The position numbers were made by a program, and so were the translations under genes. The notes beneath the pieces are model-generated. The model worked only from the letters and a program-made list of their open reading frames with translations. It searched no databases and was not told where the DNA came from. Shown piece by piece: positions 1-64,000 of a DNA stretch of 64,000 nt. The DNA comes from Gemmatimonadaceae bacterium (lineage in GTDB: Bacteria > Gemmatimonadota > Gemmatimonadetes > Gemmatimonadales > Gemmatimonadaceae). The stretch's first letter is position 1; every line of letters begins with the position of its first letter. The DNA lies in NCBI GenBank assembly GCA_051859245.1, contig JBHYGA010000001.1, positions 928,001 to 992,000 on the forward strand, read 5' to 3'.

Positions 1-1221
1 CGCGTGAGCGGCGAGATGTTCACCCGGATCGTGCATGGCGCCCTGGAGTCTGTCGGCTGCCATGTCATCGACATCGGCATGGTGCCCACCCCCACGGTGC
101 AGATGGAAGTGGAGCATCACCACGCCGCCGGCGGACTCGCGATTACGGCGAGCCACAACCCGATCGAGTGGAACGCGCTCAAGTTCATTGGGTCGTCTGG
201 TCTGTTCCTGTCGGCTGCGGAGGGCGCCGAGATGCGCGCGCTGCTGGAGACGGGCATTCCGCGGGCGACGTGGGATAAGCTTGGTCGCGTTGAGTTCGAT
301 ACGCAGGCCATTGCTCGCCATCTCGACGCCGTGCTCGCGCTGCCGTTTCTGGATGTGAGCGCCATTCGCGCCAAACAGTTTCACGTGGCACTCGATTGTT
401 GTCACGGCGCGGGTAGTCGCATCATGCCGCAGTTGCTCGAGCGGCTCGGTTGCACCGTGTCCGCGATTGGTATGGACGCCGACGGAAAGTTTCCGCGTCC
501 TCCAGAGCCAGTGGCCGAGAATCTTGGTGAGCTCAGTGCGCTCGTGCGCGAGTCCGGTGCGGTGATTGGTCTGGCCACCGATCCTGATGTTGATCGTCTC
601 GCGCTGGTCGATGAAACGGGCCGGCCGATTGGCGAAGACTACACATTGGCGTTCGCGGTGCGCGCGGTGCTGCCGTCGCGACCGGGCAGTGTGGTCACGA
701 ATCTCAGCACGAGCAAAGTGGTGCAGGACGCCGCGCAGGATGGCGGTGCGCGCTTTCAGTTTGCACCCGTTGGCGAAGTGAACGTTGCACTCGCCATGCG
801 CGACGCGGGTTCAACTATCGGTGGTGAAGGCAACGGTGGTGTGATTCTGCCGGAGCTGCATCTCGGTCGTGATGCGCCGGTGGCCGTTGCGCTGGTATTG
901 CATCTGCTCGCGACGTCAAGCGAGAAGGTGTCCGCGCTCGTAGCGGCGCATCCGCGTTACGTCATTGTGAAAGACAAGCTTGATCGTCCCGACGCGCCAC
1001 TCACCGCGGTGTATGCGGCGCTGCGTGAACGTTTTCCGGATGCCGTGGCAGATACACAAGACGGACTGCGCCTTGATTGGCCCGACCGGTGGGTGCATCT
1101 GCGCCCATCCGGCACGGAGCCGATCGTGCGCGTTATTGCGGAAGGTCCAACGGAAGCCGCGGCGCGACAGCTGGTTGCTGACGCGCGCGAACCGTTGTCG
1201 GCGCTCGTTGGCGCGTCGTAA
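1..1221 (+). CDS. glmM: Phosphoglucosamine mutase / phosphohexomutase, 5'-truncated by the window edge
   Basis: Catalytic TASHNP motif, metal loop DPDVDR, GEGNGG and RPSGTEP; directly upstream of glmS. Confidence 0.85.
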   Translation, partial: RVSGEMFTRIVHGALESVGCHVIDIGMVPTPTVQMEVEHHHAAGGLAITASHNPIEWNALKFIGSSGLFLSAAEGAEMRALLETGIPRATWDKLGRVEFDTQAIARHLDAVLALPFLDVSAIRAKQFHVALDCCHGAGSRIMPQLLERLGCTVSAIGMDADGKFPRPPEPVAENLGELSALVRESGAVIGLATDPDVDRLALVDETGRPIGEDYTLAFAVRAVLPSRPGSVVTNLSTSKVVQDAAQDGGARFQFAPVGEVNVALAMRDAGSTIGGEGNGGVILPELHLGRDAPVAVALVLHLLATSSEKVSALVAAHPRYVIVKDKLDRPDAPLTAVYAALRERFPDAVADTQDGLRLDWPDRWVHLRPSGTEPIVRVIAEGPTEAAARQLVADAREPLSALVGAS

Positions 1222-1254
1222 CTGTCCTGTTCTCACTCGTAACCCAGCACCACT

Positions 1255-3081
1255 ATGTGCGGCATCGTCGGATACGTCGGACCGAAAATCGCAACACCAA
1301 TCCTGATCGACGGACTCAAGCGCCTCGAATATCGCGGCTATGATTCCGCCGGTGTTGCCGTGATGAACGGCAAGGGCGTGGAGACGCGCAAAGCGGCTGG
1401 CAAGATTGCACGCCTTGAACAGGCGATTTTTGACGATCCGCCAAACGGCACGATGGGCATTGGCCACACGCGTTGGGCCACGCATGGACCGCCAACCACC
1501 ACGAACGCCCATCCGCACGCCAGTCACAACGGCACAATTGCCGTGGTGCACAACGGCATCATTGAAAACGCCACCACGCTCAAACGCTCGCTCGAAGCGC
1601 GCGGGTACGTGTTCAAGTCGGATACCGATACCGAAGTGCTCGCGCATCTCATTGAAGCGGCGTACGCCGGTAATCTTGAAGCCGCCGTCATCGAAGCGCT
1701 TCATCAGGTCGACGGTACCTACGGCATGGCCGTGATCTGCAGCATGGAGCCGGACAAAATCGTAGCCGCGCGCAAGGGCAGTCCGTTGCTGGTCGGGCTC
1801 GGCGACGGCGAATACTATTTGGCGTCCGACGCCAGCGCCGTGCTTTCGCACACCCGCCAGGTGGTCTATCTCGACGACGACGAAGTGGCCGTGCTCACGC
1901 GCGACGGTTACAAGATTCTCGATCTTGACGCATCACTGCAGGACAAGCCGGTGAGCCGCATTGACTGGGACCTCGCACAGATTGAGCGCGGCGGATACCA
2001 GCACTTCATGCTCAAGGAAATTTTTGAGCAGCCCACTACGATCACCGATACCATGCGTGGTCGTTTGCTCGTGGACGAAGGGTTCTCCAAGCTTGGCGGC
2101 ATCAACATTCTTGAAGAGGACCTCAAGGCTGTTGACAACGTGGTGATCACCGCGTGTGGTACGAGCTGGCACTCGGCGCTCATTGGCAAGCTCATGATCG
2201 AAGAGCTATGCCGTATCCCCGTAGCCGTCGAGTACGCGTCCGAGTTCCGTTATCGCAATCCGATTGTGCGGCCGAACTCGTTGTGCATTGTGATTTCGCA
2301 GTCTGGCGAAACCGCAGATACGCTTGCCGCGATGCGCGAAGCCAAGCGCCGTGGTGCGCGCACGATGGGCTTGGTCAACGTGGTGGGTTCTACGATTGCG
2401 CGTGAATCAGATGGCGGTATCTATCTGCACGCCGGTCCGGAAATTGGTGTGGCGAGCACCAAGGCGTTCACTAGTCAGGTGGTGGCGTTGGTGCTGTTCA
2501 CACTGAAGATGGCGCGCCTTCGCGACATGTCGGTGGAGAAGGGGCGTGAAATCGCGCAGGCACTGGCCGCGCTGCCGGCGCAGGTGCAGTCGATCCTCGA
2601 TCGCGCGCAGGAAATCGAAAACATCGCCGAAGAGTTCAAGCGCGCGTCGAACTTTTTGTACCTCGGTCGCGGCTACAACTTCCCGGCCGCGCTCGAAGGC
2701 GCGCTCAAGCTCAAAGAAATCAGCTACATCCACGCGGAAGGCTATCCTGCCGCCGAGATGAAGCATGGTCCGATTGCACTCATCGACGAAATGATGCCGG
2801 TGGTGTTCATTGCGCCGCACGATGCGGTGTTCGACAAGATCACGTCGAACATTCAGGAAGTGAAAGCGCGCAAGGGCAAGATCATTGCGATCACCACGCG
2901 TGAAGAAGAAGCGCTTGAGGGACTCATCGACTACGAGTTCCGCGTGCCGGAAACGATCGATCTGCTCACGCCCGTGCTGGCGTCAGTGCCGCTGCAGTTG
3001 CTGGCGTATTACATCGCGGTGAAGCGTGGGTGTAACGTAGACCAGCCGCGGAATCTGGCGAAGTCGGTGACGGTGGAGTGA
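1255..3081 (+). CDS. glmS: Glutamine--fructose-6-phosphate aminotransferase
   Basis: N-terminal MCGIVG, LEYRGYDSAG, GHTRWATHG, and C-terminal PRNLAKSVTVE. Confidence 0.98.
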   Translation: MCGIVGYVGPKIATPILIDGLKRLEYRGYDSAGVAVMNGKGVETRKAAGKIARLEQAIFDDPPNGTMGIGHTRWATHGPPTTTNAHPHASHNGTIAVVHNGIIENATTLKRSLEARGYVFKSDTDTEVLAHLIEAAYAGNLEAAVIEALHQVDGTYGMAVICSMEPDKIVAARKGSPLLVGLGDGEYYLASDASAVLSHTRQVVYLDDDEVAVLTRDGYKILDLDASLQDKPVSRIDWDLAQIERGGYQHFMLKEIFEQPTTITDTMRGRLLVDEGFSKLGGINILEEDLKAVDNVVITACGTSWHSALIGKLMIEELCRIPVAVEYASEFRYRNPIVRPNSLCIVISQSGETADTLAAMREAKRRGARTMGLVNVVGSTIARESDGGIYLHAGPEIGVASTKAFTSQVVALVLFTLKMARLRDMSVEKGREIAQALAALPAQVQSILDRAQEIENIAEEFKRASNFLYLGRGYNFPAALEGALKLKEISYIHAEGYPAAEMKHGPIALIDEMMPVVFIAPHDAVFDKITSNIQEVKARKGKIIAITTREEEALEGLIDYEFRVPETIDLLTPVLASVPLQLLAYYIAVKRGCNVDQPRNLAKSVTVE

Positions 3082-3149
3082 GCCAGCAGAGATGAAACGC
3101 AGCCCCGGCTTGTGCGTATTCTTGGGGTGCGCTCAAACACCCTAAATCG

Positions 3150-4811
3150 TTGATCGCCGCGTCGCTGATTGCCGGAGTGCTCCTCTTGGGCAGTGCCGGC
3201 GGCTTCTGGCACAACGCGCGTCGTCGGCGCTCGCGCCTCTCCTCCGTTCGCGCTGACTGGGGCCGAGTCCGTCAGGTCGAAGCGCTCGATGACCACACGA
3301 TTAATGAGGCGTGGGTTGCGCTCGGTGACTCGGCCTCGGCAGACACGCTCGACGAGCGCACCTGGTCAGACCTGGATCTCGATCGGGTGATGGCCGCCAT
3401 CGATCACACGCGAACCGGTTTCGGTCGACAGCTGCTGTACCGACAGTTGCGGAGTGCACGTCCGTGGTCTGCGTCATCAACGCTTGAGAGTATCGCTTTC
3501 CGAAGTGCCAGCGACCAGCGCTTTCGCGAGGCACTGGCGATGCCGCTGGCGATGGCGGGACGATCGTTAGGCCGCGGGTTCTGGCGCATCACGCGAGTGG
3601 ACGCAATCTCAGTGCGATGGTGGTACGCCGTGTTTCCAGTGCTTGCAACGCTCATGCTTTGTGCACTGATCGCGGTTGCCTTCGATCCGCGAGCGTTGCT
3701 CGCTGTGGCTGTTCTGGCGGTCGTCAATATGGGGGCGCGTGTGGCCGCCTCATGGCAGGTCCCCGGATTACTGGTACCGATGCAGCAGTTGGGTACCACA
3801 ATCTCTGTAGCCGAACGACTCGTTGCGGTAGGTGGACTGGCCCCAGATGCCGTGCAACCGATAGAGCACTACGTGAAGCAGCTTGCGCCGCTGCGACGAA
3901 TCGCGTGGTGGGTGAGCCGAGACGCCGCGAGTGCCGGCGAGCTCGCGGCTGGTGCGTGGGAATATCTGAATCTTCTGTTTCTGCTCGACGCGAATGCACT
4001 GCTGTTCACCGCGCGACATCTGCGGCGACTGTCGAATCAACTTCGCGAGGTCGCGATTTGGATTGGCGAGGTGGACGTCGCGCTGAGTGTGGCGTCGCTT
4101 CGGGCCGAGCCGCGACCGTGGTGTGTACCGCAGTGGACGAGCGACCCAGGCGCGCGCGTGCAAGGCGCGTGGCACCCGCTGGTCGAGAATCCGGTAGCCA
4201 ACGATGCGGAGTTACGCATGGGTACCGGGCTGGTGATCACCGGCGCCAACATGTCGGGCAAAAGCACATATCTCCGATCGCTCGGAATAGCCGCCGTGCT
4301 CGCTCGCACTCTGGAAACGTGCCCCGCCGAATCATGGATTGGTTCGACATTCGTTGTGCGCAGCTTGATCGGGCGCAACGATGATCTCGCCGCCGGAAAG
4401 AGTTACTACCAGGTTGAAGCGGAGGGAGTGGTGGAGTTGCTCCGGCACTCGCGCGCGGCGGTGCCAACGCTCTTCCTGCTTGACGAACTGCTGCGAGGCA
4501 CCAATACCGTTGAGCGCCTTGCTGCGGGCGAAGCGGTGCTGCGTGGACTGCTCACCAACGAGCAAGGCATCAGCAACCACGTTGTTGCAGTGGCGTCACA
4601 CGATGGTGAGCTGGTACGCATGCTCCGCGATCTGTTCCGTCCGATTCATTTTCGAGAGACCGTGGCAGACGGGATGCTACAGTTTGATTTCAAGCGACAT
4701 GACGGGCCAGCAACCACGCGTACCGCGATTGCATTGCTGCAGGCAGCCGGTGCGAGTGATGAGGTGGTGCAAATGGCGCGACGTCGAGCAACAGAACTGG
4801 ACGGGAACTGA
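3150..4811 (+). CDS. MutS-related ATPase (MutS domain V only, with transmembrane segments)
   Basis: HPLV..VAND, Walker A ITGANMSGKST, DDLAAGKSYY, Walker B LLDELLRGTN and ASHD motifs; hydrophobic N-terminal and central helices; no mismatch-binding domain; start uncertain (TTG). Confidence 0.85.
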   Translation: MIAASLIAGVLLLGSAGGFWHNARRRRSRLSSVRADWGRVRQVEALDDHTINEAWVALGDSASADTLDERTWSDLDLDRVMAAIDHTRTGFGRQLLYRQLRSARPWSASSTLESIAFRSASDQRFREALAMPLAMAGRSLGRGFWRITRVDAISVRWWYAVFPVLATLMLCALIAVAFDPRALLAVAVLAVVNMGARVAASWQVPGLLVPMQQLGTTISVAERLVAVGGLAPDAVQPIEHYVKQLAPLRRIAWWVSRDAASAGELAAGAWEYLNLLFLLDANALLFTARHLRRLSNQLREVAIWIGEVDVALSVASLRAEPRPWCVPQWTSDPGARVQGAWHPLVENPVANDAELRMGTGLVITGANMSGKSTYLRSLGIAAVLARTLETCPAESWIGSTFVVRSLIGRNDDLAAGKSYYQVEAEGVVELLRHSRAAVPTLFLLDELLRGTNTVERLAAGEAVLRGLLTNEQGISNHVVAVASHDGELVRMLRDLFRPIHFRETVADGMLQFDFKRHDGPATTRTAIALLQAAGASDEVVQMARRRATELDGN

Positions 4812-4945
4812 CTTCGGTCTCGGGTCGCACGTTGCGCGTACGTTCGTGGTTGCGGGCGTGTGCAGCGCACTGCCGGTTTGACTTTTGCTCGCCTCAGCAA
4901 CTCAATCGATGTAAATTGAGTGGATGCTGATCATCACTGCCTGAC

Positions 4946-5419
4946 ATGCGCGTGCTCCTGCAACGCGTCTCCCGCGCTGAAGTTCGGGTGCGCCCGGAAC
5001 AAGGCGCGCCGCCCTACGTGAGTGGCCGGATCGGCCGTGGCTTCGTACTACTGGTCGGCATCACGCATACCGACACCCAGGCCGAGGTGCGCTGGATGGC
5101 CGAGAAGGTGGCGGGGCTCCGACTCTTCGCAGACGCTGAAGACAAGCTCAATCTCTCGCTGGCCGATGTGCAGGGCGCAGCACTCGTCGTGTCGCAGTTC
5201 ACGCTCTACGGTGATGCCCGCAAAGGGCGCCGTCCGAGCTTTGTGGACGCGGCGCGGCCGGAACTCGCGGTTCCGCTCTACGAACGTTTTGTCGCGCTGC
5301 TGCGTGAACAATCGATCCCCGTGGCCACCGGCGAGTTCGGCGCCATGATGGATGTGGACCTGGTGAACGACGGCCCCGTGACGCTCTGGCTTGAGCGCGA
5401 AGCCACGTCGGCACCCTGA
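4946..5419 (+). CDS. dtd: D-aminoacyl-tRNA deacylase
   Basis: [23 protein letters not shown] and NDGPVT motifs. Confidence 0.97.
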
Positions 5420-5448
5420 CAAGCACACTCTCCCTGAACCCTCGTTCA

Positions 5449-8007
5449 ATGATGTCTCTGAATCGACCGCGCTCGTACGCGCTGTTGGTGGCCGCTGCGA
5501 TGATGGCAGCTGCAGCCACTCCATGGGCAATCGCGTACGCGCAGAGCCCGTCGCGCGGCACGCCTGCGCCTCAGCGCAGCAGCGCCGTTCGAGCGACCGC
5601 AGATCGCTGGCAAGACGCCGAGCTCGCCTGGCAAGCCGGTGACTACGTGCGATCGCTGGGCGAGCTGGCAGCTGTGCTGCGCGCGCAAGACGCCGCGGAT
5701 TTTCGCGAGCGTGTTGCGCTGCTGACGGGAGAGAACTGGGAGACAACCCTGGTGGCGGAAAACGCACGCGCACCGCGTTGGTCACCCGATGGCAAGCGCG
5801 CGGTGTTTGAAACGGGCACGGGGGCGGCGCGTGTGTCGCGTGTGGTCGAGGTGAAAGAAGGATTTCCTGTCGTCGCAGAAGTTGCGGCGGGTGGTGTGGT
5901 GTTCTCACCCAATGGTTTGAACATTGCGTACATCAGGGGACAAGGTGCCGAGGCGCGCGTGGTGATCCGCGAGATCGGAAAGACGAATGAGGCGGTTACC
6001 TTGCTTGGGCTGGTCCCCGCCCAAGTCGTATTCCTGAGAGATCAGTCGTTGCTTGTTGTCGCCGCACCGTCGGACAGCGTGCGCACTTCGCTGTATCGCG
6101 TTGATGGCAGCGCTGCGCCAGTCCGAGTGAGCAGAACAGACGCAGTGGTGGCCGATGTACGCCTGAGCCGAGACGGACGCACCGCGATGTACACGGTTGG
6201 TGGCCGCAGCCCCCTGCAGATCGCGACTGGGCGTGGGTTCGCAGCCGTGCCGGCGGAGCGTACGTTTGCGCTGCTGAACCTGGACACCGGCGAAGAGCGA
6301 GTGATCGCTGGTGAATCGCCCGTGATGTCTGCAGACGGAACCACCGTTGCGTACATCACTCGCAACGACTCGCTGCTGCACATTGAGATGCTCGGCACGG
6401 CAAACGGATCCACACCGAGCAAAGTGTATACCACCAACACACCAATCTCGGGACTTGCGATAGCACCAGACGGCTCGCGCGCCACGTTTCAGCAAATGCT
6501 GCGCGAAGACTGGGAGTTGTTTACTGTCGCGCGCGGCGGCGGCGAGCCAGAGCGCGTGACGCGCGAAATCCAGCACGACCTGATGCCGCAGTGGCTCACC
6601 AATGAAAAGCTGCTGGCCGTGATGGGCGAAGCGCGTCATCGCCGCTCATACCTGTACACCGGCGGACGGCGCATTCGACTGTTCCACAACAACACCGTGC
6701 GCACCATTGCGCCGGAGTACGAGTGGGCGCCAAGCCCTGATGGCAGCAAGCTGCTGATTGTGGCCGAACGCGACGGTGATACGGTGACACCGCATCGCTT
6801 TCTCTGGTGCATGGATCTCACGCGCGAAGTCTCGCTTGCTTCGCTGCGTGAACGCGTAGACGGGAATCTCGCCGCGGAGCGCGCACTGCGTGTGGCGGGC
6901 GAAAAGGCCTTCGCACCGATCTCGCGCGATGTGGCGCAGGCAGTTGCCGACGTAGGCACCGACCGCGTGTACAAGTACGCGTTTGACCTCTTTGCGTTTG
7001 ACTCCAAGCACGTGTCGCAGCCGGGCAACGCGAAAGCGCGCACGTATCTTGCCAACACGTATCGCAGCTTTGGCCTCGACAGCGTGTATGAGCAGCCCTT
7101 CGAAGCGCGTGGTGCGGTGAATCAGCCCACTACGCCGACGGCGAATATTCTGGCTGTGCTGCCGGGTACCACGCATCCCGAGCTGGTGTACGTGATCTCG
7201 AGCCACTTTGACTCGCGCGCGCAGGGGCCCGGTGCCGATGACAACACCTCAGGTACATCCGTGTTGCTCGAAGCCGCTCGCGTACTCGCGAAACGTCCTC
7301 AAGCCGCCACAATCATCTTTGCGTCACTCACTGGCGAGGAATCGGGATTGCTCGGCTCGCGCGAGTTTGTGCGCGTGGCCAAAGCGAGCAACATGCAGCT
7401 GGCCGGCGTGCTGAACAACGATATGGTAGGCTGGGCTAACGATCAGCGTCTCGACAATACGATCCGCTACTCCAACCTCGGCATTCGCGATTTGCAGCAC
7501 GCAGCGGCGATTCAGTTTTCGAAACTGATCACGTATGACGCGTTCTACTACAAGAGCACTGACGCGCAGGCCTTCTACGACGGCTATGGCGATGTGGTGG
7601 GCGGCATCGGGTCATATCCGGTGTTGGGCAATCCGCACTACCATCAGCCGCACGACGTGCTGGAAACGATCAACCATCAGCTCGTGGCTGAAGTCACGAA
7701 GACAACGGTGGCCTCGATCATGTATCTCGCGTCGGCGCCGTCGCGACTCGCGGACGTGAAAGTCACGACAACGGGTGCACAGAGCGCGGAAGTTCTGTGG
7801 CGCGCGAGCCCCGAGCGTGACGTCGCGAGGTACGTGGTGACGTGGGGAACGGCAGCCGAGCCAGCCAAGTATCGCAAAGAAGTCACGGCGCCACGTGCAG
7901 TGCTGGACAACGCACCCGCGGGCACCGTGGTCGCCGTGAAGGCGATCAACAAGCGCGGACTCGAGGGTTGGGACTGGGCGCGCGGTGTGGTGGGAACCGC
8001 GCGTTAA
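5449..8007 (+). CDS. Secreted M28-family metallopeptidase with a TolB-like (PD40) propeller and a C-terminal FN3-like domain
   Basis: Signal peptide; repeated WSPDG/SPDG; M28 motifs SHFDS, GADDNTSG, GEESGLLGS, NNDM and YHQPHD. Confidence 0.88.
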   Translation: MMSLNRPRSYALLVAAAMMAAAATPWAIAYAQSPSRGTPAPQRSSAVRATADRWQDAELAWQAGDYVRSLGELAAVLRAQDAADFRERVALLTGENWETTLVAENARAPRWSPDGKRAVFETGTGAARVSRVVEVKEGFPVVAEVAAGGVVFSPNGLNIAYIRGQGAEARVVIREIGKTNEAVTLLGLVPAQVVFLRDQSLLVVAAPSDSVRTSLYRVDGSAAPVRVSRTDAVVADVRLSRDGRTAMYTVGGRSPLQIATGRGFAAVPAERTFALLNLDTGEERVIAGESPVMSADGTTVAYITRNDSLLHIEMLGTANGSTPSKVYTTNTPISGLAIAPDGSRATFQQMLREDWELFTVARGGGEPERVTREIQHDLMPQWLTNEKLLAVMGEARHRRSYLYTGGRRIRLFHNNTVRTIAPEYEWAPSPDGSKLLIVAERDGDTVTPHRFLWCMDLTREVSLASLRERVDGNLAAERALRVAGEKAFAPISRDVAQAVADVGTDRVYKYAFDLFAFDSKHVSQPGNAKARTYLANTYRSFGLDSVYEQPFEARGAVNQPTTPTANILAVLPGTTHPELVYVISSHFDSRAQGPGADDNTSGTSVLLEAARVLAKRPQAATIIFASLTGEESGLLGSREFVRVAKASNMQLAGVLNNDMVGWANDQRLDNTIRYSNLGIRDLQHAAAIQFSKLITYDAFYYKSTDAQAFYDGYGDVVGGIGSYPVLGNPHYHQPHDVLETINHQLVAEVTKTTVASIMYLASAPSRLADVKVTTTGAQSAEVLWRASPERDVARYVVTWGTAAEPAKYRKEVTAPRAVLDNAPAGTVVAVKAINKRGLEGWDWARGVVGTAR

Positions 8008-8092
8008 TCAGGCAGCTGGAACGGTCGTCGCTCGCATCGTTTTGTCCGGTTGTTTTTTCGGATCACTGCGCGCCTCGAGCGACGGCCCACTC

Positions 8093-9271
8093 CTATCGCG
8101 AACTCGCGAGCGCCTGTTCAATGTCCGCGATCACATCACCCACGTGCTCAAGCCCAACGCTCACGCGCACGAGCCCGGGCACAATGCCCACGCGCTGACG
8201 CTCGTCTTCGGTCAGCTTGGAATGCGTGGTGCTGGTTGGATGCGTGACAATCGTGCGCGTATCGCCAAGGTTCGGCGAGTGTGAGCAGAGTGTTAGCGCA
8301 TCAAGGAACCGGCGGCATCGTTCAATGCCGCCGCGCAGCACCAGCACCACAATGCCACCACCGGCGCGCATCTGTTGCTGCGCCAGCGCGTACTGTGGGT
8401 GCGATGGCAGGAACGGATAGCGCACGCCTTCCACGTCGGCGTGCCCCTCAAAGTGGCTGGCGAGAGACAGCGCGTTCGCACAGTGCCGGTCCATGCGCAC
8501 GGCGAGCGTTTCAAGACTCTTGGACAACATCCACGCGTTGAACGGCGACAACGCGGGACCGGTGTGCCGCGCAAAGAAACGCGCGTCGGCGATCATGGCC
8601 TTGTCGCCAATAATCGCACCACCAAGCGTGCGCCCCTGACCATCAATGAACTTGGTGGCCGAGTGTACGACGAGTGACGCGCCGTATTCGAGCGGCCGCT
8701 GCAGATACGGTGTGGCAAAACAGTTGTCAACGATGAGTGGAATGCCGCGTTCTCGCGCTAATGCACCGAGCCATGCCAGATCCACGAGCTCAAGACCCGG
8801 GTTCGATGGCGTCTCCACGAACAACAGCTTCGTATTCGGCGTGATCTGCGACGTCCACGTATCGGGATTGCTTGCGTCGGCATAACTGAACGACACACCC
8901 CACTTAGGCAGAATGCGCGTGAGAATCTGGTGCGTTGATCCAAACAGCGCCCGCGACGCGAGCACATGATCACCGCTCGACAAGCGCGACGCCAGCGACG
9001 TAAACACCGCCGCCATGCCCGAGGCCGTGGCGATACCGTCTTCGCCGCCTTCGAGTGCGCACAGCTTATGCACGAACTCATCCGTGTTCGGATTGGCGTA
9101 ACGGCTGTACACATTGCCGTCGATCTCGTCGCTGAAGAGCGCCCGGGCCTGTTCGGCACTGTCAAACACAAAGCTGGACGTCATGAACAGCGGCACCGAG
9201 TGCTCGCGCTCGGCCGAGCGAGGGACCTGCGTGCGAATGGCGGCGGTCTCGAAGTGGCGCGGCTCGGTCAT
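8093..9271 (-). CDS. metZ: O-succinylhomoserine sulfhydrylase-like trans-sulfuration PLP enzyme
   Basis: YSRYANP, ASGMAAV, ETPSNP, PLP lysine in HSATKFIDGQGR, NLGD..HP and RVSVGLE. Confidence 0.85.
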   Translation of the reverse strand: MTEPRHFETAAIRTQVPRSAEREHSVPLFMTSSFVFDSAEQARALFSDEIDGNVYSRYANPNTDEFVHKLCALEGGEDGIATASGMAAVFTSLASRLSSGDHVLASRALFGSTHQILTRILPKWGVSFSYADASNPDTWTSQITPNTKLLFVETPSNPGLELVDLAWLGALARERGIPLIVDNCFATPYLQRPLEYGASLVVHSATKFIDGQGRTLGGAIIGDKAMIADARFFARHTGPALSPFNAWMLSKSLETLAVRMDRHCANALSLASHFEGHADVEGVRYPFLPSHPQYALAQQQMRAGGGIVVLVLRGGIERCRRFLDALTLCSHSPNLGDTRTIVTHPTSTTHSKLTEDERQRVGIVPGLVRVSVGLEHVGDVIADIEQALASSR

Positions 9272-9336
9272 GCGGGGCTCCGGCGCGGTACGCGCCTCAC
9301 TGGTCCGGGATAGTTGCTGCTTAGTATTTTACACGC

Positions 9337-9954
9337 ATGAACACTCCCCGTGTGATTCTTGCGTCCCAGTCCCCGCGACGTCGCGAGTTGCTCTCGCTGA
9401 TCGGCATTGAGCACACCGTCGAGCCGGCGGACATTGACGAAACGCCGTTCGAACGTGAGCTCGCCACCGTGCACAGCGAGCGGCTCGCGCGCGGCAAGGC
9501 GGCGCTTGTATCAGCGCGCAATCCCGGCGCGCTCGTGATCGGTGCGGACACCGTGGTCGTGGTCAACAACACCATCCTCGGTAAGCCGGGCGACGACAAC
9601 GATGCGCGTGATATGCTGCGCCGGCTCTCGGGGCGAACGCACACCGTGTACTCGGCCGTGGCCATCGCACGTGACGGCATGGTGGATTCGGAAATCGAGG
9701 GCGTGTCGGTCACCTTTCGCGATCTGTCTCCGGCGGTCATTGACGCCTACGTGGCCACTGGTGAGCCCGCCGACAAAGCCGGTGCCTACGGCATCCAGGG
9801 TTTTGGCAGCACGTTGGTCGATCGTATTGAAGGCGACTTCTTCGCCGTGATGGGGCTGCCGTTGCGTCGGCTGGTGGCGCTCTGTGAACGGGGCGGATTC
9901 ACCTATCGCTTCGGTCCGCTCCAGTACGCCGCACCTCCGGCAACACGGTTTTAG
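9337..9954 (+). CDS. maf: Maf-family nucleoside triphosphate pyrophosphatase
   Basis: ILASQSPRR, IGADTVV, LGKP, DKAGAYGIQG and VMGLPL. Confidence 0.95.
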   Translation: MNTPRVILASQSPRRRELLSLIGIEHTVEPADIDETPFERELATVHSERLARGKAALVSARNPGALVIGADTVVVVNNTILGKPGDDNDARDMLRRLSGRTHTVYSAVAIARDGMVDSEIEGVSVTFRDLSPAVIDAYVATGEPADKAGAYGIQGFGSTLVDRIEGDFFAVMGLPLRRLVALCERGGFTYRFGPLQYAAPPATRF

Positions 9955-10075
9955 CGCGCATCGCACCGCGCGTTCGGGGTTCGCCACCTCGGGACGCGCG
10001 CTGTTGCTCTGAGAGGCAGGTAACGGCTTTGTTGCGGGGCTCGTTCGAAACGCTGCGCAACAGCAGATTCCGGAC

Positions 10076-11407
10076 ATGCGAATCTTACTTATCGCGGCCG
10101 TCACACTAAGCCTGTGGACGCCCGTCGTCGTTGACACCTCGCTGCACGCGCAGCCCCCGCTCGTCTTTGTGCACGGCAACGGCGATCACGCCGGCCTGTG
10201 GGACACCACCATCTGGCGATTTGAATCCAACGGCTATCGCGCGGATCGTCTTTACGCGGTGGACCTGCCGCACCCACTGGGCGCCGCGCGGTTCAACTTG
10301 CCGGAACGCAATCGCTCAACGCCGGAGGAGCAGACCGCCGCGCTCGCCTCGTTTGTCACACGGGTGATGTTGCAAACAGGTGAGCCGAAGGTCGTGCTGG
10401 TGGGCAGTTCGCGCGGCGGCATGACCATTCGCAACTATCTGCGCTTTGGTGGCGGGGCCGCACATGTGTCGCACGCCATCCTCAGCGGCGCGCCCAACCA
10501 CGGCGTGTTCGCGCTGCCGAATCTGCAGCCAGAAAGTGAGTTCAACGGCGCGGGTCCGTATTTGCGCGCGCTGAATGACAGCAGCGAGGTCGTTGACGGT
10601 GTTCGCTTTCTCACGATCCGTTCCGACAACAACGATAAGTTTGCGCAAGCGGACGGCGCCGCGTTGGGTATGGCCGGTGTTGCGACCAACGTCGACGCGC
10701 GCGGTCCCGCACTGCGCGGTGCGACCGATGTGGTCCTGAACGGCGCGGATCATCGCGAGGTCGCGTTCTCTGATCGTGCGTTTGCCGCCATGTATGAGTT
10801 TCTCACGGGCAACGCGCCCCAAACGACCACCATATCCGCAGACAGTGTTGCGGTGCTGGGTGGTCTGATCAGTGGAACCGACAACGGCGGCCCAACGAAC
10901 ACGCCACTCGCTGGGGCCACGGTGCAGGTGTTCGCCGTTGACGCGGCGTCAGGCGCACGTATTGGCGATGCCTTGCACACGGAGACGACCAACTTCTCCG
11001 GTCGCTGGGGACCGTTCCGCGCGAACCCCTCGCAGTTCCATGAGTTTGTGCTCACTCCTTCGGACAGCAGCACATTGTATCACGTGTTTCGTTCGCCCAT
11101 TGCGCGCAGCAGTCGATACATCAACTTCCGCATTCCATCGGCACCCGCGCCACGTGGCGACAGCATGCAGGTCTCACTAGTTCGACCGCGCGGGTATCTG
11201 GGCGCGGGACGCGACACGGTGCTCATCAATGGCGCGCCGGCACGCGGCATTCCACCCGGTGTCGCGACCGTGGATCGTGTGGGCGCGTGGTGGTCGGCGA
11301 GCACACCGCAGTCGATCACCTTTCGTTTCAACGGCGAAACGATCGTTGTGCAAACTCGGCCCATGCATCCACGACGCGTGATCGTCGCGGAGATCCTGCA
11401 CGACTAG
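10076..11407 (+). CDS. Secreted alpha/beta-fold hydrolase (lipase-like)
   Basis: Signal peptide, VFVHGNG oxyanion motif, nucleophile elbow GSSRG, GAPNHG and late DHRE His. Confidence 0.8.
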   Translation: MRILLIAAVTLSLWTPVVVDTSLHAQPPLVFVHGNGDHAGLWDTTIWRFESNGYRADRLYAVDLPHPLGAARFNLPERNRSTPEEQTAALASFVTRVMLQTGEPKVVLVGSSRGGMTIRNYLRFGGGAAHVSHAILSGAPNHGVFALPNLQPESEFNGAGPYLRALNDSSEVVDGVRFLTIRSDNNDKFAQADGAALGMAGVATNVDARGPALRGATDVVLNGADHREVAFSDRAFAAMYEFLTGNAPQTTTISADSVAVLGGLISGTDNGGPTNTPLAGATVQVFAVDAASGARIGDALHTETTNFSGRWGPFRANPSQFHEFVLTPSDSSTLYHVFRSPIARSSRYINFRIPSAPAPRGDSMQVSLVRPRGYLGAGRDTVLINGAPARGIPPGVATVDRVGAWWSASTPQSITFRFNGETIVVQTRPMHPRRVIVAEILHD

Positions 11408-11443
11408 TCGATCAAACGCGCGAGGTGATGCACCATTCGTGCA

Positions 11444-12583
11444 TCACCCACCCGCGAAACGTTCTGCGATCGCAGCGAGCCGCGGTGCGCGATACAGCGC
11501 GTTCCAGTGTGCGACCTTCGCGAGCACATCGGCCACGGTAATGCGTTCCATACGGTTCTCGCGATACACCATATCAACCGGATAGTCTTCGCCGGGATCG
11601 CCGTACGCGTCGATCAGCAGATCGTGCGCAAAATCGTAGGGGCCCACCCGTTTTGGGTTCGTATAGCCCATGAGCCCGATCACCGGTGTGCGCAGCGCAA
11701 TCGCCAGATGCAGCGGTCCGGTATCCGGCGAGATGGCAAGCGCGGCGCCATCCAGAATCGCTGCCAGCTTGCGCAATCCGCTGCCGAGGGCGGAGTGCGC
11801 GAAGGGCGCGCCGCGCAGGATCTCGGCTTCGGCGTGCCGCTCACGCGGCGAACGACCACCCACGAGCACTGGTTGCATCCCATGCTCCTGATACAACGCG
11901 TGACACACGGCCACCCAACGATCAGGGAACCAGTCTTTGGCCGGCTTGCTCGTGGCGATCACGAGCGGAACAATGGGCCGATCAAACTGCGCGAGAAACT
12001 GCGATTGATGGGCACGCTCTTCGTCGTTCCATGGGCCGAGTCCCCACACCGGCGTGTCGTGTGGAATGCCGAGTGCATCGAGGAACTCGAAGTACTGATC
12101 CTGCACGTGCTGACCAACGTGCGGCGCAATGCGATGCGTGGTGAAGAGCCAGTTCGCGTCACGAGCTCGTGCTTTGTCAAAACCCAGCTTGACCGGCGCC
12201 TGCGTGAAGGCCGTGATCAGTCCGGCCTTGAAGTACACCTGCAGCCCGAGCACCAGGTCAAACGGCTTGGCCGCGAGCGCGCGTCGCACATCGGCGAACG
12301 CGCGCCAGCCACGCGCGCGATCAAAAATTACTATCTCATCTACGTGCGGATGACCGCGCACCAGTGTCGCCGGGCCCGGCTGTAGCACCCAGGTGACATG
12401 TGCACGTGGATACTGTGCCTTGATCGCATTCAAGACGGGCATCACATGCACCGCGTCGCCAACGGCACTCATCATCACGATGCAAATGCGATCAAAGCGC
12501 ACGGTGCGCGGCAGCGGCGGCGTTGTTGGTACCGGTGTCCGCGCCGTGCGAGACAATTCGATTGTGCGCGCGGACTCCGTCAC
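11444..12583 (-). CDS. Glycosyltransferase family 9 (LPS heptosyltransferase-like)
   Basis: SAVGDAV, HPHVDE, K.W..DRW and DTGPLHLAIA motifs; start placed at the GTG overlapping the upstream TGA (GTGA). Confidence 0.88.
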   Translation of the reverse strand: MTESARTIELSRTARTPVPTTPPLPRTVRFDRICIVMMSAVGDAVHVMPVLNAIKAQYPRAHVTWVLQPGPATLVRGHPHVDEIVIFDRARGWRAFADVRRALAAKPFDLVLGLQVYFKAGLITAFTQAPVKLGFDKARARDANWLFTTHRIAPHVGQHVQDQYFEFLDALGIPHDTPVWGLGPWNDEERAHQSQFLAQFDRPIVPLVIATSKPAKDWFPDRWVAVCHALYQEHGMQPVLVGGRSPRERHAEAEILRGAPFAHSALGSGLRKLAAILDGAALAISPDTGPLHLAIALRTPVIGLMGYTNPKRVGPYDFAHDLLIDAYGDPGEDYPVDMVYRENRMERITVADVLAKVAHWNALYRAPRLAAIAERFAGG

Positions 12584-13395
12584 GCCGCCGCCTGTAGCGA
12601 GGCGTGCACCAAGTTGGCGAGCCATTGTTCGTCCAGTGGCAGCTCGTGCCGTACGTGCCACTTGCGAATTGATCGCAGCAGTCGACGCATGTTGAGCGCC
12701 ATCACGCCTTCACGCGGCATCTCGCGAAAGCTGACCACATCTGCGTCGAGTACCATGGCGTTCACGTCGCCATGTTGCGTGCGCACCAGCAGAATATTCT
12801 TCACATTCAGATCAGCATGCACCGCGCCAACGTTGGCCAGCTGACGCAGCAACCGCAGCACCGCAGGCGTTGCATCACGAGCGTTCATTCGCGGAGCGGT
12901 TCCCGCGAGTACTGCGCCAAAATCCCATGCATCGGGCACATAGCGCGAGATCACGTCCACACGTCGCATGCCTGGACCGGCAGGGTACAGTGCGTAGCCC
13001 AGCATCTCCGGTGTCGGCACGCCACGCGCGCGCAACAGCACGTTCACCGCGGCCTCGCGCGGCGCACGTGTGGGCATGAGATAGCGATCACCCGTGAGCG
13101 GCGCGAGCATGCCGCCGTGCCACGCGTGGCGCACCACCACCGTGGCGGCACACTCTTCGAGCTCGGCGACATACACCACACCACGGCCTTGCAACGCACG
13201 CGCCTGCGGCGACTCCGCGGCCCAGTCGTACAGCGTCGTAAACTCGCGAAGACGCGCCGAGAGGGCGTCGAATACGGTCGGTGCAGCAACCAGTGTGGCA
13301 TTGCCCACGCGCTCCGACCGAAACGGCGAAACGAGCGGCTCCGTGCGCGACTCGGCGGGCGCCCGACCAGTGTCGGAGGGACCCGCCACCGTCAC
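12580..13395 (-). CDS. Lipopolysaccharide/Kdo kinase-family protein (KdkA/InaA-like)
   Basis: GRG loop, VVRHAWHGG, HADLNVKNIL catalytic loop, LD and L.RL.RS.RK; coupled to the GT9 gene. Confidence 0.8.
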   Translation of the reverse strand: MTVAGPSDTGRAPAESRTEPLVSPFRSERVGNATLVAAPTVFDALSARLREFTTLYDWAAESPQARALQGRGVVYVAELEECAATVVVRHAWHGGMLAPLTGDRYLMPTRAPREAAVNVLLRARGVPTPEMLGYALYPAGPGMRRVDVISRYVPDAWDFGAVLAGTAPRMNARDATPAVLRLLRQLANVGAVHADLNVKNILLVRTQHGDVNAMVLDADVVSFREMPREGVMALNMRRLLRSIRKWHVRHELPLDEQWLANLVHASLQAAA

Positions 13396-15053
13396 GAATC
13401 GCTCACCGGTCGCTTGATGGCCGGACGAATCGTGGTGCCTTGTCCTGAGCCTGGCGGTGCCATGTGCGGCGTGCCGTACATACCGGTGGCTGCGAGTTGA
13501 TGCGACAGCTCACGCTCGGCGCTGAACACCTGCACGGGCGGCCCCTGATGTCGCGTGGGCACAAGCTCCGGACGCGCGCGAAGCGGAATCGGATCGGTCA
13601 TCATGAGCCGCACCGCGTCGCTGATCAGCACATCACCGCCGCGAGCCAGGCTACACAAACGGTTGGCCAGGTTCACATTATCGCCAATGAGTGTGTACTC
13701 AAGTCGACGCGGCGAACCGATGTTACCGACAAACGCGTCGCCCGCGTTGATGCCGATGCCCGCGTGCAGCGCTGATCGACCCTGCGCCGTCCAGCGTGCA
13801 TTCAGTTTGGCGAGTTCACTCTGCATATCAAGCGCGGCGCGAATCGCGCGATCCGCGTCGTCGCCCGACGACACCGGCGCACCCCAGTACGCCATCAGCG
13901 CATCGCCAATGAACTTGTCGAGCGCGCCGTTGTGGCGGAATACGCACTCCACCATGGCCGCAAAATATTCATTGAGTTGCGCGGCCATCTGATCAGGCGG
14001 CAGCGATTCGGCAACTTCGGTGAAGCCACGAATATCGCTGAACAAGACCACCACACGTCGACGGTCACCGCCGAGCACCACATTGCCTTGCTGACTGGCA
14101 ATGCGGTCGGCTAACTGCGGTGTGAAATAACGTTCGAAGTTTTCCCGCACGCGCGTTGCTTCGCGCAGTCGTTCCACCGACTGTTCGCGTTCCATGGCAG
14201 CGGCGGCGATTCCGGCGTACGCCACCAGGAAGTCGAGATCGCTCTCTGTAAACGCGTTCACATCGCGCAGGTTGTCCACGTACAACACACCGAGCGTACG
14301 TCGTCCTTCCCCAATCAGTGGCGCGGCAAGTGCAGAGCGAACTGCCTGCGCCACAATCGATTCGCCGGCGACGCGCGAGTCACGCGTGGCATCATGAAAC
14401 AGCCACGACACCTGACGTTCTGCTACGCTGTTGGCAATGGTGCGGGGGATCGACTGCGACAATCGGCCGCCGCTGCGATCACGCGCCACGCGCATTTCAA
14501 GTTCCGCACCGCGGGCACCGCCTTCGGGCACCAGCAGAATAGCCACGCGGTCCGCGTCAAACGCTTCGAATGCGTCGTCGACAATTCGTGAGAGCAGCAC
14601 TTCAAGACGTGCCAACCCACCAAGTCGCTGCGCCACCGACACGAGCTGCGCGAGTCGCTTGCCGGCCACCGCCTCAACGGCTTCGGCCTGCGACCGCATC
14701 GCGCGTTCGCGTACCATTGTGGCGGCACCGTCCAGTGCAAACGGTGCGGTAATCGGGGCGCGCGGGGCGGCTTCTTCCACCACCGCGAGCTCAACCGGTC
14801 CAAACGAAATCAGATCGCCAACGCGAGCCTGCGCACGACCAATGCGCTGGCCATTGAGCCACGTGCCATTGCGCGACGACATATCCTGCAGCGCGATCAC
14901 GGGCCCGTCGGCGCGCAACTCGGCGTGCCGACGCGACACACCGGGATCCAGTATCGGCAGGTCGCTAGTGGTATCGCGACCAAGTACCAGCGTGGCGCCC
15001 TCGGGAAGCACAAAGCGGCGATCGCCAGATGGCGAGACAAGTGCGAGTGCCAT
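13392..15053 (-). CDS. FHA-GAF-class III adenylate cyclase
   Basis: FHA (LGRD, VSRRHA, SRNGTWLNG), GAF (LAAPLI..GVLYVDN), cyclase (FSDIRGFT, DKFIGDA, EYTLIGDNVNLANRL). Confidence 0.92.
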   Translation of the reverse strand: MALALVSPSGDRRFVLPEGATLVLGRDTTSDLPILDPGVSRRHAELRADGPVIALQDMSSRNGTWLNGQRIGRAQARVGDLISFGPVELAVVEEAAPRAPITAPFALDGAATMVRERAMRSQAEAVEAVAGKRLAQLVSVAQRLGGLARLEVLLSRIVDDAFEAFDADRVAILLVPEGGARGAELEMRVARDRSGGRLSQSIPRTIANSVAERQVSWLFHDATRDSRVAGESIVAQAVRSALAAPLIGEGRRTLGVLYVDNLRDVNAFTESDLDFLVAYAGIAAAAMEREQSVERLREATRVRENFERYFTPQLADRIASQQGNVVLGGDRRRVVVLFSDIRGFTEVAESLPPDQMAAQLNEYFAAMVECVFRHNGALDKFIGDALMAYWGAPVSSGDDADRAIRAALDMQSELAKLNARWTAQGRSALHAGIGINAGDAFVGNIGSPRRLEYTLIGDNVNLANRLCSLARGGDVLISDAVRLMMTDPIPLRARPELVPTRHQGPPVQVFSAERELSHQLAATGMYGTPHMAPPGSGQGTTIRPAIKRPVSDS

Positions 15054-15059
15054 GCGCGT

Positions 15060-16613
15060 TCAGTGAGTCGCCGTGGTGGACACGGCGGCACGCGCACGAC
15101 CAATCGCCGTGAGCAGTGCACGGGCTTTGGTTTCCGTCTCCTCCCACTCACGTTCGGGCACCGAGTCATGCACGATACCCGCGCCTGCCTGCACTGATGC
15201 CACGCCGTCCGCAATCACGCAGGTACGAATCGTGATCGCGAGATCCATGCGCTGATCACCGGCGGCAATAAATCCAAGCGCGCCCGCATAGGGGCCACGA
15301 CGCTCCGGTTCCAGTTCATCAATGATTTGCATGGCGCGCACCTTTGGCGCACCGGTCATGGTGCCGGCCGGGAACGTGGCGCGGAACGCATCAAGCGCGC
15401 TGTACTCTGGCAGCAAATCTCCCTCCACCTGACTCACCATGTGCAACACGTGCGAATAGCGCTCCACCTTCATGAGGTCGGTGACGCGCACGGATCCATA
15501 CTTGGCAATGCGGCCCACATCATTGCGACCGAGATCCACGAGCATCACGTGTTCCGCGCGTTCCTTTTCATCTGCGAGCAGGTCAGCCGCGAGTTCTGCA
15601 TCGGCTTCGGGAGTCGCGCCACGTTTGCGCGTGCCGGCAATCGGTCGCACCGTCACGCGCCCGTCAGCCACGCGCAGCAACAGCTCCGGCGACGAGCCCA
15701 CAATCTCCACACCATCGAGCACCAGGTGATACATGTACGGCGACGGATTCAGCGCGCGCAAGCAGCGATATAACGTGCTGCCTTCAAAGTCATGCGGTGT
15801 GCTGATACGGCGGGCCAGCAGCGCCTGAAACACATCTCCGGCGAGAATGTATTCCTTGATGCGGGCCACGTCGCGCTCAAAATCTTCTCGTGCGTACGAC
15901 GATTCACCTTGCGCCGGTTCGGCGTGGTGCGCGAGTGTGATCGGCTCCAATTCATCGGGGCCGTGCAGTCGCGCAATCGTTTCGTCGAGGGTGTCCTGCG
16001 CGTCGTCATACAACGCGGCGAGAGTCGCTTCGTTCGCGCATGGCGGCACGTGAACCGAAACAATCACGCGCGCCTGTCCGCGCCAGTTGTCGATCATGAC
16101 AATCGCGCGCGGAAAAATGAAACACGCATCGGGCGCGGCCACACCACGCGGCGGTGCATCGGGCAAGCGCTCAATGTGCCGCACCACGTCGTAGGTGAAG
16201 TAGCCAACGGCGCCACTCCAGAACGGGCCGAGTTCCGGCATGTCGACCGGGCGCATGCTTTGCACAATCTGCTGCAGGTCCGTGATCGGGTCCGCAGGCG
16301 TGCGCGCTCCGTGCCATCCACGTTCCGCCGTCCAGTCCTCCACCACGCCATCGGTGAGCCGCCACGCACCGCTCGGCGAGCTGCCCATGTACGTATAGCG
16401 GGCCCAGGTCTCGCCGCCCGCAGGCGCGGACTCCAACAGAAACGCAAACGGCCCCTGACGCAGCTTGGCGTAGGCGGCAACGGGCGTGGCGAGGTCGAGC
16501 AGACAATCGCGCCAGACTGGTACGAGACCACCGAGCGACTGGCACTGGGCGGCGCGAGCGAAAAAAGCATCACGAGTGGGCACGTGGAATACTCGCCGCC
16601 GCGCTCCCGTCAT
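15060..16613 (-). CDS. trpE: Anthranilate synthase component I
   Basis: FLLESA, NPSPYMY, RPIAGTRKRG, EHVMLVDLGRND, PAGTMTGAPK and QAGAGIV; start uncertain (16613 ATG or 16583 GTG). Confidence 0.9.
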   Translation of the reverse strand: MTGARRRVFHVPTRDAFFARAAQCQSLGGLVPVWRDCLLDLATPVAAYAKLRQGPFAFLLESAPAGGETWARYTYMGSSPSGAWRLTDGVVEDWTAERGWHGARTPADPITDLQQIVQSMRPVDMPELGPFWSGAVGYFTYDVVRHIERLPDAPPRGVAAPDACFIFPRAIVMIDNWRGQARVIVSVHVPPCANEATLAALYDDAQDTLDETIARLHGPDELEPITLAHHAEPAQGESSYAREDFERDVARIKEYILAGDVFQALLARRISTPHDFEGSTLYRCLRALNPSPYMYHLVLDGVEIVGSSPELLLRVADGRVTVRPIAGTRKRGATPEADAELAADLLADEKERAEHVMLVDLGRNDVGRIAKYGSVRVTDLMKVERYSHVLHMVSQVEGDLLPEYSALDAFRATFPAGTMTGAPKVRAMQIIDELEPERRGPYAGALGFIAAGDQRMDLAITIRTCVIADGVASVQAGAGIVHDSVPEREWEETETKARALLTAIGRARAAVSTTATH

Positions 16614-16641
16614 GGCAAGCGGTACGGCTAGGTTATGGGGC

Positions 16642-17190
16642 ATGAGCATGCCTCAGCTATCCGAACTCGGCGCGAATGGGCGCGTCGCGATTACGCCTGG
16701 TGTTGTGGACGTCGTGGTACTGCAGCGTGTCCCGGTGCGCGGTCGTGAGCGGGCCAACGCGGGTCAGGGCTTCGCTTGGCGCGTGCTGGTGCTGCAACGC
16801 GGCCCGCAAACGCGCTGCCCGGGCTCATGGGAGGTGGTACACGGCCGCATTGAGCGCGGTGAACGTCCGGAGCACGCGGCGCGTCGCGAGGTCAGCGAAG
16901 AAACCGCACTCTCCACGGAGCGCCTGTACAGCATCACCGTGAACGCGTTCTATCTTGCCGGCCGCGATATCCAGGCGGCCCTCGTGTTTGCGGCTGTGGT
17001 GGCCGAAGGGGCTGAGGCGCCTCAGGTGACGCTGAGCAGTGAACACGTGGCGTATCGCTGGCTGTCGATAACGGCGGCCAAGCGCGCGCTCACGTGGCCG
17101 CGTGAAATCGAAGCGCTCACGCACATCGCACATTTGCTTCGATCAGGAGACGCCGGCGTTGCCGAAGACGTGCTGCGCGTGGCTGACTAA
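16642..17190 (+). CDS. NUDIX hydrolase
   Basis: Nudix box GRIERGERPEHAARREVSEETAL and SEH..YRW; ATG 7 nt after a TAGGTT -10-like hexamer. Confidence 0.88.
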   Translation: MSMPQLSELGANGRVAITPGVVDVVVLQRVPVRGRERANAGQGFAWRVLVLQRGPQTRCPGSWEVVHGRIERGERPEHAARREVSEETALSTERLYSITVNAFYLAGRDIQAALVFAAVVAEGAEAPQVTLSSEHVAYRWLSITAAKRALTWPREIEALTHIAHLLRSGDAGVAEDVLRVAD

Positions 17191-17882
17191 CGCACCGTGT
17201 CGCGTCGGACCTGCGCACTGGCGCGCGAACGCACGAGGGCGCGCTCGCGCTCAACGCGCTGCAGCACGGCCTGCCACCCGCTGCTCTCCGTCGTTTCCAT
17301 GATGATCGACAGCGGCTGATTCTCGTCTACTTCTCCGTCGAATACAAACAGGGCCGACTTGGTGTCACGCTGCCGTAGTCGATATTCGCCAAAGCCTGGA
17401 GAGAGCGCGACAACTTCAAGGGGACGGAAATCGCGGCCCACATTGCGAATCACGATTTCAAGCGGGCTGAACCGAGTTTCGCCCTGCTCCTGCGCAAAAA
17501 AATCGAGCAGCCAGATCGAGTACGACGGCATGCGCACGCGTTGCTTCACCTGATCCAGTTCAACCTGCTTGCTGGCGACCAATTCACCCAACGCGCGATT
17601 GATGTCTGGAGACAACAACCGTGTGAACGATTCGTTCAGCGGGGTGGCGCGCACCTGCAGACCGCCCGGCAATGCCAGACGAATGGCAATGTCATCCTGA
17701 CGTAGCGTGCCGAACCCGGCCGGTACCTGCGTGGCGCTTTGACTCACAATCTGGGGCGAGGCATCGGCTGTACCCGGGGCCGGTACCGACGCGCACCCAC
17801 TCACGAGCATCGCCGCGCCGCATAGCGCCCCACGAACACCGAGCATGCGATACCGCGCTCGATCTTCGGCCGCGTATATCAC
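17187..17882 (-). CDS. Hypothetical lipoprotein
   Basis: Lipobox-like LVSGC after a hydrophobic stretch; start overlaps the engB stop by 4 nt, so it is the last gene of the clpX-lon-engB unit. Confidence 0.65.
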   Translation of the reverse strand: MIYAAEDRARYRMLGVRGALCGAAMLVSGCASVPAPGTADASPQIVSQSATQVPAGFGTLRQDDIAIRLALPGGLQVRATPLNESFTRLLSPDINRALGELVASKQVELDQVKQRVRMPSYSIWLLDFFAQEQGETRFSPLEIVIRNVGRDFRPLEVVALSPGFGEYRLRQRDTKSALFVFDGEVDENQPLSIIMETTESSGWQAVLQRVERERALVRSRASAQVRRDTVR

Positions 17883-18571
17883 GACGCAGACTCCGGAGCG
17901 TCCTGGGGCAGCAGCGCGTCGTCGTCCTCTTCGGTTTCAACCGGTGCTTCACACAGTGACACCACGGCTCGCGCCAACTCATCACGCCCTTCGCCGGTGC
18001 GCGCGGAGAATGTCAGCAACTGGTCTTCGTCGATCCCGAGCGATGCACAGAGCGCTGGAATGCGCTCGTCACGTTCTTTCGCGCGCAGCTTGTCGATTTT
18101 GGTGAGCACGACAAGTGTTGGCACTTCCACGTCGGCCAGAAAATCGAGCATGTGCCGATCATCGTCTGTGGGATCATGACGCGAATCGAGCAGCAACACC
18201 ACGCCGCGCAACTGTGGGTTGTCCTTGATGAACCCTTCAATCAGCGGACGCCACGCTGCTTTGCGTTCCTTGGAGATGCGCGCGTAGCCGTAACCAGGCA
18301 AGTCAGCGAGGACAAACGCATGGTTCACCTTGAAGAAGTTGATCTCACGCGTACGACCCGGCGTATTGCTGACGCGCGCAAATGCCTTGCGCCGCACCAA
18401 CCGATTCAGCAACGACGACTTGCCCACGTTCGATCGTCCGGCAAAGCCAACTTCAGGCAAGACAGATTCCGGGCGCCATCCACCGGCTTCGGCCATCGGT
18501 CCGATAAACTCGAGCGAGCGGATCACCAGCGGATCGGGATTCGACGCGTTGTGCGCTGCAGGATCAGACAT
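17879..18571 (-). CDS. engB: Ribosome biogenesis GTPase YihA/YsxC
   Basis: GRSNVGKSSL, PGRT, DLPGYGYA and TKIDK. Confidence 0.96.
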   Translation of the reverse strand: MSDPAAHNASNPDPLVIRSLEFIGPMAEAGGWRPESVLPEVGFAGRSNVGKSSLLNRLVRRKAFARVSNTPGRTREINFFKVNHAFVLADLPGYGYARISKERKAAWRPLIEGFIKDNPQLRGVVLLLDSRHDPTDDDRHMLDFLADVEVPTLVVLTKIDKLRAKERDERIPALCASLGIDEDQLLTFSARTGEGRDELARAVVSLCEAPVETEEDDDALLPQDAPESAS

Positions 18572-21045
18572 CAGACGCGCGCCTCCGTTGTTGCCGTACG
18601 ACGCGCTGAGCGGCGAGCGGGCGCCGCCGGCTGCTTTGTCAGCGCATCAGCAACGGCGGGCACCGATTGCGGCATCAATGCATGCTCGAGCACTTCATCC
18701 ATCGATCGCACCGCGTGCCACGTCACACCGTCGCGTGCATCCGTTGGCATCTCGGACAACTCACGCGCATTCGCAAACGGCACAATCACTGCGGACATAT
18801 GCTGCCGGTGCGCAGCCACGCCCTTTTCACGCAAGCCACCAATCGGCAACACACGACCGCGCAATGTGACTTCGCCCGTCATGGCCACATCACCGCGCAC
18901 CGCACGTCCGGTGAGTGCACTCACCATGGCGGTGGCCATCGCAATACCAGCCGACGGACCGTCCTTCGGTGTCGCGCCAGCGGGGACGTGCACGTGCAAA
19001 TCATGACGTTGCAGCGTATCTGCGGCGAGACCAAGACTCTCCAGTCGCGAACGCACCCACGTAAGCGCCGCCGACGCCGACTCTTTCATCACATCGCCGA
19101 GTGTTCCGGTGAGCTGTAAACGACCACGTCCCGGGATCACACTGACTTCAATCTCCAGTATCTCACCGCCAACCGAGGTGTAGGCCAGGCCATTCGCCAC
19201 GCCAACACGGTTTTCAGTACTCGCCATCTCCGCATCGTACGGCGCTACACCCAGATACTCGGCCAGCTGCGCTTCTGTCACGGTGATTGGCAACGCAATA
19301 TCGCCACGCTCCGCGATCGCACGCGTCAGCTTGCGCACCAGCCGCGCAACGCGACGCTCGAGATCCCGCACGCCAGCCTCGCGTGTCCAACCGCGCAGCA
19401 TCGCGGTGAGCACCGCGTCATCGATCACCACATCCGTGGCGGCGAGTCCATGCGCTTCGAGTTGACGCGGCACGAGATAGCGAGAGGCAATCGCGAGCTT
19501 CTCCGGTTCGAGATAACCAGGCAAGCGCACCACTTCCAGACGATCACGCAACGCCTCGGGAATGCCGGGCAGTGAGTTGGCGGTTGTGATGAACAACACC
19601 TGCGACAAATCGTAATCCACTTCGAGATAGTGATCGGCGAACGCGCGATGCTGCTCTGGGTCGAGCACCTCGAGCAGTGCCGAAGCCGGATCTCCGCGCC
19701 AGTCGCTGCCCAGCTTGTCGAGCTCGTCGAGCAACAAGACGGGATTCGTCACCTCTGCACGACGCATTGACTGAATCAGCCGACCGGGAAGGGCGCCCAC
19801 ATACGTGCGGCGATGTCCGCGAATTTCGGCCTCATCTCGCACACCACCAAGCGAGATGCGCACGAACTTGCGACCCATGGCGCGCGCAATGCTGCGCGCG
19901 AGCGACGTTTTACCAACACCGGGAGGACCAACGAGACAGAGAATCGGTCCACGCACAACGCCCACACGCGAGAGCACGGCAATGTGATCGAGAATGCGTT
20001 CTTTGACTTCGGCGAGGCCGTAGTGATCGGCATCCAGCACTTCACGTGCAGTGGTGATGTCGAGGACGTCATCACTCTTTTCGTGCCATGGCAGCGCGGC
20101 AATCCAGTCGAGCCAGCCGCGTGAGACCGCGGCTTCAGGCGACATGGGCGACAACTTGCGCAGGCGGCGAATTTCACGCGTGGCGCGCGTTTGAATGGCC
20201 TCAGGCAGCTTGCGCGCGGCCAGTTGCAACTCGAGTTCGGCGAGCTCGTCACCGTCATCGTTGCCGAGTTCCTTGTGAATCGCCTTGAGCTGCTCCTGCA
20301 GAAAGAACTCGCGTTGATTCTGGAACAGTGAGCCGCGCACCTGATCATCAATGCGACGTTCGAGGCGCAGCAATTCGAGTTCACTCACGAGCACTTCCGC
20401 CACGCGATCGACCAACTCCGCGAGCGACGGTTTGGCGAGCAGTTCCTGACGGACATCGAGAGGCAGCTGCAAATGCGCGGCGATGCCGAAGATCACGCGT
20501 TCGGGATCTTCCAGTGACTGGAGCACACCAACGATTTCCGGCGGCGTGCGACGCTGCAGCCCGGCGTACTCTTCGAACAGCGAGAGTGTGTGGCGTATGC
20601 GAACCGCGAGCTCGGTGAGCCCGTCGTGCGGAAGCTCAAGCGGATACGAACGCACGGTCGCGTGCACCGGCAGCGCGATGCGCGGCGCTCCTTCGTCGCT
20701 CTTGACCTCGCGCGGAAGGGTAAAGCGCGTAATGAGCACACGCTCTTTCGCATCCACGAGGATGCGCGTGGTGCCGTTGGGCATCCGCGTGACATGCTGC
20801 ACGCGCGCGACCACACCGACACGATGCAGCCCTGTTGCGGCGGGCTGTTGATCGTCGGGGTTGCGTTGCGTGACAAGCAGGAGTTCGCGATTCCCTTCAG
20901 CAGCGGCTGCCACAGCAGCGAGCGAACGGGAGCGCCCCACCAGCAGGGGCATGGCCGCATGCGGAAACAGCACAACATCACGCAGCGGCAGAACGGGATA
21001 CCGCGTTGGCGAGTCGCCAGGACGCGGGGCAGGGCGTGGGCTCAG
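18571..21045 (-). CDS. lon: Lon protease (endopeptidase La); start probably a CTG at 21045
   Basis: Walker [16 protein letters not shown] and catalytic PKDGPSAG; the conserved N-terminal [12 protein letters not shown] begins upstream of the first ATG/GTG/TTG (20973). Confidence 0.95.
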
Positions 21046-22310
21046 GCTTCCTTCTTCTGGCGCTTGGGCGCGATCTCCAATAGCGGCGGTCCGCCTCGGG
21101 TGACCGATGCCTCGGTGACTTTCACTTCCACAATGTCATCACGACTTGGCAAGTCGAACATTGTTTCGAGCAGTGTTTCTTCGAGAATGGCGCGCAAACC
21201 ACGCGCACCGGTGCCGCGACGCAGCGCCTTCTCGGCAATCGCACGCAGCGCCGATTCTTCGAACGTGATTTTCACGTCTTCCAGATCGAACAAGCGCTGG
21301 TACTGACGCACCAAGGCGTTCTTCGGCTCCTTGAGAATCTGTACCAACGCCGTTTCGTCGAGCGCGTCGAGCGGGACGCACACCGGCATACGGCCTACGA
21401 GTTCCGGAATGATACCGTAGCGCAGCAAGTCTTCCGGCTCCACTTCAGAGAACGGCGACTTGGCGGTCTCGTTCACCACACCTTCGAGCGGCTCGAGCTC
21501 CGTCTTTTCCGGTCCACCAAATCCGATCTGCCGACGACCAACGCGCGCTTCGATGATCTTTTCCAGGCCATCAAACGCGCCGCCGCAAATGAACAGGATG
21601 TCCTTGGTGTTGATCTGAATGTATTCCTGCTGCGGGTGCTTGCGACCACCCTGCGGCGGCACGGATGCAACAGTGCCTTCGAGGATTTTCAGCAGCGCCT
21701 GCTGCACACCTTCGCCCGACACATCACGCGTGATACTCGGGTTCTCCGATTTGCGCGCGATCTTGTCGATTTCGTCGATGTATACAATGCCGCGTTCGCA
21801 TTCGGCCACGTTGAAATCGCCGGCCTGCAACAAACGTACAAGAATGTTTTCGACGTCTTCGCCAACGTAGCCCGCTTCGGTGAGCGTGGTCGCGTCGGCA
21901 ATCGTGAACGGCACATCGAGAATACGCGCCAGCGTCTGCGCGAGCAGTGTTTTGCCAACACCGGTCGGACCAATAAGCAGGATATTCGACTTGTCGAGCT
22001 CGACATCATCTTCGCGCGCATTGGCGGCCGCGTTGATGCGCTTGTAGTGGTTGTACACGGCCACTGACAGCGCCTTCTTGGCCCGTTCCTGTCCGATCAC
22101 GTACTGATCCAGCGTCGCCTTGATTTCGCGAGGCGACGGGACCTGCGTGATCGCTTCCGTTACCTCACGCTCCTCATCTTCGGCCAGGATCTCATTGCAG
22201 AGCGCGATGCACTCATTGCAAATGTAGACCGACGGCCCGGAAATGAACTTCCGGACGGCGTCCTTGGACTTTCCGCAGAATGAGCAGCGCAGATGCTTGT
22301 CTTGGGACAT
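21042..22310 (-). CDS. clpX: ATP-dependent Clp protease ATP-binding subunit
   Basis: CSFCGK..C..C zinc finger, [25 protein letters not shown] and IGF loop. Confidence 0.98.
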
Positions 22311-22463
22311 GTCGGCGAGCAGGGGGACGGGAAACGGGGAAGACCCCGGGTAGCTATATGAACTAACCCGAAGTCGGCCGAAGGGTCAAGCTGACGGGCG
22401 GTTCTTGCTTCATTCGGACTTAGTCTCGGCGGGAGGCGAGGAAATCTGGAGGGTCAGCGGCAG

Positions 22464-22682
22464 TTCCTGATTCGGTCTTTCGGCCCAGTTGCGGGAGCCC
22501 AAGGCCATTTGGCCTTTCGGCCTCACCGTTTCGAAACGTGCACAAGGCTGAGATGCCGGGCGGTTCCGTAACGACACCTAACAGCCGGAGATGGGTGCTC
22601 CGTGCAGCCTTTCGAAAATGAGAGGCCGAAAGGCCAAATGGCCTTGGGCTCCCGCAACTGGGCCGAATGACCGAATCGGGAA
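22464..22682. repeat. Long imperfect palindrome (element A): ~73-bp arms around a ~73-nt spacer
   Basis: 22464-22536 (ttcctgattcggtctttcggcccagttgcgggagcccaaggccatttggcctttcggcctcaccgtttcgaaa) is the reverse complement of 22610-22682 with 5 differences, aligned by hand. Confidence 0.95.
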
Positions 22683-22758
22683 ACGCAACGGCGTGGAGGT
22701 GATGCTGGGTCGAGGGAAATGGTGATGGACACGCGGGATAGGTGTGCAATCCTGACCA

Positions 22759-23142
22759 ATGCGCGACTTCAGGCGGCTCTATGTGTGGCAGCAGGCGCAT
22801 GCGCTCACGTTGGCGGTGTATGCGGCGTCCTCCGACGTTCCGAGGACTGGATACCCAGGGCTCGTCACGCAGCTCCGACGAGCTGCGGCAGCGATTCCCA
22901 CGAATATCGCAGAAGGGTGCGGACACAGCTCAAGAAAGGAGTTCGCGCGCTTCCTGCAGGTCGCGGTGGCCTCGTCGGTCGAGACGGAGTATCACCTGCA
23001 ACTGTGCCATGACCTCGGCGTCATGGAAGCCGCGGCGTCCTCAAAGCTCATCGCCGACACCAACCGGGTCCGTCGCCAGATCGCTTCCCTCCTCGCCAAA
23101 GTCCGCGACGAACTCCCAAACTCGCCCCCGCGTGCCGTCTGA
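22759..23142 (+). CDS. Four helix bundle protein (23S rRNA intervening-sequence protein / Avd-like family)
   Basis: Signature F..L.VWQ.A..L, LVTQLRRAAAAIPTNIAEGCG, FARFL.VA..S..E..YHL.L..DLG; 127 aa. Confidence 0.93.
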   Translation: MRDFRRLYVWQQAHALTLAVYAASSDVPRTGYPGLVTQLRRAAAAIPTNIAEGCGHSSRKEFARFLQVAVASSVETEYHLQLCHDLGVMEAAASSKLIADTNRVRRQIASLLAKVRDELPNSPPRAV

Positions 23143-23362
23143 TTCGGTCATTCGGCCCAGTAGGCGGAGCCCATGGCCATTCGGCCTTTCGGCCTCCCGT
23201 TTTCGCAAGGCCGCACAGAGCACCAACACTGGGCTGGTCTCCGCGCCGATCAAACTGTAACCACCCGGCATTCGAGCTCGGTGCGAGCTTGCGAAAACGG
23301 GAGGCCGAAAGGCCAAATGGCCGTGGGCTCCTTCCACAACGGCCGAATGGACGAATCAGGAA
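23139..23362. repeat. Long imperfect palindrome (element B), an inverted copy of element A
   Basis: 23139-23209 pairs with 23288-23359; the reverse complement of B aligns with A over the arms and over the spacer (atgccgggYggtt; cagcc...ggtgctcYgtgcRgcctt). Confidence 0.93.
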
Positions 23363-23396
23363 AAGCAAAACGGCGGGCGCGTGAGCGCCCGCCGTT
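23361..23396 (-). terminator. Intrinsic terminator after clpP
   Basis: aacggcgggcgc-gtga-gcgcccgccgtt 12-bp stem (23369-23396); on the minus strand it runs into TTTTGCTTTT. Confidence 0.85.
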
Positions 23397-23417
23397 CCAA
23401 ACTCGAACAGAGAAAAA

Positions 23418-24044
23418 CTAGTTCTTCGCCGCCGCTGCTGCTGCGACCAGCTCAGCATCCGTGGCGATCACATTATCAATCAGGCCGTACACCTTAGCCT
23501 CTTCCGCCGACAGGAACCGATCGCGGTCCGTATCCCGCTCGATCTGCTCCACCGGCCGGCCCGTGTGCTTGGCCATCAACTCATTCATCTTCGCGCGGAG
23601 ATACAGGATCTCGCGCGCCTGAATCTCAATATCCGATGCCGAGCCACCGCCGCCGTTCTGTGACGGCTGGTGAATCATCACGCGGGCGTGCGGCAGTGCC
23701 GCGCGCTTGCCGGGCTCGCCGGCGCAGAGGAGAAACGCTCCCATGCTGGCGGCCATTCCCATGCACGTGGTGTGCACGGGCGACTTGATGAACTGCATCG
23801 TGTCGTAGATCGCCATGCCGGCCGAAACGCTGCCGCCGGGCGAGTTGATGTACAGGTTGATGGGCTTGTCCGGGTTGTCGGCGTACAGGAACAGCAACTG
23901 CGCGATGATCACATTGGCCACATCGTCATTCACCGGCGTGCCGAGAAAGACAATGCGGTCCATGAGCAACCGCGAGAAGATGTCGTACGACCGCTCACCG
24001 CGGGACGAGCGTTCAATGATGTACGGCGTGTAAATCGTGGGCAT
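23418..24044 (-). CDS. clpP: ATP-dependent Clp protease proteolytic subunit
   Basis: [18 protein letters not shown], catalytic Ser in AASMG, IHQP and DRDRF. Confidence 0.97.
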
Positions 24045-24069
24045 GGTTTGCTCTTGAGACTGGTGCGGG

Positions 24070-25314
24070 TCAGCCCGCAGTCACGGTATTGCGTTCGAGG
24101 AGCCAGGTGAACACACGTTCTTCGGTCAGCTCACGTTCAATTTCCGGGAGCCGCCCACCCTTCTGGAGCTGCGCGTACACCTGGCCCGGATCGACGTTCC
24201 GGGCCTTCGCGAGCTCTTCGATCTTCGCATCAATATCCGATTCCGTCGCCTTCAGTGATTCACGTTCGGCCAACGTATCAATGATCACGTCGCGCTGCAC
24301 CTGACGCGCGGCCATCGGGCGGAACTCTTCCGCAAAACGGCTCAGTTCTTCTTCCGGGATCTGATACATCCGACCATACCCTTCAATCAACTGACGCACC
24401 CACGCGTCGGGCACCTCAAACGGATTGGCGTCAATCACCTGCTCGATGAGTTTGGCGCGCACTTCTGCATCGGCTTCACGCTTGAAGTGCGCGCTCATGT
24501 CCACGCGCACACCTTCGGTCAACGCTGCGACCGAGTCGAAATCACCGACTTCGCGTGCAAAGGCATCATCGAGCTCGGGCAGCAGCTTGCGCTTCACATC
24601 CGTCAGCGTCACGCGCGTCATTTTCGACACGCCCTGCTGCGTTTCGTCAGGGAAGTCATCGGGCCACTTGACCGGACGCTCCACCGTTTCGCCCGGTGCC
24701 GCTTCCATGATGAGTTCTTCAATGCCTGGAATGGCCTGACCACCGCCGAGTGTAATGCGATACTCGCGGCTCTCCGGCATCGTGCCGTCCGCGTCGGCGG
24801 TAGAGAGCTGCACCGTGACCATGTCACCCGGCAGCGCCTTCTCGTTCACCGGCGTCCACGTGGCCTTCTGCTCACGCAGGCGATCGATCTGTTCGGTGAC
24901 CGCGTCGTCGGTGACCGCGGGCTCCGTGCGGGTGACCGTGAAGCCTTCCACCTGGCTGAGCACCACGTCCGGGCGCACTTCAAAGTGCAACTCAAACGTG
25001 AGGTCCGTGCCGGGCTCAAACTTGAGGTCGTGCACGTGCGGCTGCGCCGCCAGCTTGAGCGTCTCGTCGGAGATCACCTGCTTGAATGCGTCGTTTACGA
25101 TCGTCTCGATCGCTTCCTGACGGATCGCTTCCGCAAACTTTTTGCGAACGACTGCGGCGGGCGCCTTGCCCTGACGGAAGCCCGGCATGCGGACTTTGGT
25201 GGCGTATTTCTTGGCAGCCTTGTCTTCGGCGGCCGACACGGCATCAGCGGGAACCGCGACCTGCAAGCGGCGCTGGACTCCCGTGGATTCAGTCGGCGTA
25301 ATGGTGATTGTCAT
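24070..25314 (-). CDS. tig: Trigger factor
   Basis: Ribosome-binding [13 protein letters not shown]-like middle domain and PELDDAFA; upstream of clpP. Confidence 0.95.
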
Positions 25315-25357
25315 GATTCGGAAATGGACGCAGGGAAGGGTGAATCTTTAAAGATAG

Positions 25358-26884
25358 TCAGGGCGCCCGTGCGGCCACAGGCTCCGGACGCACCACCCGA
25401 CGCCCGCTGCGCCCGGGGGCGGCCCCGATCGTGTCGGCCACGATCTTGCCCGAGCTGATCACGCCCGGCAGCCCTGCGCCCGGATGCGTCCCCGCGCCGG
25501 CAAAATACAAGTTCGGGATGTCCCGATCCTTGTTGTGTGGACGCCAGTAGGCCGACTGGAACAGCGTTGGCTGTACTGAGAAGGCGCTGCCGAGGTAACT
25601 GTTGAGCGTGTCACGGAAATAGCGTGGATCCACGCGACTCTCCGATACCACATGCTGCCGCAGGTCCGGGAGATAACGTTCTTCCAGATACTCCATGATG
25701 CGATCGCGGTATCGCTGCCCGACTTTTTCCCAGTCCACATCGCCGCCAAGATGCGGCACAGGCGAGAGCACATACCAGCAATCGTGCCCTGGCGGCGCCA
25801 GCGAGGGATCGGTGGCACTCGGTCGGTGCAGGTACAACGAAAAATCATCGGCGAGCAGTTTGCGTTCGAAAATGTCTTCAAGCAGTTGCTTGTACCGCGG
25901 CCCCATGATGATCTCGTGGTGTGCCACGTTCTCGTACTTGCGAGTGGTGCCAAAGTAGATCACGAACAGCGACATGGAGTAGTCATAACTCTCCAGCTTC
26001 TTGTTCGTCATGCGGGGACGCGCCCACGCTGGCACCAGCTGGCGATACGTCTGGGCAACGTCACCGTTTGATACCACCGCGTCGGCAGTCAGTACTTCGC
26101 CACCAGCCAGCGTAATGCCGGTGGTGCGCTTGGTATTGCGATCCACGTTGATGGCCGTGACTTCACTCTCGTAGCGAATCGTGCCGCCGATATCGGCGAA
26201 GAGTCGCACCAGCGCCTTCACGAGTGCGCCGGTTCCGCCCATGGCAAACCACACGCCCCACTCGCGCTCCAGTGTATGAATGAGCGCGTAAATGGACGAC
26301 GACGAAAACGGATTGCCACCAACCAGCAGCGGATGAAAACTGAACACCTGACGCAGGCGATCGTCCTTGACGAACTGCGAGGTGTACGCCGCCACGCTGC
26401 GGTCGGCGCGAAGTCGTACGAGATCTGGCAGCACCTTGAGCATCGACGTGTATGTGGGGAATGGCTTGTCGATCAGTGCCATACCCGTCTTGAAAATGTC
26501 CGCCGTACGCGTCACGAACTTTTCATAGCCGGCCACGTCGTCCGCGTTGAACCGCGCGACTTCGCTGCGAAGATGTTCAGGGTTGCCGTTGTAATGAAAC
26601 ACGCTGCCGTCTTCGAACCGGATGTTGTAAAACGGATCAAGCAACTTGAGCTCGATGTAATCTTCCGTTTTCACACCGCACAGTTCAAAGAGATCGTGCA
26701 AGAGCCACGGCGCCGTGATAATCGTGGGCCCCGCATCGAACGTGAATCCATCGCGTTCGAACACGTACGCACGTCCACCTGGCTTGTCGAGTTTCTCGAC
26801 AATCGTGACGTCATGCCCCTGAGCCTGCAATCGAATCGCGGCCGCTAAACCACCAAAGCCACTGCCAATGACGAGGATGCGCAT
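25358..26884 (-). CDS. crtI: Phytoene desaturase
   Basis: GSGFGGLA FAD motif, GGRA, FDAGPT, HPLLVGGNPF and GAGTHPGAGLPGV. Confidence 0.95.
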   Translation of the reverse strand: MRILVIGSGFGGLAAAIRLQAQGHDVTIVEKLDKPGGRAYVFERDGFTFDAGPTIITAPWLLHDLFELCGVKTEDYIELKLLDPFYNIRFEDGSVFHYNGNPEHLRSEVARFNADDVAGYEKFVTRTADIFKTGMALIDKPFPTYTSMLKVLPDLVRLRADRSVAAYTSQFVKDDRLRQVFSFHPLLVGGNPFSSSSIYALIHTLEREWGVWFAMGGTGALVKALVRLFADIGGTIRYESEVTAINVDRNTKRTTGITLAGGEVLTADAVVSNGDVAQTYRQLVPAWARPRMTNKKLESYDYSMSLFVIYFGTTRKYENVAHHEIIMGPRYKQLLEDIFERKLLADDFSLYLHRPSATDPSLAPPGHDCWYVLSPVPHLGGDVDWEKVGQRYRDRIMEYLEERYLPDLRQHVVSESRVDPRYFRDTLNSYLGSAFSVQPTLFQSAYWRPHNKDRDIPNLYFAGAGTHPGAGLPGVISSGKIVADTIGAAPGRSGRRVVRPEPVAARAP

Positions 26885-26912
26885 GTCTCGCTAATGCTGA
26901 GGACACCACAGG

Positions 26913-27182
26913 CTACCGACGTGAGATCAGCGTCAGATGCCAGATGTGGAAAACGAGCGCCGACGTCAGCGCGATGATGAACACCAGTGACGGGTTGGCC
27001 AGTGCCCGGATCGCGTACAGCGCGACAACGAACGCCAGGCCGGCGCCAAGAAATGAGCAGACCGCCAGCGGTCTGGGGCCACGTCCCGTGCGTGCATGAT
27101 ACGCCACCAGGACGGCTGCTTCGCAGATGATTGCCACCATCACCAGCTGCAGGAACAGCGGCGACTCGACGAACGCAATCAT
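26913..27182 (-). CDS. Small membrane protein (about 3 TM) in the carotenoid operon
   Basis: Three hydrophobic segments with an RTGRG loop; lies between cruF and crtI on the same strand; start 27182 or 27191. Confidence 0.7.
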   Translation of the reverse strand: MIAFVESPLFLQLVMVAIICEAAVLVAYHARTGRGPRPLAVCSFLGAGLAFVVALYAIRALANPSLVFIIALTSALVFHIWHLTLISRR

Positions 27183-27251
27183 GCTGCGCATGCGATGCTC
27201 ACGGGCACATCGGGAAACACGATGGCGAGCGAACCAACGCTCGCCCGATCG

Positions 27252-28226
27252 TCAGTCGCCGGCCATGGCAACGTCGCGCACACCGACACCGCTGCGTGAC
27301 GCGCGCGCATCGTTCGCCACGGGGGAGCCCGCACGCCACGCGAGTCCGAGCGGTACAGCCATCGCAATAAAGCCGAGAATGCCCGCCCATGGCATATCCT
27401 GCCGCAAGCAGATCGCGATCGGCAGCAATCCATTCACGCCGTACAACACGAGCGGAAACTTGCTCGGCGCGACATTCCGCGCCCAGACGCTGGGCGGAAC
27501 AATCGCCAACATCAAACGCGCCACGATGATGCCGGTGAGCAACCAGCCCATCCAGTTCGTGAGCGGCATGCCATAGAACATTTCGCGACCAATGAACTGC
27601 GAGAAGGCCGACGCATTGCTCAGATCAGGGATGTCCCAGATCCAGTGCTGCGTTTTGACCATTGCCGGATCCATCGACACATCCCACGCCGTGAGTACGA
27701 GGCCTGCCATGAGCGCCCAGTACCAGCGGGACGTGCTATCGTCCTTCGCCTGCAACAGTCGTCCGCAGATCGCGAGCGACGCGTACAGCATGAAGAACCA
27801 GCTCGTGGGGATGTTGAACGGCACGAGATCAAGGATCTTGTACCCGAGCAGCGACGTGTATCCGTACACGCCAAACGGCAGACCCGTGGACGTGCCGAGC
27901 AACTCCGAACCGAGCGAAACGACGAAGCTCACGCCAAAAATCGTGAGCGCGCGACGCGATCCAAGTTTGCCCATCGCGTGCAAAATGCCCGCGAGCGCAC
28001 CGGCGACAACGGTGGTCTGTCCGCCCCACGCGTAGCCGATCGAATACACTTTCATATTCGTGGGCGTGTTCAGCCACGCCGGCAACGGCGGCGACAGGAA
28101 CGTGGCGAACGCGAACGCGGAGAACGCGCTCATCACGGCATGGATGCCCAGAAAAATGAGCGCCACGCGCAACAGGCCCGCAGACTGATCCTGCTCAGCA
28201 GATGTAGTAGAAGACAACGCAGTCAT
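27252..28226 (-). CDS. cruF: Carotenoid biosynthesis protein, CruF-type 1,2-hydratase
   Basis: SELLGTSTGLPFGVYGYT..LG, VP..IP.SW, AWDVSMDPAM and GMPLTNWMGW; located between crtB and crtI. Confidence 0.8.
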   Translation of the reverse strand: MTALSSTTSAEQDQSAGLLRVALIFLGIHAVMSAFSAFAFATFLSPPLPAWLNTPTNMKVYSIGYAWGGQTTVVAGALAGILHAMGKLGSRRALTIFGVSFVVSLGSELLGTSTGLPFGVYGYTSLLGYKILDLVPFNIPTSWFFMLYASLAICGRLLQAKDDSTSRWYWALMAGLVLTAWDVSMDPAMVKTQHWIWDIPDLSNASAFSQFIGREMFYGMPLTNWMGWLLTGIIVARLMLAIVPPSVWARNVAPSKFPLVLYGVNGLLPIAICLRQDMPWAGILGFIAMAVPLGLAWRAGSPVANDARASRSGVGVRDVAMAGD

Positions 28227-28250
28227 AAGAAAGCAGAGAGGTCGGTGCGC

Positions 28251-29348
<1,098 letters not shown>

Positions 29349-29520
29349 GCCATACGTAGAAAGTCCGGGATCGTGTATCGCCAAGGGGAGGCATCTGGTG
29401 AAAGACGTCGCCCGAACTGCGGAGCGGCTCTTAACTGCAAGTGAACGCATTGCCCGGGAACCCGTTCCCGAACGCAGAGCACAAATCAGCCAGCACTACA
29501 GTGCCGCGTCGAGACGCCAC

Positions 29521-29538
29521 TGTCAACCGCGATTGACA
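29521..29538. promoter_or_regulatory. PpsR/CrtJ-type operator TGT-N12-ACA, overlapping a TTGACA -35 facing crtB
   Basis: TGTCAA-ccgcga-TTGACA, with perfectly palindromic 6-bp arms, in the crtB upstream intergenic region. Confidence 0.6.
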
Positions 29539-29612
29539 CTTTGGGGACGGATTCCACAGAGGATCAAGGATGACCCCTAGCACCTCGGCGAGCGCCTTCT
29601 ATACTCCGCTCT

Positions 29613-30791
29613 GTGATTTCAACCATCCTCGATCCCGTCGCCACCCGCGCACTCGCGCCTGAACTTGCCACCTCGCGTAGCCCGGACCTCTGGGTCTACC
29701 GATACCAGGAGCCCACGCACGGTTGGGTGCTGAGCGTTGCCACACACGCCGCGCCTGGCAGTGGACACCTTTCGCTCGGCGGCTTTCGCATTGCGCCCGC
29801 CGAACGCATGGCGTCTCCCGGATTCACCCCCGAACGTGAATCGATAGCGCTGGCGATCGGTATGGAGGAGAAGGTCTGGTGGTCGCGGGTGACCGGAATT
29901 GGTGGGCCGCTCGCCAAGCACCAACTCGCCCGAATCGTTGGCGGCAAATGTGTCCTCGCGCCAACACCGGGATCACGCGTGGGCGAGCCACTCGACACCG
30001 CGCTGCTCGATTTTGCGGTGGCCGCATTTCACGACATTGAATCCACCGCTGGTATTCATCTGATCACCGGACAGGACCTCGGTCACGGCACGATGACCAC
30101 CGGTGAGAGTTCGTTGTCGTATCTGAACGAGCGGTACCGTGGCAGCGTGCAGGCCAACACCGCGGTTCCCACCGGCGAGGGCAATGTGCAGCTACTGCTC
30201 GGCATGCTGCGCGGTATCGGGCGTGACGTGCAACACGCTACGATCGGGCTCGTGGGGTGCGGTAACATTGGCATGCACGTGCTCGGTCGGCTGCGGGCGC
30301 TCGGTGCGAGCGTCATTGTACTCGAATCCAATGCGGACCGACGCACACAGCTGAGCGAACAGGGCATTCGTTGCTGGGCGCCCGCGCAGCGCGCCGACTT
30401 TCTCGCGCAACCGGTCGACGCGATTGTGGTGAATGCGTTGGGTGGATCACTCGACGCGACGGCGGTTGCAGCGTGCGTGGCCAATCCAAGACTCGCGGTG
30501 ATCTGCGGCAGTGAAAACCTGGTAATGCCGGACGCATCACAAGCGCTCGTGCTGCAGCGCGCGGGCAAGATCTACGCGCCCACTGAACTCGGTGGCATGG
30601 TGGGTTACCTCACCGCGGTTGAGGAGTACCTGGCCAAGCAGTCCGGCCGCGCGTTTGCAGAAGAAGACTTGTTTGATGCGGCGCAGGAGCTTGAACTCGT
30701 GGGCTACGAAGCCACGCGACGCGTGCTCGACTCACACGGCGCACTATCGTTCGAAGACGCGGTCGTAACGCTGCATCCGGTGGTGAAGTAG
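29613..30791 (+). CDS. Divergent Glu/Leu/Phe/Val dehydrogenase-like protein
   Basis: Family-like motifs GGFRI, GMEEK, GGKCVL, TGQDLG, NAD-binding GCGNIG, NALGG and YAP. Confidence 0.7.
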   Translation: MISTILDPVATRALAPELATSRSPDLWVYRYQEPTHGWVLSVATHAAPGSGHLSLGGFRIAPAERMASPGFTPERESIALAIGMEEKVWWSRVTGIGGPLAKHQLARIVGGKCVLAPTPGSRVGEPLDTALLDFAVAAFHDIESTAGIHLITGQDLGHGTMTTGESSLSYLNERYRGSVQANTAVPTGEGNVQLLLGMLRGIGRDVQHATIGLVGCGNIGMHVLGRLRALGASVIVLESNADRRTQLSEQGIRCWAPAQRADFLAQPVDAIVVNALGGSLDATAVAACVANPRLAVICGSENLVMPDASQALVLQRAGKIYAPTELGGMVGYLTAVEEYLAKQSGRAFAEEDLFDAAQELELVGYEATRRVLDSHGALSFEDAVVTLHPVVK

Positions 30792-30820
30792 CGCGTTACT
30801 CGGACGCGACAGCAACCTGA

Positions 30821-31603
30821 TTACCGCGCGCGGAACGCTGCAATCGCGTCGCGCGTGAAATCGGAGAGCACCATCGCACCACTCATCGCCGCACGTTCTG
30901 CGAGCAGCGGCTCCCATGCCTCGGTGCCGCTCCAGAACACGCGCTTGAGTTCACGCATTGCGTCAGGATTGGACGCGGCCAGTGTGCGCGACAATGCGTC
31001 CACGGCACCGTCAAGTTCGACTGTGGACTCAACCACGCGCGCGTAGAGTCCGTGACGTTCGCACCACTCCGCGTCGCGCCAGTCGGCGTCCACCGACATG
31101 GCGCTGAACGGGCCGCGTCCAACGCGTCGCTCAACAACGGTGCCCACCACAAACGGTCCGATGCCCACGGCCAACTCACTGAGGCGCGCGGCCGCCGAGC
31201 GAACCGCGATTGCGTAGTCTGATGCTGACACGATGCCCACCGCGCCGCCTGCCGCTTTGCCGTGCACCCGCGTCACCACAAACTTGGGGGCGCGAATCAT
31301 GGCCAGAATCACCCGCGAGAACCCGCTGAAAAACTCCGCGCCCTGGGCCGCGTCGCTGATCGAAGAAAACTCGTCGAAGGAAGCGCCGGCACAGAACGGC
31401 CCGCTGCCACCACTGCGCAGTACGATCACGCGGGCGTCATCGTTTTCGCCGAGCGTGGTGATGGTCTGCGCCAGTTCGCGAAGCAGCGCGCCCGGCAGCG
31501 AGTTGCCTTTGGGATGCGAAAACTCGATCGTGCCGATCCCGTCGGCGATGGAAACCGAAACCCGTCCCTCGGGCACGGAATGAAGCGGAGCGTCGTTGGC
31601 CAT
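30821..31603 (-). CDS. Enoyl-CoA hydratase/isomerase (crotonase) family protein
   Basis: FCAGAS, PK.V...VHG.A.GG..G and LSELAVGIGP; start at MANDAP, divergent from paaA. Confidence 0.88.
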   Translation of the reverse strand: MANDAPLHSVPEGRVSVSIADGIGTIEFSHPKGNSLPGALLRELAQTITTLGENDDARVIVLRSGGSGPFCAGASFDEFSSISDAAQGAEFFSGFSRVILAMIRAPKFVVTRVHGKAAGGAVGIVSASDYAIAVRSAAARLSELAVGIGPFVVGTVVERRVGRGPFSAMSVDADWRDAEWCERHGLYARVVESTVELDGAVDALSRTLAASNPDAMRELKRVFWSGTEAWEPLLAERAAMSGAMVLSDFTRDAIAAFRAR

Positions 31604-31666
31604 AGGGGGTAAGTTAGTGAGATGACACGATTGTCGAATCCCTGTTTTTTCCGGTAGATTGCAACT

Positions 31667-32632
31667 ATGGAACAGCCAACAACCGTGACCGCCGACGAGT
31701 CGGCCCTCGTCGCCGCCTTCGAGGCGCGCATCGCCGCCGGTGAAAGCATCGAGCCAAAGGATTGGATGCCCGAGCGCTACCGCCGTCAGCTCATTCGCAT
31801 GATGTCGCAGCACGCGCATTCAGAAATCGTGGGCATGTTGCCGGAAGGCAACTGGATCACGCGAGCACCGTCGCTGCGTCGCAAGATGTCGCTCATCGCG
31901 AAGGTGCAAGACGAAGCCGGCCACGGCTTGTACATCTACTGCGGTACCGAAACGCTCGGTGTTGATCGGCACGAGCTGGTGGAGCAGCTGCTCGATGGCC
32001 GTGCCAAGTACTCCAGCATCTTCAACTATCCCACGTTGTCGTGGGCGGACATGGGTGTGATCGGCTGGTTCGTGGATGGCGCGGCCATCGTGAATCAGAC
32101 CATCCTTGCCAAAGCGTCCTACGGACCGTATGCGCGCGCCATGGTGCGCATTTGCAAGGAAGAAAACTTCCACAAGCGCCAGGGCTACGAAATCTGTGCC
32201 ACGCTTGCCAACGGCACGCCCGCGCAACGCGAAATGCTGCAGGACGCGGTGAACCGTTTCTGGTGGCCCTCGCTCATGATGTTCGGTCCGAGCGATACCG
32301 ATTCACCAAACTCGGCTGAGCTGCTCAAGTGGCGAGTGAAGCGCAAAACGAATGATGAGTTGCGCCAGCGTTTTGTGAACCTCACCGTGCCGCAGGCCGC
32401 CGCGATCGGTGTGACGTTGCCGGATCCGGAGCTCCGATTCAACGCCGAAACGAACAACTGGGAGTTTGGTGAGATTGACTGGAGCGAGTTTTTCCAGGTG
32501 ATTGGCGGCAACGGGCCGTGCAACCGGGAGCGCATTGCGGCACGCCAGAAGGCGCACGATGACGGCGCGTGGGTGCGTGCCGCGGCAACGGCGCACGCTG
32601 CGAAACAGCGTCGCGATGTGCAGGCGGCGTAA
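31667..32632 (+). CDS. paaA: Phenylacetyl-CoA epoxidase subunit A
   Basis: [36 protein letters not shown] and MMFGP. Confidence 0.97.
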
Positions 32633-32952
32633 TGTCTACCAATGCGAAAGAAGCCAACGGCGTCGACACCGCTGGCCAGTGGGGCCTGTGGGAAGTGTTC
32701 ACGCAAGCCGGAAAAGGTGCACCGCATGAACACGCGGGCAGTGTGCACGCAACGGATGCCGAACACGCCATGCAGAACGCACGCGATGTGTACGCGCGTC
32801 GCGGCGAAGCCGTGAGTCTGTGGGTCGTGCCGGCCGACGCCATCATTGCGTCGGCACCGAGTGACGCGGGCCCGTTTTTTGACCCGGGCAACGATAAAGC
32901 GTATCGCCATCCACAGTTTTACAAGGTGCCGCGCGGCGTGCGCGTCTTCTGA
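32632..32952 (+). CDS. paaB: Phenylacetyl-CoA epoxidase subunit B
   Basis: WEVF, H.H.GSVHA, ARDVYARR, SLWVV and DKAYRHPQFY; TAATG overlap with paaA. Confidence 0.95.
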   Translation: MSTNAKEANGVDTAGQWGLWEVFTQAGKGAPHEHAGSVHATDAEHAMQNARDVYARRGEAVSLWVVPADAIIASAPSDAGPFFDPGNDKAYRHPQFYKVPRGVRVF

Positions 32953-33791
32953 TGTCGGCGCATGAAGAAGAGGGTGGCATAGCCGCCGGAAGTGCATCGG
33001 CCGTCACGATCAACGTGGCCGGAACGCGCGGGCCATCGTTCGGGCCACCCGTCGTTGAATATCTGCTGCGACTCGGTGATGATCGGCTGGTACTCGGACA
33101 TCGTTTGTCCGAATGGACCGGTCACGGCCCGATTCTCGAAGAAGACATTGCGCTGTCGAACATGGCGCTCGATCTCGTGGGCCAGGCCAACATGTTTCTC
33201 GGGCTGGCTGGTGAACTTGAAGGCAAAGGCCGTGACGCCGACGCACTCGCATTCTTTCGTGAGGGCGTGCAGTATCGCAACGCACTGATCGTTGAGTTGC
33301 CGCGTGGCGACTTTGGCTTCACCATGATGCGCCAGTTTTTGTTCGACGTGTACAGTGTGTTGTTGCTGGATGCACTGTCGTCGTGCGCACACGAGCAGCT
33401 CGCCGCCATTGCCGCCAAGTCACTCAAGGAGTGCAAGTACCATCTGCGCCACAGCAGCGAGTGGGTCGTACGACTCGGCGATGGCACAGAGGAGAGTCAC
33501 ACGCGCGTGCAGCAGTCGCTGAACGAGTTGTGGCGTTACACCGGCGAACTGTTCGTGCACGACGAAATTGATACAGCCGCTGCGGCCCTCGGTATCAATG
33601 TTGATGCGGGTGCGTTGCAGTCACGCTGGGACAGCATGGTGCAGGATGTGTTGCAGCGCGCCACGTTGTCCGCACCAAGCGGTGTGGTGATGAGCCTGGG
33701 TGGTCGGCGTGGTCGCCATACCGAGCACCTTGGTCACATGCTCTCTGTCATGCAGAGTGTGGCCCGGGCGCACCCCGGCGCAACCTGGTAG
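32952..33791 (+). CDS. paaC: Phenylacetyl-CoA epoxidase subunit C
   Basis: LGDD.LVLGHRLSEW.GHGP.LEEDIA, RLGDGTEES, GRHTEHLG and HPGATW. Confidence 0.96.
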   Translation: MSAHEEEGGIAAGSASAVTINVAGTRGPSFGPPVVEYLLRLGDDRLVLGHRLSEWTGHGPILEEDIALSNMALDLVGQANMFLGLAGELEGKGRDADALAFFREGVQYRNALIVELPRGDFGFTMMRQFLFDVYSVLLLDALSSCAHEQLAAIAAKSLKECKYHLRHSSEWVVRLGDGTEESHTRVQQSLNELWRYTGELFVHDEIDTAAAALGINVDAGALQSRWDSMVQDVLQRATLSAPSGVVMSLGGRRGRHTEHLGHMLSVMQSVARAHPGATW

Positions 33792-33796
33792 CGCAC

Positions 33797-34288
33797 ATGT
33801 CGCTGACGTCCGAGGCCGTCTACGAAGTGCTGCGCACGGTGATGGATCCCGAGGTGCCGGTGATCAGCGTTGTGGAGCTCGGCATCATTCGCGACGTGCA
33901 AGTGCACGGCAACACAGTGCAAGTCACGGTGACGCCCACATACTCCGGCTGTCCGGCAATGCACGAAATCGAAGCCGATATTCGGAGCGCACTGCTGAAA
34001 GCCGGAGCGGGCGACATTAACGTGATCACCACGTTCGCACCGGCCTGGACCACCGACTGGATCGGGCCGGAGGCGCGCGAAAAGTTGCGCGCTTATGGCA
34101 TTGCACCACCGGGGCGCGCCGAGCAGGGAGGGTTGATCACCCTCACCCGTCGGCGCGATCCGGTGCAGTGTCCGTTTTGTGCTTCGCGCGATACGCGATT
34201 GCAGAGCGAGTTCGGATCAACGGCCTGCAAGGCGATTCACGTGTGCAACAGCTGCCGGCAGCCGTTTGACGAGTTCAAAGCCATCTGA
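33797..34288 (+). CDS. paaD: Phenylacetyl-CoA epoxidase maturation subunit D
   Basis: DPEVPV.SVVELG, PTYSGCPA, WTTDW, CPFC and FGSTACKA..C..C..PF. Confidence 0.95.
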   Translation: MSLTSEAVYEVLRTVMDPEVPVISVVELGIIRDVQVHGNTVQVTVTPTYSGCPAMHEIEADIRSALLKAGAGDINVITTFAPAWTTDWIGPEAREKLRAYGIAPPGRAEQGGLITLTRRRDPVQCPFCASRDTRLQSEFGSTACKAIHVCNSCRQPFDEFKAI

Positions 34289-34292
34289 ACCG

Positions 34293-35726
34293 TCAGACTT
34301 GCTGTGTTTTCCATGAGCCGCGTCGGAATAACACGGCGCTCACCAAAGCCAACACAGCATACGCGATCGGCACGGCAATAAAGACGCCGCGCTCCTTCAT
34401 TCCGAGTGTTTCTGCCAGCAACCACGCAAGCGGAATCTGGACCACCCAGAAACAGAAGAAGTTGATCCAGGTTGGTGTGCGGGTGTTGCCGGCACCGTTA
34501 AAAGATTGCTCGAACACCATACCCAGCGCGTACACCGGGAAGCCGAGACCAATCACGCGCAAGCCAAACTGCGCCACACGCGCCACGTCTTCGGAATCCG
34601 TAAACAAACGCACGAGCCATGGTGCGAAGATCAGAAACAACGCACCAATACTGCCGAGCACAATCACATTGAGTTTCACCGCCGTCCACACACTGCGTTC
34701 CGCGCGGTCGGGAAGCTTGGCGCCCAACGATTGCCCAACCATCGTTGCTGCCGCAGCGCCAATTCCAAACGCCGGCATGAGTGCGAACAGGATGATGCGA
34801 ATGGAAATCGTGTAGCCCGCCAACGCCGTACTGCCAAAACTTGAAACGATGCGCACGAGTGCGATCCAGCTCATTGAGCTGAGCGCTACCTGCACCGTAC
34901 CCCAGCCCGAAAGCTGGGCAATGCTCCACATCGTTTTGGGTTCGATCGCGAGATGTTGGCGGCGCACAGCGAGATGTCCTGTACCGCGCGTGAGCAACAG
35001 GAGTGCATACGCGAGACCAACACCGCGCCCGATCGTCGTCGCAATCGCGGCACCGGTGAGACCTAGTTCAGGAAATGGTCCGAGACCAAAGATGAGTGCT
35101 GGATCGAGCACACAGTTGATGCCGTTGCCCAGGATCAGCACGCGCATCGCCACCGCGGCATCGCCTGCGCCTCGGAAGACGGCGTTCACGAGAAACAGCA
35201 GAAATGCCGTGGCGCTACCGCCAAGCGTCACGCGCGCGTACATCGTGCCCTGGCTGAGTACGGCGTTGTCTGCGCCCATCAGCGTGAGCAGTTCAGGTGC
35301 CCAGATGGCGCCAACAATGCACAGCACCGTGGACAATCCCAGACCGAGTAGCAACACCTGAACAGCCGCGCGGGCCGCACTGTCGCCGTCTTTTTCGCCG
35401 ATACGACGTGCAACGGTTGCAGATGCACCGATACTCAGGCCGAACGCGATCGTGTAGATCACGATCATCAATGATTCGGTAAGGCCCACCGTCGCCACCG
35501 CAGCAGCGCCAAGTCGACCCACAAAAAACACATCGACCACGGCGAAGATGCTTTCCATCGACATCTCGATCACCATGGGCAGCGCGAGCAACAGAATCGC
35601 GCGGCCAATCGTGCCGCTGGTGTAGTCGTGGGAAGTGCCGCGTAATGCGTCGCGAACGTCGCGCCAGAAGCCCGCGTCTTCGCGGTTCGATGGATCAGGC
35701 ACGGTGGACTCGAGAGAAGTATGCAA
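34293..35726 (-). CDS. MATE-family efflux transporter
   Basis: LALPM, VD.FFVG.LG, FRGAGD, LDP.LIFG.GPFPELG..GAAIAT, FNGAGNT and about 12 TM segments; TTG start with GAGG upstream. Confidence 0.92.
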   Translation of the reverse strand: MHTSLESTVPDPSNREDAGFWRDVRDALRGTSHDYTSGTIGRAILLLALPMVIEMSMESIFAVVDVFFVGRLGAAAVATVGLTESLMIVIYTIAFGLSIGASATVARRIGEKDGDSAARAAVQVLLLGLGLSTVLCIVGAIWAPELLTLMGADNAVLSQGTMYARVTLGGSATAFLLFLVNAVFRGAGDAAVAMRVLILGNGINCVLDPALIFGLGPFPELGLTGAAIATTIGRGVGLAYALLLLTRGTGHLAVRRQHLAIEPKTMWSIAQLSGWGTVQVALSSMSWIALVRIVSSFGSTALAGYTISIRIILFALMPAFGIGAAAATMVGQSLGAKLPDRAERSVWTAVKLNVIVLGSIGALFLIFAPWLVRLFTDSEDVARVAQFGLRVIGLGFPVYALGMVFEQSFNGAGNTRTPTWINFFCFWVVQIPLAWLLAETLGMKERGVFIAVPIAYAVLALVSAVLFRRGSWKTQQV

Positions 35727-35747
35727 GGGAGAACCTCAAAGGATCAC

Positions 35748-35790
35748 AAATGAAAATGCCCCGCCTGTTCGTAGTCGAAGCAGGGGGGGC
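35748..35790 (-). terminator. Intrinsic terminator in the 5' leader of the MATE gene (attenuator 3:4 hairpin)
   Basis: RNA GCCCCCCCUGCUUCG-ACUA-CGAACAGGCGGGGC followed by AUUUUCAUUU, ending about 20 nt before the MATE start. Confidence 0.7.
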
Positions 35791-35826
35791 GATTTGATCC
35801 TCGAGACGCAGCCGTGTGTGGCTCGC

Positions 35827-35946
35827 CTACCAGAGGTGCCCTGCTTCGAGATGCCATGCACTGCACATCGCCGTGGCTACCGAGCGGTAGCGCACAGCCC
35901 GGTGCGACCGGGCGGCGAGGGTAGTGCTGCGAAGCAGGAAGTCCAT
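35827..35946 (-). CDS. Putative 39-aa leader peptide MDFLLRSTTLAARSHRAVRYRSVATAMCSAWHLEAGHLW
   Basis: Open frame overlapping attenuator segments 1 and 2; an alternative in-frame ATG lies at 36003. Confidence 0.45.
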   Translation of the reverse strand: MDFLLRSTTLAARSHRAVRYRSVATAMCSAWHLEAGHLW

Positions 35947-36030
35947 AGAACAAATACCGGAAGTAGCGAAGAACGGTTGAGGCAGAATAGTACGGCGAGC
36001 CATCGCGCAAGGCAATCGCCTATTTGTGGG

Positions 36031-36606
36031 TCACCTGACCCGGTACGAGGCGCGGTCAACGGCTTCCTGTCGACGCAGTGCCTCGCGCCAGTCAACCGTG
36101 GGGGCGACGCCCTGATCATCAAGCGACAAACTCGCCAAGGCGCGCTCAACAACGGGAGCACCGAGCTCAGCTGGTAGTGCGTAGCCGAACGCCAATTCGG
36201 CGCGTCGACAGAGTCGTTCCTCACGTGCAGAATCACGACCAGTCCGCGCTACACCCATCGCGTGTACGCGCGCGTGCACCCCTTCGTGCAAAATTGAACT
36301 CGCGACCGGCGCCGCGCTGATGTCTCGCCGCGCCAGAAATGTGAGTTCGGTAATGATCACCTGCTCATCGGGAATAAACGCACCGCGACATGCGAATCGC
36401 TCTACGCGAATGGCGCGCACATCGCGGGAGAGATGGCGCAAACGCCAAGGTTGATGCGTCTCGATGAGATCAAGGGCCTCGTGCAGTCGAGCGAGCGCAT
36501 CAGTTGTGCGGATATCGGCGCGCGTATTGAGCACCTCCACATTGATTCCGTGCGAGCTGACAAAGTGTTGCCATTCGGCCTTCTCGCTTCCGAAGTCGTC
36601 AGACAT
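36031..36606 (-). CDS. Hypothetical protein with a zincin-like HExxH motif
   Basis: ILHEGVH followed by REE; overlaps the E1 gene end by 8 nt. Confidence 0.7.
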   Translation of the reverse strand: MSDDFGSEKAEWQHFVSSHGINVEVLNTRADIRTTDALARLHEALDLIETHQPWRLRHLSRDVRAIRVERFACRGAFIPDEQVIITELTFLARRDISAAPVASSILHEGVHARVHAMGVARTGRDSAREERLCRRAELAFGYALPAELGAPVVERALASLSLDDQGVAPTVDWREALRRQEAVDRASYRVR

Positions 36607-38746
36607 GCAGTAACTCGCGAATCGCCCCGCCGATTTCGCTTACGCCCGGGAGCACCGCCGCCAGCAATACTTCGTGGTAGGGCATGGGAATGTCCTTGGG
36701 TGCGAGTCGCTGCACCGGTGCATCAAGAAACCAGAAGCCCTCCTGCGCAATCGTGGCGGCGATTTCTGCACCAAAGCCAGCCGTCAGATTGTCCTCGTGG
36801 ACAATCAGGCAACGGCCGGTCTTCTTGACGCTGGCGAGCACAGCGGCACGATCCCACGGCGCGATCGTGCGCAGGTCAATGACTTCAACGCGCTCGCCAA
36901 ACTGTTCCGCCGCCTCACGGCACCGGTGCACCATCGCACCCCATGACACGAGGGTCAAGTCCGTGCCCTCGCGCACGATGCGCGCACGACCGAGCGGCAG
37001 CACATAGTCATCACCCGGATAGCGGGCGCTGCCTTCGCCCGTCATGAGCAGCGATCGATGCTCAAAAAAGATCGTCGGGTTCGGACTGCGCATCGCGGCG
37101 CGCAGCAATCCCACGGCGTCGGCCGCGTTGGACGGCATCACGACCTGCCAGCCGTACGCGTGCGCGAATCGCACCTCGTCACTCAGACTGTGCCACGGAT
37201 CGCCCACGTCCTTTCCAAAGCCTCCCGGCATGCGCACGACCATGGGCGCGGCAAAGCGATTCGCGGTGCGCCAGCGCATGGTGCCGGTGTTGTTCAACTG
37301 CTCGGTGGCCGGATCGGCGTACTTGCGAAACTGAATCTCTGCGACTGGCATGAGGCCGGCGATCGCCATGCCAGACGCGCGCCCCACAATGCCTTCTTCC
37401 GACAAGCTCGTGTCGAACACGCGCGCCGTGCCGAACTGTTTTTGCAGCCCCTCGGTGACAAGGTGTACGCCACCTTTTTTGCCCACATCTTCGCCGAACA
37501 CCACAACCTTCGGGTTCACCGCCAGTTCGTGGCGCAGCGTGCGTCTGATGGCTTCCGGAAAGCGGAGCAGTTCGCCGTCTTCCACCGCTTCATCGGAACC
37601 ACCAAGTGCCGCACGTTCAGCACGCGACAGTCCGCCAAGCGCTTCCGGCGCGTTGTCACTCTCGTCGGCGTACACGTACTGTGCAATGCGTGATGCATCC
37701 GGAATCGCGCGTGCTCGCGCTGCGTCCAGTGCGATATGCACATCGTGATGCACTTCGGCCTCAAGCGCGGACCATTCCGTTTCCGAAAGCAGCGCCGGTA
37801 CCAGATAGGCACGCAAGTTTGGCAACGGATCTCGCGCCTGATCGGCCGAAATTTCGGCGTCCGACCGGTAGCCTTTTTGATTGTCCGGCCCGGAGTGACT
37901 CGAGAGACGCGGTACCGTGAGGCGAACCAGCGCGGGCCCGGCGCCGCCACGCACATGCTCCACACATTCCGTGAGCAGGTGCCCGGATTCGTGCGGATCA
38001 GAACCATTGCCGTCGCGCACCAAGAGATTGCCGAACGACGCAAGATTACGCGCGATGTTCGCGCCCGGCGTCTGCATGTCACCGGAGACTGAGATGCCGA
38101 GATTGTTGTCTTCGATGTAGAAGAGCATTGGCAACTTGAGCGTCGTCGCCATGGTGAGCGCGGCCCAGAAACCACTCGTGGCCACCGACGCATCGCCGCC
38201 AAGCGCAACGCCGATCGCGCCGTCCCAGCCGTCTTCTTTCAGCGTGTCACGGTAGTACTGCACCGACTGCGCCCAGCCGGCCACCGGCGTGTACTGGGAG
38301 CCCACGTCGCCCGACATCGGGAGCACCACGGGGCCGTTCCGATTCGGCAGATTGCACACCACACCGATATCGCGTCCATCAGAAAACCCGCCCGCGCGCC
38401 CGAGCGGACTGCCGAGTGCGTCGTCGAGCGGCAAGCCAAGCGCCAGCAGGAACGGACGCGAGCGGTAGTAGGCGCCGGCCGCGTCGTGTCGCGCGTTGAT
38501 GAGCGAACCGAGAATTGTCTGGGCCACATCGTGTCCTCGCGATGAGAACTGGTACAGCACCACGTGTTCCTTGGGCACCTTCGCGCGGTCGCGGTTGGTC
38601 GCCTCCTCAATGTCGTCGAGCAGGCGTGAGGCCAGCGCGTTTCGGGCGACCTCGCGCCACGGGATGCCCGGCACGAGCCCGGATGCGGTGTGGCCGTCGG
38701 AACGTGCCTTGGCCGGCGTGCGACTGGAGCGAGCAGTGTGTGCCAT
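36599..38746 (-). CDS. Fused 2-oxoacid dehydrogenase E1 alpha/beta (branched-chain type)
   Basis: TPP motif GDAS...NN, SHSGPD, beta-part GEDVG..GGV, DTSLSE, EIQF, HS, FFEH, IDLRTI.PWD and VHED. Confidence 0.92.
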   Translation of the reverse strand: MAHTARSSRTPAKARSDGHTASGLVPGIPWREVARNALASRLLDDIEEATNRDRAKVPKEHVVLYQFSSRGHDVAQTILGSLINARHDAAGAYYRSRPFLLALGLPLDDALGSPLGRAGGFSDGRDIGVVCNLPNRNGPVVLPMSGDVGSQYTPVAGWAQSVQYYRDTLKEDGWDGAIGVALGGDASVATSGFWAALTMATTLKLPMLFYIEDNNLGISVSGDMQTPGANIARNLASFGNLLVRDGNGSDPHESGHLLTECVEHVRGGAGPALVRLTVPRLSSHSGPDNQKGYRSDAEISADQARDPLPNLRAYLVPALLSETEWSALEAEVHHDVHIALDAARARAIPDASRIAQYVYADESDNAPEALGGLSRAERAALGGSDEAVEDGELLRFPEAIRRTLRHELAVNPKVVVFGEDVGKKGGVHLVTEGLQKQFGTARVFDTSLSEEGIVGRASGMAIAGLMPVAEIQFRKYADPATEQLNNTGTMRWRTANRFAAPMVVRMPGGFGKDVGDPWHSLSDEVRFAHAYGWQVVMPSNAADAVGLLRAAMRSPNPTIFFEHRSLLMTGEGSARYPGDDYVLPLGRARIVREGTDLTLVSWGAMVHRCREAAEQFGERVEVIDLRTIAPWDRAAVLASVKKTGRCLIVHEDNLTAGFGAEIAATIAQEGFWFLDAPVQRLAPKDIPMPYHEVLLAAVLPGVSEIGGAIRELLHV

Positions 38747-38833
38747 GAGCAGTAGAGCGGGGAACGGCGGCCCGTCGTGCGAATGCGCAACGAACGGGAG
38801 GCGTGAGGCGGTAGCACCTCGTATCTTGATAAG

Positions 38834-39625
38834 ATGACCTACCAGTTCATCATCGCGGGAGTGGCGGACGGTGTTCTGTCCATCACGCTCAACCGTCCGG
38901 ATGTGCTTAACAGCTTTACCCGGGCCATGGCGCGTGAGGTGCAACACGCGCTGCAGCACGCCACAAACGAGCCGGACATCAGGGCGGTCTTACTCACGGG
39001 AGCCGGCCGCGGCTTCTGTGCCGGCCAGGATCTCTCGGAAGTGCTCCCCGAGGGCGACGGCCCCATGCCCGATATCAGCGAGATCGTGCGGGAGAGCTAC
39101 AACCCCATCATTCTCGCGATTCGCACGCTCGAGAAGCCGGTGATTTGCGCGGTGAATGGGGTCGCCGCGGGCGCCGGCGCGAATCTGGCCTTTGCCTGCG
39201 ACCTCACGATTGCCGCAGAAGAGGCGGTCTTTGTGGAGAGCTTCGCCAAGCTCGGGCTCATTCCGGATACCAGTGGCACGTTCTTTGTCCCGCGCCTCGT
39301 GGGCATGCAGCGCGCCACCGGCATGTTCTTTCTGGGCGAAAAGATGACCGCCGCGAAAGCCAAAGAGTGGGGGCTCATCTGGGACGTCGTTCCGCACGCG
39401 CTATTGCACGACACGGCGCTGGAAATGGCGCGGATGCTGGCCACGCAGGCCACGCGCGGCTTCGGACTCACCAAGCGCGCCCTGAACGCGTCGTTCACCA
39501 ACACGCTGTCTGATCAGCTCGCCGTGGAAGCGGAATGCATGCAGCAGGCCGGTCGCACCGACGACTACGCCGAAGGTGTGCGCGCATTTCTTGCCAAACG
39601 CAAACCGGTGTATCGCGGCACATGA
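38834..39625 (+). CDS. paaG: 1,2-epoxyphenylacetyl-CoA isomerase (crotonase fold)
   Basis: LNRPDVLNSF, GRGFCAGQDL, YNP, NGVAAGAGANLA and LIPD; first gene of the paaG-H-J-Y-Z run. Confidence 0.9.
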   Translation: MTYQFIIAGVADGVLSITLNRPDVLNSFTRAMAREVQHALQHATNEPDIRAVLLTGAGRGFCAGQDLSEVLPEGDGPMPDISEIVRESYNPIILAIRTLEKPVICAVNGVAAGAGANLAFACDLTIAAEEAVFVESFAKLGLIPDTSGTFFVPRLVGMQRATGMFFLGEKMTAAKAKEWGLIWDVVPHALLHDTALEMARMLATQATRGFGLTKRALNASFTNTLSDQLAVEAECMQQAGRTDDYAEGVRAFLAKRKPVYRGT

Positions 39626-40818
39626 CCGTGGCATTCACTGCTCAAGACGTGATCGGTGTGGTTGGTGCCGGCGCGATGGGCGCGGGCATTGCGCAAGTCG
39701 CTGCGCAAGCCGGACATCGCGTGGTGTTGGCTGATGCACAGTCGGCGTCCATCGCTCGCGCACGTGCGGGACACGTCAAGGCGATGGCGCGCGACGTGGA
39801 GAAGGGCAAACGAACGCGCGATGACGCCGACGCGGTGCTCTCGCGCATGCACTATGTGGAGGGAACGGATCTCTCCGCGTTCGCTGAGTGTTCGCTGGTG
39901 ATCGAAGCGGTGATTGAAGATCTCGCGATCAAACGCGCACTCTTCGCGCAGCTTGAACAGGTGGTTGCACCCACTGCGGTGCTGGCGAGCAACACCTCGT
40001 CGTTGTCGATCGCGGCGATTGCCGGCGCCTGCACACACAGTGGCCGGGTGATCGGCATTCACTTTTTTAATCCGGCGCCGATCATGCCGCTGGTTGAGAT
40101 CGTGCCAACGCTCACAACCGAGCACCCGCTGGCCGACCACGTGCAGCACCTCGTTGACGCGTGGGGAAAAACAACGGTGCGCGCGGCCGATACACCCGGC
40201 TTCATCGTGAATCGTATTGCGCGGCCGTTCTACGGCGAATCGCTGCGTTTGCACGAAGAGGGCGTGGCGGATTGTGCAACGATTGACTGGGCGATGCGCG
40301 AGATTGGCGGATTCCGCATGGGACCGTTCGAGCTCATGGACTTTATTGGCAACGACGTGAACTACGCGGTCACCTGCTCCGTGTTCGAAGCCATGTCGTA
40401 CGATCCACGCTACAAGCCGGCAATCCAGCAGCGGCGTCTCGTTGAAGCCGGGTGGCTTGGTCGGAAAACGGGACGAGGCTACTACGACTACCGCGATGGA
40501 TCCGAAATGCCGGCGCCACACACCGATCGCGCGCTTGGCGAACGCATTGTTGCTCGTGTGCTCGCCATGCTGGTGAATGAGGCGGTCGACGCAGTGCATC
40601 TGCGTGTCGCGTCGGCGCAGGACATCGAACTGGCCATGACGCGTGGTGTGAACTATCCGCGCGGTCTGCTTGCGTGGGGCGACCAGATTGGCGCCGCGCA
40701 GGTGCTCTCCCAGCTCGACGCGCTGCACACCGAGTACGGTGAAGACCGCTATCGCCCCAGTGTTCGTTTGCGACGTGCGGTTGCAAGCGGAACGTCTCTC
40801 CTGGAACCCATCGCATGA
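39622..40818 (+). CDS. paaH: 3-hydroxyadipyl-CoA dehydrogenase
   Basis: GAGAMGAGIA, SNTSSLSI, HFFNPAP, GFIVNR and MGPFEL; ATGA overlap with paaG. Confidence 0.9.
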   Translation: MTVAFTAQDVIGVVGAGAMGAGIAQVAAQAGHRVVLADAQSASIARARAGHVKAMARDVEKGKRTRDDADAVLSRMHYVEGTDLSAFAECSLVIEAVIEDLAIKRALFAQLEQVVAPTAVLASNTSSLSIAAIAGACTHSGRVIGIHFFNPAPIMPLVEIVPTLTTEHPLADHVQHLVDAWGKTTVRAADTPGFIVNRIARPFYGESLRLHEEGVADCATIDWAMREIGGFRMGPFELMDFIGNDVNYAVTCSVFEAMSYDPRYKPAIQQRRLVEAGWLGRKTGRGYYDYRDGSEMPAPHTDRALGERIVARVLAMLVNEAVDAVHLRVASAQDIELAMTRGVNYPRGLLAWGDQIGAAQVLSQLDALHTEYGEDRYRPSVRLRRAVASGTSLLEPIA

Positions 40819-42038
40819 GTTCTCGTACACACGACGCGTTTATTGTTGACGGTGTTCGCACGCCGATTGGCAATATTGGTGGTGCGTTAAGCGCGGTGCG
40901 CGCTGATGATCTGGCGGCACACGTGATTCGCGTACTGGTTGCACGTTTCCCGTCGCTTGATCCGGCGCGCATTGCCGATGTCATACTCGGTTGCGCAAAC
41001 CAGGCGGGCGAAGACAATCGCAACGTGGCGCGCATGGCCGCATTGCTCGCTGGGCTGCCGGTGTCCGTGCCGGGTGAAACGGTCAATCGCCTGTGTGCGT
41101 CGGGATTGAGCGCGGTTGCGGGCGCCGCGCGTGCGATTCGATCCGGCGAGGGTGACGTGTATGTGGCAGGCGGCGTAGAGAGCATGACACGCGCGCCGTT
41201 TGTGATGTCGAAAGGCAGTACCGCCTTCGGGCGCGATGTGCAGCTCTTCGATACGAGCCTCGGCTGGCGCTTTGTCAATCCGCGCATGAAGGTACTCTAC
41301 GGCACCGATGCCATGGGTGAGACGGCGGAACACGTGGCCTCGCAGTTTGGCATCTCGCGCGACGATCAGGACGCGTTCGCGGTTCGTTCGCAGCAGAAAG
41401 CGGCCGCTGCGCGTTCGGCCGGTCGGTTTGCGCACGAAATTGCGCCCGTGGAAGTGCCGGCCAAGCGCGGCGCTGCGGTCAACGTTGCGGAGGACGAGTT
41501 CTTGCGTCCTGAAACCACGCTGGAAACACTGGCGAAACTTCGCCCGGCGTTTCGCACGGATGGTCAGGGCAGCGTGACCGCGGGCAACTCGTCTGGGCTG
41601 AATGACGGAGCGGCGGCGCTGTTGATCGCGTCTGGCGAGGCGCTGAAGGACATCGGATTGCAGCCGCGCGCGCGCATTGTTGCGGCGGCGGCCGCTGGCG
41701 TGGAACCGCGCATCATGGGCATTGGTCCGGTGCCGGCCACGCAGCTCGTATTGAAGCGCGCGGGGCTCACACTCGATGACATGGATGTGATTGAGCTCAA
41801 CGAGGCGTTTGCCGCCCAGTCACTCGCCTGCCTGCGCGAACTCGGTATGGCTGATGACGATCCGCGTGTGAATCCCAATGGCGGCGCAATCGCGCTCGGC
41901 CACCCGCTGGGTATGAGTGGCGCCAGGCTCGCGCTCACGGCCACGCGCGAGTTGCATGAACGCAGCGCACGCTTTGCGCTGTGCACGATGTGTATTGGCG
42001 TGGGGCAGGGCTACGCCGTGATTCTTGAGCGCGTGTAA
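40815..42038 (+). CDS. paaJ: 3-oxoadipyl-CoA thiolase
   Basis: GCANQAGEDNRNVARMA, NRLCASG, NEAFA, GHPLG and MCIGVGQG. Confidence 0.92.
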   Translation: MSSRTHDAFIVDGVRTPIGNIGGALSAVRADDLAAHVIRVLVARFPSLDPARIADVILGCANQAGEDNRNVARMAALLAGLPVSVPGETVNRLCASGLSAVAGAARAIRSGEGDVYVAGGVESMTRAPFVMSKGSTAFGRDVQLFDTSLGWRFVNPRMKVLYGTDAMGETAEHVASQFGISRDDQDAFAVRSQQKAAAARSAGRFAHEIAPVEVPAKRGAAVNVAEDEFLRPETTLETLAKLRPAFRTDGQGSVTAGNSSGLNDGAAALLIASGEALKDIGLQPRARIVAAAAAGVEPRIMGIGPVPATQLVLKRAGLTLDDMDVIELNEAFAAQSLACLRELGMADDDPRVNPNGGAIALGHPLGMSGARLALTATRELHERSARFALCTMCIGVGQGYAVILERV

Positions 42039-42043
42039 CCACC

Positions 42044-42637
42044 ATGATCTACGCGTTTGATGATTTCATTCCGGTGATTCACGAATCGGCATTCATACAT
42101 CCGCAGGCGGCCGTCACAGGCAACGTGATTATCGGCCGCGATGTGTACGTGGGACCAGGTGCCGCGATTCGTGGCGACTGGGGCGGTATTGTGATTGAAG
42201 ATGGGTGCAATGTGCAGGAGAACTGCACGATTCACATGTTTCCCGGTGTGACCGTGGTGCTTGAAGCTGGCGCGCACATCGGGCATGGCGCCGTGGTGCA
42301 TGGCGCGCGCATTGGTGCGAACACGCTGATTGGCATGAACGCGGTGATCATGGACAATGCCGCGATCGGACAGGGATGCATTGTGGGGGCGCTCACCTTC
42401 GTACCCGCCGATACGGACATCCCCGATCGCAAAGTGGTGGTGGGAAATCCGGCGCGCGTTGTGAAAGACGTGACTGACGAAATGCTCGCGTGGAAAACAG
42501 ACGGCACTGCGCTGTATCGGCAGTTGCCGGCCGCGATGCGCGAGAGCTGGCGCGTGGTGGAACCACTGCGCGACGTGCCCGCCAACAGGCCGACGCAGTC
42601 GAAAGTACTCAAGACCTGGAATCAAACGCGCGGTTGA
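42044..42637 (+). CDS. paaY: PaaY-like hexapeptide-repeat (gamma-carbonic anhydrase fold) protein
   Basis: FIHP.A, IRGDWG, NVQENC..H, IGHGA..HGA and WK..GT..Y..L; paa context. Confidence 0.85.
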   Translation: MIYAFDDFIPVIHESAFIHPQAAVTGNVIIGRDVYVGPGAAIRGDWGGIVIEDGCNVQENCTIHMFPGVTVVLEAGAHIGHGAVVHGARIGANTLIGMNAVIMDNAAIGQGCIVGALTFVPADTDIPDRKVVVGNPARVVKDVTDEMLAWKTDGTALYRQLPAAMRESWRVVEPLRDVPANRPTQSKVLKTWNQTRG

Positions 42638-42689
42638 GCCACGGCTCCCCGTATTCACCCGTGCAGCACGCACGAATCAACGGACTGTG

Positions 42690-44732
42690 ATGACCATGAA
42701 ACTCGGAAACTTCGCGCTCGGCCAATGGGTCGAAGGCACTGGCAAATCGGCCGATCTCATTCACGCGGTAACGGGTGAGAAAATCGGCGAAGCGTCAAGC
42801 GGCGGTCTCGATTTTGGCGCCATGGCGGACTACGCTCGTACCGTGGGCGGTCCATCCATGCGGCGGCTCACTTTCCATGAACGCGCCGCAATGCTCAAAG
42901 CCATGGCGCAGTATCTCATGGAGCGCAAAGAGCAGTTTTACGCGGTGTCTGCTGCAACGGGCGCCACACGCTCGGATAGTTGGGTTGATATCGAGGGTGG
43001 TATCGGCACGTTGTTCGCGTACTCGAGCCGCGGTCGTCGCGAGTTTCCCAACGAAACGTTTCACGTGGAAGGACCCGTTGAAGCGCTAAGCAAAGGTGGG
43101 TCATTTGTTGGGCGCCACATCTGCGTACCGCTCGAAGGCGTGGCTATGCACATCAACGCGTTCAACTTCCCGGTGTGGGGCATGCTGGAAAAGCTGGCGC
43201 CGGCGTTGCTCGCGGGAGTGCCGTGCATCGTGAAGCCTGCGACGGCCACGAGCTATCTCACCGAAATCGTGTTTCGCTCAATGGTGGAGGCCAATATTTT
43301 CCCCGCTGGCGCCATTCAGCTGATTTGCGGAAGTGCAGGCGATCTGCTGAGCCACGTGACCGAGCAGGATGTGGTGGCGTTCACCGGTTCAGCGGCCACT
43401 GGGCAAATGCTCAAAGCCGGCGACGCGATGATGCGTCACTCCGTGCGTTTCAACATGGAAGCGGACTCGCTGAACTGCACGATCCTTGGTCCGGATGCGG
43501 TGCCGGGCACCGAAGAGTTTGATCTGTTCATCAAGGAAGTCGTGCGCGAAATGACCACGAAGGCCGGTCAGAAGTGCACGGCGATCCGGCGCACGATTGT
43601 GCCGGAAGGCATGCAGGAAGATGTCGTGAAGGCACTGTCCGCACGTCTGGCAAAAACGGTCATTGGTGATCCGGCGGTGGACGGCGTTCGCATGGGGCCA
43701 CTGGCCACACATGGTCAGGTGCGCGACGTGGGCGCGGCGGCAGATCGCATTCGTTCGTCCTCCGAATTGGTGTTTGGCGGTGGCGATTTCGAAGTCGTGG
43801 GTGCCGATCGTGAGAAGGGTTCGTTCTTTGGCCCGCGATTACTGGTCTGCAGCAATCCGTTCGAGAGCGACGAGCCGCACGACATCGAGGCGTTTGGTCC
43901 GGTCAACACCGTCATGGCGTACAAGTCGCTCGAAGAAGCGGTGGCGCTCGCTCGTCGCGGTCGTGGTTCGTTGTGTGGTTCGCTGATCACACACGATCCC
44001 AACATCGCGCGTGATGTAATCCTTGGCGTGGCCCCATATCACGGCCGCCTGCTGGTGCTCGATCGCACCAGTGCCAAGGAAAGCACCGGACACGGCTCGC
44101 CGCTCCCGAACCTTGTGCACGGTGGCCCAGGGCGCGCGGGCGGTGGCGAAGAAATGGGTGGCGCGCGTGGAGTGCTGCATTACATGCAGCGTGCCGCGGT
44201 GCAGGGAAGCCCAAGCATGCTCACCGCGATCACGCGTGAATGGAGCAAGGGGGCCGATGCACACACGCACACCGTGCACCCGTTCCGCAAAACGTTCGAT
44301 GAACTGGAGATCGGCGACACACTCTCCACGGGTACGCGCACCATCACGCTCGACGATATTGTGAAGTTTGCCGAGCTCAGTGGTGACAAGTTTTACGCGC
44401 ACATGAATGATGAGGAGGCGCGTAGCAACGGCGTGTTTACCGGACGCGTTGCGCACGGCTACTTCATTGTCTCCGCAGCGGCTGGACTCTTCGTTGATCC
44501 GGAGCTCGGCCCGGTGTTGGCGAACTACGGTATGGAGAACCTGCGGTTCACCAAGCCCGTGTATCCGGGCGATACGATCCAGGTGCGTCTCACCGTGAAA
44601 CAGAAAACTGCCAAGATGCCGCGCGAGGGGGAGATCCCGCAGGGTGTGGTGGAGTGGGACGTCGAGGTCATCAATCAGGACGCCGAGCCGGTGGCCGTCT
44701 ATTCGATTCTGACGCTGGTGAGACGATCGTAG
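42690..44732 (+). CDS. paaZ: Bifunctional oxepin-CoA hydrolase / aldehyde dehydrogenase
   Basis: ALDH ([24 protein letters not shown]) fused to MaoC (SGD.FYAH, AHG, F.KPV.PGD). Confidence 0.96.
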
Positions 44733-44778
44733 ATCGTGTGCGGGCCGCACGCCATGCGCGGCGTGAGCGCTGTTTCTA

Positions 44779-44799
44779 TGCATAGATAGAATCTATGCA
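44779..44799. promoter_or_regulatory. LysR-type (T-N11-A) operator upstream of sbtA
   Basis: TGCATAGA-tagaa-TCTATGCA with perfect 8-bp arms in an AT-rich patch; the operon ends with a LysR/NhaR gene. Confidence 0.7.
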
Positions 44800-44899
44800 A
44801 TAACACGATACATTCACTTTGTGTATCGAACGGGTCTTCGTCAGTTTGCGGGTCACTCGGTGCGTCGGCGCCGCGTCCCGACCCGCTTCTGACTACCGC

Positions 44900-45883
44900 A
44901 TGCTCGAAACACTGCAAGCCAATCTGCTCTCACCCATTCCGCTCGCGTTCGCCCTCGGCGTCGCGGCGCGGTTGATGAAAAGCGAGTTCTCGCTTCCGCG
45001 GGATTTGTACGCGTCGCTCTCGATCTACCTTCTGTTCGCCCTGGGCCTGAAGGGCGGAGCCGAGTTGGCGCACGCGAGTTTTGATCGTATCGCCTGGCCA
45101 GCTGCAGTGACGCTGCTGCTCGGTTGTATCACCCCCATCACGTCGTTTCTAGTGCTGCGACGGATTGGTGGATTCAGCAGCGCCGATTCGGCCGGAATTG
45201 CGGCGCATTACGGCTCGGTGAGCGCGGTAACGTTCATTGCGGCGCAGCAGTTTCTCGTGCGCATCAACGAGCCGATGGAGGCATTCATGCCAACGCTGCT
45301 CACACTGCTCGAGAGTCCGGGCATTCATGTGGCGTTGGCTATTGGTGCGCTGCAACGAAACCGGTCGCAGCAGACAGACATCGACCATTCGAGTGGGGCC
45401 GTTCGCCAGGTGCTGCACGAAGTGCTCACTGGCCGCACGATGGTGCTGCTCGTGGGTGGTCTGATCGTGGGCTACTTCATGGGCGACAGTGGATGGAAAG
45501 CCGTGAGTCCGTTTTTTGACGGCGGCTTCAAGGGCGCGCTGATGTTGTTCCTGCTCGAGATGGGAATCGTTGCGGGCTCTCGTCTTGGTGATCTGAAAAA
45601 GGTGGGTTCCTTTCTGCTTGGCTTTGGCGTGCTGATGCCGTTGCTCCACGGATCCGCCGGCGTCCTGCTCGGACATTGGGCCGGCCTATCGGTTGGTGGT
45701 TGCACCGTGCTCGGCACCATGGCCGCCAGTGCCAGTTACATCGCCGCGCCACCTGCGGTTCGGCTCACGCTGCCCGAAGCCAATCCCACGTATTCATTGA
45801 CGGCGGCGCTGGCCATCACTTTCCCCTTCAACTTGCTCGCGGGCATTCCCGTGTACTACCGCATCGCACAATCACTGGCCTGA
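44900..45883 (+). CDS. sbtA: Sodium-dependent bicarbonate transporter family permease
   Basis: SIYLL.A.GLKGG, AAHYGSVSAVTF, LESP, LFLLEMG, ASASYIAAP and TFPFN. Confidence 0.92.
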   Translation: MLETLQANLLSPIPLAFALGVAARLMKSEFSLPRDLYASLSIYLLFALGLKGGAELAHASFDRIAWPAAVTLLLGCITPITSFLVLRRIGGFSSADSAGIAAHYGSVSAVTFIAAQQFLVRINEPMEAFMPTLLTLLESPGIHVALAIGALQRNRSQQTDIDHSSGAVRQVLHEVLTGRTMVLLVGGLIVGYFMGDSGWKAVSPFFDGGFKGALMLFLLEMGIVAGSRLGDLKKVGSFLLGFGVLMPLLHGSAGVLLGHWAGLSVGGCTVLGTMAASASYIAAPPAVRLTLPEANPTYSLTAALAITFPFNLLAGIPVYYRIAQSLA

Positions 45884-45893
45884 CGGAGCGCAC

Positions 45894-46214
45894 ATGCATA
45901 CGCATCCATTCAAGTTGGTTACGATCATTGCCGAGCCCGTGCTTGAACCACGCCTGACATCCGAGTTTCGTCAGCTGGGTGCAACAGGATGGACCATTGT
46001 TGAGGGGCGTGGCGAGGGCTCACGCGGCATTCACGCGGCGGAAATTCCTGGCATCAATATTCGTGTGGAAACGATTGTCACGGCCGCTGTCGCTGACAGA
46101 ATCGTCGCGCATCTCGCCCTGAATTACTTCGACGACTACGAAGTCATCGCTTTCGTGACGGACGTGGCCGTGGTTCGCGGCGACAAGTACACGTCGCGCG
46201 CTTCGGAGGTGTGA
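45894..46214 (+). CDS. sbtB: SbtB-like P-II family regulator
   Basis: KLVTIIAE..LE, GATGWT...RGEGSRG, NIRVET and V.VVR..KY; directly after sbtA. Confidence 0.88.
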   Translation: MHTHPFKLVTIIAEPVLEPRLTSEFRQLGATGWTIVEGRGEGSRGIHAAEIPGINIRVETIVTAAVADRIVAHLALNYFDDYEVIAFVTDVAVVRGDKYTSRASEV

Positions 46215-46215
46215 C

Positions 46216-46914
46216 ATGTGCAATTTCTCTGAAAGGACGATTTCGCGGCGTGAGTCACTCGCCTGTTTGGCGGGAGTCGCAGGAGTGGCCTCGGGGCTGC
46301 TGCGGCCGATGCAACTCTCCGCAGCAACGCCCGCCCGCGATACGCCGCAACAAGTGCTGGAATCCCTCTATCAGGGCAACGCACGATTCGTGGGCGGGCA
46401 AAGCGCGTCTCCGCATCGGAGCATGGGGCGTTTGCGGCAGGTCGCCGCAGAGCAGCGGCCGGTGGCTGCCTTTCTCGGGTGCGCGGACTCACGGGTGCCG
46501 GTGGAGATTGTGTTCGATCAGGGTTTTGGCGATGTGTTCGTCACACGAATTGCGGGGAATGTCGCCGATCCTGCCATTATCGGAAGTCTGGAGTTTGGCG
46601 TTGAGGTGTTGGGCGCAAAGGTGTTGTACGTGCTCGGACACTCTCGCTGCGGGGCGGTGTCTGCAACACTTACCGCTGGCGACGTGCCTGGGCAGATTTC
46701 CACGCTCTATCAGCACATTCGGCGCGCCGCAAAGGAATCCGGTGGCGATCTCACGCGTGCCATCCAGCGCAATGTTGAGATACAAGCGGAGATCCTCAGC
46801 GAAGCCTCGCCGGTCATTGCACGTCGCATTGCAGCGAAGCAGCTGATCATTGCGGGCGGCATATACGATCTTGAGTCCGGTCGCGTGCAACCCGTCGCAC
46901 TTCCTTCTGATTGA
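46216..46914 (+). CDS. Beta-class carbonic anhydrase with a putative Tat signal
   Basis: GNARFV, CADSRV, R.AGN, GHSRCGAV and YDL..G.V; N-terminal SRRESL followed by a hydrophobic stretch. Confidence 0.92.
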   Translation: MCNFSERTISRRESLACLAGVAGVASGLLRPMQLSAATPARDTPQQVLESLYQGNARFVGGQSASPHRSMGRLRQVAAEQRPVAAFLGCADSRVPVEIVFDQGFGDVFVTRIAGNVADPAIIGSLEFGVEVLGAKVLYVLGHSRCGAVSATLTAGDVPGQISTLYQHIRRAAKESGGDLTRAIQRNVEIQAEILSEASPVIARRIAAKQLIIAGGIYDLESGRVQPVALPSD

Positions 46915-46933
46915 TTTCCCCAGACTGCCTTAC

Positions 46934-47848
46934 ATGAGTACGCTTTCACTCAATACGCTCAACTATCAGCATTTGTATTACTTCTGGGTCATCGCGCGCG
47001 AAGGCAGTATTGCGCGTGCCAAGACGATCCTGAACTTGACGCAGCCCACGATCAGCACGCAGCTCAAGGTGCTTGAGCAGGCCATCGGATCCAATCTGTT
47101 CGAACGGCGCAGCCGATCGTTGATTCTGACGGAGACCGGGAATCTGGTCTATCGGTATGCCGACGAAATTTTTCGCACGGGCCGCGAACTCACGCAGGCG
47201 CTGGTGCGCGGCGATGCGGCGATGCCCACACGCCTGGTGGTGGGTATTTCGGATTCATTGCCCAAGCTCACCACGTGGCGTTTGTTGCAACCCGCCATGG
47301 CCATCACACCGCGATTCCGCCTGACCTGTCGCATCGACAAAACGGAACGCCTGGTGGCCGACCTTGCGGCGCACGCACTGGATGTGGTGCTCACCGATGC
47401 GCCGGTTTCACCGTCGTTTCCGGTGCGCACGTTCAATCACCTGCTGGGTGAGTGCGGTGTCACCGTGTTCGGAGAGGAGTCACTGGCGCGGCGCTTTCGT
47501 CGTGGCTTTCCGCGCTCGCTGAATGACGCGCCATTCATTTTGCAAACGGAAAACTGTGCGCTCCGCCAGAGCTTCGACGCGTGGTGTATCGCGCACGAAG
47601 TTCGACCGGCGATCGTGTGTGAAGTGGAAGATGTGGCGCTCTTGCAGGTATTTGGACAAGAAGGCATGGGACTGTTCGCCGCGCCAACGGTTGTCGAGAA
47701 CCAGATCCGCAAGCAGTACGGCGTGCGCATTGTGGGCCGACTCGACGAAGTGCGTGAGCGCTTCTATACGGTCAGTGTCGAACGCAAGCTCCTGCATCCC
47801 GGGGTGGTGGCGCTCACGGAGGCCGCGCGCACGCGACTGTTCCGATAG
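46934..47848 (+). CDS. nhaR: NhaR-like LysR-family transcriptional regulator
   Basis: LNYQHLYYFW..AREGSI..A...L.LTQPTIS.Q, YADEIF..G.E, GI.D.LPK and ERK..HP. Confidence 0.88.
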   Translation: MSTLSLNTLNYQHLYYFWVIAREGSIARAKTILNLTQPTISTQLKVLEQAIGSNLFERRSRSLILTETGNLVYRYADEIFRTGRELTQALVRGDAAMPTRLVVGISDSLPKLTTWRLLQPAMAITPRFRLTCRIDKTERLVADLAAHALDVVLTDAPVSPSFPVRTFNHLLGECGVTVFGEESLARRFRRGFPRSLNDAPFILQTENCALRQSFDAWCIAHEVRPAIVCEVEDVALLQVFGQEGMGLFAAPTVVENQIRKQYGVRIVGRLDEVRERFYTVSVERKLLHPGVVALTEAARTRLFR

Positions 47849-47983
47849 GGGGCGTTGGGGACCGGGAGACCGTCGCCGATGAAGTACTGGCTCTTTTGTA
47901 ACGGAGGGGTATCTTCGTCCGCTTCACCGGCACATTGATCCCACGGTGCCGCCGCTCGTCCCCCTCCCCGAAGGATCCGCCCC

Positions 47984-50900
47984 ATGAGAGATGTCGGTCT
48001 TCCGCGCACTGTCGCGCGCTGGTGCGCGTTGGCAGTGCTTCTCGTTACAGGTGGGAGTACAGCGCTTCGTGCCCAGACCAATGTCGGCACGATTACCGGC
48101 ACCGCGAGGGATTCCGCGTCTGGCCAGCCGGTGGCCGCGGTACAGGTCAACGTGGTGGGTACCACCAATGGTGGGCTCACCAACGCGGAGGGACAGTTCA
48201 CCATTCGCGGCGTGCCAGCCGGCCAGGTGACGCTTCGTGCGTTGCGCGTGGGATACTCGGAAACTCGGCAAACGGTCACCGTGGTTGCTGGCCAGACGGC
48301 AACGGCGAACCTCACGTTGCGCACCGTGCCCGTCAGTCTGAGTGCTGTCGTCAGCACGGCGACCGGCGATCGTCGCCGTGTGGAAGTTGGCAATGCAATC
48401 GCGCAGATCGATGCCGCCGAAGTCACGCAGACTCGCGCCGTTGCCAATGTGGCGGACCTGCTCACCTCGCGCGCGGCTGGTGTGATGGTGGTGCCTGGCA
48501 CGCAGACGGGCGCCGGTACTCGCGTTCGCGTGCGCGGCACAAGCTCTATCTCGCTGTCAAACAATCCCATCTACATCATTGACGGTATTCGCGTCACTGG
48601 TGCAACGGGCTCGTCCACGGTGAGTGTTGGCGGCACGACGCCAAGTCGCGTGAACGATATCAACCCTGAAGAAATCGAATCGATTGAAGTGGTGCGCGGT
48701 CCGTCTGCGTCGACGTTGTACGGAACCGATGCCGCCAACGGTGTGATCGTGATTACCACGAAGCGGGGTATCGCGGGCAAGCCGCAGTGGACGTACTACA
48801 CAGAGCAGACGGCACTGACGGATCGCAACTCGTATCCGGCCGCCTATCGCGCGTGGCGGACGGGAACCACCGGAACCACGAACTCCACGCCGGCGAACAC
48901 CGTCCAGTGTTTCCTCTCACAGCAGGCGTCTCGCGCCTGTGTTGCAGACAGCGTGACGAGCTTCAATCTGCACGAAGACTCCGAAACGACCCCATTTGGC
49001 ACTGGCTATCGCCAGCAGCACGGCATCCAGGTGAAAGGCGGCAGTGATGCGGTGCGGTATTTCATGCACGCCGAGTTCGAAGACGAAGACGGCGTCACGC
49101 AGGTTCCAGTCTTCGAGCGCAACTATTTGTCGGCGCGCAATCTCTCCTTGCTCCCGGAGCAGGAGAGTCCAAACCGACTGATTCGGAAGACATTCCGGGC
49201 GAACATGAACATCTCGCTCACGCAGAAGGCCGACATGACCGTGAGCACCGGTTTCACATCGCAGGACTTGCGACTGCCGCAAAGCGACGATTCCGGCACC
49301 TTTGGAATCGCGGCCAACACGTATGGTGGTCCGGGCCAGAAATACAACTTGTCGCCAACTGGCGATACGCTCTACGGTTGGAGACAGTTCACGCCGCGCG
49401 ACATTTTTCAGGCGCAAACGAATCAGGCGATTGAGCGCTTTACGTCTTCCATCGGTACAAACTACCGCGCGACTGACTGGCTTGCCATTCGAGGAACCGG
49501 CGGTCTCGACTTTACGCAGCGTACGGATACGCAGCTGTGCCGCTTCCAGAACTGCCCTGACATCGGCATCAACCGTCAGGGCTTCAAGACCGATAACCGC
49601 ACCAACTTCTACGTCTACACATTTGACGCGAACGCGACGGCCACCAAAGCCTTGTCGTCCGCGATTGAATCAAAGACATCCGTTGGTCTGCAGGTGATTC
49701 GCGACATCCTCGAGCGCAACGGCGCTACGGGCCAGACGCTGCCTCCGGGTGCGGTGACAGTATCGGCTGGTGCCACCAAGTTTGCCGACGAAGCCACCAC
49801 GGAAAGCCGCACGGTTGGTGGGTACATCGAACAGACACTGGCGTTCAATGATCGCCTCTTCGTGACGGGTGCAGTGCGCTCTGATCGCAACAGCGCGTTT
49901 GGTACAAACTTCAAGACGGTCTTCTACCCGAAGCTCGCGGTGTCGTGGGTTGCATCCGACGAAGCGTTCATGCGGGTGCCGAGCTGGATGGATCAGTTGC
50001 GCTTCCGCACCGCGTACGGTGCCTCTGGCGTGCAGCCGGGAAACCTTGACGGTGTGCCGTATTACTCTGTGACAACCGCGCTGGGAGAAAGTGGTGAGCT
50101 GCCTGCGGTTGTGTTCACCACGCTCGGCAACAGCAACCTGCGCCCGGAGCGCTCCACAGAACTTGAGCTCGGCGTTGACGCCACGCTCTTCGGCGGACGC
50201 ATCAACAGCGAACTCACGTACTACAACAAACTGTCCAAAGACGCGCTCATTTCGCGCGTACTGCCTCCCTCGCTCGGCACCGGAGCGACCGCTCGTCTTG
50301 AGAATCTCGGGTCGGTCCGAAACGCCGGATTTGAACTGCTGCTCAATGCACAGATCCTGCAACGTCAGGCGTTTGGATGGGATATCTCCGTGAACGGCTC
50401 GCACAACGACAACGAGCTGGAGAGTCTTGGCGGACAGCCCACCATTGGGGCCACGCAGCAGCAACGCGAAGGGTATCCACTCTCGGGCTGGTGGTCACGC
50501 GCGCTGACCGGCTTTGAGGACAAGAACGGCAACGGGATTATCGAGTACAACGCCAACGCGGCGCTCTCAGAAATCACGGTGACCGATACCTCGGTGTTCC
50601 TTGGTTACGCCATTCCGCGCACGGAACTCGCCTTCACGAACGGCATCGATCTGCTGAACCGACGCATTCGTGTGACGGCAATGATCGACTACAAGGGCGG
50701 GCACAAGGTCTACAACAATACGGAGCGCATTCGCTGCGCCAGCCGCTTCAATTGTCAGGCGCTTGTTGATCCCAACGCATCGCTTGAAGAGCAGGCGCGC
50801 GTGGTGATGGTGCGCGAACATCCGAGTCGGTCGGTTGCGGGCTACTTCGAGGACGGTGATTTTCTTCGTCTTCGCGAGCTGGCGATCACCTACCAGCTGC

Positions 50901-51097
50901 CCGAGGCGTGGGCGTCGCGGTTGTTCCGCGGACGCAGCATGACCGCCACGGCATCAGCGCGCAATCTCGGTATCCTCTGGACGAAGTACACGGGCGTGGA
51001 CCCCGAAGCATTCGGTACGACCGGTGATGCACCGTCGTCGTTTCAGGCGTTCGCTCCCCCCACGTATTTCGCGCTCCGCTTCAACTTCGGCTTCTGA
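47984..51097 (+). CDS. SusC/RagA-family TonB-dependent receptor
   Basis: Signal peptide, carboxypeptidase-regulatory-like N-domain, RVRGTSS, PIYIIDG, DINPEEIESIEVVRGPSASTLYG.DAANGVIVITTKRG and C-terminal Phe. Confidence 0.95.
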   Translation: MRDVGLPRTVARWCALAVLLVTGGSTALRAQTNVGTITGTARDSASGQPVAAVQVNVVGTTNGGLTNAEGQFTIRGVPAGQVTLRALRVGYSETRQTVTVVAGQTATANLTLRTVPVSLSAVVSTATGDRRRVEVGNAIAQIDAAEVTQTRAVANVADLLTSRAAGVMVVPGTQTGAGTRVRVRGTSSISLSNNPIYIIDGIRVTGATGSSTVSVGGTTPSRVNDINPEEIESIEVVRGPSASTLYGTDAANGVIVITTKRGIAGKPQWTYYTEQTALTDRNSYPAAYRAWRTGTTGTTNSTPANTVQCFLSQQASRACVADSVTSFNLHEDSETTPFGTGYRQQHGIQVKGGSDAVRYFMHAEFEDEDGVTQVPVFERNYLSARNLSLLPEQESPNRLIRKTFRANMNISLTQKADMTVSTGFTSQDLRLPQSDDSGTFGIAANTYGGPGQKYNLSPTGDTLYGWRQFTPRDIFQAQTNQAIERFTSSIGTNYRATDWLAIRGTGGLDFTQRTDTQLCRFQNCPDIGINRQGFKTDNRTNFYVYTFDANATATKALSSAIESKTSVGLQVIRDILERNGATGQTLPPGAVTVSAGATKFADEATTESRTVGGYIEQTLAFNDRLFVTGAVRSDRNSAFGTNFKTVFYPKLAVSWVASDEAFMRVPSWMDQLRFRTAYGASGVQPGNLDGVPYYSVTTALGESGELPAVVFTTLGNSNLRPERSTELELGVDATLFGGRINSELTYYNKLSKDALISRVLPPSLGTGATARLENLGSVRNAGFELLLNAQILQRQAFGWDISVNGSHNDNELESLGGQPTIGATQQQREGYPLSGWWSRALTGFEDKNGNGIIEYNANAALSEITVTDTSVFLGYAIPRTELAFTNGIDLLNRRIRVTAMIDYKGGHKVYNNTERIRCASRFNCQALVDPNASLEEQARVVMVREHPSRSVAGYFEDGDFLRLRELAITYQLPEAWASRLFRGRSMTATASARNLGILWTKYTGVDPEAFGTTGDAPSSFQAFAPPTYFALRFNFGF

Positions 51098-51111
51098 GGA
51101 GATCGATCCGC

Positions 51112-52503
51112 ATGCCAAAATTTTCTACATCCCGCGACGTGATCGCACCACGCAGCGCTCGCGCGTTTCGCCGAGGATTGGTGGCTGCGCTCGCCAGCGC
51201 ATTCGTTGGAGCCAGCTGTAGTCCGTCTGAATTCCTTGTCATCGAGGATCCAGACGTCATCAATCCCAGCAACGTCAGCAGTCCGGCAGGCGCCGAAGCG
51301 GTGCGCGTTGGTGCGCTCGCCCGATTTAATGTTGCCACCAGCGGCGGCGAAAGCCTGTTCATCCTCGGCGGTTTGTTCGCCGACGAGTGGAACAACGGCG
51401 ATTCGTTCATCGCCCGTCAGGAAATCGATCAACGCACGATCACGCCACAGAACAATTTCCTGACCGATGCCAATCGCGCATTGCATCGCGCACGGTTGTC
51501 TGGTGAGCAAGCGGTCGCGCTGCTCACCGAGTTCGCGCCCAACGCGCCCCGCTGGCAGATCGCGGAGATGTACTTCGTGCAGGCGTACCTCGAGAATCTC
51601 GCCTCGGAGCACTACTGCAATGGTCTGATTTTCAGCACGGTTATCGATGGCAACGAGTTCTACGGGTCGCCGCTCACCAACGAGGCGGCCTTCACGCGTG
51701 CTCTCGCGCATGCCGACTCAGGGCTCGCGCTGATCACCGGAACAACGGCAAACGACGTGCGTGTACGCAGCGCGTTGCAGACCACTCGAGGTCGTATCTT
51801 GCTGAATCTCAACCGTCCGGCTGATGCGCTCGCGGCTGTGACAAACGTGGCCACCAGTTTCCAATACTTGCAGTTGCACGCCATCACCACCAGCAGTAAC
51901 CAGTTCTGGAACCTGAACAATCTTGCAGGTCGCTATAGCGTGAGTACCGGTGAAGGAACCAATGGGTTGAACTACGCCACGGCGAATGATCCGCGCGTGC
52001 CGGTGTGTACCGGAGGTGATGTCGCCTGTCGTGCTATTGGCGTCACACGCGCTGTACGTGATGATCTGACGAGTCCCTATTTTGTGCAGCGCATCTGGCC
52101 GGCCCGTGAGACCTCAGTTGCCATTACATCGGGTCTTGAAGCGCGCCTCATTGAAGCCGAAGGTCGCCTTCGCGGTGGCAATGCCGCCGGCGCCCTTACC
52201 GCGCTGAACGCGGTTCGTGCCACGTTCACTGGATTGGCGACGCTCACCGATGCGGGCACGGATGCAGCGCGTGTGGATCAGCTCTTTCGCGAGCGTGCGT
52301 TTACGATGTTTGGCCGAGGAACGCGCACCGGTGACATGCGTCGATTGATTCGCCAGTACGGCCGTAACGCCAGCACCGTGTTCCCAACCGGTACGTGGCA
52401 TAAGGGAGGTCAGTATGGATCGGATGTGAACATTATCCTTCCTCTCGCGGAAGAAAACAACCCGGTGCAAGGGGCGGGCGTCTGTCTCGACCGCAATCCC
52501 TGA
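51112..52503 (+). CDS. SusD/RagB-like outer membrane lipoprotein
   Basis: Lipobox GASC, EARLIEAE, LNAVR, ERA...F..G.R.GD.RR and LP..E..NP; directly after susC. Confidence 0.88.
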   Translation: MPKFSTSRDVIAPRSARAFRRGLVAALASAFVGASCSPSEFLVIEDPDVINPSNVSSPAGAEAVRVGALARFNVATSGGESLFILGGLFADEWNNGDSFIARQEIDQRTITPQNNFLTDANRALHRARLSGEQAVALLTEFAPNAPRWQIAEMYFVQAYLENLASEHYCNGLIFSTVIDGNEFYGSPLTNEAAFTRALAHADSGLALITGTTANDVRVRSALQTTRGRILLNLNRPADALAAVTNVATSFQYLQLHAITTSSNQFWNLNNLAGRYSVSTGEGTNGLNYATANDPRVPVCTGGDVACRAIGVTRAVRDDLTSPYFVQRIWPARETSVAITSGLEARLIEAEGRLRGGNAAGALTALNAVRATFTGLATLTDAGTDAARVDQLFRERAFTMFGRGTRTGDMRRLIRQYGRNASTVFPTGTWHKGGQYGSDVNIILPLAEENNPVQGAGVCLDRNP

Positions 52504-52527
52504 TTCATGCGCTAGTTGCTGATGTAT

Positions 52528-52571
52528 CACTGCCGCCAGCGATCAAAGAGTCGTTGGCGGCAGTGTTTTTT
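52528..52571 (+). terminator. Intrinsic terminator after susD
   Basis: cactgccgccagcga ... tcgttggcggcagtg stem followed by TTTTTT. Confidence 0.85.
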
Positions 52572-52635
52572 GCACGGCGAGGGTGCTTCGCCCAGCCTGC
52601 ACCCGCAACACAACATTCAGTCAGAGAATGGTTCG

Positions 52636-54765
52636 ATGCGATCCCTGGGATTGAACTTGCTTATGCTCACGCTCGTGTCCGCGCCCGTCAACGCGCAGGC
52701 GCCGTACGCAGACCGCGTGGAGATTCGACGTACCGCGCTCGGCGTCCCGCACATTGAGGCCGACGATATGGGCGCCTTCGGCTACGCCATGGCGTGGGTC
52801 CAGCTTGAGGACTACGGCGCGCGCGTGTCACACGGGTTGATTCGTGCACGCGGGCATCTTGGTCGGGTGTTCGGGCGCGACTCCATGGAGCGCGACTTCA
52901 GTGCCCGACTCATGCACGCGCGCGCGGCGGATACGTGGCTGCAGTTACAGCCAGAAACTCGCGAAGTGTACGAAGGATTCGCGCAGGGCGTGAATGACTA
53001 TGTGCGCCAGCATCCTGACGACGTGCCGGCGTGGACGCCAACCAACTTCACGGGCGTTGATGTCGCTGCGCTTTGGATGGAAGCTCCGCTTCTTGAACTT
53101 TCACCAAGCTTCGCGGCCCGCGCGCAGCGCCTGCGTGAGCGAGCCGAGCGTGATTCGCTCCAGCGAGAGGGCGAAGGCTCCAACGCGTGGGCGTTCGCGC
53201 CATCACGTACCCGGTCGGGGCGCGCGATTCTGCTTCGCAATCCACACCTGGATTGGAGTGCGGGCTACTACGAAGCCCATGTGACGGTGCGCGGTGTCAT
53301 GGATTTCTACGGAGACTTTCGTGTTGGCAACCCGGCGCTCCTGGTAGGAGGATTTAATCAGTTCCTCGGCTTCGCCACCACGAACAACAACACCGACAAC
53401 GAAGCGATATATGCGCTCGCTGTGGATAGCGCACGCACTGACCACTACCTGCTTGATGGTCAGAGTCATCCGTTGCAACGCATTGATATTGTAGCCGAGT
53501 ATCGGAACGGAAACGGCCTGTCGTCCGTGATTCGCACAATCTGGCGCACGCATATGGGTCCGGTTGTCGAGCGTGCCGATGGCAAGGTCTACATCGCGCG
53601 ATGGCCGGCGGAGGGCGAGTTTCGAAAAGGTGAGCAGTTCCTGCGCATGATGCGCGCGCGCAATCTTGAGGAATGGAAGGACGCCATGCGGCTGCGGGCA
53701 CACACCACGTCAAACCTGACGTACGCCGATACGAAGGGAAACATTTTCTACGTGTGGAATGCAACCGTTCCGAGCCTGCCGCACGCGTCAGGTGCCGACT
53801 CCATGGCCATCCCGGCGCGCACCAGCAACGATATGTGGCGCGATCTGGTGCCCTTTGACTCGCTGCCGCAGCTCCTCAACCCGCCGGGCGGCTACATCCA
53901 GCAGTCGAACGATCCGTTTCACTATACGAATCTCAACGCGATCATCGACTCATTGCGCTTCCCGTCAAACTTCTCGAGGCCGGCGATGGGATTCCGGACA
54001 CAGCTCGGCGTGCGTCTGGCAACGCAGCAGCGCAAGATGACGCTGGAAGATGTGGTGCGTCTCAAGCATTCGTATCGCATGCTGGCGGGCGAACGATTCG
54101 CCGACGATTTGCTCGCAGCGGTGCGTGCGACGCCGATGTCGCCCGCTGTCAGCGCCGCCGCCGACATGCTTGCGAAATGGGATCACACCACCGCGCACGA
54201 TTCTCGCGGTGGCGTTCTGTTCGAGGTGTGGTACAACAGACATCTCGCCGGTGGCGAAGCAATGCGCGGTGTGCCGGCATCGGAGCGCATGCGTCGCGTT
54301 TTTTCTGATCGTTGGGATCCCGCGCGTCCAACGATGACACCGGACGGGCTCGCTGATCCCGTGCGAGCAGCTGCGGACTTCGTATGGGCCGTGGACGAAG
54401 TCACGCGACGCTACGGTCGCGCGGACGTGGCGTGGGGCGACGTACATCGCGTGCGCCGCGGGAATGTGGATGAACCGGTTGGTGGTTGCACCGGAGCGCT
54501 CGGCTGCTTTCGTGTGGTGCAATACTCCGATGCGGCCGATGGCAAGCGGGTCGCGCGGGGCGGTGATGGCTGGGTGCTCGCCGTGGAGTTTGCACCGGTT
54601 CCACGTGCATATTCGGTGCTCGCGTATGGACAGAGTTCACGCCCGGAGTCGCCGTATCATGCATCGCAGGCGGCGATGTTTGCGCGCGGCGATATGAAGC
54701 CCGTCGCGTATACCAGGGCCGACGTTGAGACGGCGACGGTACGTCGGTATCGGCCCCGTCGCTGA
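52636..54765 (+). CDS. Penicillin acylase / Ntn-hydrolase family (S45) protein
   Basis: Signal peptide, RRTALGVPHI, beta-subunit start GSNAW, NPHL, YAD..GNI and NP..GY.Q..N. Confidence 0.9.
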   Translation: MRSLGLNLLMLTLVSAPVNAQAPYADRVEIRRTALGVPHIEADDMGAFGYAMAWVQLEDYGARVSHGLIRARGHLGRVFGRDSMERDFSARLMHARAADTWLQLQPETREVYEGFAQGVNDYVRQHPDDVPAWTPTNFTGVDVAALWMEAPLLELSPSFAARAQRLRERAERDSLQREGEGSNAWAFAPSRTRSGRAILLRNPHLDWSAGYYEAHVTVRGVMDFYGDFRVGNPALLVGGFNQFLGFATTNNNTDNEAIYALAVDSARTDHYLLDGQSHPLQRIDIVAEYRNGNGLSSVIRTIWRTHMGPVVERADGKVYIARWPAEGEFRKGEQFLRMMRARNLEEWKDAMRLRAHTTSNLTYADTKGNIFYVWNATVPSLPHASGADSMAIPARTSNDMWRDLVPFDSLPQLLNPPGGYIQQSNDPFHYTNLNAIIDSLRFPSNFSRPAMGFRTQLGVRLATQQRKMTLEDVVRLKHSYRMLAGERFADDLLAAVRATPMSPAVSAAADMLAKWDHTTAHDSRGGVLFEVWYNRHLAGGEAMRGVPASERMRRVFSDRWDPARPTMTPDGLADPVRAAADFVWAVDEVTRRYGRADVAWGDVHRVRRGNVDEPVGGCTGALGCFRVVQYSDAADGKRVARGGDGWVLAVEFAPVPRAYSVLAYGQSSRPESPYHASQAAMFARGDMKPVAYTRADVETATVRRYRPRR

Positions 54766-54835
54766 GGCGCGGGGCGTGTGAGGAGTGCTTGCGGTTCTGC
54801 AAGCCGCCGTGACGGCGTGGTGAACGCGGTTGCAG

Positions 54836-56068
54836 TTAACCCACAGCTGCGATCCGCTCCCACTCCACACGAATACTCCGGGCCCCCGCGGCTGGCCCCT
54901 CGGGATGCCCGAACACACCGCGACCGGGAACAAACCCAAAGTCTACCGTGCCGAGTGATCGGTACACGCCCTCGAGCGTGGCTGCGGAATCACTGCCGCC
55001 GGGTACGGGCAGTGATGGCCGAATGTCGCCCATGTCGTCTAGGCACGCGCGCACATTCGCCAAGACCTCGGCAGCGGGTGTCATCATGCGTTTGCCAAAG
55101 CCAGGCATGATGATCGCGTCGCACCCGGCGAGCCGTTGCAGTCGCGTGAAGACCACAGAACTCACACCGTAGTGCGGCAGTCTCCCGAGGCCCGCGATCA
55201 TGGGAAAGTGCGAAACGATCGGCACGCGAGCATGTGCGCGGAGCAGGCGAATGCCGCTGAGCCCAACAGGCAGCGCATTCACCATGACTGCGCCCGCCCC
55301 ATTCGCTACGACTGTGTCATGCAGTGGTATGAGTCGGTCCACTTCGTCGGTGATGTTGGCCAGGTACATCGAGCGTGCACCGGTCACCGAGGCCGCACGC
55401 CGACACGCGTCGCCCAGCGCCGCACTGCGCTCAGCGATCGGCGACCACGGCGCATCGGCCAGCATTTCGTCGTCCTTCGCAATGTCGAGACCGCCGCACC
55501 ATCCCTCGTACGCTAACACCGCAAACTCTCGTGCTGGCACACCGATGTTTGGCTTGATCACACCAAAAAAGATCGGGCGATCGAATGCCTGCAGTTGTTC
55601 ACGGAATCCGTGTACACCAAACTGCGGACCTGAAAACGCGCGAAGAAACGCACCGGGAAACTGAATGTCGTGCAGTCGCACGATTGGTATGCCGGGCGAG
55701 AAAAACATTCCCTCGCCGGCAATCGCCGACAACAGATTCGGTAGACGCGGCCCAAAGTTGCCGTGTGGGTGTGCAATGCGTACGCGGCAACGATGTACCT
55801 CGCCCGCTGGCGCCGACGGTACATCGTAGCTGAAACCGTGTGGCGAATGCTCGGCCTCAAGCTCCAGCACACGCGCCGCAAACTCCGGTCGAAAATCTTC
55901 GGTTACACCAACGCGCTTCCATTGCGCGGTGCTTTGTTCGCTGCAGAAATGCGCCGCGGCCAGACGTGGGTCACCTACGCACTCAAAGCTGTAATCGAGC
56001 TCGAGGTAGCGTTCCATATCAAGATCACCACGATTCGCGTAAAACCCGTTGGCGTCGTCGTGTGTCAT
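54836..56068 (-). CDS. RubisCO-like protein (form IV RLP)
   Basis: GPQFG, KPNIG, carbamylation motif DIAKDDE, YLANIT, RLAG.D, PGG and FGHP.GP.AGA; N-terminal CSEQSTAQWKRVG recalls the Chlorobium (IV-Photo) RLP, from memory. Confidence 0.93.
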   Translation of the reverse strand: MTHDDANGFYANRGDLDMERYLELDYSFECVGDPRLAAAHFCSEQSTAQWKRVGVTEDFRPEFAARVLELEAEHSPHGFSYDVPSAPAGEVHRCRVRIAHPHGNFGPRLPNLLSAIAGEGMFFSPGIPIVRLHDIQFPGAFLRAFSGPQFGVHGFREQLQAFDRPIFFGVIKPNIGVPAREFAVLAYEGWCGGLDIAKDDEMLADAPWSPIAERSAALGDACRRAASVTGARSMYLANITDEVDRLIPLHDTVVANGAGAVMVNALPVGLSGIRLLRAHARVPIVSHFPMIAGLGRLPHYGVSSVVFTRLQRLAGCDAIIMPGFGKRMMTPAAEVLANVRACLDDMGDIRPSLPVPGGSDSAATLEGVYRSLGTVDFGFVPGRGVFGHPEGPAAGARSIRVEWERIAAVG

Positions 56069-56125
56069 GGCGTGGCTCGCTTCGCCGCAGCGGGAGCGCG
56101 AACGGCAACTTCGCTCGGCATTCCG

Positions 56126-56554
56126 TCAGTCGGCACTGAGCAGTTGCAACTCAACCTGCCGCGCCGCGCGTGGTCCGTCGAGTTCAACAAAGAACAGTGA
56201 TTGCCAAGTGCCGAGCATTAACTCGCCATCCACCACCGGAATCGTTTCCGACGCATTCACGAGCAGGCTGAGCAAATGTGCGTGCGCATTGTCGCGATTG
56301 TCTACCGTGTGCTCGTTGTGCGAGTACGCAGCGTTCGCTGGTGCCAAGCGCTCAAGGAACGCCACCATGTCGCGCTGAAGCGCCGGGTCGCGCTCGTTGA
56401 GTGTGAGGCGCGCCGTGGTGTGTAACGAGATGGCCGACAGCAGCCCATTGCGTACACCGGTCTGCGAAAGCCATTCGCGTAGTCGGGACGTCACGTCGAC
56501 GAACTGAATCGGCGCCGAGGTGGCGAACTCGATGCGATGTCGCAGCAGTTTCAC
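56126..56554 (-). CDS. yjbQ: YjbQ-family (UPF0047) protein
   Basis: HTTA.LTLNE, YSH, NAHAHL and LGTWQSLFFVELDGP. Confidence 0.9.
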   Translation of the reverse strand: MKLLRHRIEFATSAPIQFVDVTSRLREWLSQTGVRNGLLSAISLHTTARLTLNERDPALQRDMVAFLERLAPANAAYSHNEHTVDNRDNAHAHLLSLLVNASETIPVVDGELMLGTWQSLFFVELDGPRAARQVELQLLSAD

Positions 56555-56587
56555 AGAGTGAACAGGCGGGAAGGGAACAGTGAGTCA

Positions 56588-56669
56588 TGCGCTCGCCCGG
56601 ACTCGAACCGGGACAGGTTGCCCTACAAGCTCCTAAGGCTTGCGCGTCTACCAATTTCGCCACGAGCGC
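56588..56669 (-). tRNA. tRNA-Leu (anticodon TAG); CCA not encoded
   Basis: GCGCTCGTGGCGAAATTGGTAGACGCGCAAGCCTTAGGAGCTTGTAGGGCAACCTGTCCCGGTTCGAGTCCGGGCGAGCGCA: acceptor stem, D-loop GGTA, CAAGC/GCTTG anticodon stem, long variable arm and GGTTCGAG T-loop. Confidence 0.96.
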
Positions 56670-56698
56670 TCACGACCAGCGAATAAGATAATGCAATT

Positions 56699-56735
56699 GA
56701 AAACGCGGGCCAGATCGTTTGATCAAGCCCGCGTT
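56699..56735 (-). terminator. Probable terminator after the DegP-like gene
   Basis: aacgcgggc ... gcccgcgtt stem with an inner gatc/gatc pair; short U-tract on the minus strand. Confidence 0.55.
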
Positions 56736-56761
56736 CACAACGGCACACGTGCGACTGTTGC

Positions 56762-58321
56762 TTACTTCGGCACTTGCAACGTGACCGACGATGTCTGCGT
56801 GCCGTTCGCGAAACGACTCAGAACGCGCAGTCCCACGTAATCACCAGGCTGCAGGCCGTCCACCACCGCGCGCAAGTCAGCTACCGACTTGACCGGCCGA
56901 CGCTCGCCCGGATACGTCACTTCGAGAATGATGTCGCGACCCGCCACCAGCTTGCCGTACGCCGCACCGTCGGACGCCACGTCCGTCACACGCAGACCGC
57001 CCTTCTCGGGCAGATTCATCGTGGCGCTCGCCTCGGGTGTGAGCGATTCAACCGTGATGCCAAGCTTGCTTGCCGGCAGACGTGTCGGCGATGGTGGCTC
57101 GGCGTTTGGCGTGGTCGGGGTCACGCCGCGATTGGCGATGAGCGAAGGAACCGACTCGGCGCCCTGCAACGTCACCTTGAACGTACGCTTCTTGCCAAAG
57201 CGATAACCAACCACTTCGATCGTTTGGCCAACGTCGTTGCTGCGCACCGTACGCTGCAACGCGCTCACACGATCCACATCCTTGCCCGCCACGCTCACAA
57301 TCACGTCGCCCGATTCAATTCCCGCCTTCATGGCCGGACCATTGTCCGTGACCGTCTGCACCTTCACACCGGCAATGCGCGAGAGACCCGCGAGACCCGC
57401 ATCTTCCGGATCCACCTCGGTCACCGTGATGCCGATAACTGGCAGGCGCACCTTGCCGTCGCGAATCAGATCTTCCATCACGGCTTTCGCGAGCGTGATG
57501 GGAATCGCGAAGCCGTAGCCCGAGTAGAAGCCGGTCTGACTGGCGATCGCGCTGTTCACGCCGATCACTTCGCCGCGGAGATTGATGAGCGGACCACCCG
57601 AGTTTCCGGGATTGATCGCCGCGTCCGTCTGAATGAAGTCGTTGATCGCCAGGCCACCGCTGTTGGGAAGGCTCACTTCGCTGCCACGATTCTTTGACGA
57701 CACGATACCGGCCGTGACAGTGAAGTCGAGACCAAGCGGATTGCCCACCGCCACGACCCAGTCACCGATGCGCAGCTTTTCATCATCGCCGAGCGGAATG
57801 CTGGGGAATCGCGCTCCATCAATCTTGATCACCGCGATGTCGGTCGTGGAATCGGTGCCAATAATGCGCGCCCGGAATCGACGGCGATCCGACAACGTCA
57901 CATCCAGAACCGTGGCTCCGGCCACGACGTGGTTGTTGGTGATGATGTAACCGTCTGGATTCACAATGAAGCCGGAGCCGTCACCCGTTTGCTCGCGTGG
58001 CTGCTGGCGTTCGAACTGCTCGAGAAACTCTTCCATGCCGGGTGGCACGTTGCGGTTCGATGTACGCGGACGCGCCGCCCGTGTTGCACGAATCGACACA
58101 ACGGCGGGCGTGACACGCTCGGCGACGTCAGCAATCGAGCCGGTGCCTTCTGGTACGACGCCGTTCACTGGCGTGAGCGCGACGGCATTCGCAGACGTGC
58201 CGGTCTGCGCCCAACCAAAGCGCGTAAGATCCATGCCGGAAGCGAACACAACGCCACCAACAAACGCCGCCGTGACTGCTACGGAGAGACGAACTCGACG
58301 TGAAGTGCTGGATGCTGCCAT
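56762..58321 (-). CDS. degP: Do/DegQ-family serine endoprotease with two PDZ domains
   Basis: GSGFI, TNNHV, DIAV, IQTDAAINPGNSGGPL and two PDZ repeats. Confidence 0.92.
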   Translation of the reverse strand: MAASSTSRRVRLSVAVTAAFVGGVVFASGMDLTRFGWAQTGTSANAVALTPVNGVVPEGTGSIADVAERVTPAVVSIRATRAARPRTSNRNVPPGMEEFLEQFERQQPREQTGDGSGFIVNPDGYIITNNHVVAGATVLDVTLSDRRRFRARIIGTDSTTDIAVIKIDGARFPSIPLGDDEKLRIGDWVVAVGNPLGLDFTVTAGIVSSKNRGSEVSLPNSGGLAINDFIQTDAAINPGNSGGPLINLRGEVIGVNSAIASQTGFYSGYGFAIPITLAKAVMEDLIRDGKVRLPVIGITVTEVDPEDAGLAGLSRIAGVKVQTVTDNGPAMKAGIESGDVIVSVAGKDVDRVSALQRTVRSNDVGQTIEVVGYRFGKKRTFKVTLQGAESVPSLIANRGVTPTTPNAEPPSPTRLPASKLGITVESLTPEASATMNLPEKGGLRVTDVASDGAAYGKLVAGRDIILEVTYPGERRPVKSVADLRAVVDGLQPGDYVGLRVLSRFANGTQTSSVTLQVPK

Positions 58322-58377
58322 GGGATTCGTCCTTGTTGCTACGGAAAAGGTTTGCGACCTGCTTGTATGTTAAGACA

Positions 58378-58414
58378 CCAAAACGCCCGCCGCTGTTTCC
58401 AGCGGCGGGCGTTT
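58378..58414 (-). terminator. Intrinsic terminator after dnaK
   Basis: 15-bp perfect stem aaacgcccgccgctg-tttc-cagcggcgggcgttt (GAAA loop on the minus strand) ending in U residues. Confidence 0.88.
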
Positions 58415-58431
58415 CGTGTACCGCTGGACGA

Positions 58432-60366
<1,935 letters not shown>

Positions 60367-60431
60367 TGCTGCCTCTGGTAGAAATGGGTCAGGGCGCGCC
60401 CGCATGGCGGCGCCAACTCATCCTACGAAGT

Positions 60432-60447
60432 AGCAAGAGGCGAGCCG
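60432..60447 (-). promoter_or_regulatory. Candidate sigma-54 promoter of dnaK
   Basis: Minus strand CGGCTCGCCTCTTGCT, i.e. GG-N10-GC with TTGC at -12. Confidence 0.5.
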
Positions 60448-60487
60448 CGGCGGGTGTGCCTCTCAGGCTGGCAATGGTGCCAAAATG

Positions 60488-61210
60488 TCAGGTCGTGCCT
60501 GCCTCTGGCTCCTCGGCTTCGGTCTGCTCGGCGTCTTCCGCCTTGCGATTGTCCGAGGCCCGGTGCTTGATCGACCGGCCTTCCACCAGATACACCACGT
60601 CTTCGGAGACATTGGTGGCCAGATCGGCAATGCGTTCGAGGTTGCCGGACACGAGCAGCAGGTCCATACCCGCGCCGATGCGGCGGGGGTCTTCCATCAT
60701 GTGCGTGAGCAGAATGCGGAAGTTGTTGGCGTGCAACTCGTCAACGCGATCGTCGCGCTTGATGACCGTGCGGGCCATGGCCGCATCGCCGCGGATAAAC
60801 GAATCGAGCGCCACCGACAGCATGTTCGTGGAGATGCGCGCCATCTCTTCGATTTCGGGGAGCACAGGAAAGTGCGCGCCCTGCACCATGTAGATCACCG
60901 TTTCGGCGATGTTCACCGCGTGGTCGCCAACGCGCTCCAGATCGTTCGCGATCTTCATCGCGATGGTGATCAGTCGCAGGTCGCGCGCCATCGGCTGCTG
61001 CAGTGCCAGCAGGTTCACGGCAAGGTCGTCGATCTCCATTTCGGCCGCGTCAATGCCGCCGTCCTGATCAATGACTTCGTACGCGAGATCCTTGCTGCGC
61101 GTGGTGAGCGCGGTCACGGCCGTCTTGACCGCCGTTTCCGCCAGTCCAGCCATCCGAATGAGCGAACCGTTCAGCTTGTCCAGATCATCCTGAAAATGAC
61201 GGTGACTCAC
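60488..61210 (-). CDS. phoU: Phosphate signalling protein PhoU
   Basis: [22 protein letters not shown] and LERIAD.ATN..E. Confidence 0.96.
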
Positions 61211-61983
61211 CCGAATCTCCCTGTGATATAGGACTCCGTCCGCTCTTCACGCGGATTGGTGAAAAGCTCGTTCGTGGGACCATACTCAACCACTTCGCCC
61301 ATGTACAGGAACGCTGTGTGGTCGGACACGCGTGCGGCTTGCTGCATGCTGTGCGTGACGATGACCACCGTGTAGTCCTGCTTCAGATCGTAGATCAGAT
61401 CTTCGATCTTCTGCGTGGCAATCGGATCGAGCGCTGAGGCCGGTTCGTCCATGAGGAGGACTTCCGGTTCCACCGCCAGCGCGCGCGCGATGCACAGTCG
61501 CTGCTGCTGACCACCGGAGAGCGCCAGCGCGTTGGAGTTGAGCCGGTCCTTGACCTCTTCCCACAACGCGGCCTGCCGAAGCGAGCGCTCGACGAGCTCA
61601 CTGAAATCGCCCTTGTAGCCGTTGATCTTTGGCCCAAACACCACGTTGTCGTAGATCGACTTCGGAAACGGGTTCGGCTTCTGAAACACCATGCCGATGC
61701 GGCGACGCACGTCGACGGCATCAACCCCGGTGCCATACAGGTTGCGTCCCTGAAAGAGCGCTTCGCCTTCGATCTTCACACCGGGAATCAGATCGTTCAT
61801 GCGGTTGAAACAACGCAGCAACGTGCTCTTGCCGCAGCCGCTTGGGCCGATGAACGACACCACCTGGCGATCAGGAATCTTCAGGGACACGTATTTCAAC
61901 GCGCGCGTTTCGCCGTAGAGAACCGACAATTCTCGCGCTTCCAGTTCGACCGGCCCCGCAGGGTTCCGAATCGCTTCACTCAT
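61207..61983 (-). CDS. pstB: Phosphate ABC transporter ATPase
   Basis: [30 protein letters not shown] and YITGRFG. Confidence 0.97.
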
Positions 61984-61987
61984 GCAG

Positions 61988-63028
61988 TCAACTCCGCCGC
62001 GTGTACTTGTTGCGCAGCCAGATGGCAATTGCGCTCATGCTCAGCAACAACGCCAACAAGACAATGCTGGCCGCTGCTGCCACTTCGTGAAACGCCGTCT
62101 GCGGTCGTGATACCCAGTTGAAAATCTGGAAGGGCAGCACGGTGTACTGATCCGACGGGTTCGTGGGAATGAACGCCACAAATCCAAGCGCGCCCACAAG
62201 AATCACCGGTGCCGCTTCACCAATCGCGCGTGAAAGCGCGAGAATCGTTCCCGTCATAATGCCAGGAAGCGCGACCGGAAGAATCTGATGTCTGATTGTT
62301 TCCCAGCGTGTTGCGCCGAGCGCGTACGCACCGAGTCTGATCGTGCGCGGTACCGCTTTGATGGCTTCCTGCGACGCGATAATGATCACCGGAAGAATCA
62401 GCAGCGCCAATGTGAGCGCGGCGGCCATCAGGCTGCGTCCCAGAGACATCACGCGCACGAACAGGGCAAGCCCAAGAATGCCGTACACGATCGACGGTAC
62501 GCCGGCCAGATTCGCAATGTTCATTTCAATCAAGCGACGCCACCGATTGTTGGGCGCGTATTCTTCAAGCCAGATGGCGGTACCAACGCCGAGCGGAAAC
62601 GCGAACAGCGTGGTCAGAAAGAGTACCCACGCGGAGCCCGCCAGCGCCGGACCGATGCCGGCCCGATCAGCAAATCGCGACGGGAAGCCGGTGATCATCG
62701 ACCAGCTCAGGCGACTCGCGCCATCACGAAAGATATCGATGAGCAGCGCCGCCAGAACGACCACGCCGATCAGCGTGGCCACAAGACACAACGCCGCGAA
62801 TGCGCTCGCAATGAAGCGGCGCTGCGAAACGCGCGGAGCAAACCGCGACGGATCACGTTGGGCTGCGGGATGTGGCGCTGTCGCGGTGTCATCCGAGCGT
62901 GCACTGCCATTCGACGTCTGCCGCAATCCCGAGAACGTCGGACGCACAAACTGCGTGGCCGGTCGGCCGTTGGCACGCGTTGTCGTCGTGGGAGGAACGG
63001 CGACGGCGTCCTTTACGGGCTCGGTCAT
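61988..63028 (-). CDS. pstA: Phosphate ABC transporter permease
   Basis: [21 protein letters not shown] and SRAIGEAAP. Confidence 0.95.
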
Positions 63029-63975
63029 TCGTATACCTCACGGTAGCGTCGCAGCACAACGCCGCTCACCATGTTCACCAGCAGCGTGACAAAAAAGAGT
63101 GTGAGACCGACAGCGAAAATCGTGCGATACTCCACAGTGCCGTGCGGCAACTCACCCATACTGGTCTGCGCAATGTAGGCCGTCATGGTTTGCACGCTGC
63201 GCAGCGGGTTCAATGTCATCTGCGGCGTGGCGCCAGCCGCGATGGTGACGATCATTGTTTCGCCGATCGCACGTGAGATGGCCAGAAGAAACGATGCGAT
63301 AATGCCGGACAGTGCGGCTGGCACCACGGTGCGCGTCGCCACTTCAAACCGCGTCGCACCCAGCGCGTACGCGCCCTCTCGAAGCGAACGAGGCACCGCG
63401 CTCATGGCGTCTTCCGAGAGCGACGACACGAGTGGCACAATCATGATGCCCATCACGATGCACGCGCTTGCAGCGTTAAAGATGTCGGCGTTCGGCCACA
63501 CCGTGCGCAGCAATGGCGTGACATAAAGCAACGCGAAGTATCCGTACACCACTGTGGGAATACCGGCCAACACTTCGAGCACGGGTTTGAGCACCCGTCG
63601 CACACCATCCTGCGCGTACTCGCTGAGATAAATGGCACTCGCCAGTCCGATCGGAAGCGCCACCAGCGCGGCACCGCTCGCCACGAGCAGTGAGCCCATG
63701 AGAAGCGGCAGTACACCAAAACTCTTGCTCTCAAAGAGCGGTGTCCAGCGTGTGCCCGTCAGAAACTCCCACACCGACACTTCAGCAAAAAAGCCGATCG
63801 ACTCGAACACCAGCACCGCGACAATTCCAACCGTGGTGAGAATCGAGACGGCGCTGGCACCAATCAGCAGCACGCCAATCCGACGTTCGTTCGAATGCCG
63901 ACGTTCCAGACCGATCTCGCCCCACGACCGCGCGTCATGCGCTGGCGTAGGCAACGGAGCGCGAGGCGCGGTCAC
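63025..63975 (-). CDS. pstC: Phosphate ABC transporter permease
   Basis: [30 protein letters not shown] and YREVYE. Confidence 0.95.
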
Positions 63976-64000
63976 GGCGCCGCCGAGACGGCGACCGCAG
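63972..64000 (-). CDS. C-terminal fragment of the upstream gene (probably pstS)
   Basis: TGA overlaps the pstC GTG (GTGA); only ...AVAVSAAP* is visible, so identity is inferred from operon order. Confidence 0.4.

What the first reader, a model, noticed from the sequence alone, without database searches (positions are those of the whole stretch)
22464..23362. Four-helix-bundle (IVP/Avd-like) gene enclosed by two inverted ~220-bp hairpin elements, inserted between clpP and clpX
Seen: element A (22464-22682) and element B (23139-23362) are each a ~70-bp-stem palindrome. The reverse complement of B matches A along its whole length, including the non-palindromic spacer (A atgccgggcggtt vs B-rc atgccgggtggtt; A cagccggagatgggtgctccgtgcagcctttcgaaaa vs B-rc cagcccagtgttggtgctctgtgcggccttgcgaaaa). 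The outer ends are perfect inverted repeats, TTCCTGATTCG / CGAATCAGGAA. The gene is antisense to the host operon. Established: this protein family was first found in 23S rRNA intervening sequences, is structurally related to the DGR accessory protein Avd, and has no settled function; clpP and clpX are normally adjacent. Inference: this is a self-contained protein plus structured nucleic acid unit, architecturally like a REPIN-flanked RAYT locus but without an HUH transposase. It could be a new mobile cassette, or a system in which the protein binds or processes its flanking hairpins (for example IVS-like RNase III excision from a read-through tig-clpP-clpX transcript).
Basis: partly seen in the sequence, partly recalled or inferred. 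Interest (0 to 1): 0.9.

Follow-up and report, generated by a model that had tools for sequence, protein, structure and literature searches.

The report
Four-helix-bundle gene with partner hairpin repeats
A small gene of the kind known from ribosomal-RNA intervening sequences sits between two mirror-image copies of a long hairpin repeat that is scattered through this genome. Related bacteria carry related genes, each flanked by its own scattered repeat family, so these poorly understood proteins may be the partners of bacterial hairpin repeats.

Summary
A single-copy PF05635 (23S-rRNA-IVP / Avd-like) gene lies at 22759-23142 (+), between clpX and clpP. It is bracketed by two ~235-bp long-hairpin elements in inverted orientation.

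- **Dispersed repeat:** the hairpins are not private to this locus. They belong to the commonest dispersed repeat in the genome's k-mer survey: 18 internal sites, plus arms at 14 of 22 contig ends.
- **Only one IVP gene:** the genome has a single PF05635 gene. No Y1/RAYT, IS110, DDE_Tnp_1 or reverse-transcriptase gene was found.
- **The pattern repeats:** in 8 of 8 IVP-arm pairs tested in this and a sister genus, the arms flanking the IVP gene belong to a dispersed repeat family (near-)specific to that lineage. Two IVP paralogues in one genome each have a different family.
- **Concerted change:** elements at sites shared by two species look like their genome-mates, not like each other.
- **Insertion:** the cassette lies between the conserved clpX promoter region and the clpP terminator. 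Four relatives have an empty 205-246-bp spacer there.

Best reading (0.5): a REPIN/RAYT-like partnership in which the basic protein, probably a pentamer, recognises its hairpins. The biochemistry is unknown.

Against it: this genome also holds hairpin families with no IVP gene.

Earlier windows of this scan found IVP-plus-inverted-repeat cassettes on other DNA. My five literature searches found no paper describing them.

The parts
21042..22310 (-). clpX, the host gene on the left of the cassette
   Evidence: 422-aa ORF with ClpX zinc-finger and AAA_2 domains.
22311..22456 (-). clpX leader and promoter-like region. It is conserved in relatives that lack the cassette, and its outer end is the left insertion boundary.
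   Evidence: It aligns with the empty spacers of G012, G013, G003 and G005. The promoter reading (TTGACC ... TAGTTC on the minus strand) is mine, by eye. The sigma-70 scan found none.
22457..22689 (.). Hairpin element A, a member of the dispersed ~235-bp long-hairpin family (fam1)
   Evidence: Arms of 73 nt at 93% complementarity. ssDNA fold -101.4 kcal/mol, z -16.7. Family copies are listed.
22690..22758 (+). 69-nt leader between A and the IVP start codon; presumed promoter and 5' UTR
   Evidence: The sequence shows it. No consensus promoter was found. A gap of roughly 7-270 nt (mostly 60-170) between the upstream arm and the start recurs in relatives.
22759..23142 (+). IVP gene: a 127-aa basic four-helix-bundle protein (PF05635), the only one in the genome
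   Evidence: PF05635 at E 1.4e-28. One match in the genome. AF2 model pLDDT 94.1 with four helices. Foldseek hits 2gsc, 2rld and Avd 4dwl. pI 9.7. dN/dS 0.06-0.24.
23132..23369 (.). Hairpin element B, an inverted copy of the same family; its left end overlaps the IVP stop codon
   Evidence: Arms of 68 nt at 85% complementarity. ssDNA fold -91.3 kcal/mol, z -13.7. The orthologue in G002 has a loop 81% identical to that of G002's A in inverted orientation.
23366..23399 (-). Intrinsic terminator of clpP. It touches B's outer end and marks the right insertion boundary.
   Evidence: Terminator scan: 15-bp stem with 10 G-C pairs and a T tail. A GC-rich hairpin stands at the same place in the empty-site genomes (by eye).
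23418..24044 (-). clpP, the host gene on the right of the cassette
   Evidence: 208-aa ORF, CLP_protease at E 5.5e-83.

Best explanation
The 913-bp insert (22457-23369) is an 'IVP cassette'. It consists of a vertically inherited gene under purifying selection, encoding a basic Avd/Xcc0516-type four-helix-bundle protein, and two inverted copies of a long-hairpin repeat that flank it.

That repeat family is scattered through the chromosome, and protein and repeat family form a specific, heritable partnership. This is the same genomic signature that defines RAYT transposases and their REP/REPIN repeats, but the protein here has no known transposase fold.

Proposed working (inferred, not shown):
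1. The protein, probably a pentamer as in the solved relatives, recognises the conserved arms of its own hairpin family. The arms would be in folded single-stranded DNA or RNA.
2. Its own mRNA should run into hairpin B, which would favour action in cis.
3. Binding keeps the family alive: it preserves the arms, homogenises copies and seeds new sites. The cutting and joining is probably done by host replication or recombination functions.
4. When the gene is lost, orphan hairpin families remain.

Shown here: the architecture, dispersal, lineage specificity, concerted change, insertion with empty sites, and selection on the gene.
Inferred: binding, the direction of causation, and every biochemical step.
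For: **Anatomy and copy number**
- Anatomy is confirmed.
- The hairpin family has 18 internal sites, plus arms at 14 of 22 contig ends, in G000.
- It is the largest family in a genome-wide 18-mer survey.
- There is one PF05635 gene in G000, and 2 of the 18 internal sites flank it.

**Generality of the enclosure**
- An inverted repeat tightly encloses the IVP gene in 15 of 20 relatives' loci.
- It does so in 44 of 80 public loci, including Acidobacteriota, Bacteroidota, Ignavibacteria and an alphaproteobacterium.
- Only 4 other inverted-repeat pairs with a 300-900-nt gap occur elsewhere in those 80 loci.

**Dispersal of the flanking arm in its own genome: 8 of 8 tests**

| Family (source of the arm) | Matches |
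|---|---|
| G000/G002 type | G000 72 (40 in the 41-genome search), G002 42; G006 10 and G004, G008, G014 1 each, all weak; 0 in the other 35 of 41 |
| G008 type | G008 75, G014 63, G007 35, G001 2 (weak); 0 in the other 11 of 15 |
| G005 type | G005 48, G013 1; 0 in 13 |
| G010 type | G010 25; 0 in 4 |
| G012 type | G012 51; 0 in 4 |
| G001 type | G001 37; only 30-nt hits in G004 and G006; 0 in 2 |
| G022 type (another genus) | G022 31, including the flanks of two further IVP copies; 0 in 4 |
| Second IVP paralogue of G008 | G008 36, G014 27; 0 in G000, G002, G007 |

**Specificity within one genome**
- Two IVP paralogues in one MAG, 43% identical, have unrelated arms.

**Concerted change**
- At 4 sites shared by G000 and G008, the elements are 58-61% identical. 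That equals the between-genome background of 52-63%.
- Copies within a genome average 74% (G000) and 78% (G008). At two of these shared sites the flanking DNA is 78-86% identical.
- At least 4 G008 sites have no element in G000.

**Constraint on the arms**
- Arms are 86% identical among 427 non-orthologous pairs; loops are 38%.
- 17 of 61 stem pairs carry compensatory changes.

**The gene is functional**
- dN/dS is 0.06-0.24 in 9 pairs.
- All 18 aligned IVPs are basic, pI 8.7-11.3.
- The fold matches pentameric 2gsc and 2rld, and Avd in the DGR ribonucleoprotein (8ub7), where the relative holds a structured RNA.

**No other candidate mobiliser found in G000**
- None of PF01797, PF00078, PF01548 or PF01609 was found. 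There is one rve locus, at C5:215 kb, about 30 kb from the nearest element.

**Gene-less hairpins where relatives keep an IVP cassette**
- The G005/G013 cassette site holds a fam2 element in G000.
- The site of the second-paralogue cassette in G001/G010 holds three GC-rich palindromes in G000.
Against: - G000 and G002 also carry a second long-hairpin family: fam2, about 22 sites, found only in these two of the 15 genus genomes. G000 also has inverted (GCAGAGGC)n arrays and GC-rich palindromes. None of these has an IVP gene beside it. Hairpin families can therefore exist here without a resident IVP, unless they are orphans or are served in trans.
- No catalytic motif or enzymatic relative is known for this fold. 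The conserved polar residues (Q38, R41, N49, E52, S72, E75) are unexplained.
- No recent movement is shown in the G000 lineage. All 17 G002 loci examined correspond to a G000 element site, a G000 contig end bearing an arm, or one collapsed mini-hairpin.
- A and B show no 'master copy' signature. Their arm identity to the consensus is 0.94 and 0.86, within a range of 0.84-0.98.
- Gene and repeats are both inherited vertically, so their joint divergence across species is not independent evidence. Only the case of two paralogues in one genome escapes this.
- Most relatives are fragmented MAGs, and match counts are not copy numbers.
- No target-site duplication was seen (by eye).
Confidence: 0.5

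Rival explanations
1. Hairpin-seeking selfish cassette. The IVP gene, with a short leader, is a small selfish insertion that homes into or between pre-existing palindromic repeats. Some IS elements target REP sequences in this way, and rRNA intervening sequences replace helix tetraloops. Under this reading something else spreads the repeat families, and the IVP ends up flanked by them only because they are its landing sites.
For: - Hairpin families without any IVP exist in G000.
- One intergenic site (G000 C4:1057549-1057874) holds a fam2 element in G000, G008-type elements in G008, and hairpin-IVP-hairpin in G005/G013.
- According to Warrier et al. 2016 (PMC4990558, passages read), rRNA IVSs replace a helix tetraloop with an extended stem-loop.
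- ISPpu9 inserts into REP sequences (PMC12288879, abstract in the listing).
Against: - In G000 the gene lies outside both hairpins, next to their termini, and not in a hairpin loop.
- In G010 the dispersed unit is a non-palindromic 140-nt sequence found mostly as single copies, yet the IVP is flanked by two inverted copies of it.
- Arm type follows the IVP subfamily across different loci and genomes. By eye, GGCC-rich hairpin arms go with the clpX-type IVPs, and tandem 55-59-nt GACGG-rich arms go with the second paralogue in G001 and G008.
- The cassette interior is single-copy, with no partial copies elsewhere in G000.
Confidence: 0.2
2. RNA-level module only. The arms exist to form double-stranded RNA or terminator structures that insulate or process the IVP transcript, through RNase III cleavage as in rRNA IVSs. 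The genome-wide copies are ordinary REP-like terminator or stabiliser elements with no link to the protein.
For: - RNase III excision at the terminal stem is documented for rRNA IVSs (PMC4990558, passages read).
- Both hairpins fold strongly as RNA: whole unit -517 kcal/mol, z -16.9, with A and B as two local hairpins.
- 6 of 18 copies lie within 70 nt of a terminator-like hairpin, against 205 of 2000 random positions.
Against: - It does not explain why 8 of 8 IVP genes are flanked by inverted copies of a dispersed, lineage-specific family.
- It does not explain why two paralogues in one genome have different families.
- The cassette sits between a terminator and a promoter-like region that are present without it, so no host transcript needs rescuing.
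Confidence: 0.12
3. Passenger gene in a composite element. Two MITE-like hairpins captured an unrelated small gene, and an unidentified transposase acting in trans moves both the hairpins and the composite.
For: - The termini (TGATTCG, GCAGTT / AACTGC) are the best-conserved part across the families of G000, G002 and G008, as transposase-binding ends would be.
- fam1 and fam2 share the GCAGTTCC motif (by eye).
- In G008, a pair of small genes that looks like a toxin-antitoxin pair is bracketed by two such elements.
Against: - No Y1, IS110, DDE_Tnp_1 or RT gene was found in G000, and only one rve locus, about 30 kb from the nearest element.
- The passenger is an IVP in 8 of 8 independent families, which chance capture does not predict.
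- No target-site duplication was seen.
Confidence: 0.1
4. Coincidence. Two copies of a common repeat happened to insert on either side of an unrelated small gene.
For: The family is abundant, and 6 of 18 copies lie within 70 nt of a terminator-like hairpin, as B does.
Against: The same layout recurs with unrelated repeat sequences in 8 of 8 tests and in 44 of 80 public loci.
Confidence: 0.03

Closest known systems
ORF-bearing intervening sequences (IVS) of 23S rRNA (Leptospira, Coxiella burnetii; S23p ORF)
   Same: - The protein family is the same (PF05635).
- The gene lies between terminal inverted repeats that can form a long stem.
- It is regarded as a selfish element, sporadic among relatives and then inherited vertically.
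- The suggestion that the ORF encodes a mobility component dates from 1993, as cited in PMC4990558 (passages read).
   Different: - This one is not in an rRNA gene. It sits between two protein-gene transcription units.
- Each arm is itself a complete 235-bp hairpin.
- The arms belong to a genome-wide, lineage-specific repeat family. The IVS paper I read in passages (PMC4990558) does not mention this, and none of my five searches turned up a paper that does.
- RNase III excision is not tested here.
REP/REPIN repeats and their RAYT (REP-associated tyrosine transposase) genes
   Same: - A single-copy, vertically inherited gene is flanked by inverted copies of a dispersed palindromic repeat.
- Each gene lineage has its own repeat family, and two systems can coexist in one genome.
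- The repeats are intergenic.
- The REPIN/RAYT features are from PMC3116915 and PMC3337134 (abstracts in listings) and from recall.
   Different: - The gene is a 127-aa four-helix bundle, not an HUH/Y1 enzyme. PF01797 was not found in the genome.
- The repeat unit is about 235 bp with 75-95-bp stems, not 20-40-bp REPs.
- No cleavage chemistry can be proposed.
Avd, the accessory protein of diversity-generating retroelements (PDB 4dwl; DGR ribonucleoprotein 8ub7)
   Same: - The fold is the same (Foldseek TM 0.75 by query / 0.87 by target, probability 1.00).
- It is small and basic.
- In the DGR particle the relative holds a structured RNA next to an enzyme. This makes binding of structured nucleic acid the most natural activity to propose.
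   Different: - Sequence identity is only 12%.
- There is no reverse transcriptase anywhere in G000.
- There are no template or variable repeats.
Xcc0516 (PDB 2gsc) and BT_0352 (PDB 2rld), solved IVP-family proteins of unknown function
   Same: - They are the closest solved relatives. Sequence search gives E 2.2e-12 to 2gsc.
- Foldseek TM-scores are 0.81-0.86 by query and 0.93-0.95 by target for 2gsc.
- Both entries hold five chains.
   Different: No function or nucleic-acid partner has been reported for them, to my knowledge (recalled).
MITEs (for example Correia and Nezha elements) and IS elements that target REP sequences (ISPpu9, IS1397)
   Same: - Small, non-coding, palindromic elements that are dispersed and intergenic.
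- A gene-bearing unit stands next to or inside palindromic repeats.
   Different: - No parent IS or transposase was found among the four families tested.
- No target-site duplication was seen.
- The loops share nothing with the cassette interior: only 8-12-nt matches at E 0.03-0.4.

Membership tests
PF05635 / 23S rRNA intervening-sequence protein (S23p, four-helix bundle) | Match to the Pfam model above its gathering score | tested here: met
   99.6 bits against a cut-off of 33.8, E 1.4e-28, residues 6-109 covering profile positions 2-105 of 106.
PF05635 / 23S rRNA intervening-sequence protein (S23p, four-helix bundle) | Up-down four-helix-bundle fold like 2gsc and 2rld | tested here: met
   AF2 model with pLDDT 94.1 and helices 8-24, 35-54, 59-86, 91-117. 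Foldseek against 2gsc gives TM 0.86 by query and 0.94 by target, rmsd 1.4.
PF05635 / 23S rRNA intervening-sequence protein (S23p, four-helix bundle) | Conserved motif GxxRxxxSxxxNxxE (as given in PMC3936711, passage read) | tested here: inconclusive
   R41, N49 and E52 are present and invariant in 18 sequences. In this protein the Ser position is Ala45 and the Gly position is Gln38.
PF05635 / 23S rRNA intervening-sequence protein (S23p, four-helix bundle) | Homopentameric ring | not tested
   Inferred only from the five chains in 2gsc and 2rld.
ORF-bearing rRNA intervening sequence (IVS) | Inserted in a helix of the 23S (or 16S) rRNA gene | tested here: not met
   It lies between clpX and clpP. 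No rRNA family matched within window 22000-23800.
ORF-bearing rRNA intervening sequence (IVS) | Terminal inverted repeats that enclose the ORF and can form a stem | tested here: met
   Arms 22594-22677 and 23141-23224, 84 nt, 88% complementary, 463 nt apart.
ORF-bearing rRNA intervening sequence (IVS) | Excision from the precursor RNA by RNase III | not testable with these tools
   No RNA run was listed for this stretch.
REPIN/RAYT system (REPtron) | The gene encodes an HUH/Y1 (IS200/IS605-like) transposase | tested here: not met
   The gene is PF05635. PF01797 has no match in G000, while 6 of 14 control genomes are positive.
REPIN/RAYT system (REPtron) | The gene is flanked by inverted copies of a repeat that is dispersed in the same genome | tested here: met
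   A and B, plus 16 further internal sites and 14 contig ends. The same holds in 8 of 8 families tested.
REPIN/RAYT system (REPtron) | Single copy, vertically inherited, with a lineage-specific cognate repeat family | tested here: met
   One copy in G000. It is syntenic beside clpX in 6 of 15 genus genomes. Families are lineage-specific, and two paralogues in one genome have two families.
REPIN/RAYT system (REPtron) | Short REP units of 20-40 bp with a GTAG or CGTC tag (PMC3733652, abstract in the listing) | tested here: not met
   The unit is about 235 bp with 75-95-bp stems, and its termini read GTTGCAGTTCC.
MITE (non-autonomous derivative of an IS) | A parent IS with a transposase and the same ends in the genome | tested here: not met
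   No longer element shares the ends. PF01609, PF01548 and PF01797 were not found, and there is one rve locus at C5:215 kb, about 30 kb from the nearest element. Only four transposase families were tested.
MITE (non-autonomous derivative of an IS) | Target-site duplication | tested here: inconclusive
   None was seen by eye in the flanks of 18 copies. Filled and empty sites between species are too diverged to give exact junctions.
Integron gene cassette / attC site | Sites of 57-141 bp with R'' (RYYYAAC) at the 5' end and R' (GTTRRRY) at the 3' end, in the same orientation on both sides of a cassette (features recalled) | tested here: not met
   The elements are about 235 bp. They read GTTGCAG at the 5' end and CTGCAAC at the 3' end, which is the reverse order and fits neither consensus. 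A and B are inverted relative to each other.
Diversity-generating retroelement (Avd + RT + TR/VR) | Adjacent reverse transcriptase and template/variable repeats | tested here: not met
   PF00078 has no match in G000, while 3 of 14 control genomes are positive. The neighbours are clpX and clpP.

The most novel reading that the evidence does not exclude
IVP/S23p four-helix-bundle proteins are the trans-acting partners of a second, transposase-less kind of hairpin-repeat replicator. Each protein recognises the arms of its own repeat family and drives their spread and copy-to-copy homogenisation through host replication or recombination.

If true, this would explain three things at once: the ORF-bearing rRNA intervening sequences, the IVP genes wedged into operons and cas loci, and many 'orphan' dispersed hairpin or short-unit repeat families in bacteria.
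Probability: 0.3. Interest if true: 0.93.

Novelty: new variant of a known kind. Interest (0 to 1): 0.8.

Why it matters
The PF05635 family is widespread and has had solved structures since 2006, yet it has no assigned function outside DGR Avd. Many dispersed bacterial hairpin repeats have no known origin or propagator. Only REP/REPINs have a named partner, the RAYT transposases.

This genus offers a clean natural experiment:
- one genome with one IVP gene;
- relatives with other IVP genes, and at least eight distinct repeat families that each flank one;
- empty sites;
- concerted change of the repeats.

That makes a specific hypothesis directly testable: that IVP proteins read their own hairpins. 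Binding assays with swapped protein and hairpin pairs, a gene deletion and long-read genomes would test it.

If it holds, it gives the family a function and defines a new route by which repeats persist in genomes. It would also explain why assemblies of these bacteria break at these elements.

Tried and rejected
- **Rfam:** a search of window 22000-23800 gave only two matches far below gathering score (CsrC 16.5 against 61 bits; an Hsp70 IRES 14.6 against 80). No known RNA family.
- **RNA runs:** none was listed for 22300-23450, so no read-level test was possible.
- **Plasmid and phage collections:** no match to the 913-bp cassette in distant mode.
- **DGR-like retro-homing** as the homogenising mechanism: rejected for this genome, because no PF00078 match was found.
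- **Integron attC reading:** rejected on size, core-site order and inverted orientation. An earlier scan note places a decayed integron 403 kb upstream. None of the element sites lies there.
- **Dispersed hairpins as cassettes that lost the gene:** the loops share only 8-12-nt matches (E 0.03-0.4) with the cassette interior, and the interior has no other copy in G000. The topology is also wrong for the regular hairpins. It fits only the 'inside-out' forms, such as C5:97896-98108.
- **Master-copy signature of A and B:** not found.
- **8-nt periodicity of the arms:** not significant for the G000 and G008 families (0.42 and 0.41 against shuffle 95% limits of 0.45 and 0.43). It is clear only for the 55-59-nt tandem units of the second-paralogue arms, and weak for a 7-nt unit in G012.
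- **Terminator adjacency:** modest. 6 of 18 copies against 205 of 2000 random positions, which are mostly coding and so a weak control.
- **Weak IVP-like tblastn hits in G000** (best E 0.005): none coincides with a site listed for any repeat family (fam1, fam2, examples). Taken as chance.
- **My crude GC3-filtered ORF calls around the copies** missed known genes, so I did not use them.
- **The search for related loci with the 18-sequence alignment** failed for lack of a conserved stretch. An 8-sequence alignment worked. This biases the 80 loci towards Gemmatimonadota.
- **PMC47033** (Ralph & McClelland 1993) is not held. What I say of it comes from its citation in PMC4990558.
Full report
**1. 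What is there**

The window lies at G000:C1:928001-992000. An earlier scan note calls the organism a Gemmatimonadaceae bacterium, and the nearest public relatives carry that label.

On the minus strand run lon, clpX (21042-22310), clpP (23418-24044) and tig. Between clpX and clpP lies a 1107-bp spacer. It holds a plus-strand ORF at 22759-23142, 127 aa, which matches PF05635 (23S_rRNA_IVP) at E 1.4e-28.

Two long palindromes flank the ORF:
- Element A: 73-nt arms, 93% complementary.
- Element B: 68-nt arms, 85% complementary.
- A's right arm pairs with B's left arm over 84 nt at 88%.

As single-stranded DNA they fold at -101 and -91 kcal/mol (z -16.7 and -13.7). The whole unit as RNA folds into the two local hairpins. 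No Rfam family fits.

Comparison with other copies shows that the elements reach about 7 nt further out than the finding stated, to 22457-22689 and 23132-23369. B overlaps the IVP stop codon.

**2. The hairpins are a genome-wide family**

BLAST of A and B against the laid genome gave 39 merged intervals:
- 18 internal sites. Seventeen are regular hairpins. One, at C5:97896-98108, is an 'inside-out' form (right arm, 38-nt spacer, left arm).
- Two fragments.
- Single arms at 14 of the 22 contig ends.

The sister species G002 bridges several of these ends, so the assembly breaks at the element. In an 18-mer survey of the whole genome this is the largest repeat family.

I aligned 30 copies: 15 of the 18 G000 sites and 15 from G002. 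I left out the two most diverged G000 copies, the inside-out forms and the partial copies.
- The arms are nearly invariant: 86% mean identity in 427 non-orthologous pairs.
- The loops are unrelated: 38%.
- 17 of 61 predicted stem pairs carry compensatory changes, concentrated at four hypervariable pairs.

**3. One IVP gene, no usual mobiliser**

PF05635 matches once in G000. PF01797 (Y1/RAYT), PF00078 (RT), PF01548 (IS110) and PF01609 (DDE_Tnp_1) match nowhere. PF00665 (rve) matches one locus, at C5:215 kb, about 30 kb from the nearest element. Only these families were tested.

**4. An insertion with empty sites**

All 15 genomes of the genus have clpX.
- The IVP gene lies beside clpX in G000, G002, G006, G007, G008 and G014.
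- G001 has a decayed fragment there.
- G003, G005, G012 and G013 have a plain 205-246-bp clpP-clpX spacer.
- In G004, G009, G010 and G011 the region is rearranged, longer or cut by a contig end.

The empty spacers align with the 146 nt left of A, a conserved leader that by eye looks like a promoter. At the far end they carry a GC-rich terminator hairpin. The cassette therefore sits between two transcription units and interrupts no transcript.

**5. The gene is maintained**

- dN/dS is 0.06-0.24 in nine pairs.
- The AF2 model (pLDDT 94.1) is a four-helix bundle. It is closest to Xcc0516 (2gsc) and BT_0352 (2rld), then to Avd (4dwl) and Avd inside the DGR ribonucleoprotein.
- All 18 aligned proteins are basic, pI 8.7-11.3.

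**6. The layout is general**

An inverted repeat tightly encloses the IVP gene in 15 of 20 loci from relatives. Of the other five, L031 and L042 have none, L032 and L033 have a hairpin on one side only, and L046 is ambiguous.

In 80 public loci the figure is 44 of 80. These loci are mostly Gemmatimonadota, a bias of the search patterns, but they include Acidobacteriota, Bacteroidota, Ignavibacteria and an alphaproteobacterium. Only 4 other inverted-repeat pairs with a 300-900-nt gap occur anywhere else in them.

**7. Each IVP has its own dispersed family**

I took the arm next to an IVP gene and searched whole genomes with it. In 8 of 8 cases it proved to be a dispersed family in that genome, and absent or nearly absent elsewhere.

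| Family | Result |
|---|---|
| G000/G002 type | G000 72 (40 in the 41-genome search), G002 42; weak hits in G006 (10), G004, G008, G014 (1 each); 0 in the other 35 of 41 |
| G008 type | G008 75, G014 63, G007 35, G001 2 (weak); 0 in the other 11 of 15 |
| G005 type | G005 48, G013 1; 0 in 13 |
| G010 type (a non-palindromic 140-nt unit) | G010 25; 0 in 4 |
| G012 type | G012 51; 0 in 4 |
| G001 type | G001 37; only 30-nt hits in G004 and G006; 0 in 2 |
| G022 type (another genus) | G022 31, including the flanks of two further IVP copies; 0 in 4 |
| Second IVP paralogue of G008 | G008 36, G014 27; 0 in G000, G002, G007 |

The second paralogue of G008 is 43% identical to the first, and its arms are unrelated to those of the first. 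Match counts are not copy numbers, and most relatives are fragmented MAGs.

**8. Turnover and concerted change**

All 17 G002 loci examined correspond to a G000 element site, a G000 contig end with an arm, or one collapsed ~60-bp mini-hairpin at C4:832710-832763. The family therefore predates the split of these two species.

Between G000 and G008:
- Four sites are shared, and at least four G008 sites have no element in G000.
- At the shared sites the elements are only 58-61% identical, which is the between-genome background (52-63%).
- Genome-mates average 74% and 78%. At two of the shared sites the flanking DNA is 78-86% identical.

So the elements are homogenised or replaced within each genome.

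**9. Evidence that cuts the other way**

G000 and G002 also share a second long-hairpin family, fam2. It has about 22 sites, for example C1:716380-716574, and was found in no other genome of the genus. G000 also has inverted (GCAGAGGC)n arrays and GC-rich palindromes. None has an IVP gene beside it.

Two observations soften this:
- The site where G005 and G013 keep their hairpin-IVP-hairpin cassette holds a fam2 inside-out element in G000.
- The site where G001 and G010 keep the second-paralogue cassette holds three GC-rich palindromes in G000.

These families may therefore be orphans of lost IVP genes. The same facts also fit a cassette that homes to existing hairpins.

**10. Reading**

The best-supported statement is a specific, heritable partnership between an IVP gene and a dispersed repeat family. 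This is the signature that defines RAYTs and REPINs, with an unrelated protein. I put 0.5 on the version in which the protein acts on the hairpins.

The rivals are:
- a hairpin-seeking cassette (0.2);
- an RNA-only module (0.12);
- a passenger gene in a composite element (0.1);
- chance (0.03).

Binding, mechanism and direction of causation are all inferred.

**11. What is known**

Warrier et al. 2016 (PMC4990558, passages read) describe the rRNA IVS as a selfish element. It has terminal inverted repeats, an S23p ORF and RNase III excision. They cite the 1993 idea that the ORF serves mobility.

IVP genes have been noted inside cas loci (PMC3936711, passage read; PMC10910872, figure legend).

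Five searches found no paper that links this protein family to dispersed repeats.

Earlier windows of this scan reported IVP genes bracketed by inverted repeats on other DNA. This window adds several things:
- the eight-fold dispersal test;
- the case of two paralogues in one genome;
- the empty sites;
- the concerted change at shared sites.

Noticed in passing
G000:C1:716380-716574 (outside the window); about 22 sites, listed: A second long-hairpin dispersed family (fam2). Its arms are built of TTCGTGnnn units, and it occurs in both regular and 'inside-out' forms. It is shared only with G002 among 15 genus genomes, and no IVP gene lies beside any copy. Its arm ends share the GCAGTTCC / GGAACTGC motif with the termini of the A/B family.
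   Followed up: partly
G000:C1:693095-693235 and about 10 further sites (outside the window): Inverted arrays of the 8-nt unit GCAGAGGC around loops of about 110 nt, dispersed in the genome, with no IVP gene. They resemble the short-unit arrays that earlier scan notes found around IVP genes elsewhere.
   Followed up: no
G000:C9:76214-77142 (outside the window): Three GC-rich palindromes of about 125 nt, from a dispersed family, stand exactly where G001 and G010 carry their second-paralogue IVP cassette. They may be orphans left after loss of the gene.
   Followed up: partly
L156:1780-3260 (G008:C92): Two near-identical direct copies of an 'inside-out' hairpin element bracket about 900 bp holding two small ORFs. 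By eye and from recall these look like a HigB/HigA-type toxin-antitoxin pair. The site corresponds to G000 C4:1057.5k, which holds a fam2 element in G000 and the IVP cassette in G005/G013. It looks like a hot spot where small cassettes are exchanged.
   Followed up: no
G000 contig ends (14 of 22); L129, L131, L136, L138, L141: The assembly breaks at the hairpin element. G002 contigs bridge G000 C2-end to C11-start, C6-end to C7-end, C10-end to C4-end, C11-end to C8-end, and C2-start to C5-start.
   Followed up: partly
G000:C8:93456-93675 versus L133:2001-2224 (G002): The loop of this orthologous element pair is inverted between the two species: 77% identity when flipped against 60% in the same orientation. 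This is as expected from recombination between the arms. It was seen in 1 of 8 orthologous pairs.
   Followed up: partly
window 30641-30821 (G000:C1:958641-958821): This 181-bp stretch is the empty counterpart of the site where G009 carries its ~1.1-kb IVP cassette. No inverted repeat is present here.
   Followed up: partly
G000:C1:65929-69636 (outside the window): A 3.7-kb segment directly beside the element at C1:69651 has no counterpart in the otherwise collinear G002 contig. Other element sites also border stretches that differ between the two species (L128, L132).
   Followed up: no
L173:1141-1353 (G001): A decayed IVP fragment (56% identity over residues 81-119) and an arm remnant of the G008 type lie upstream of clpX. 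The upstream neighbour is not clpP but a different gene, so the region was rearranged at the cassette.
   Followed up: partly
L041:223-1842 (G010): The IVP reading frame here has no stop codon at the usual place and runs on for 539 codons. It could be a lost stop or an accident of high G+C content.
   Followed up: no
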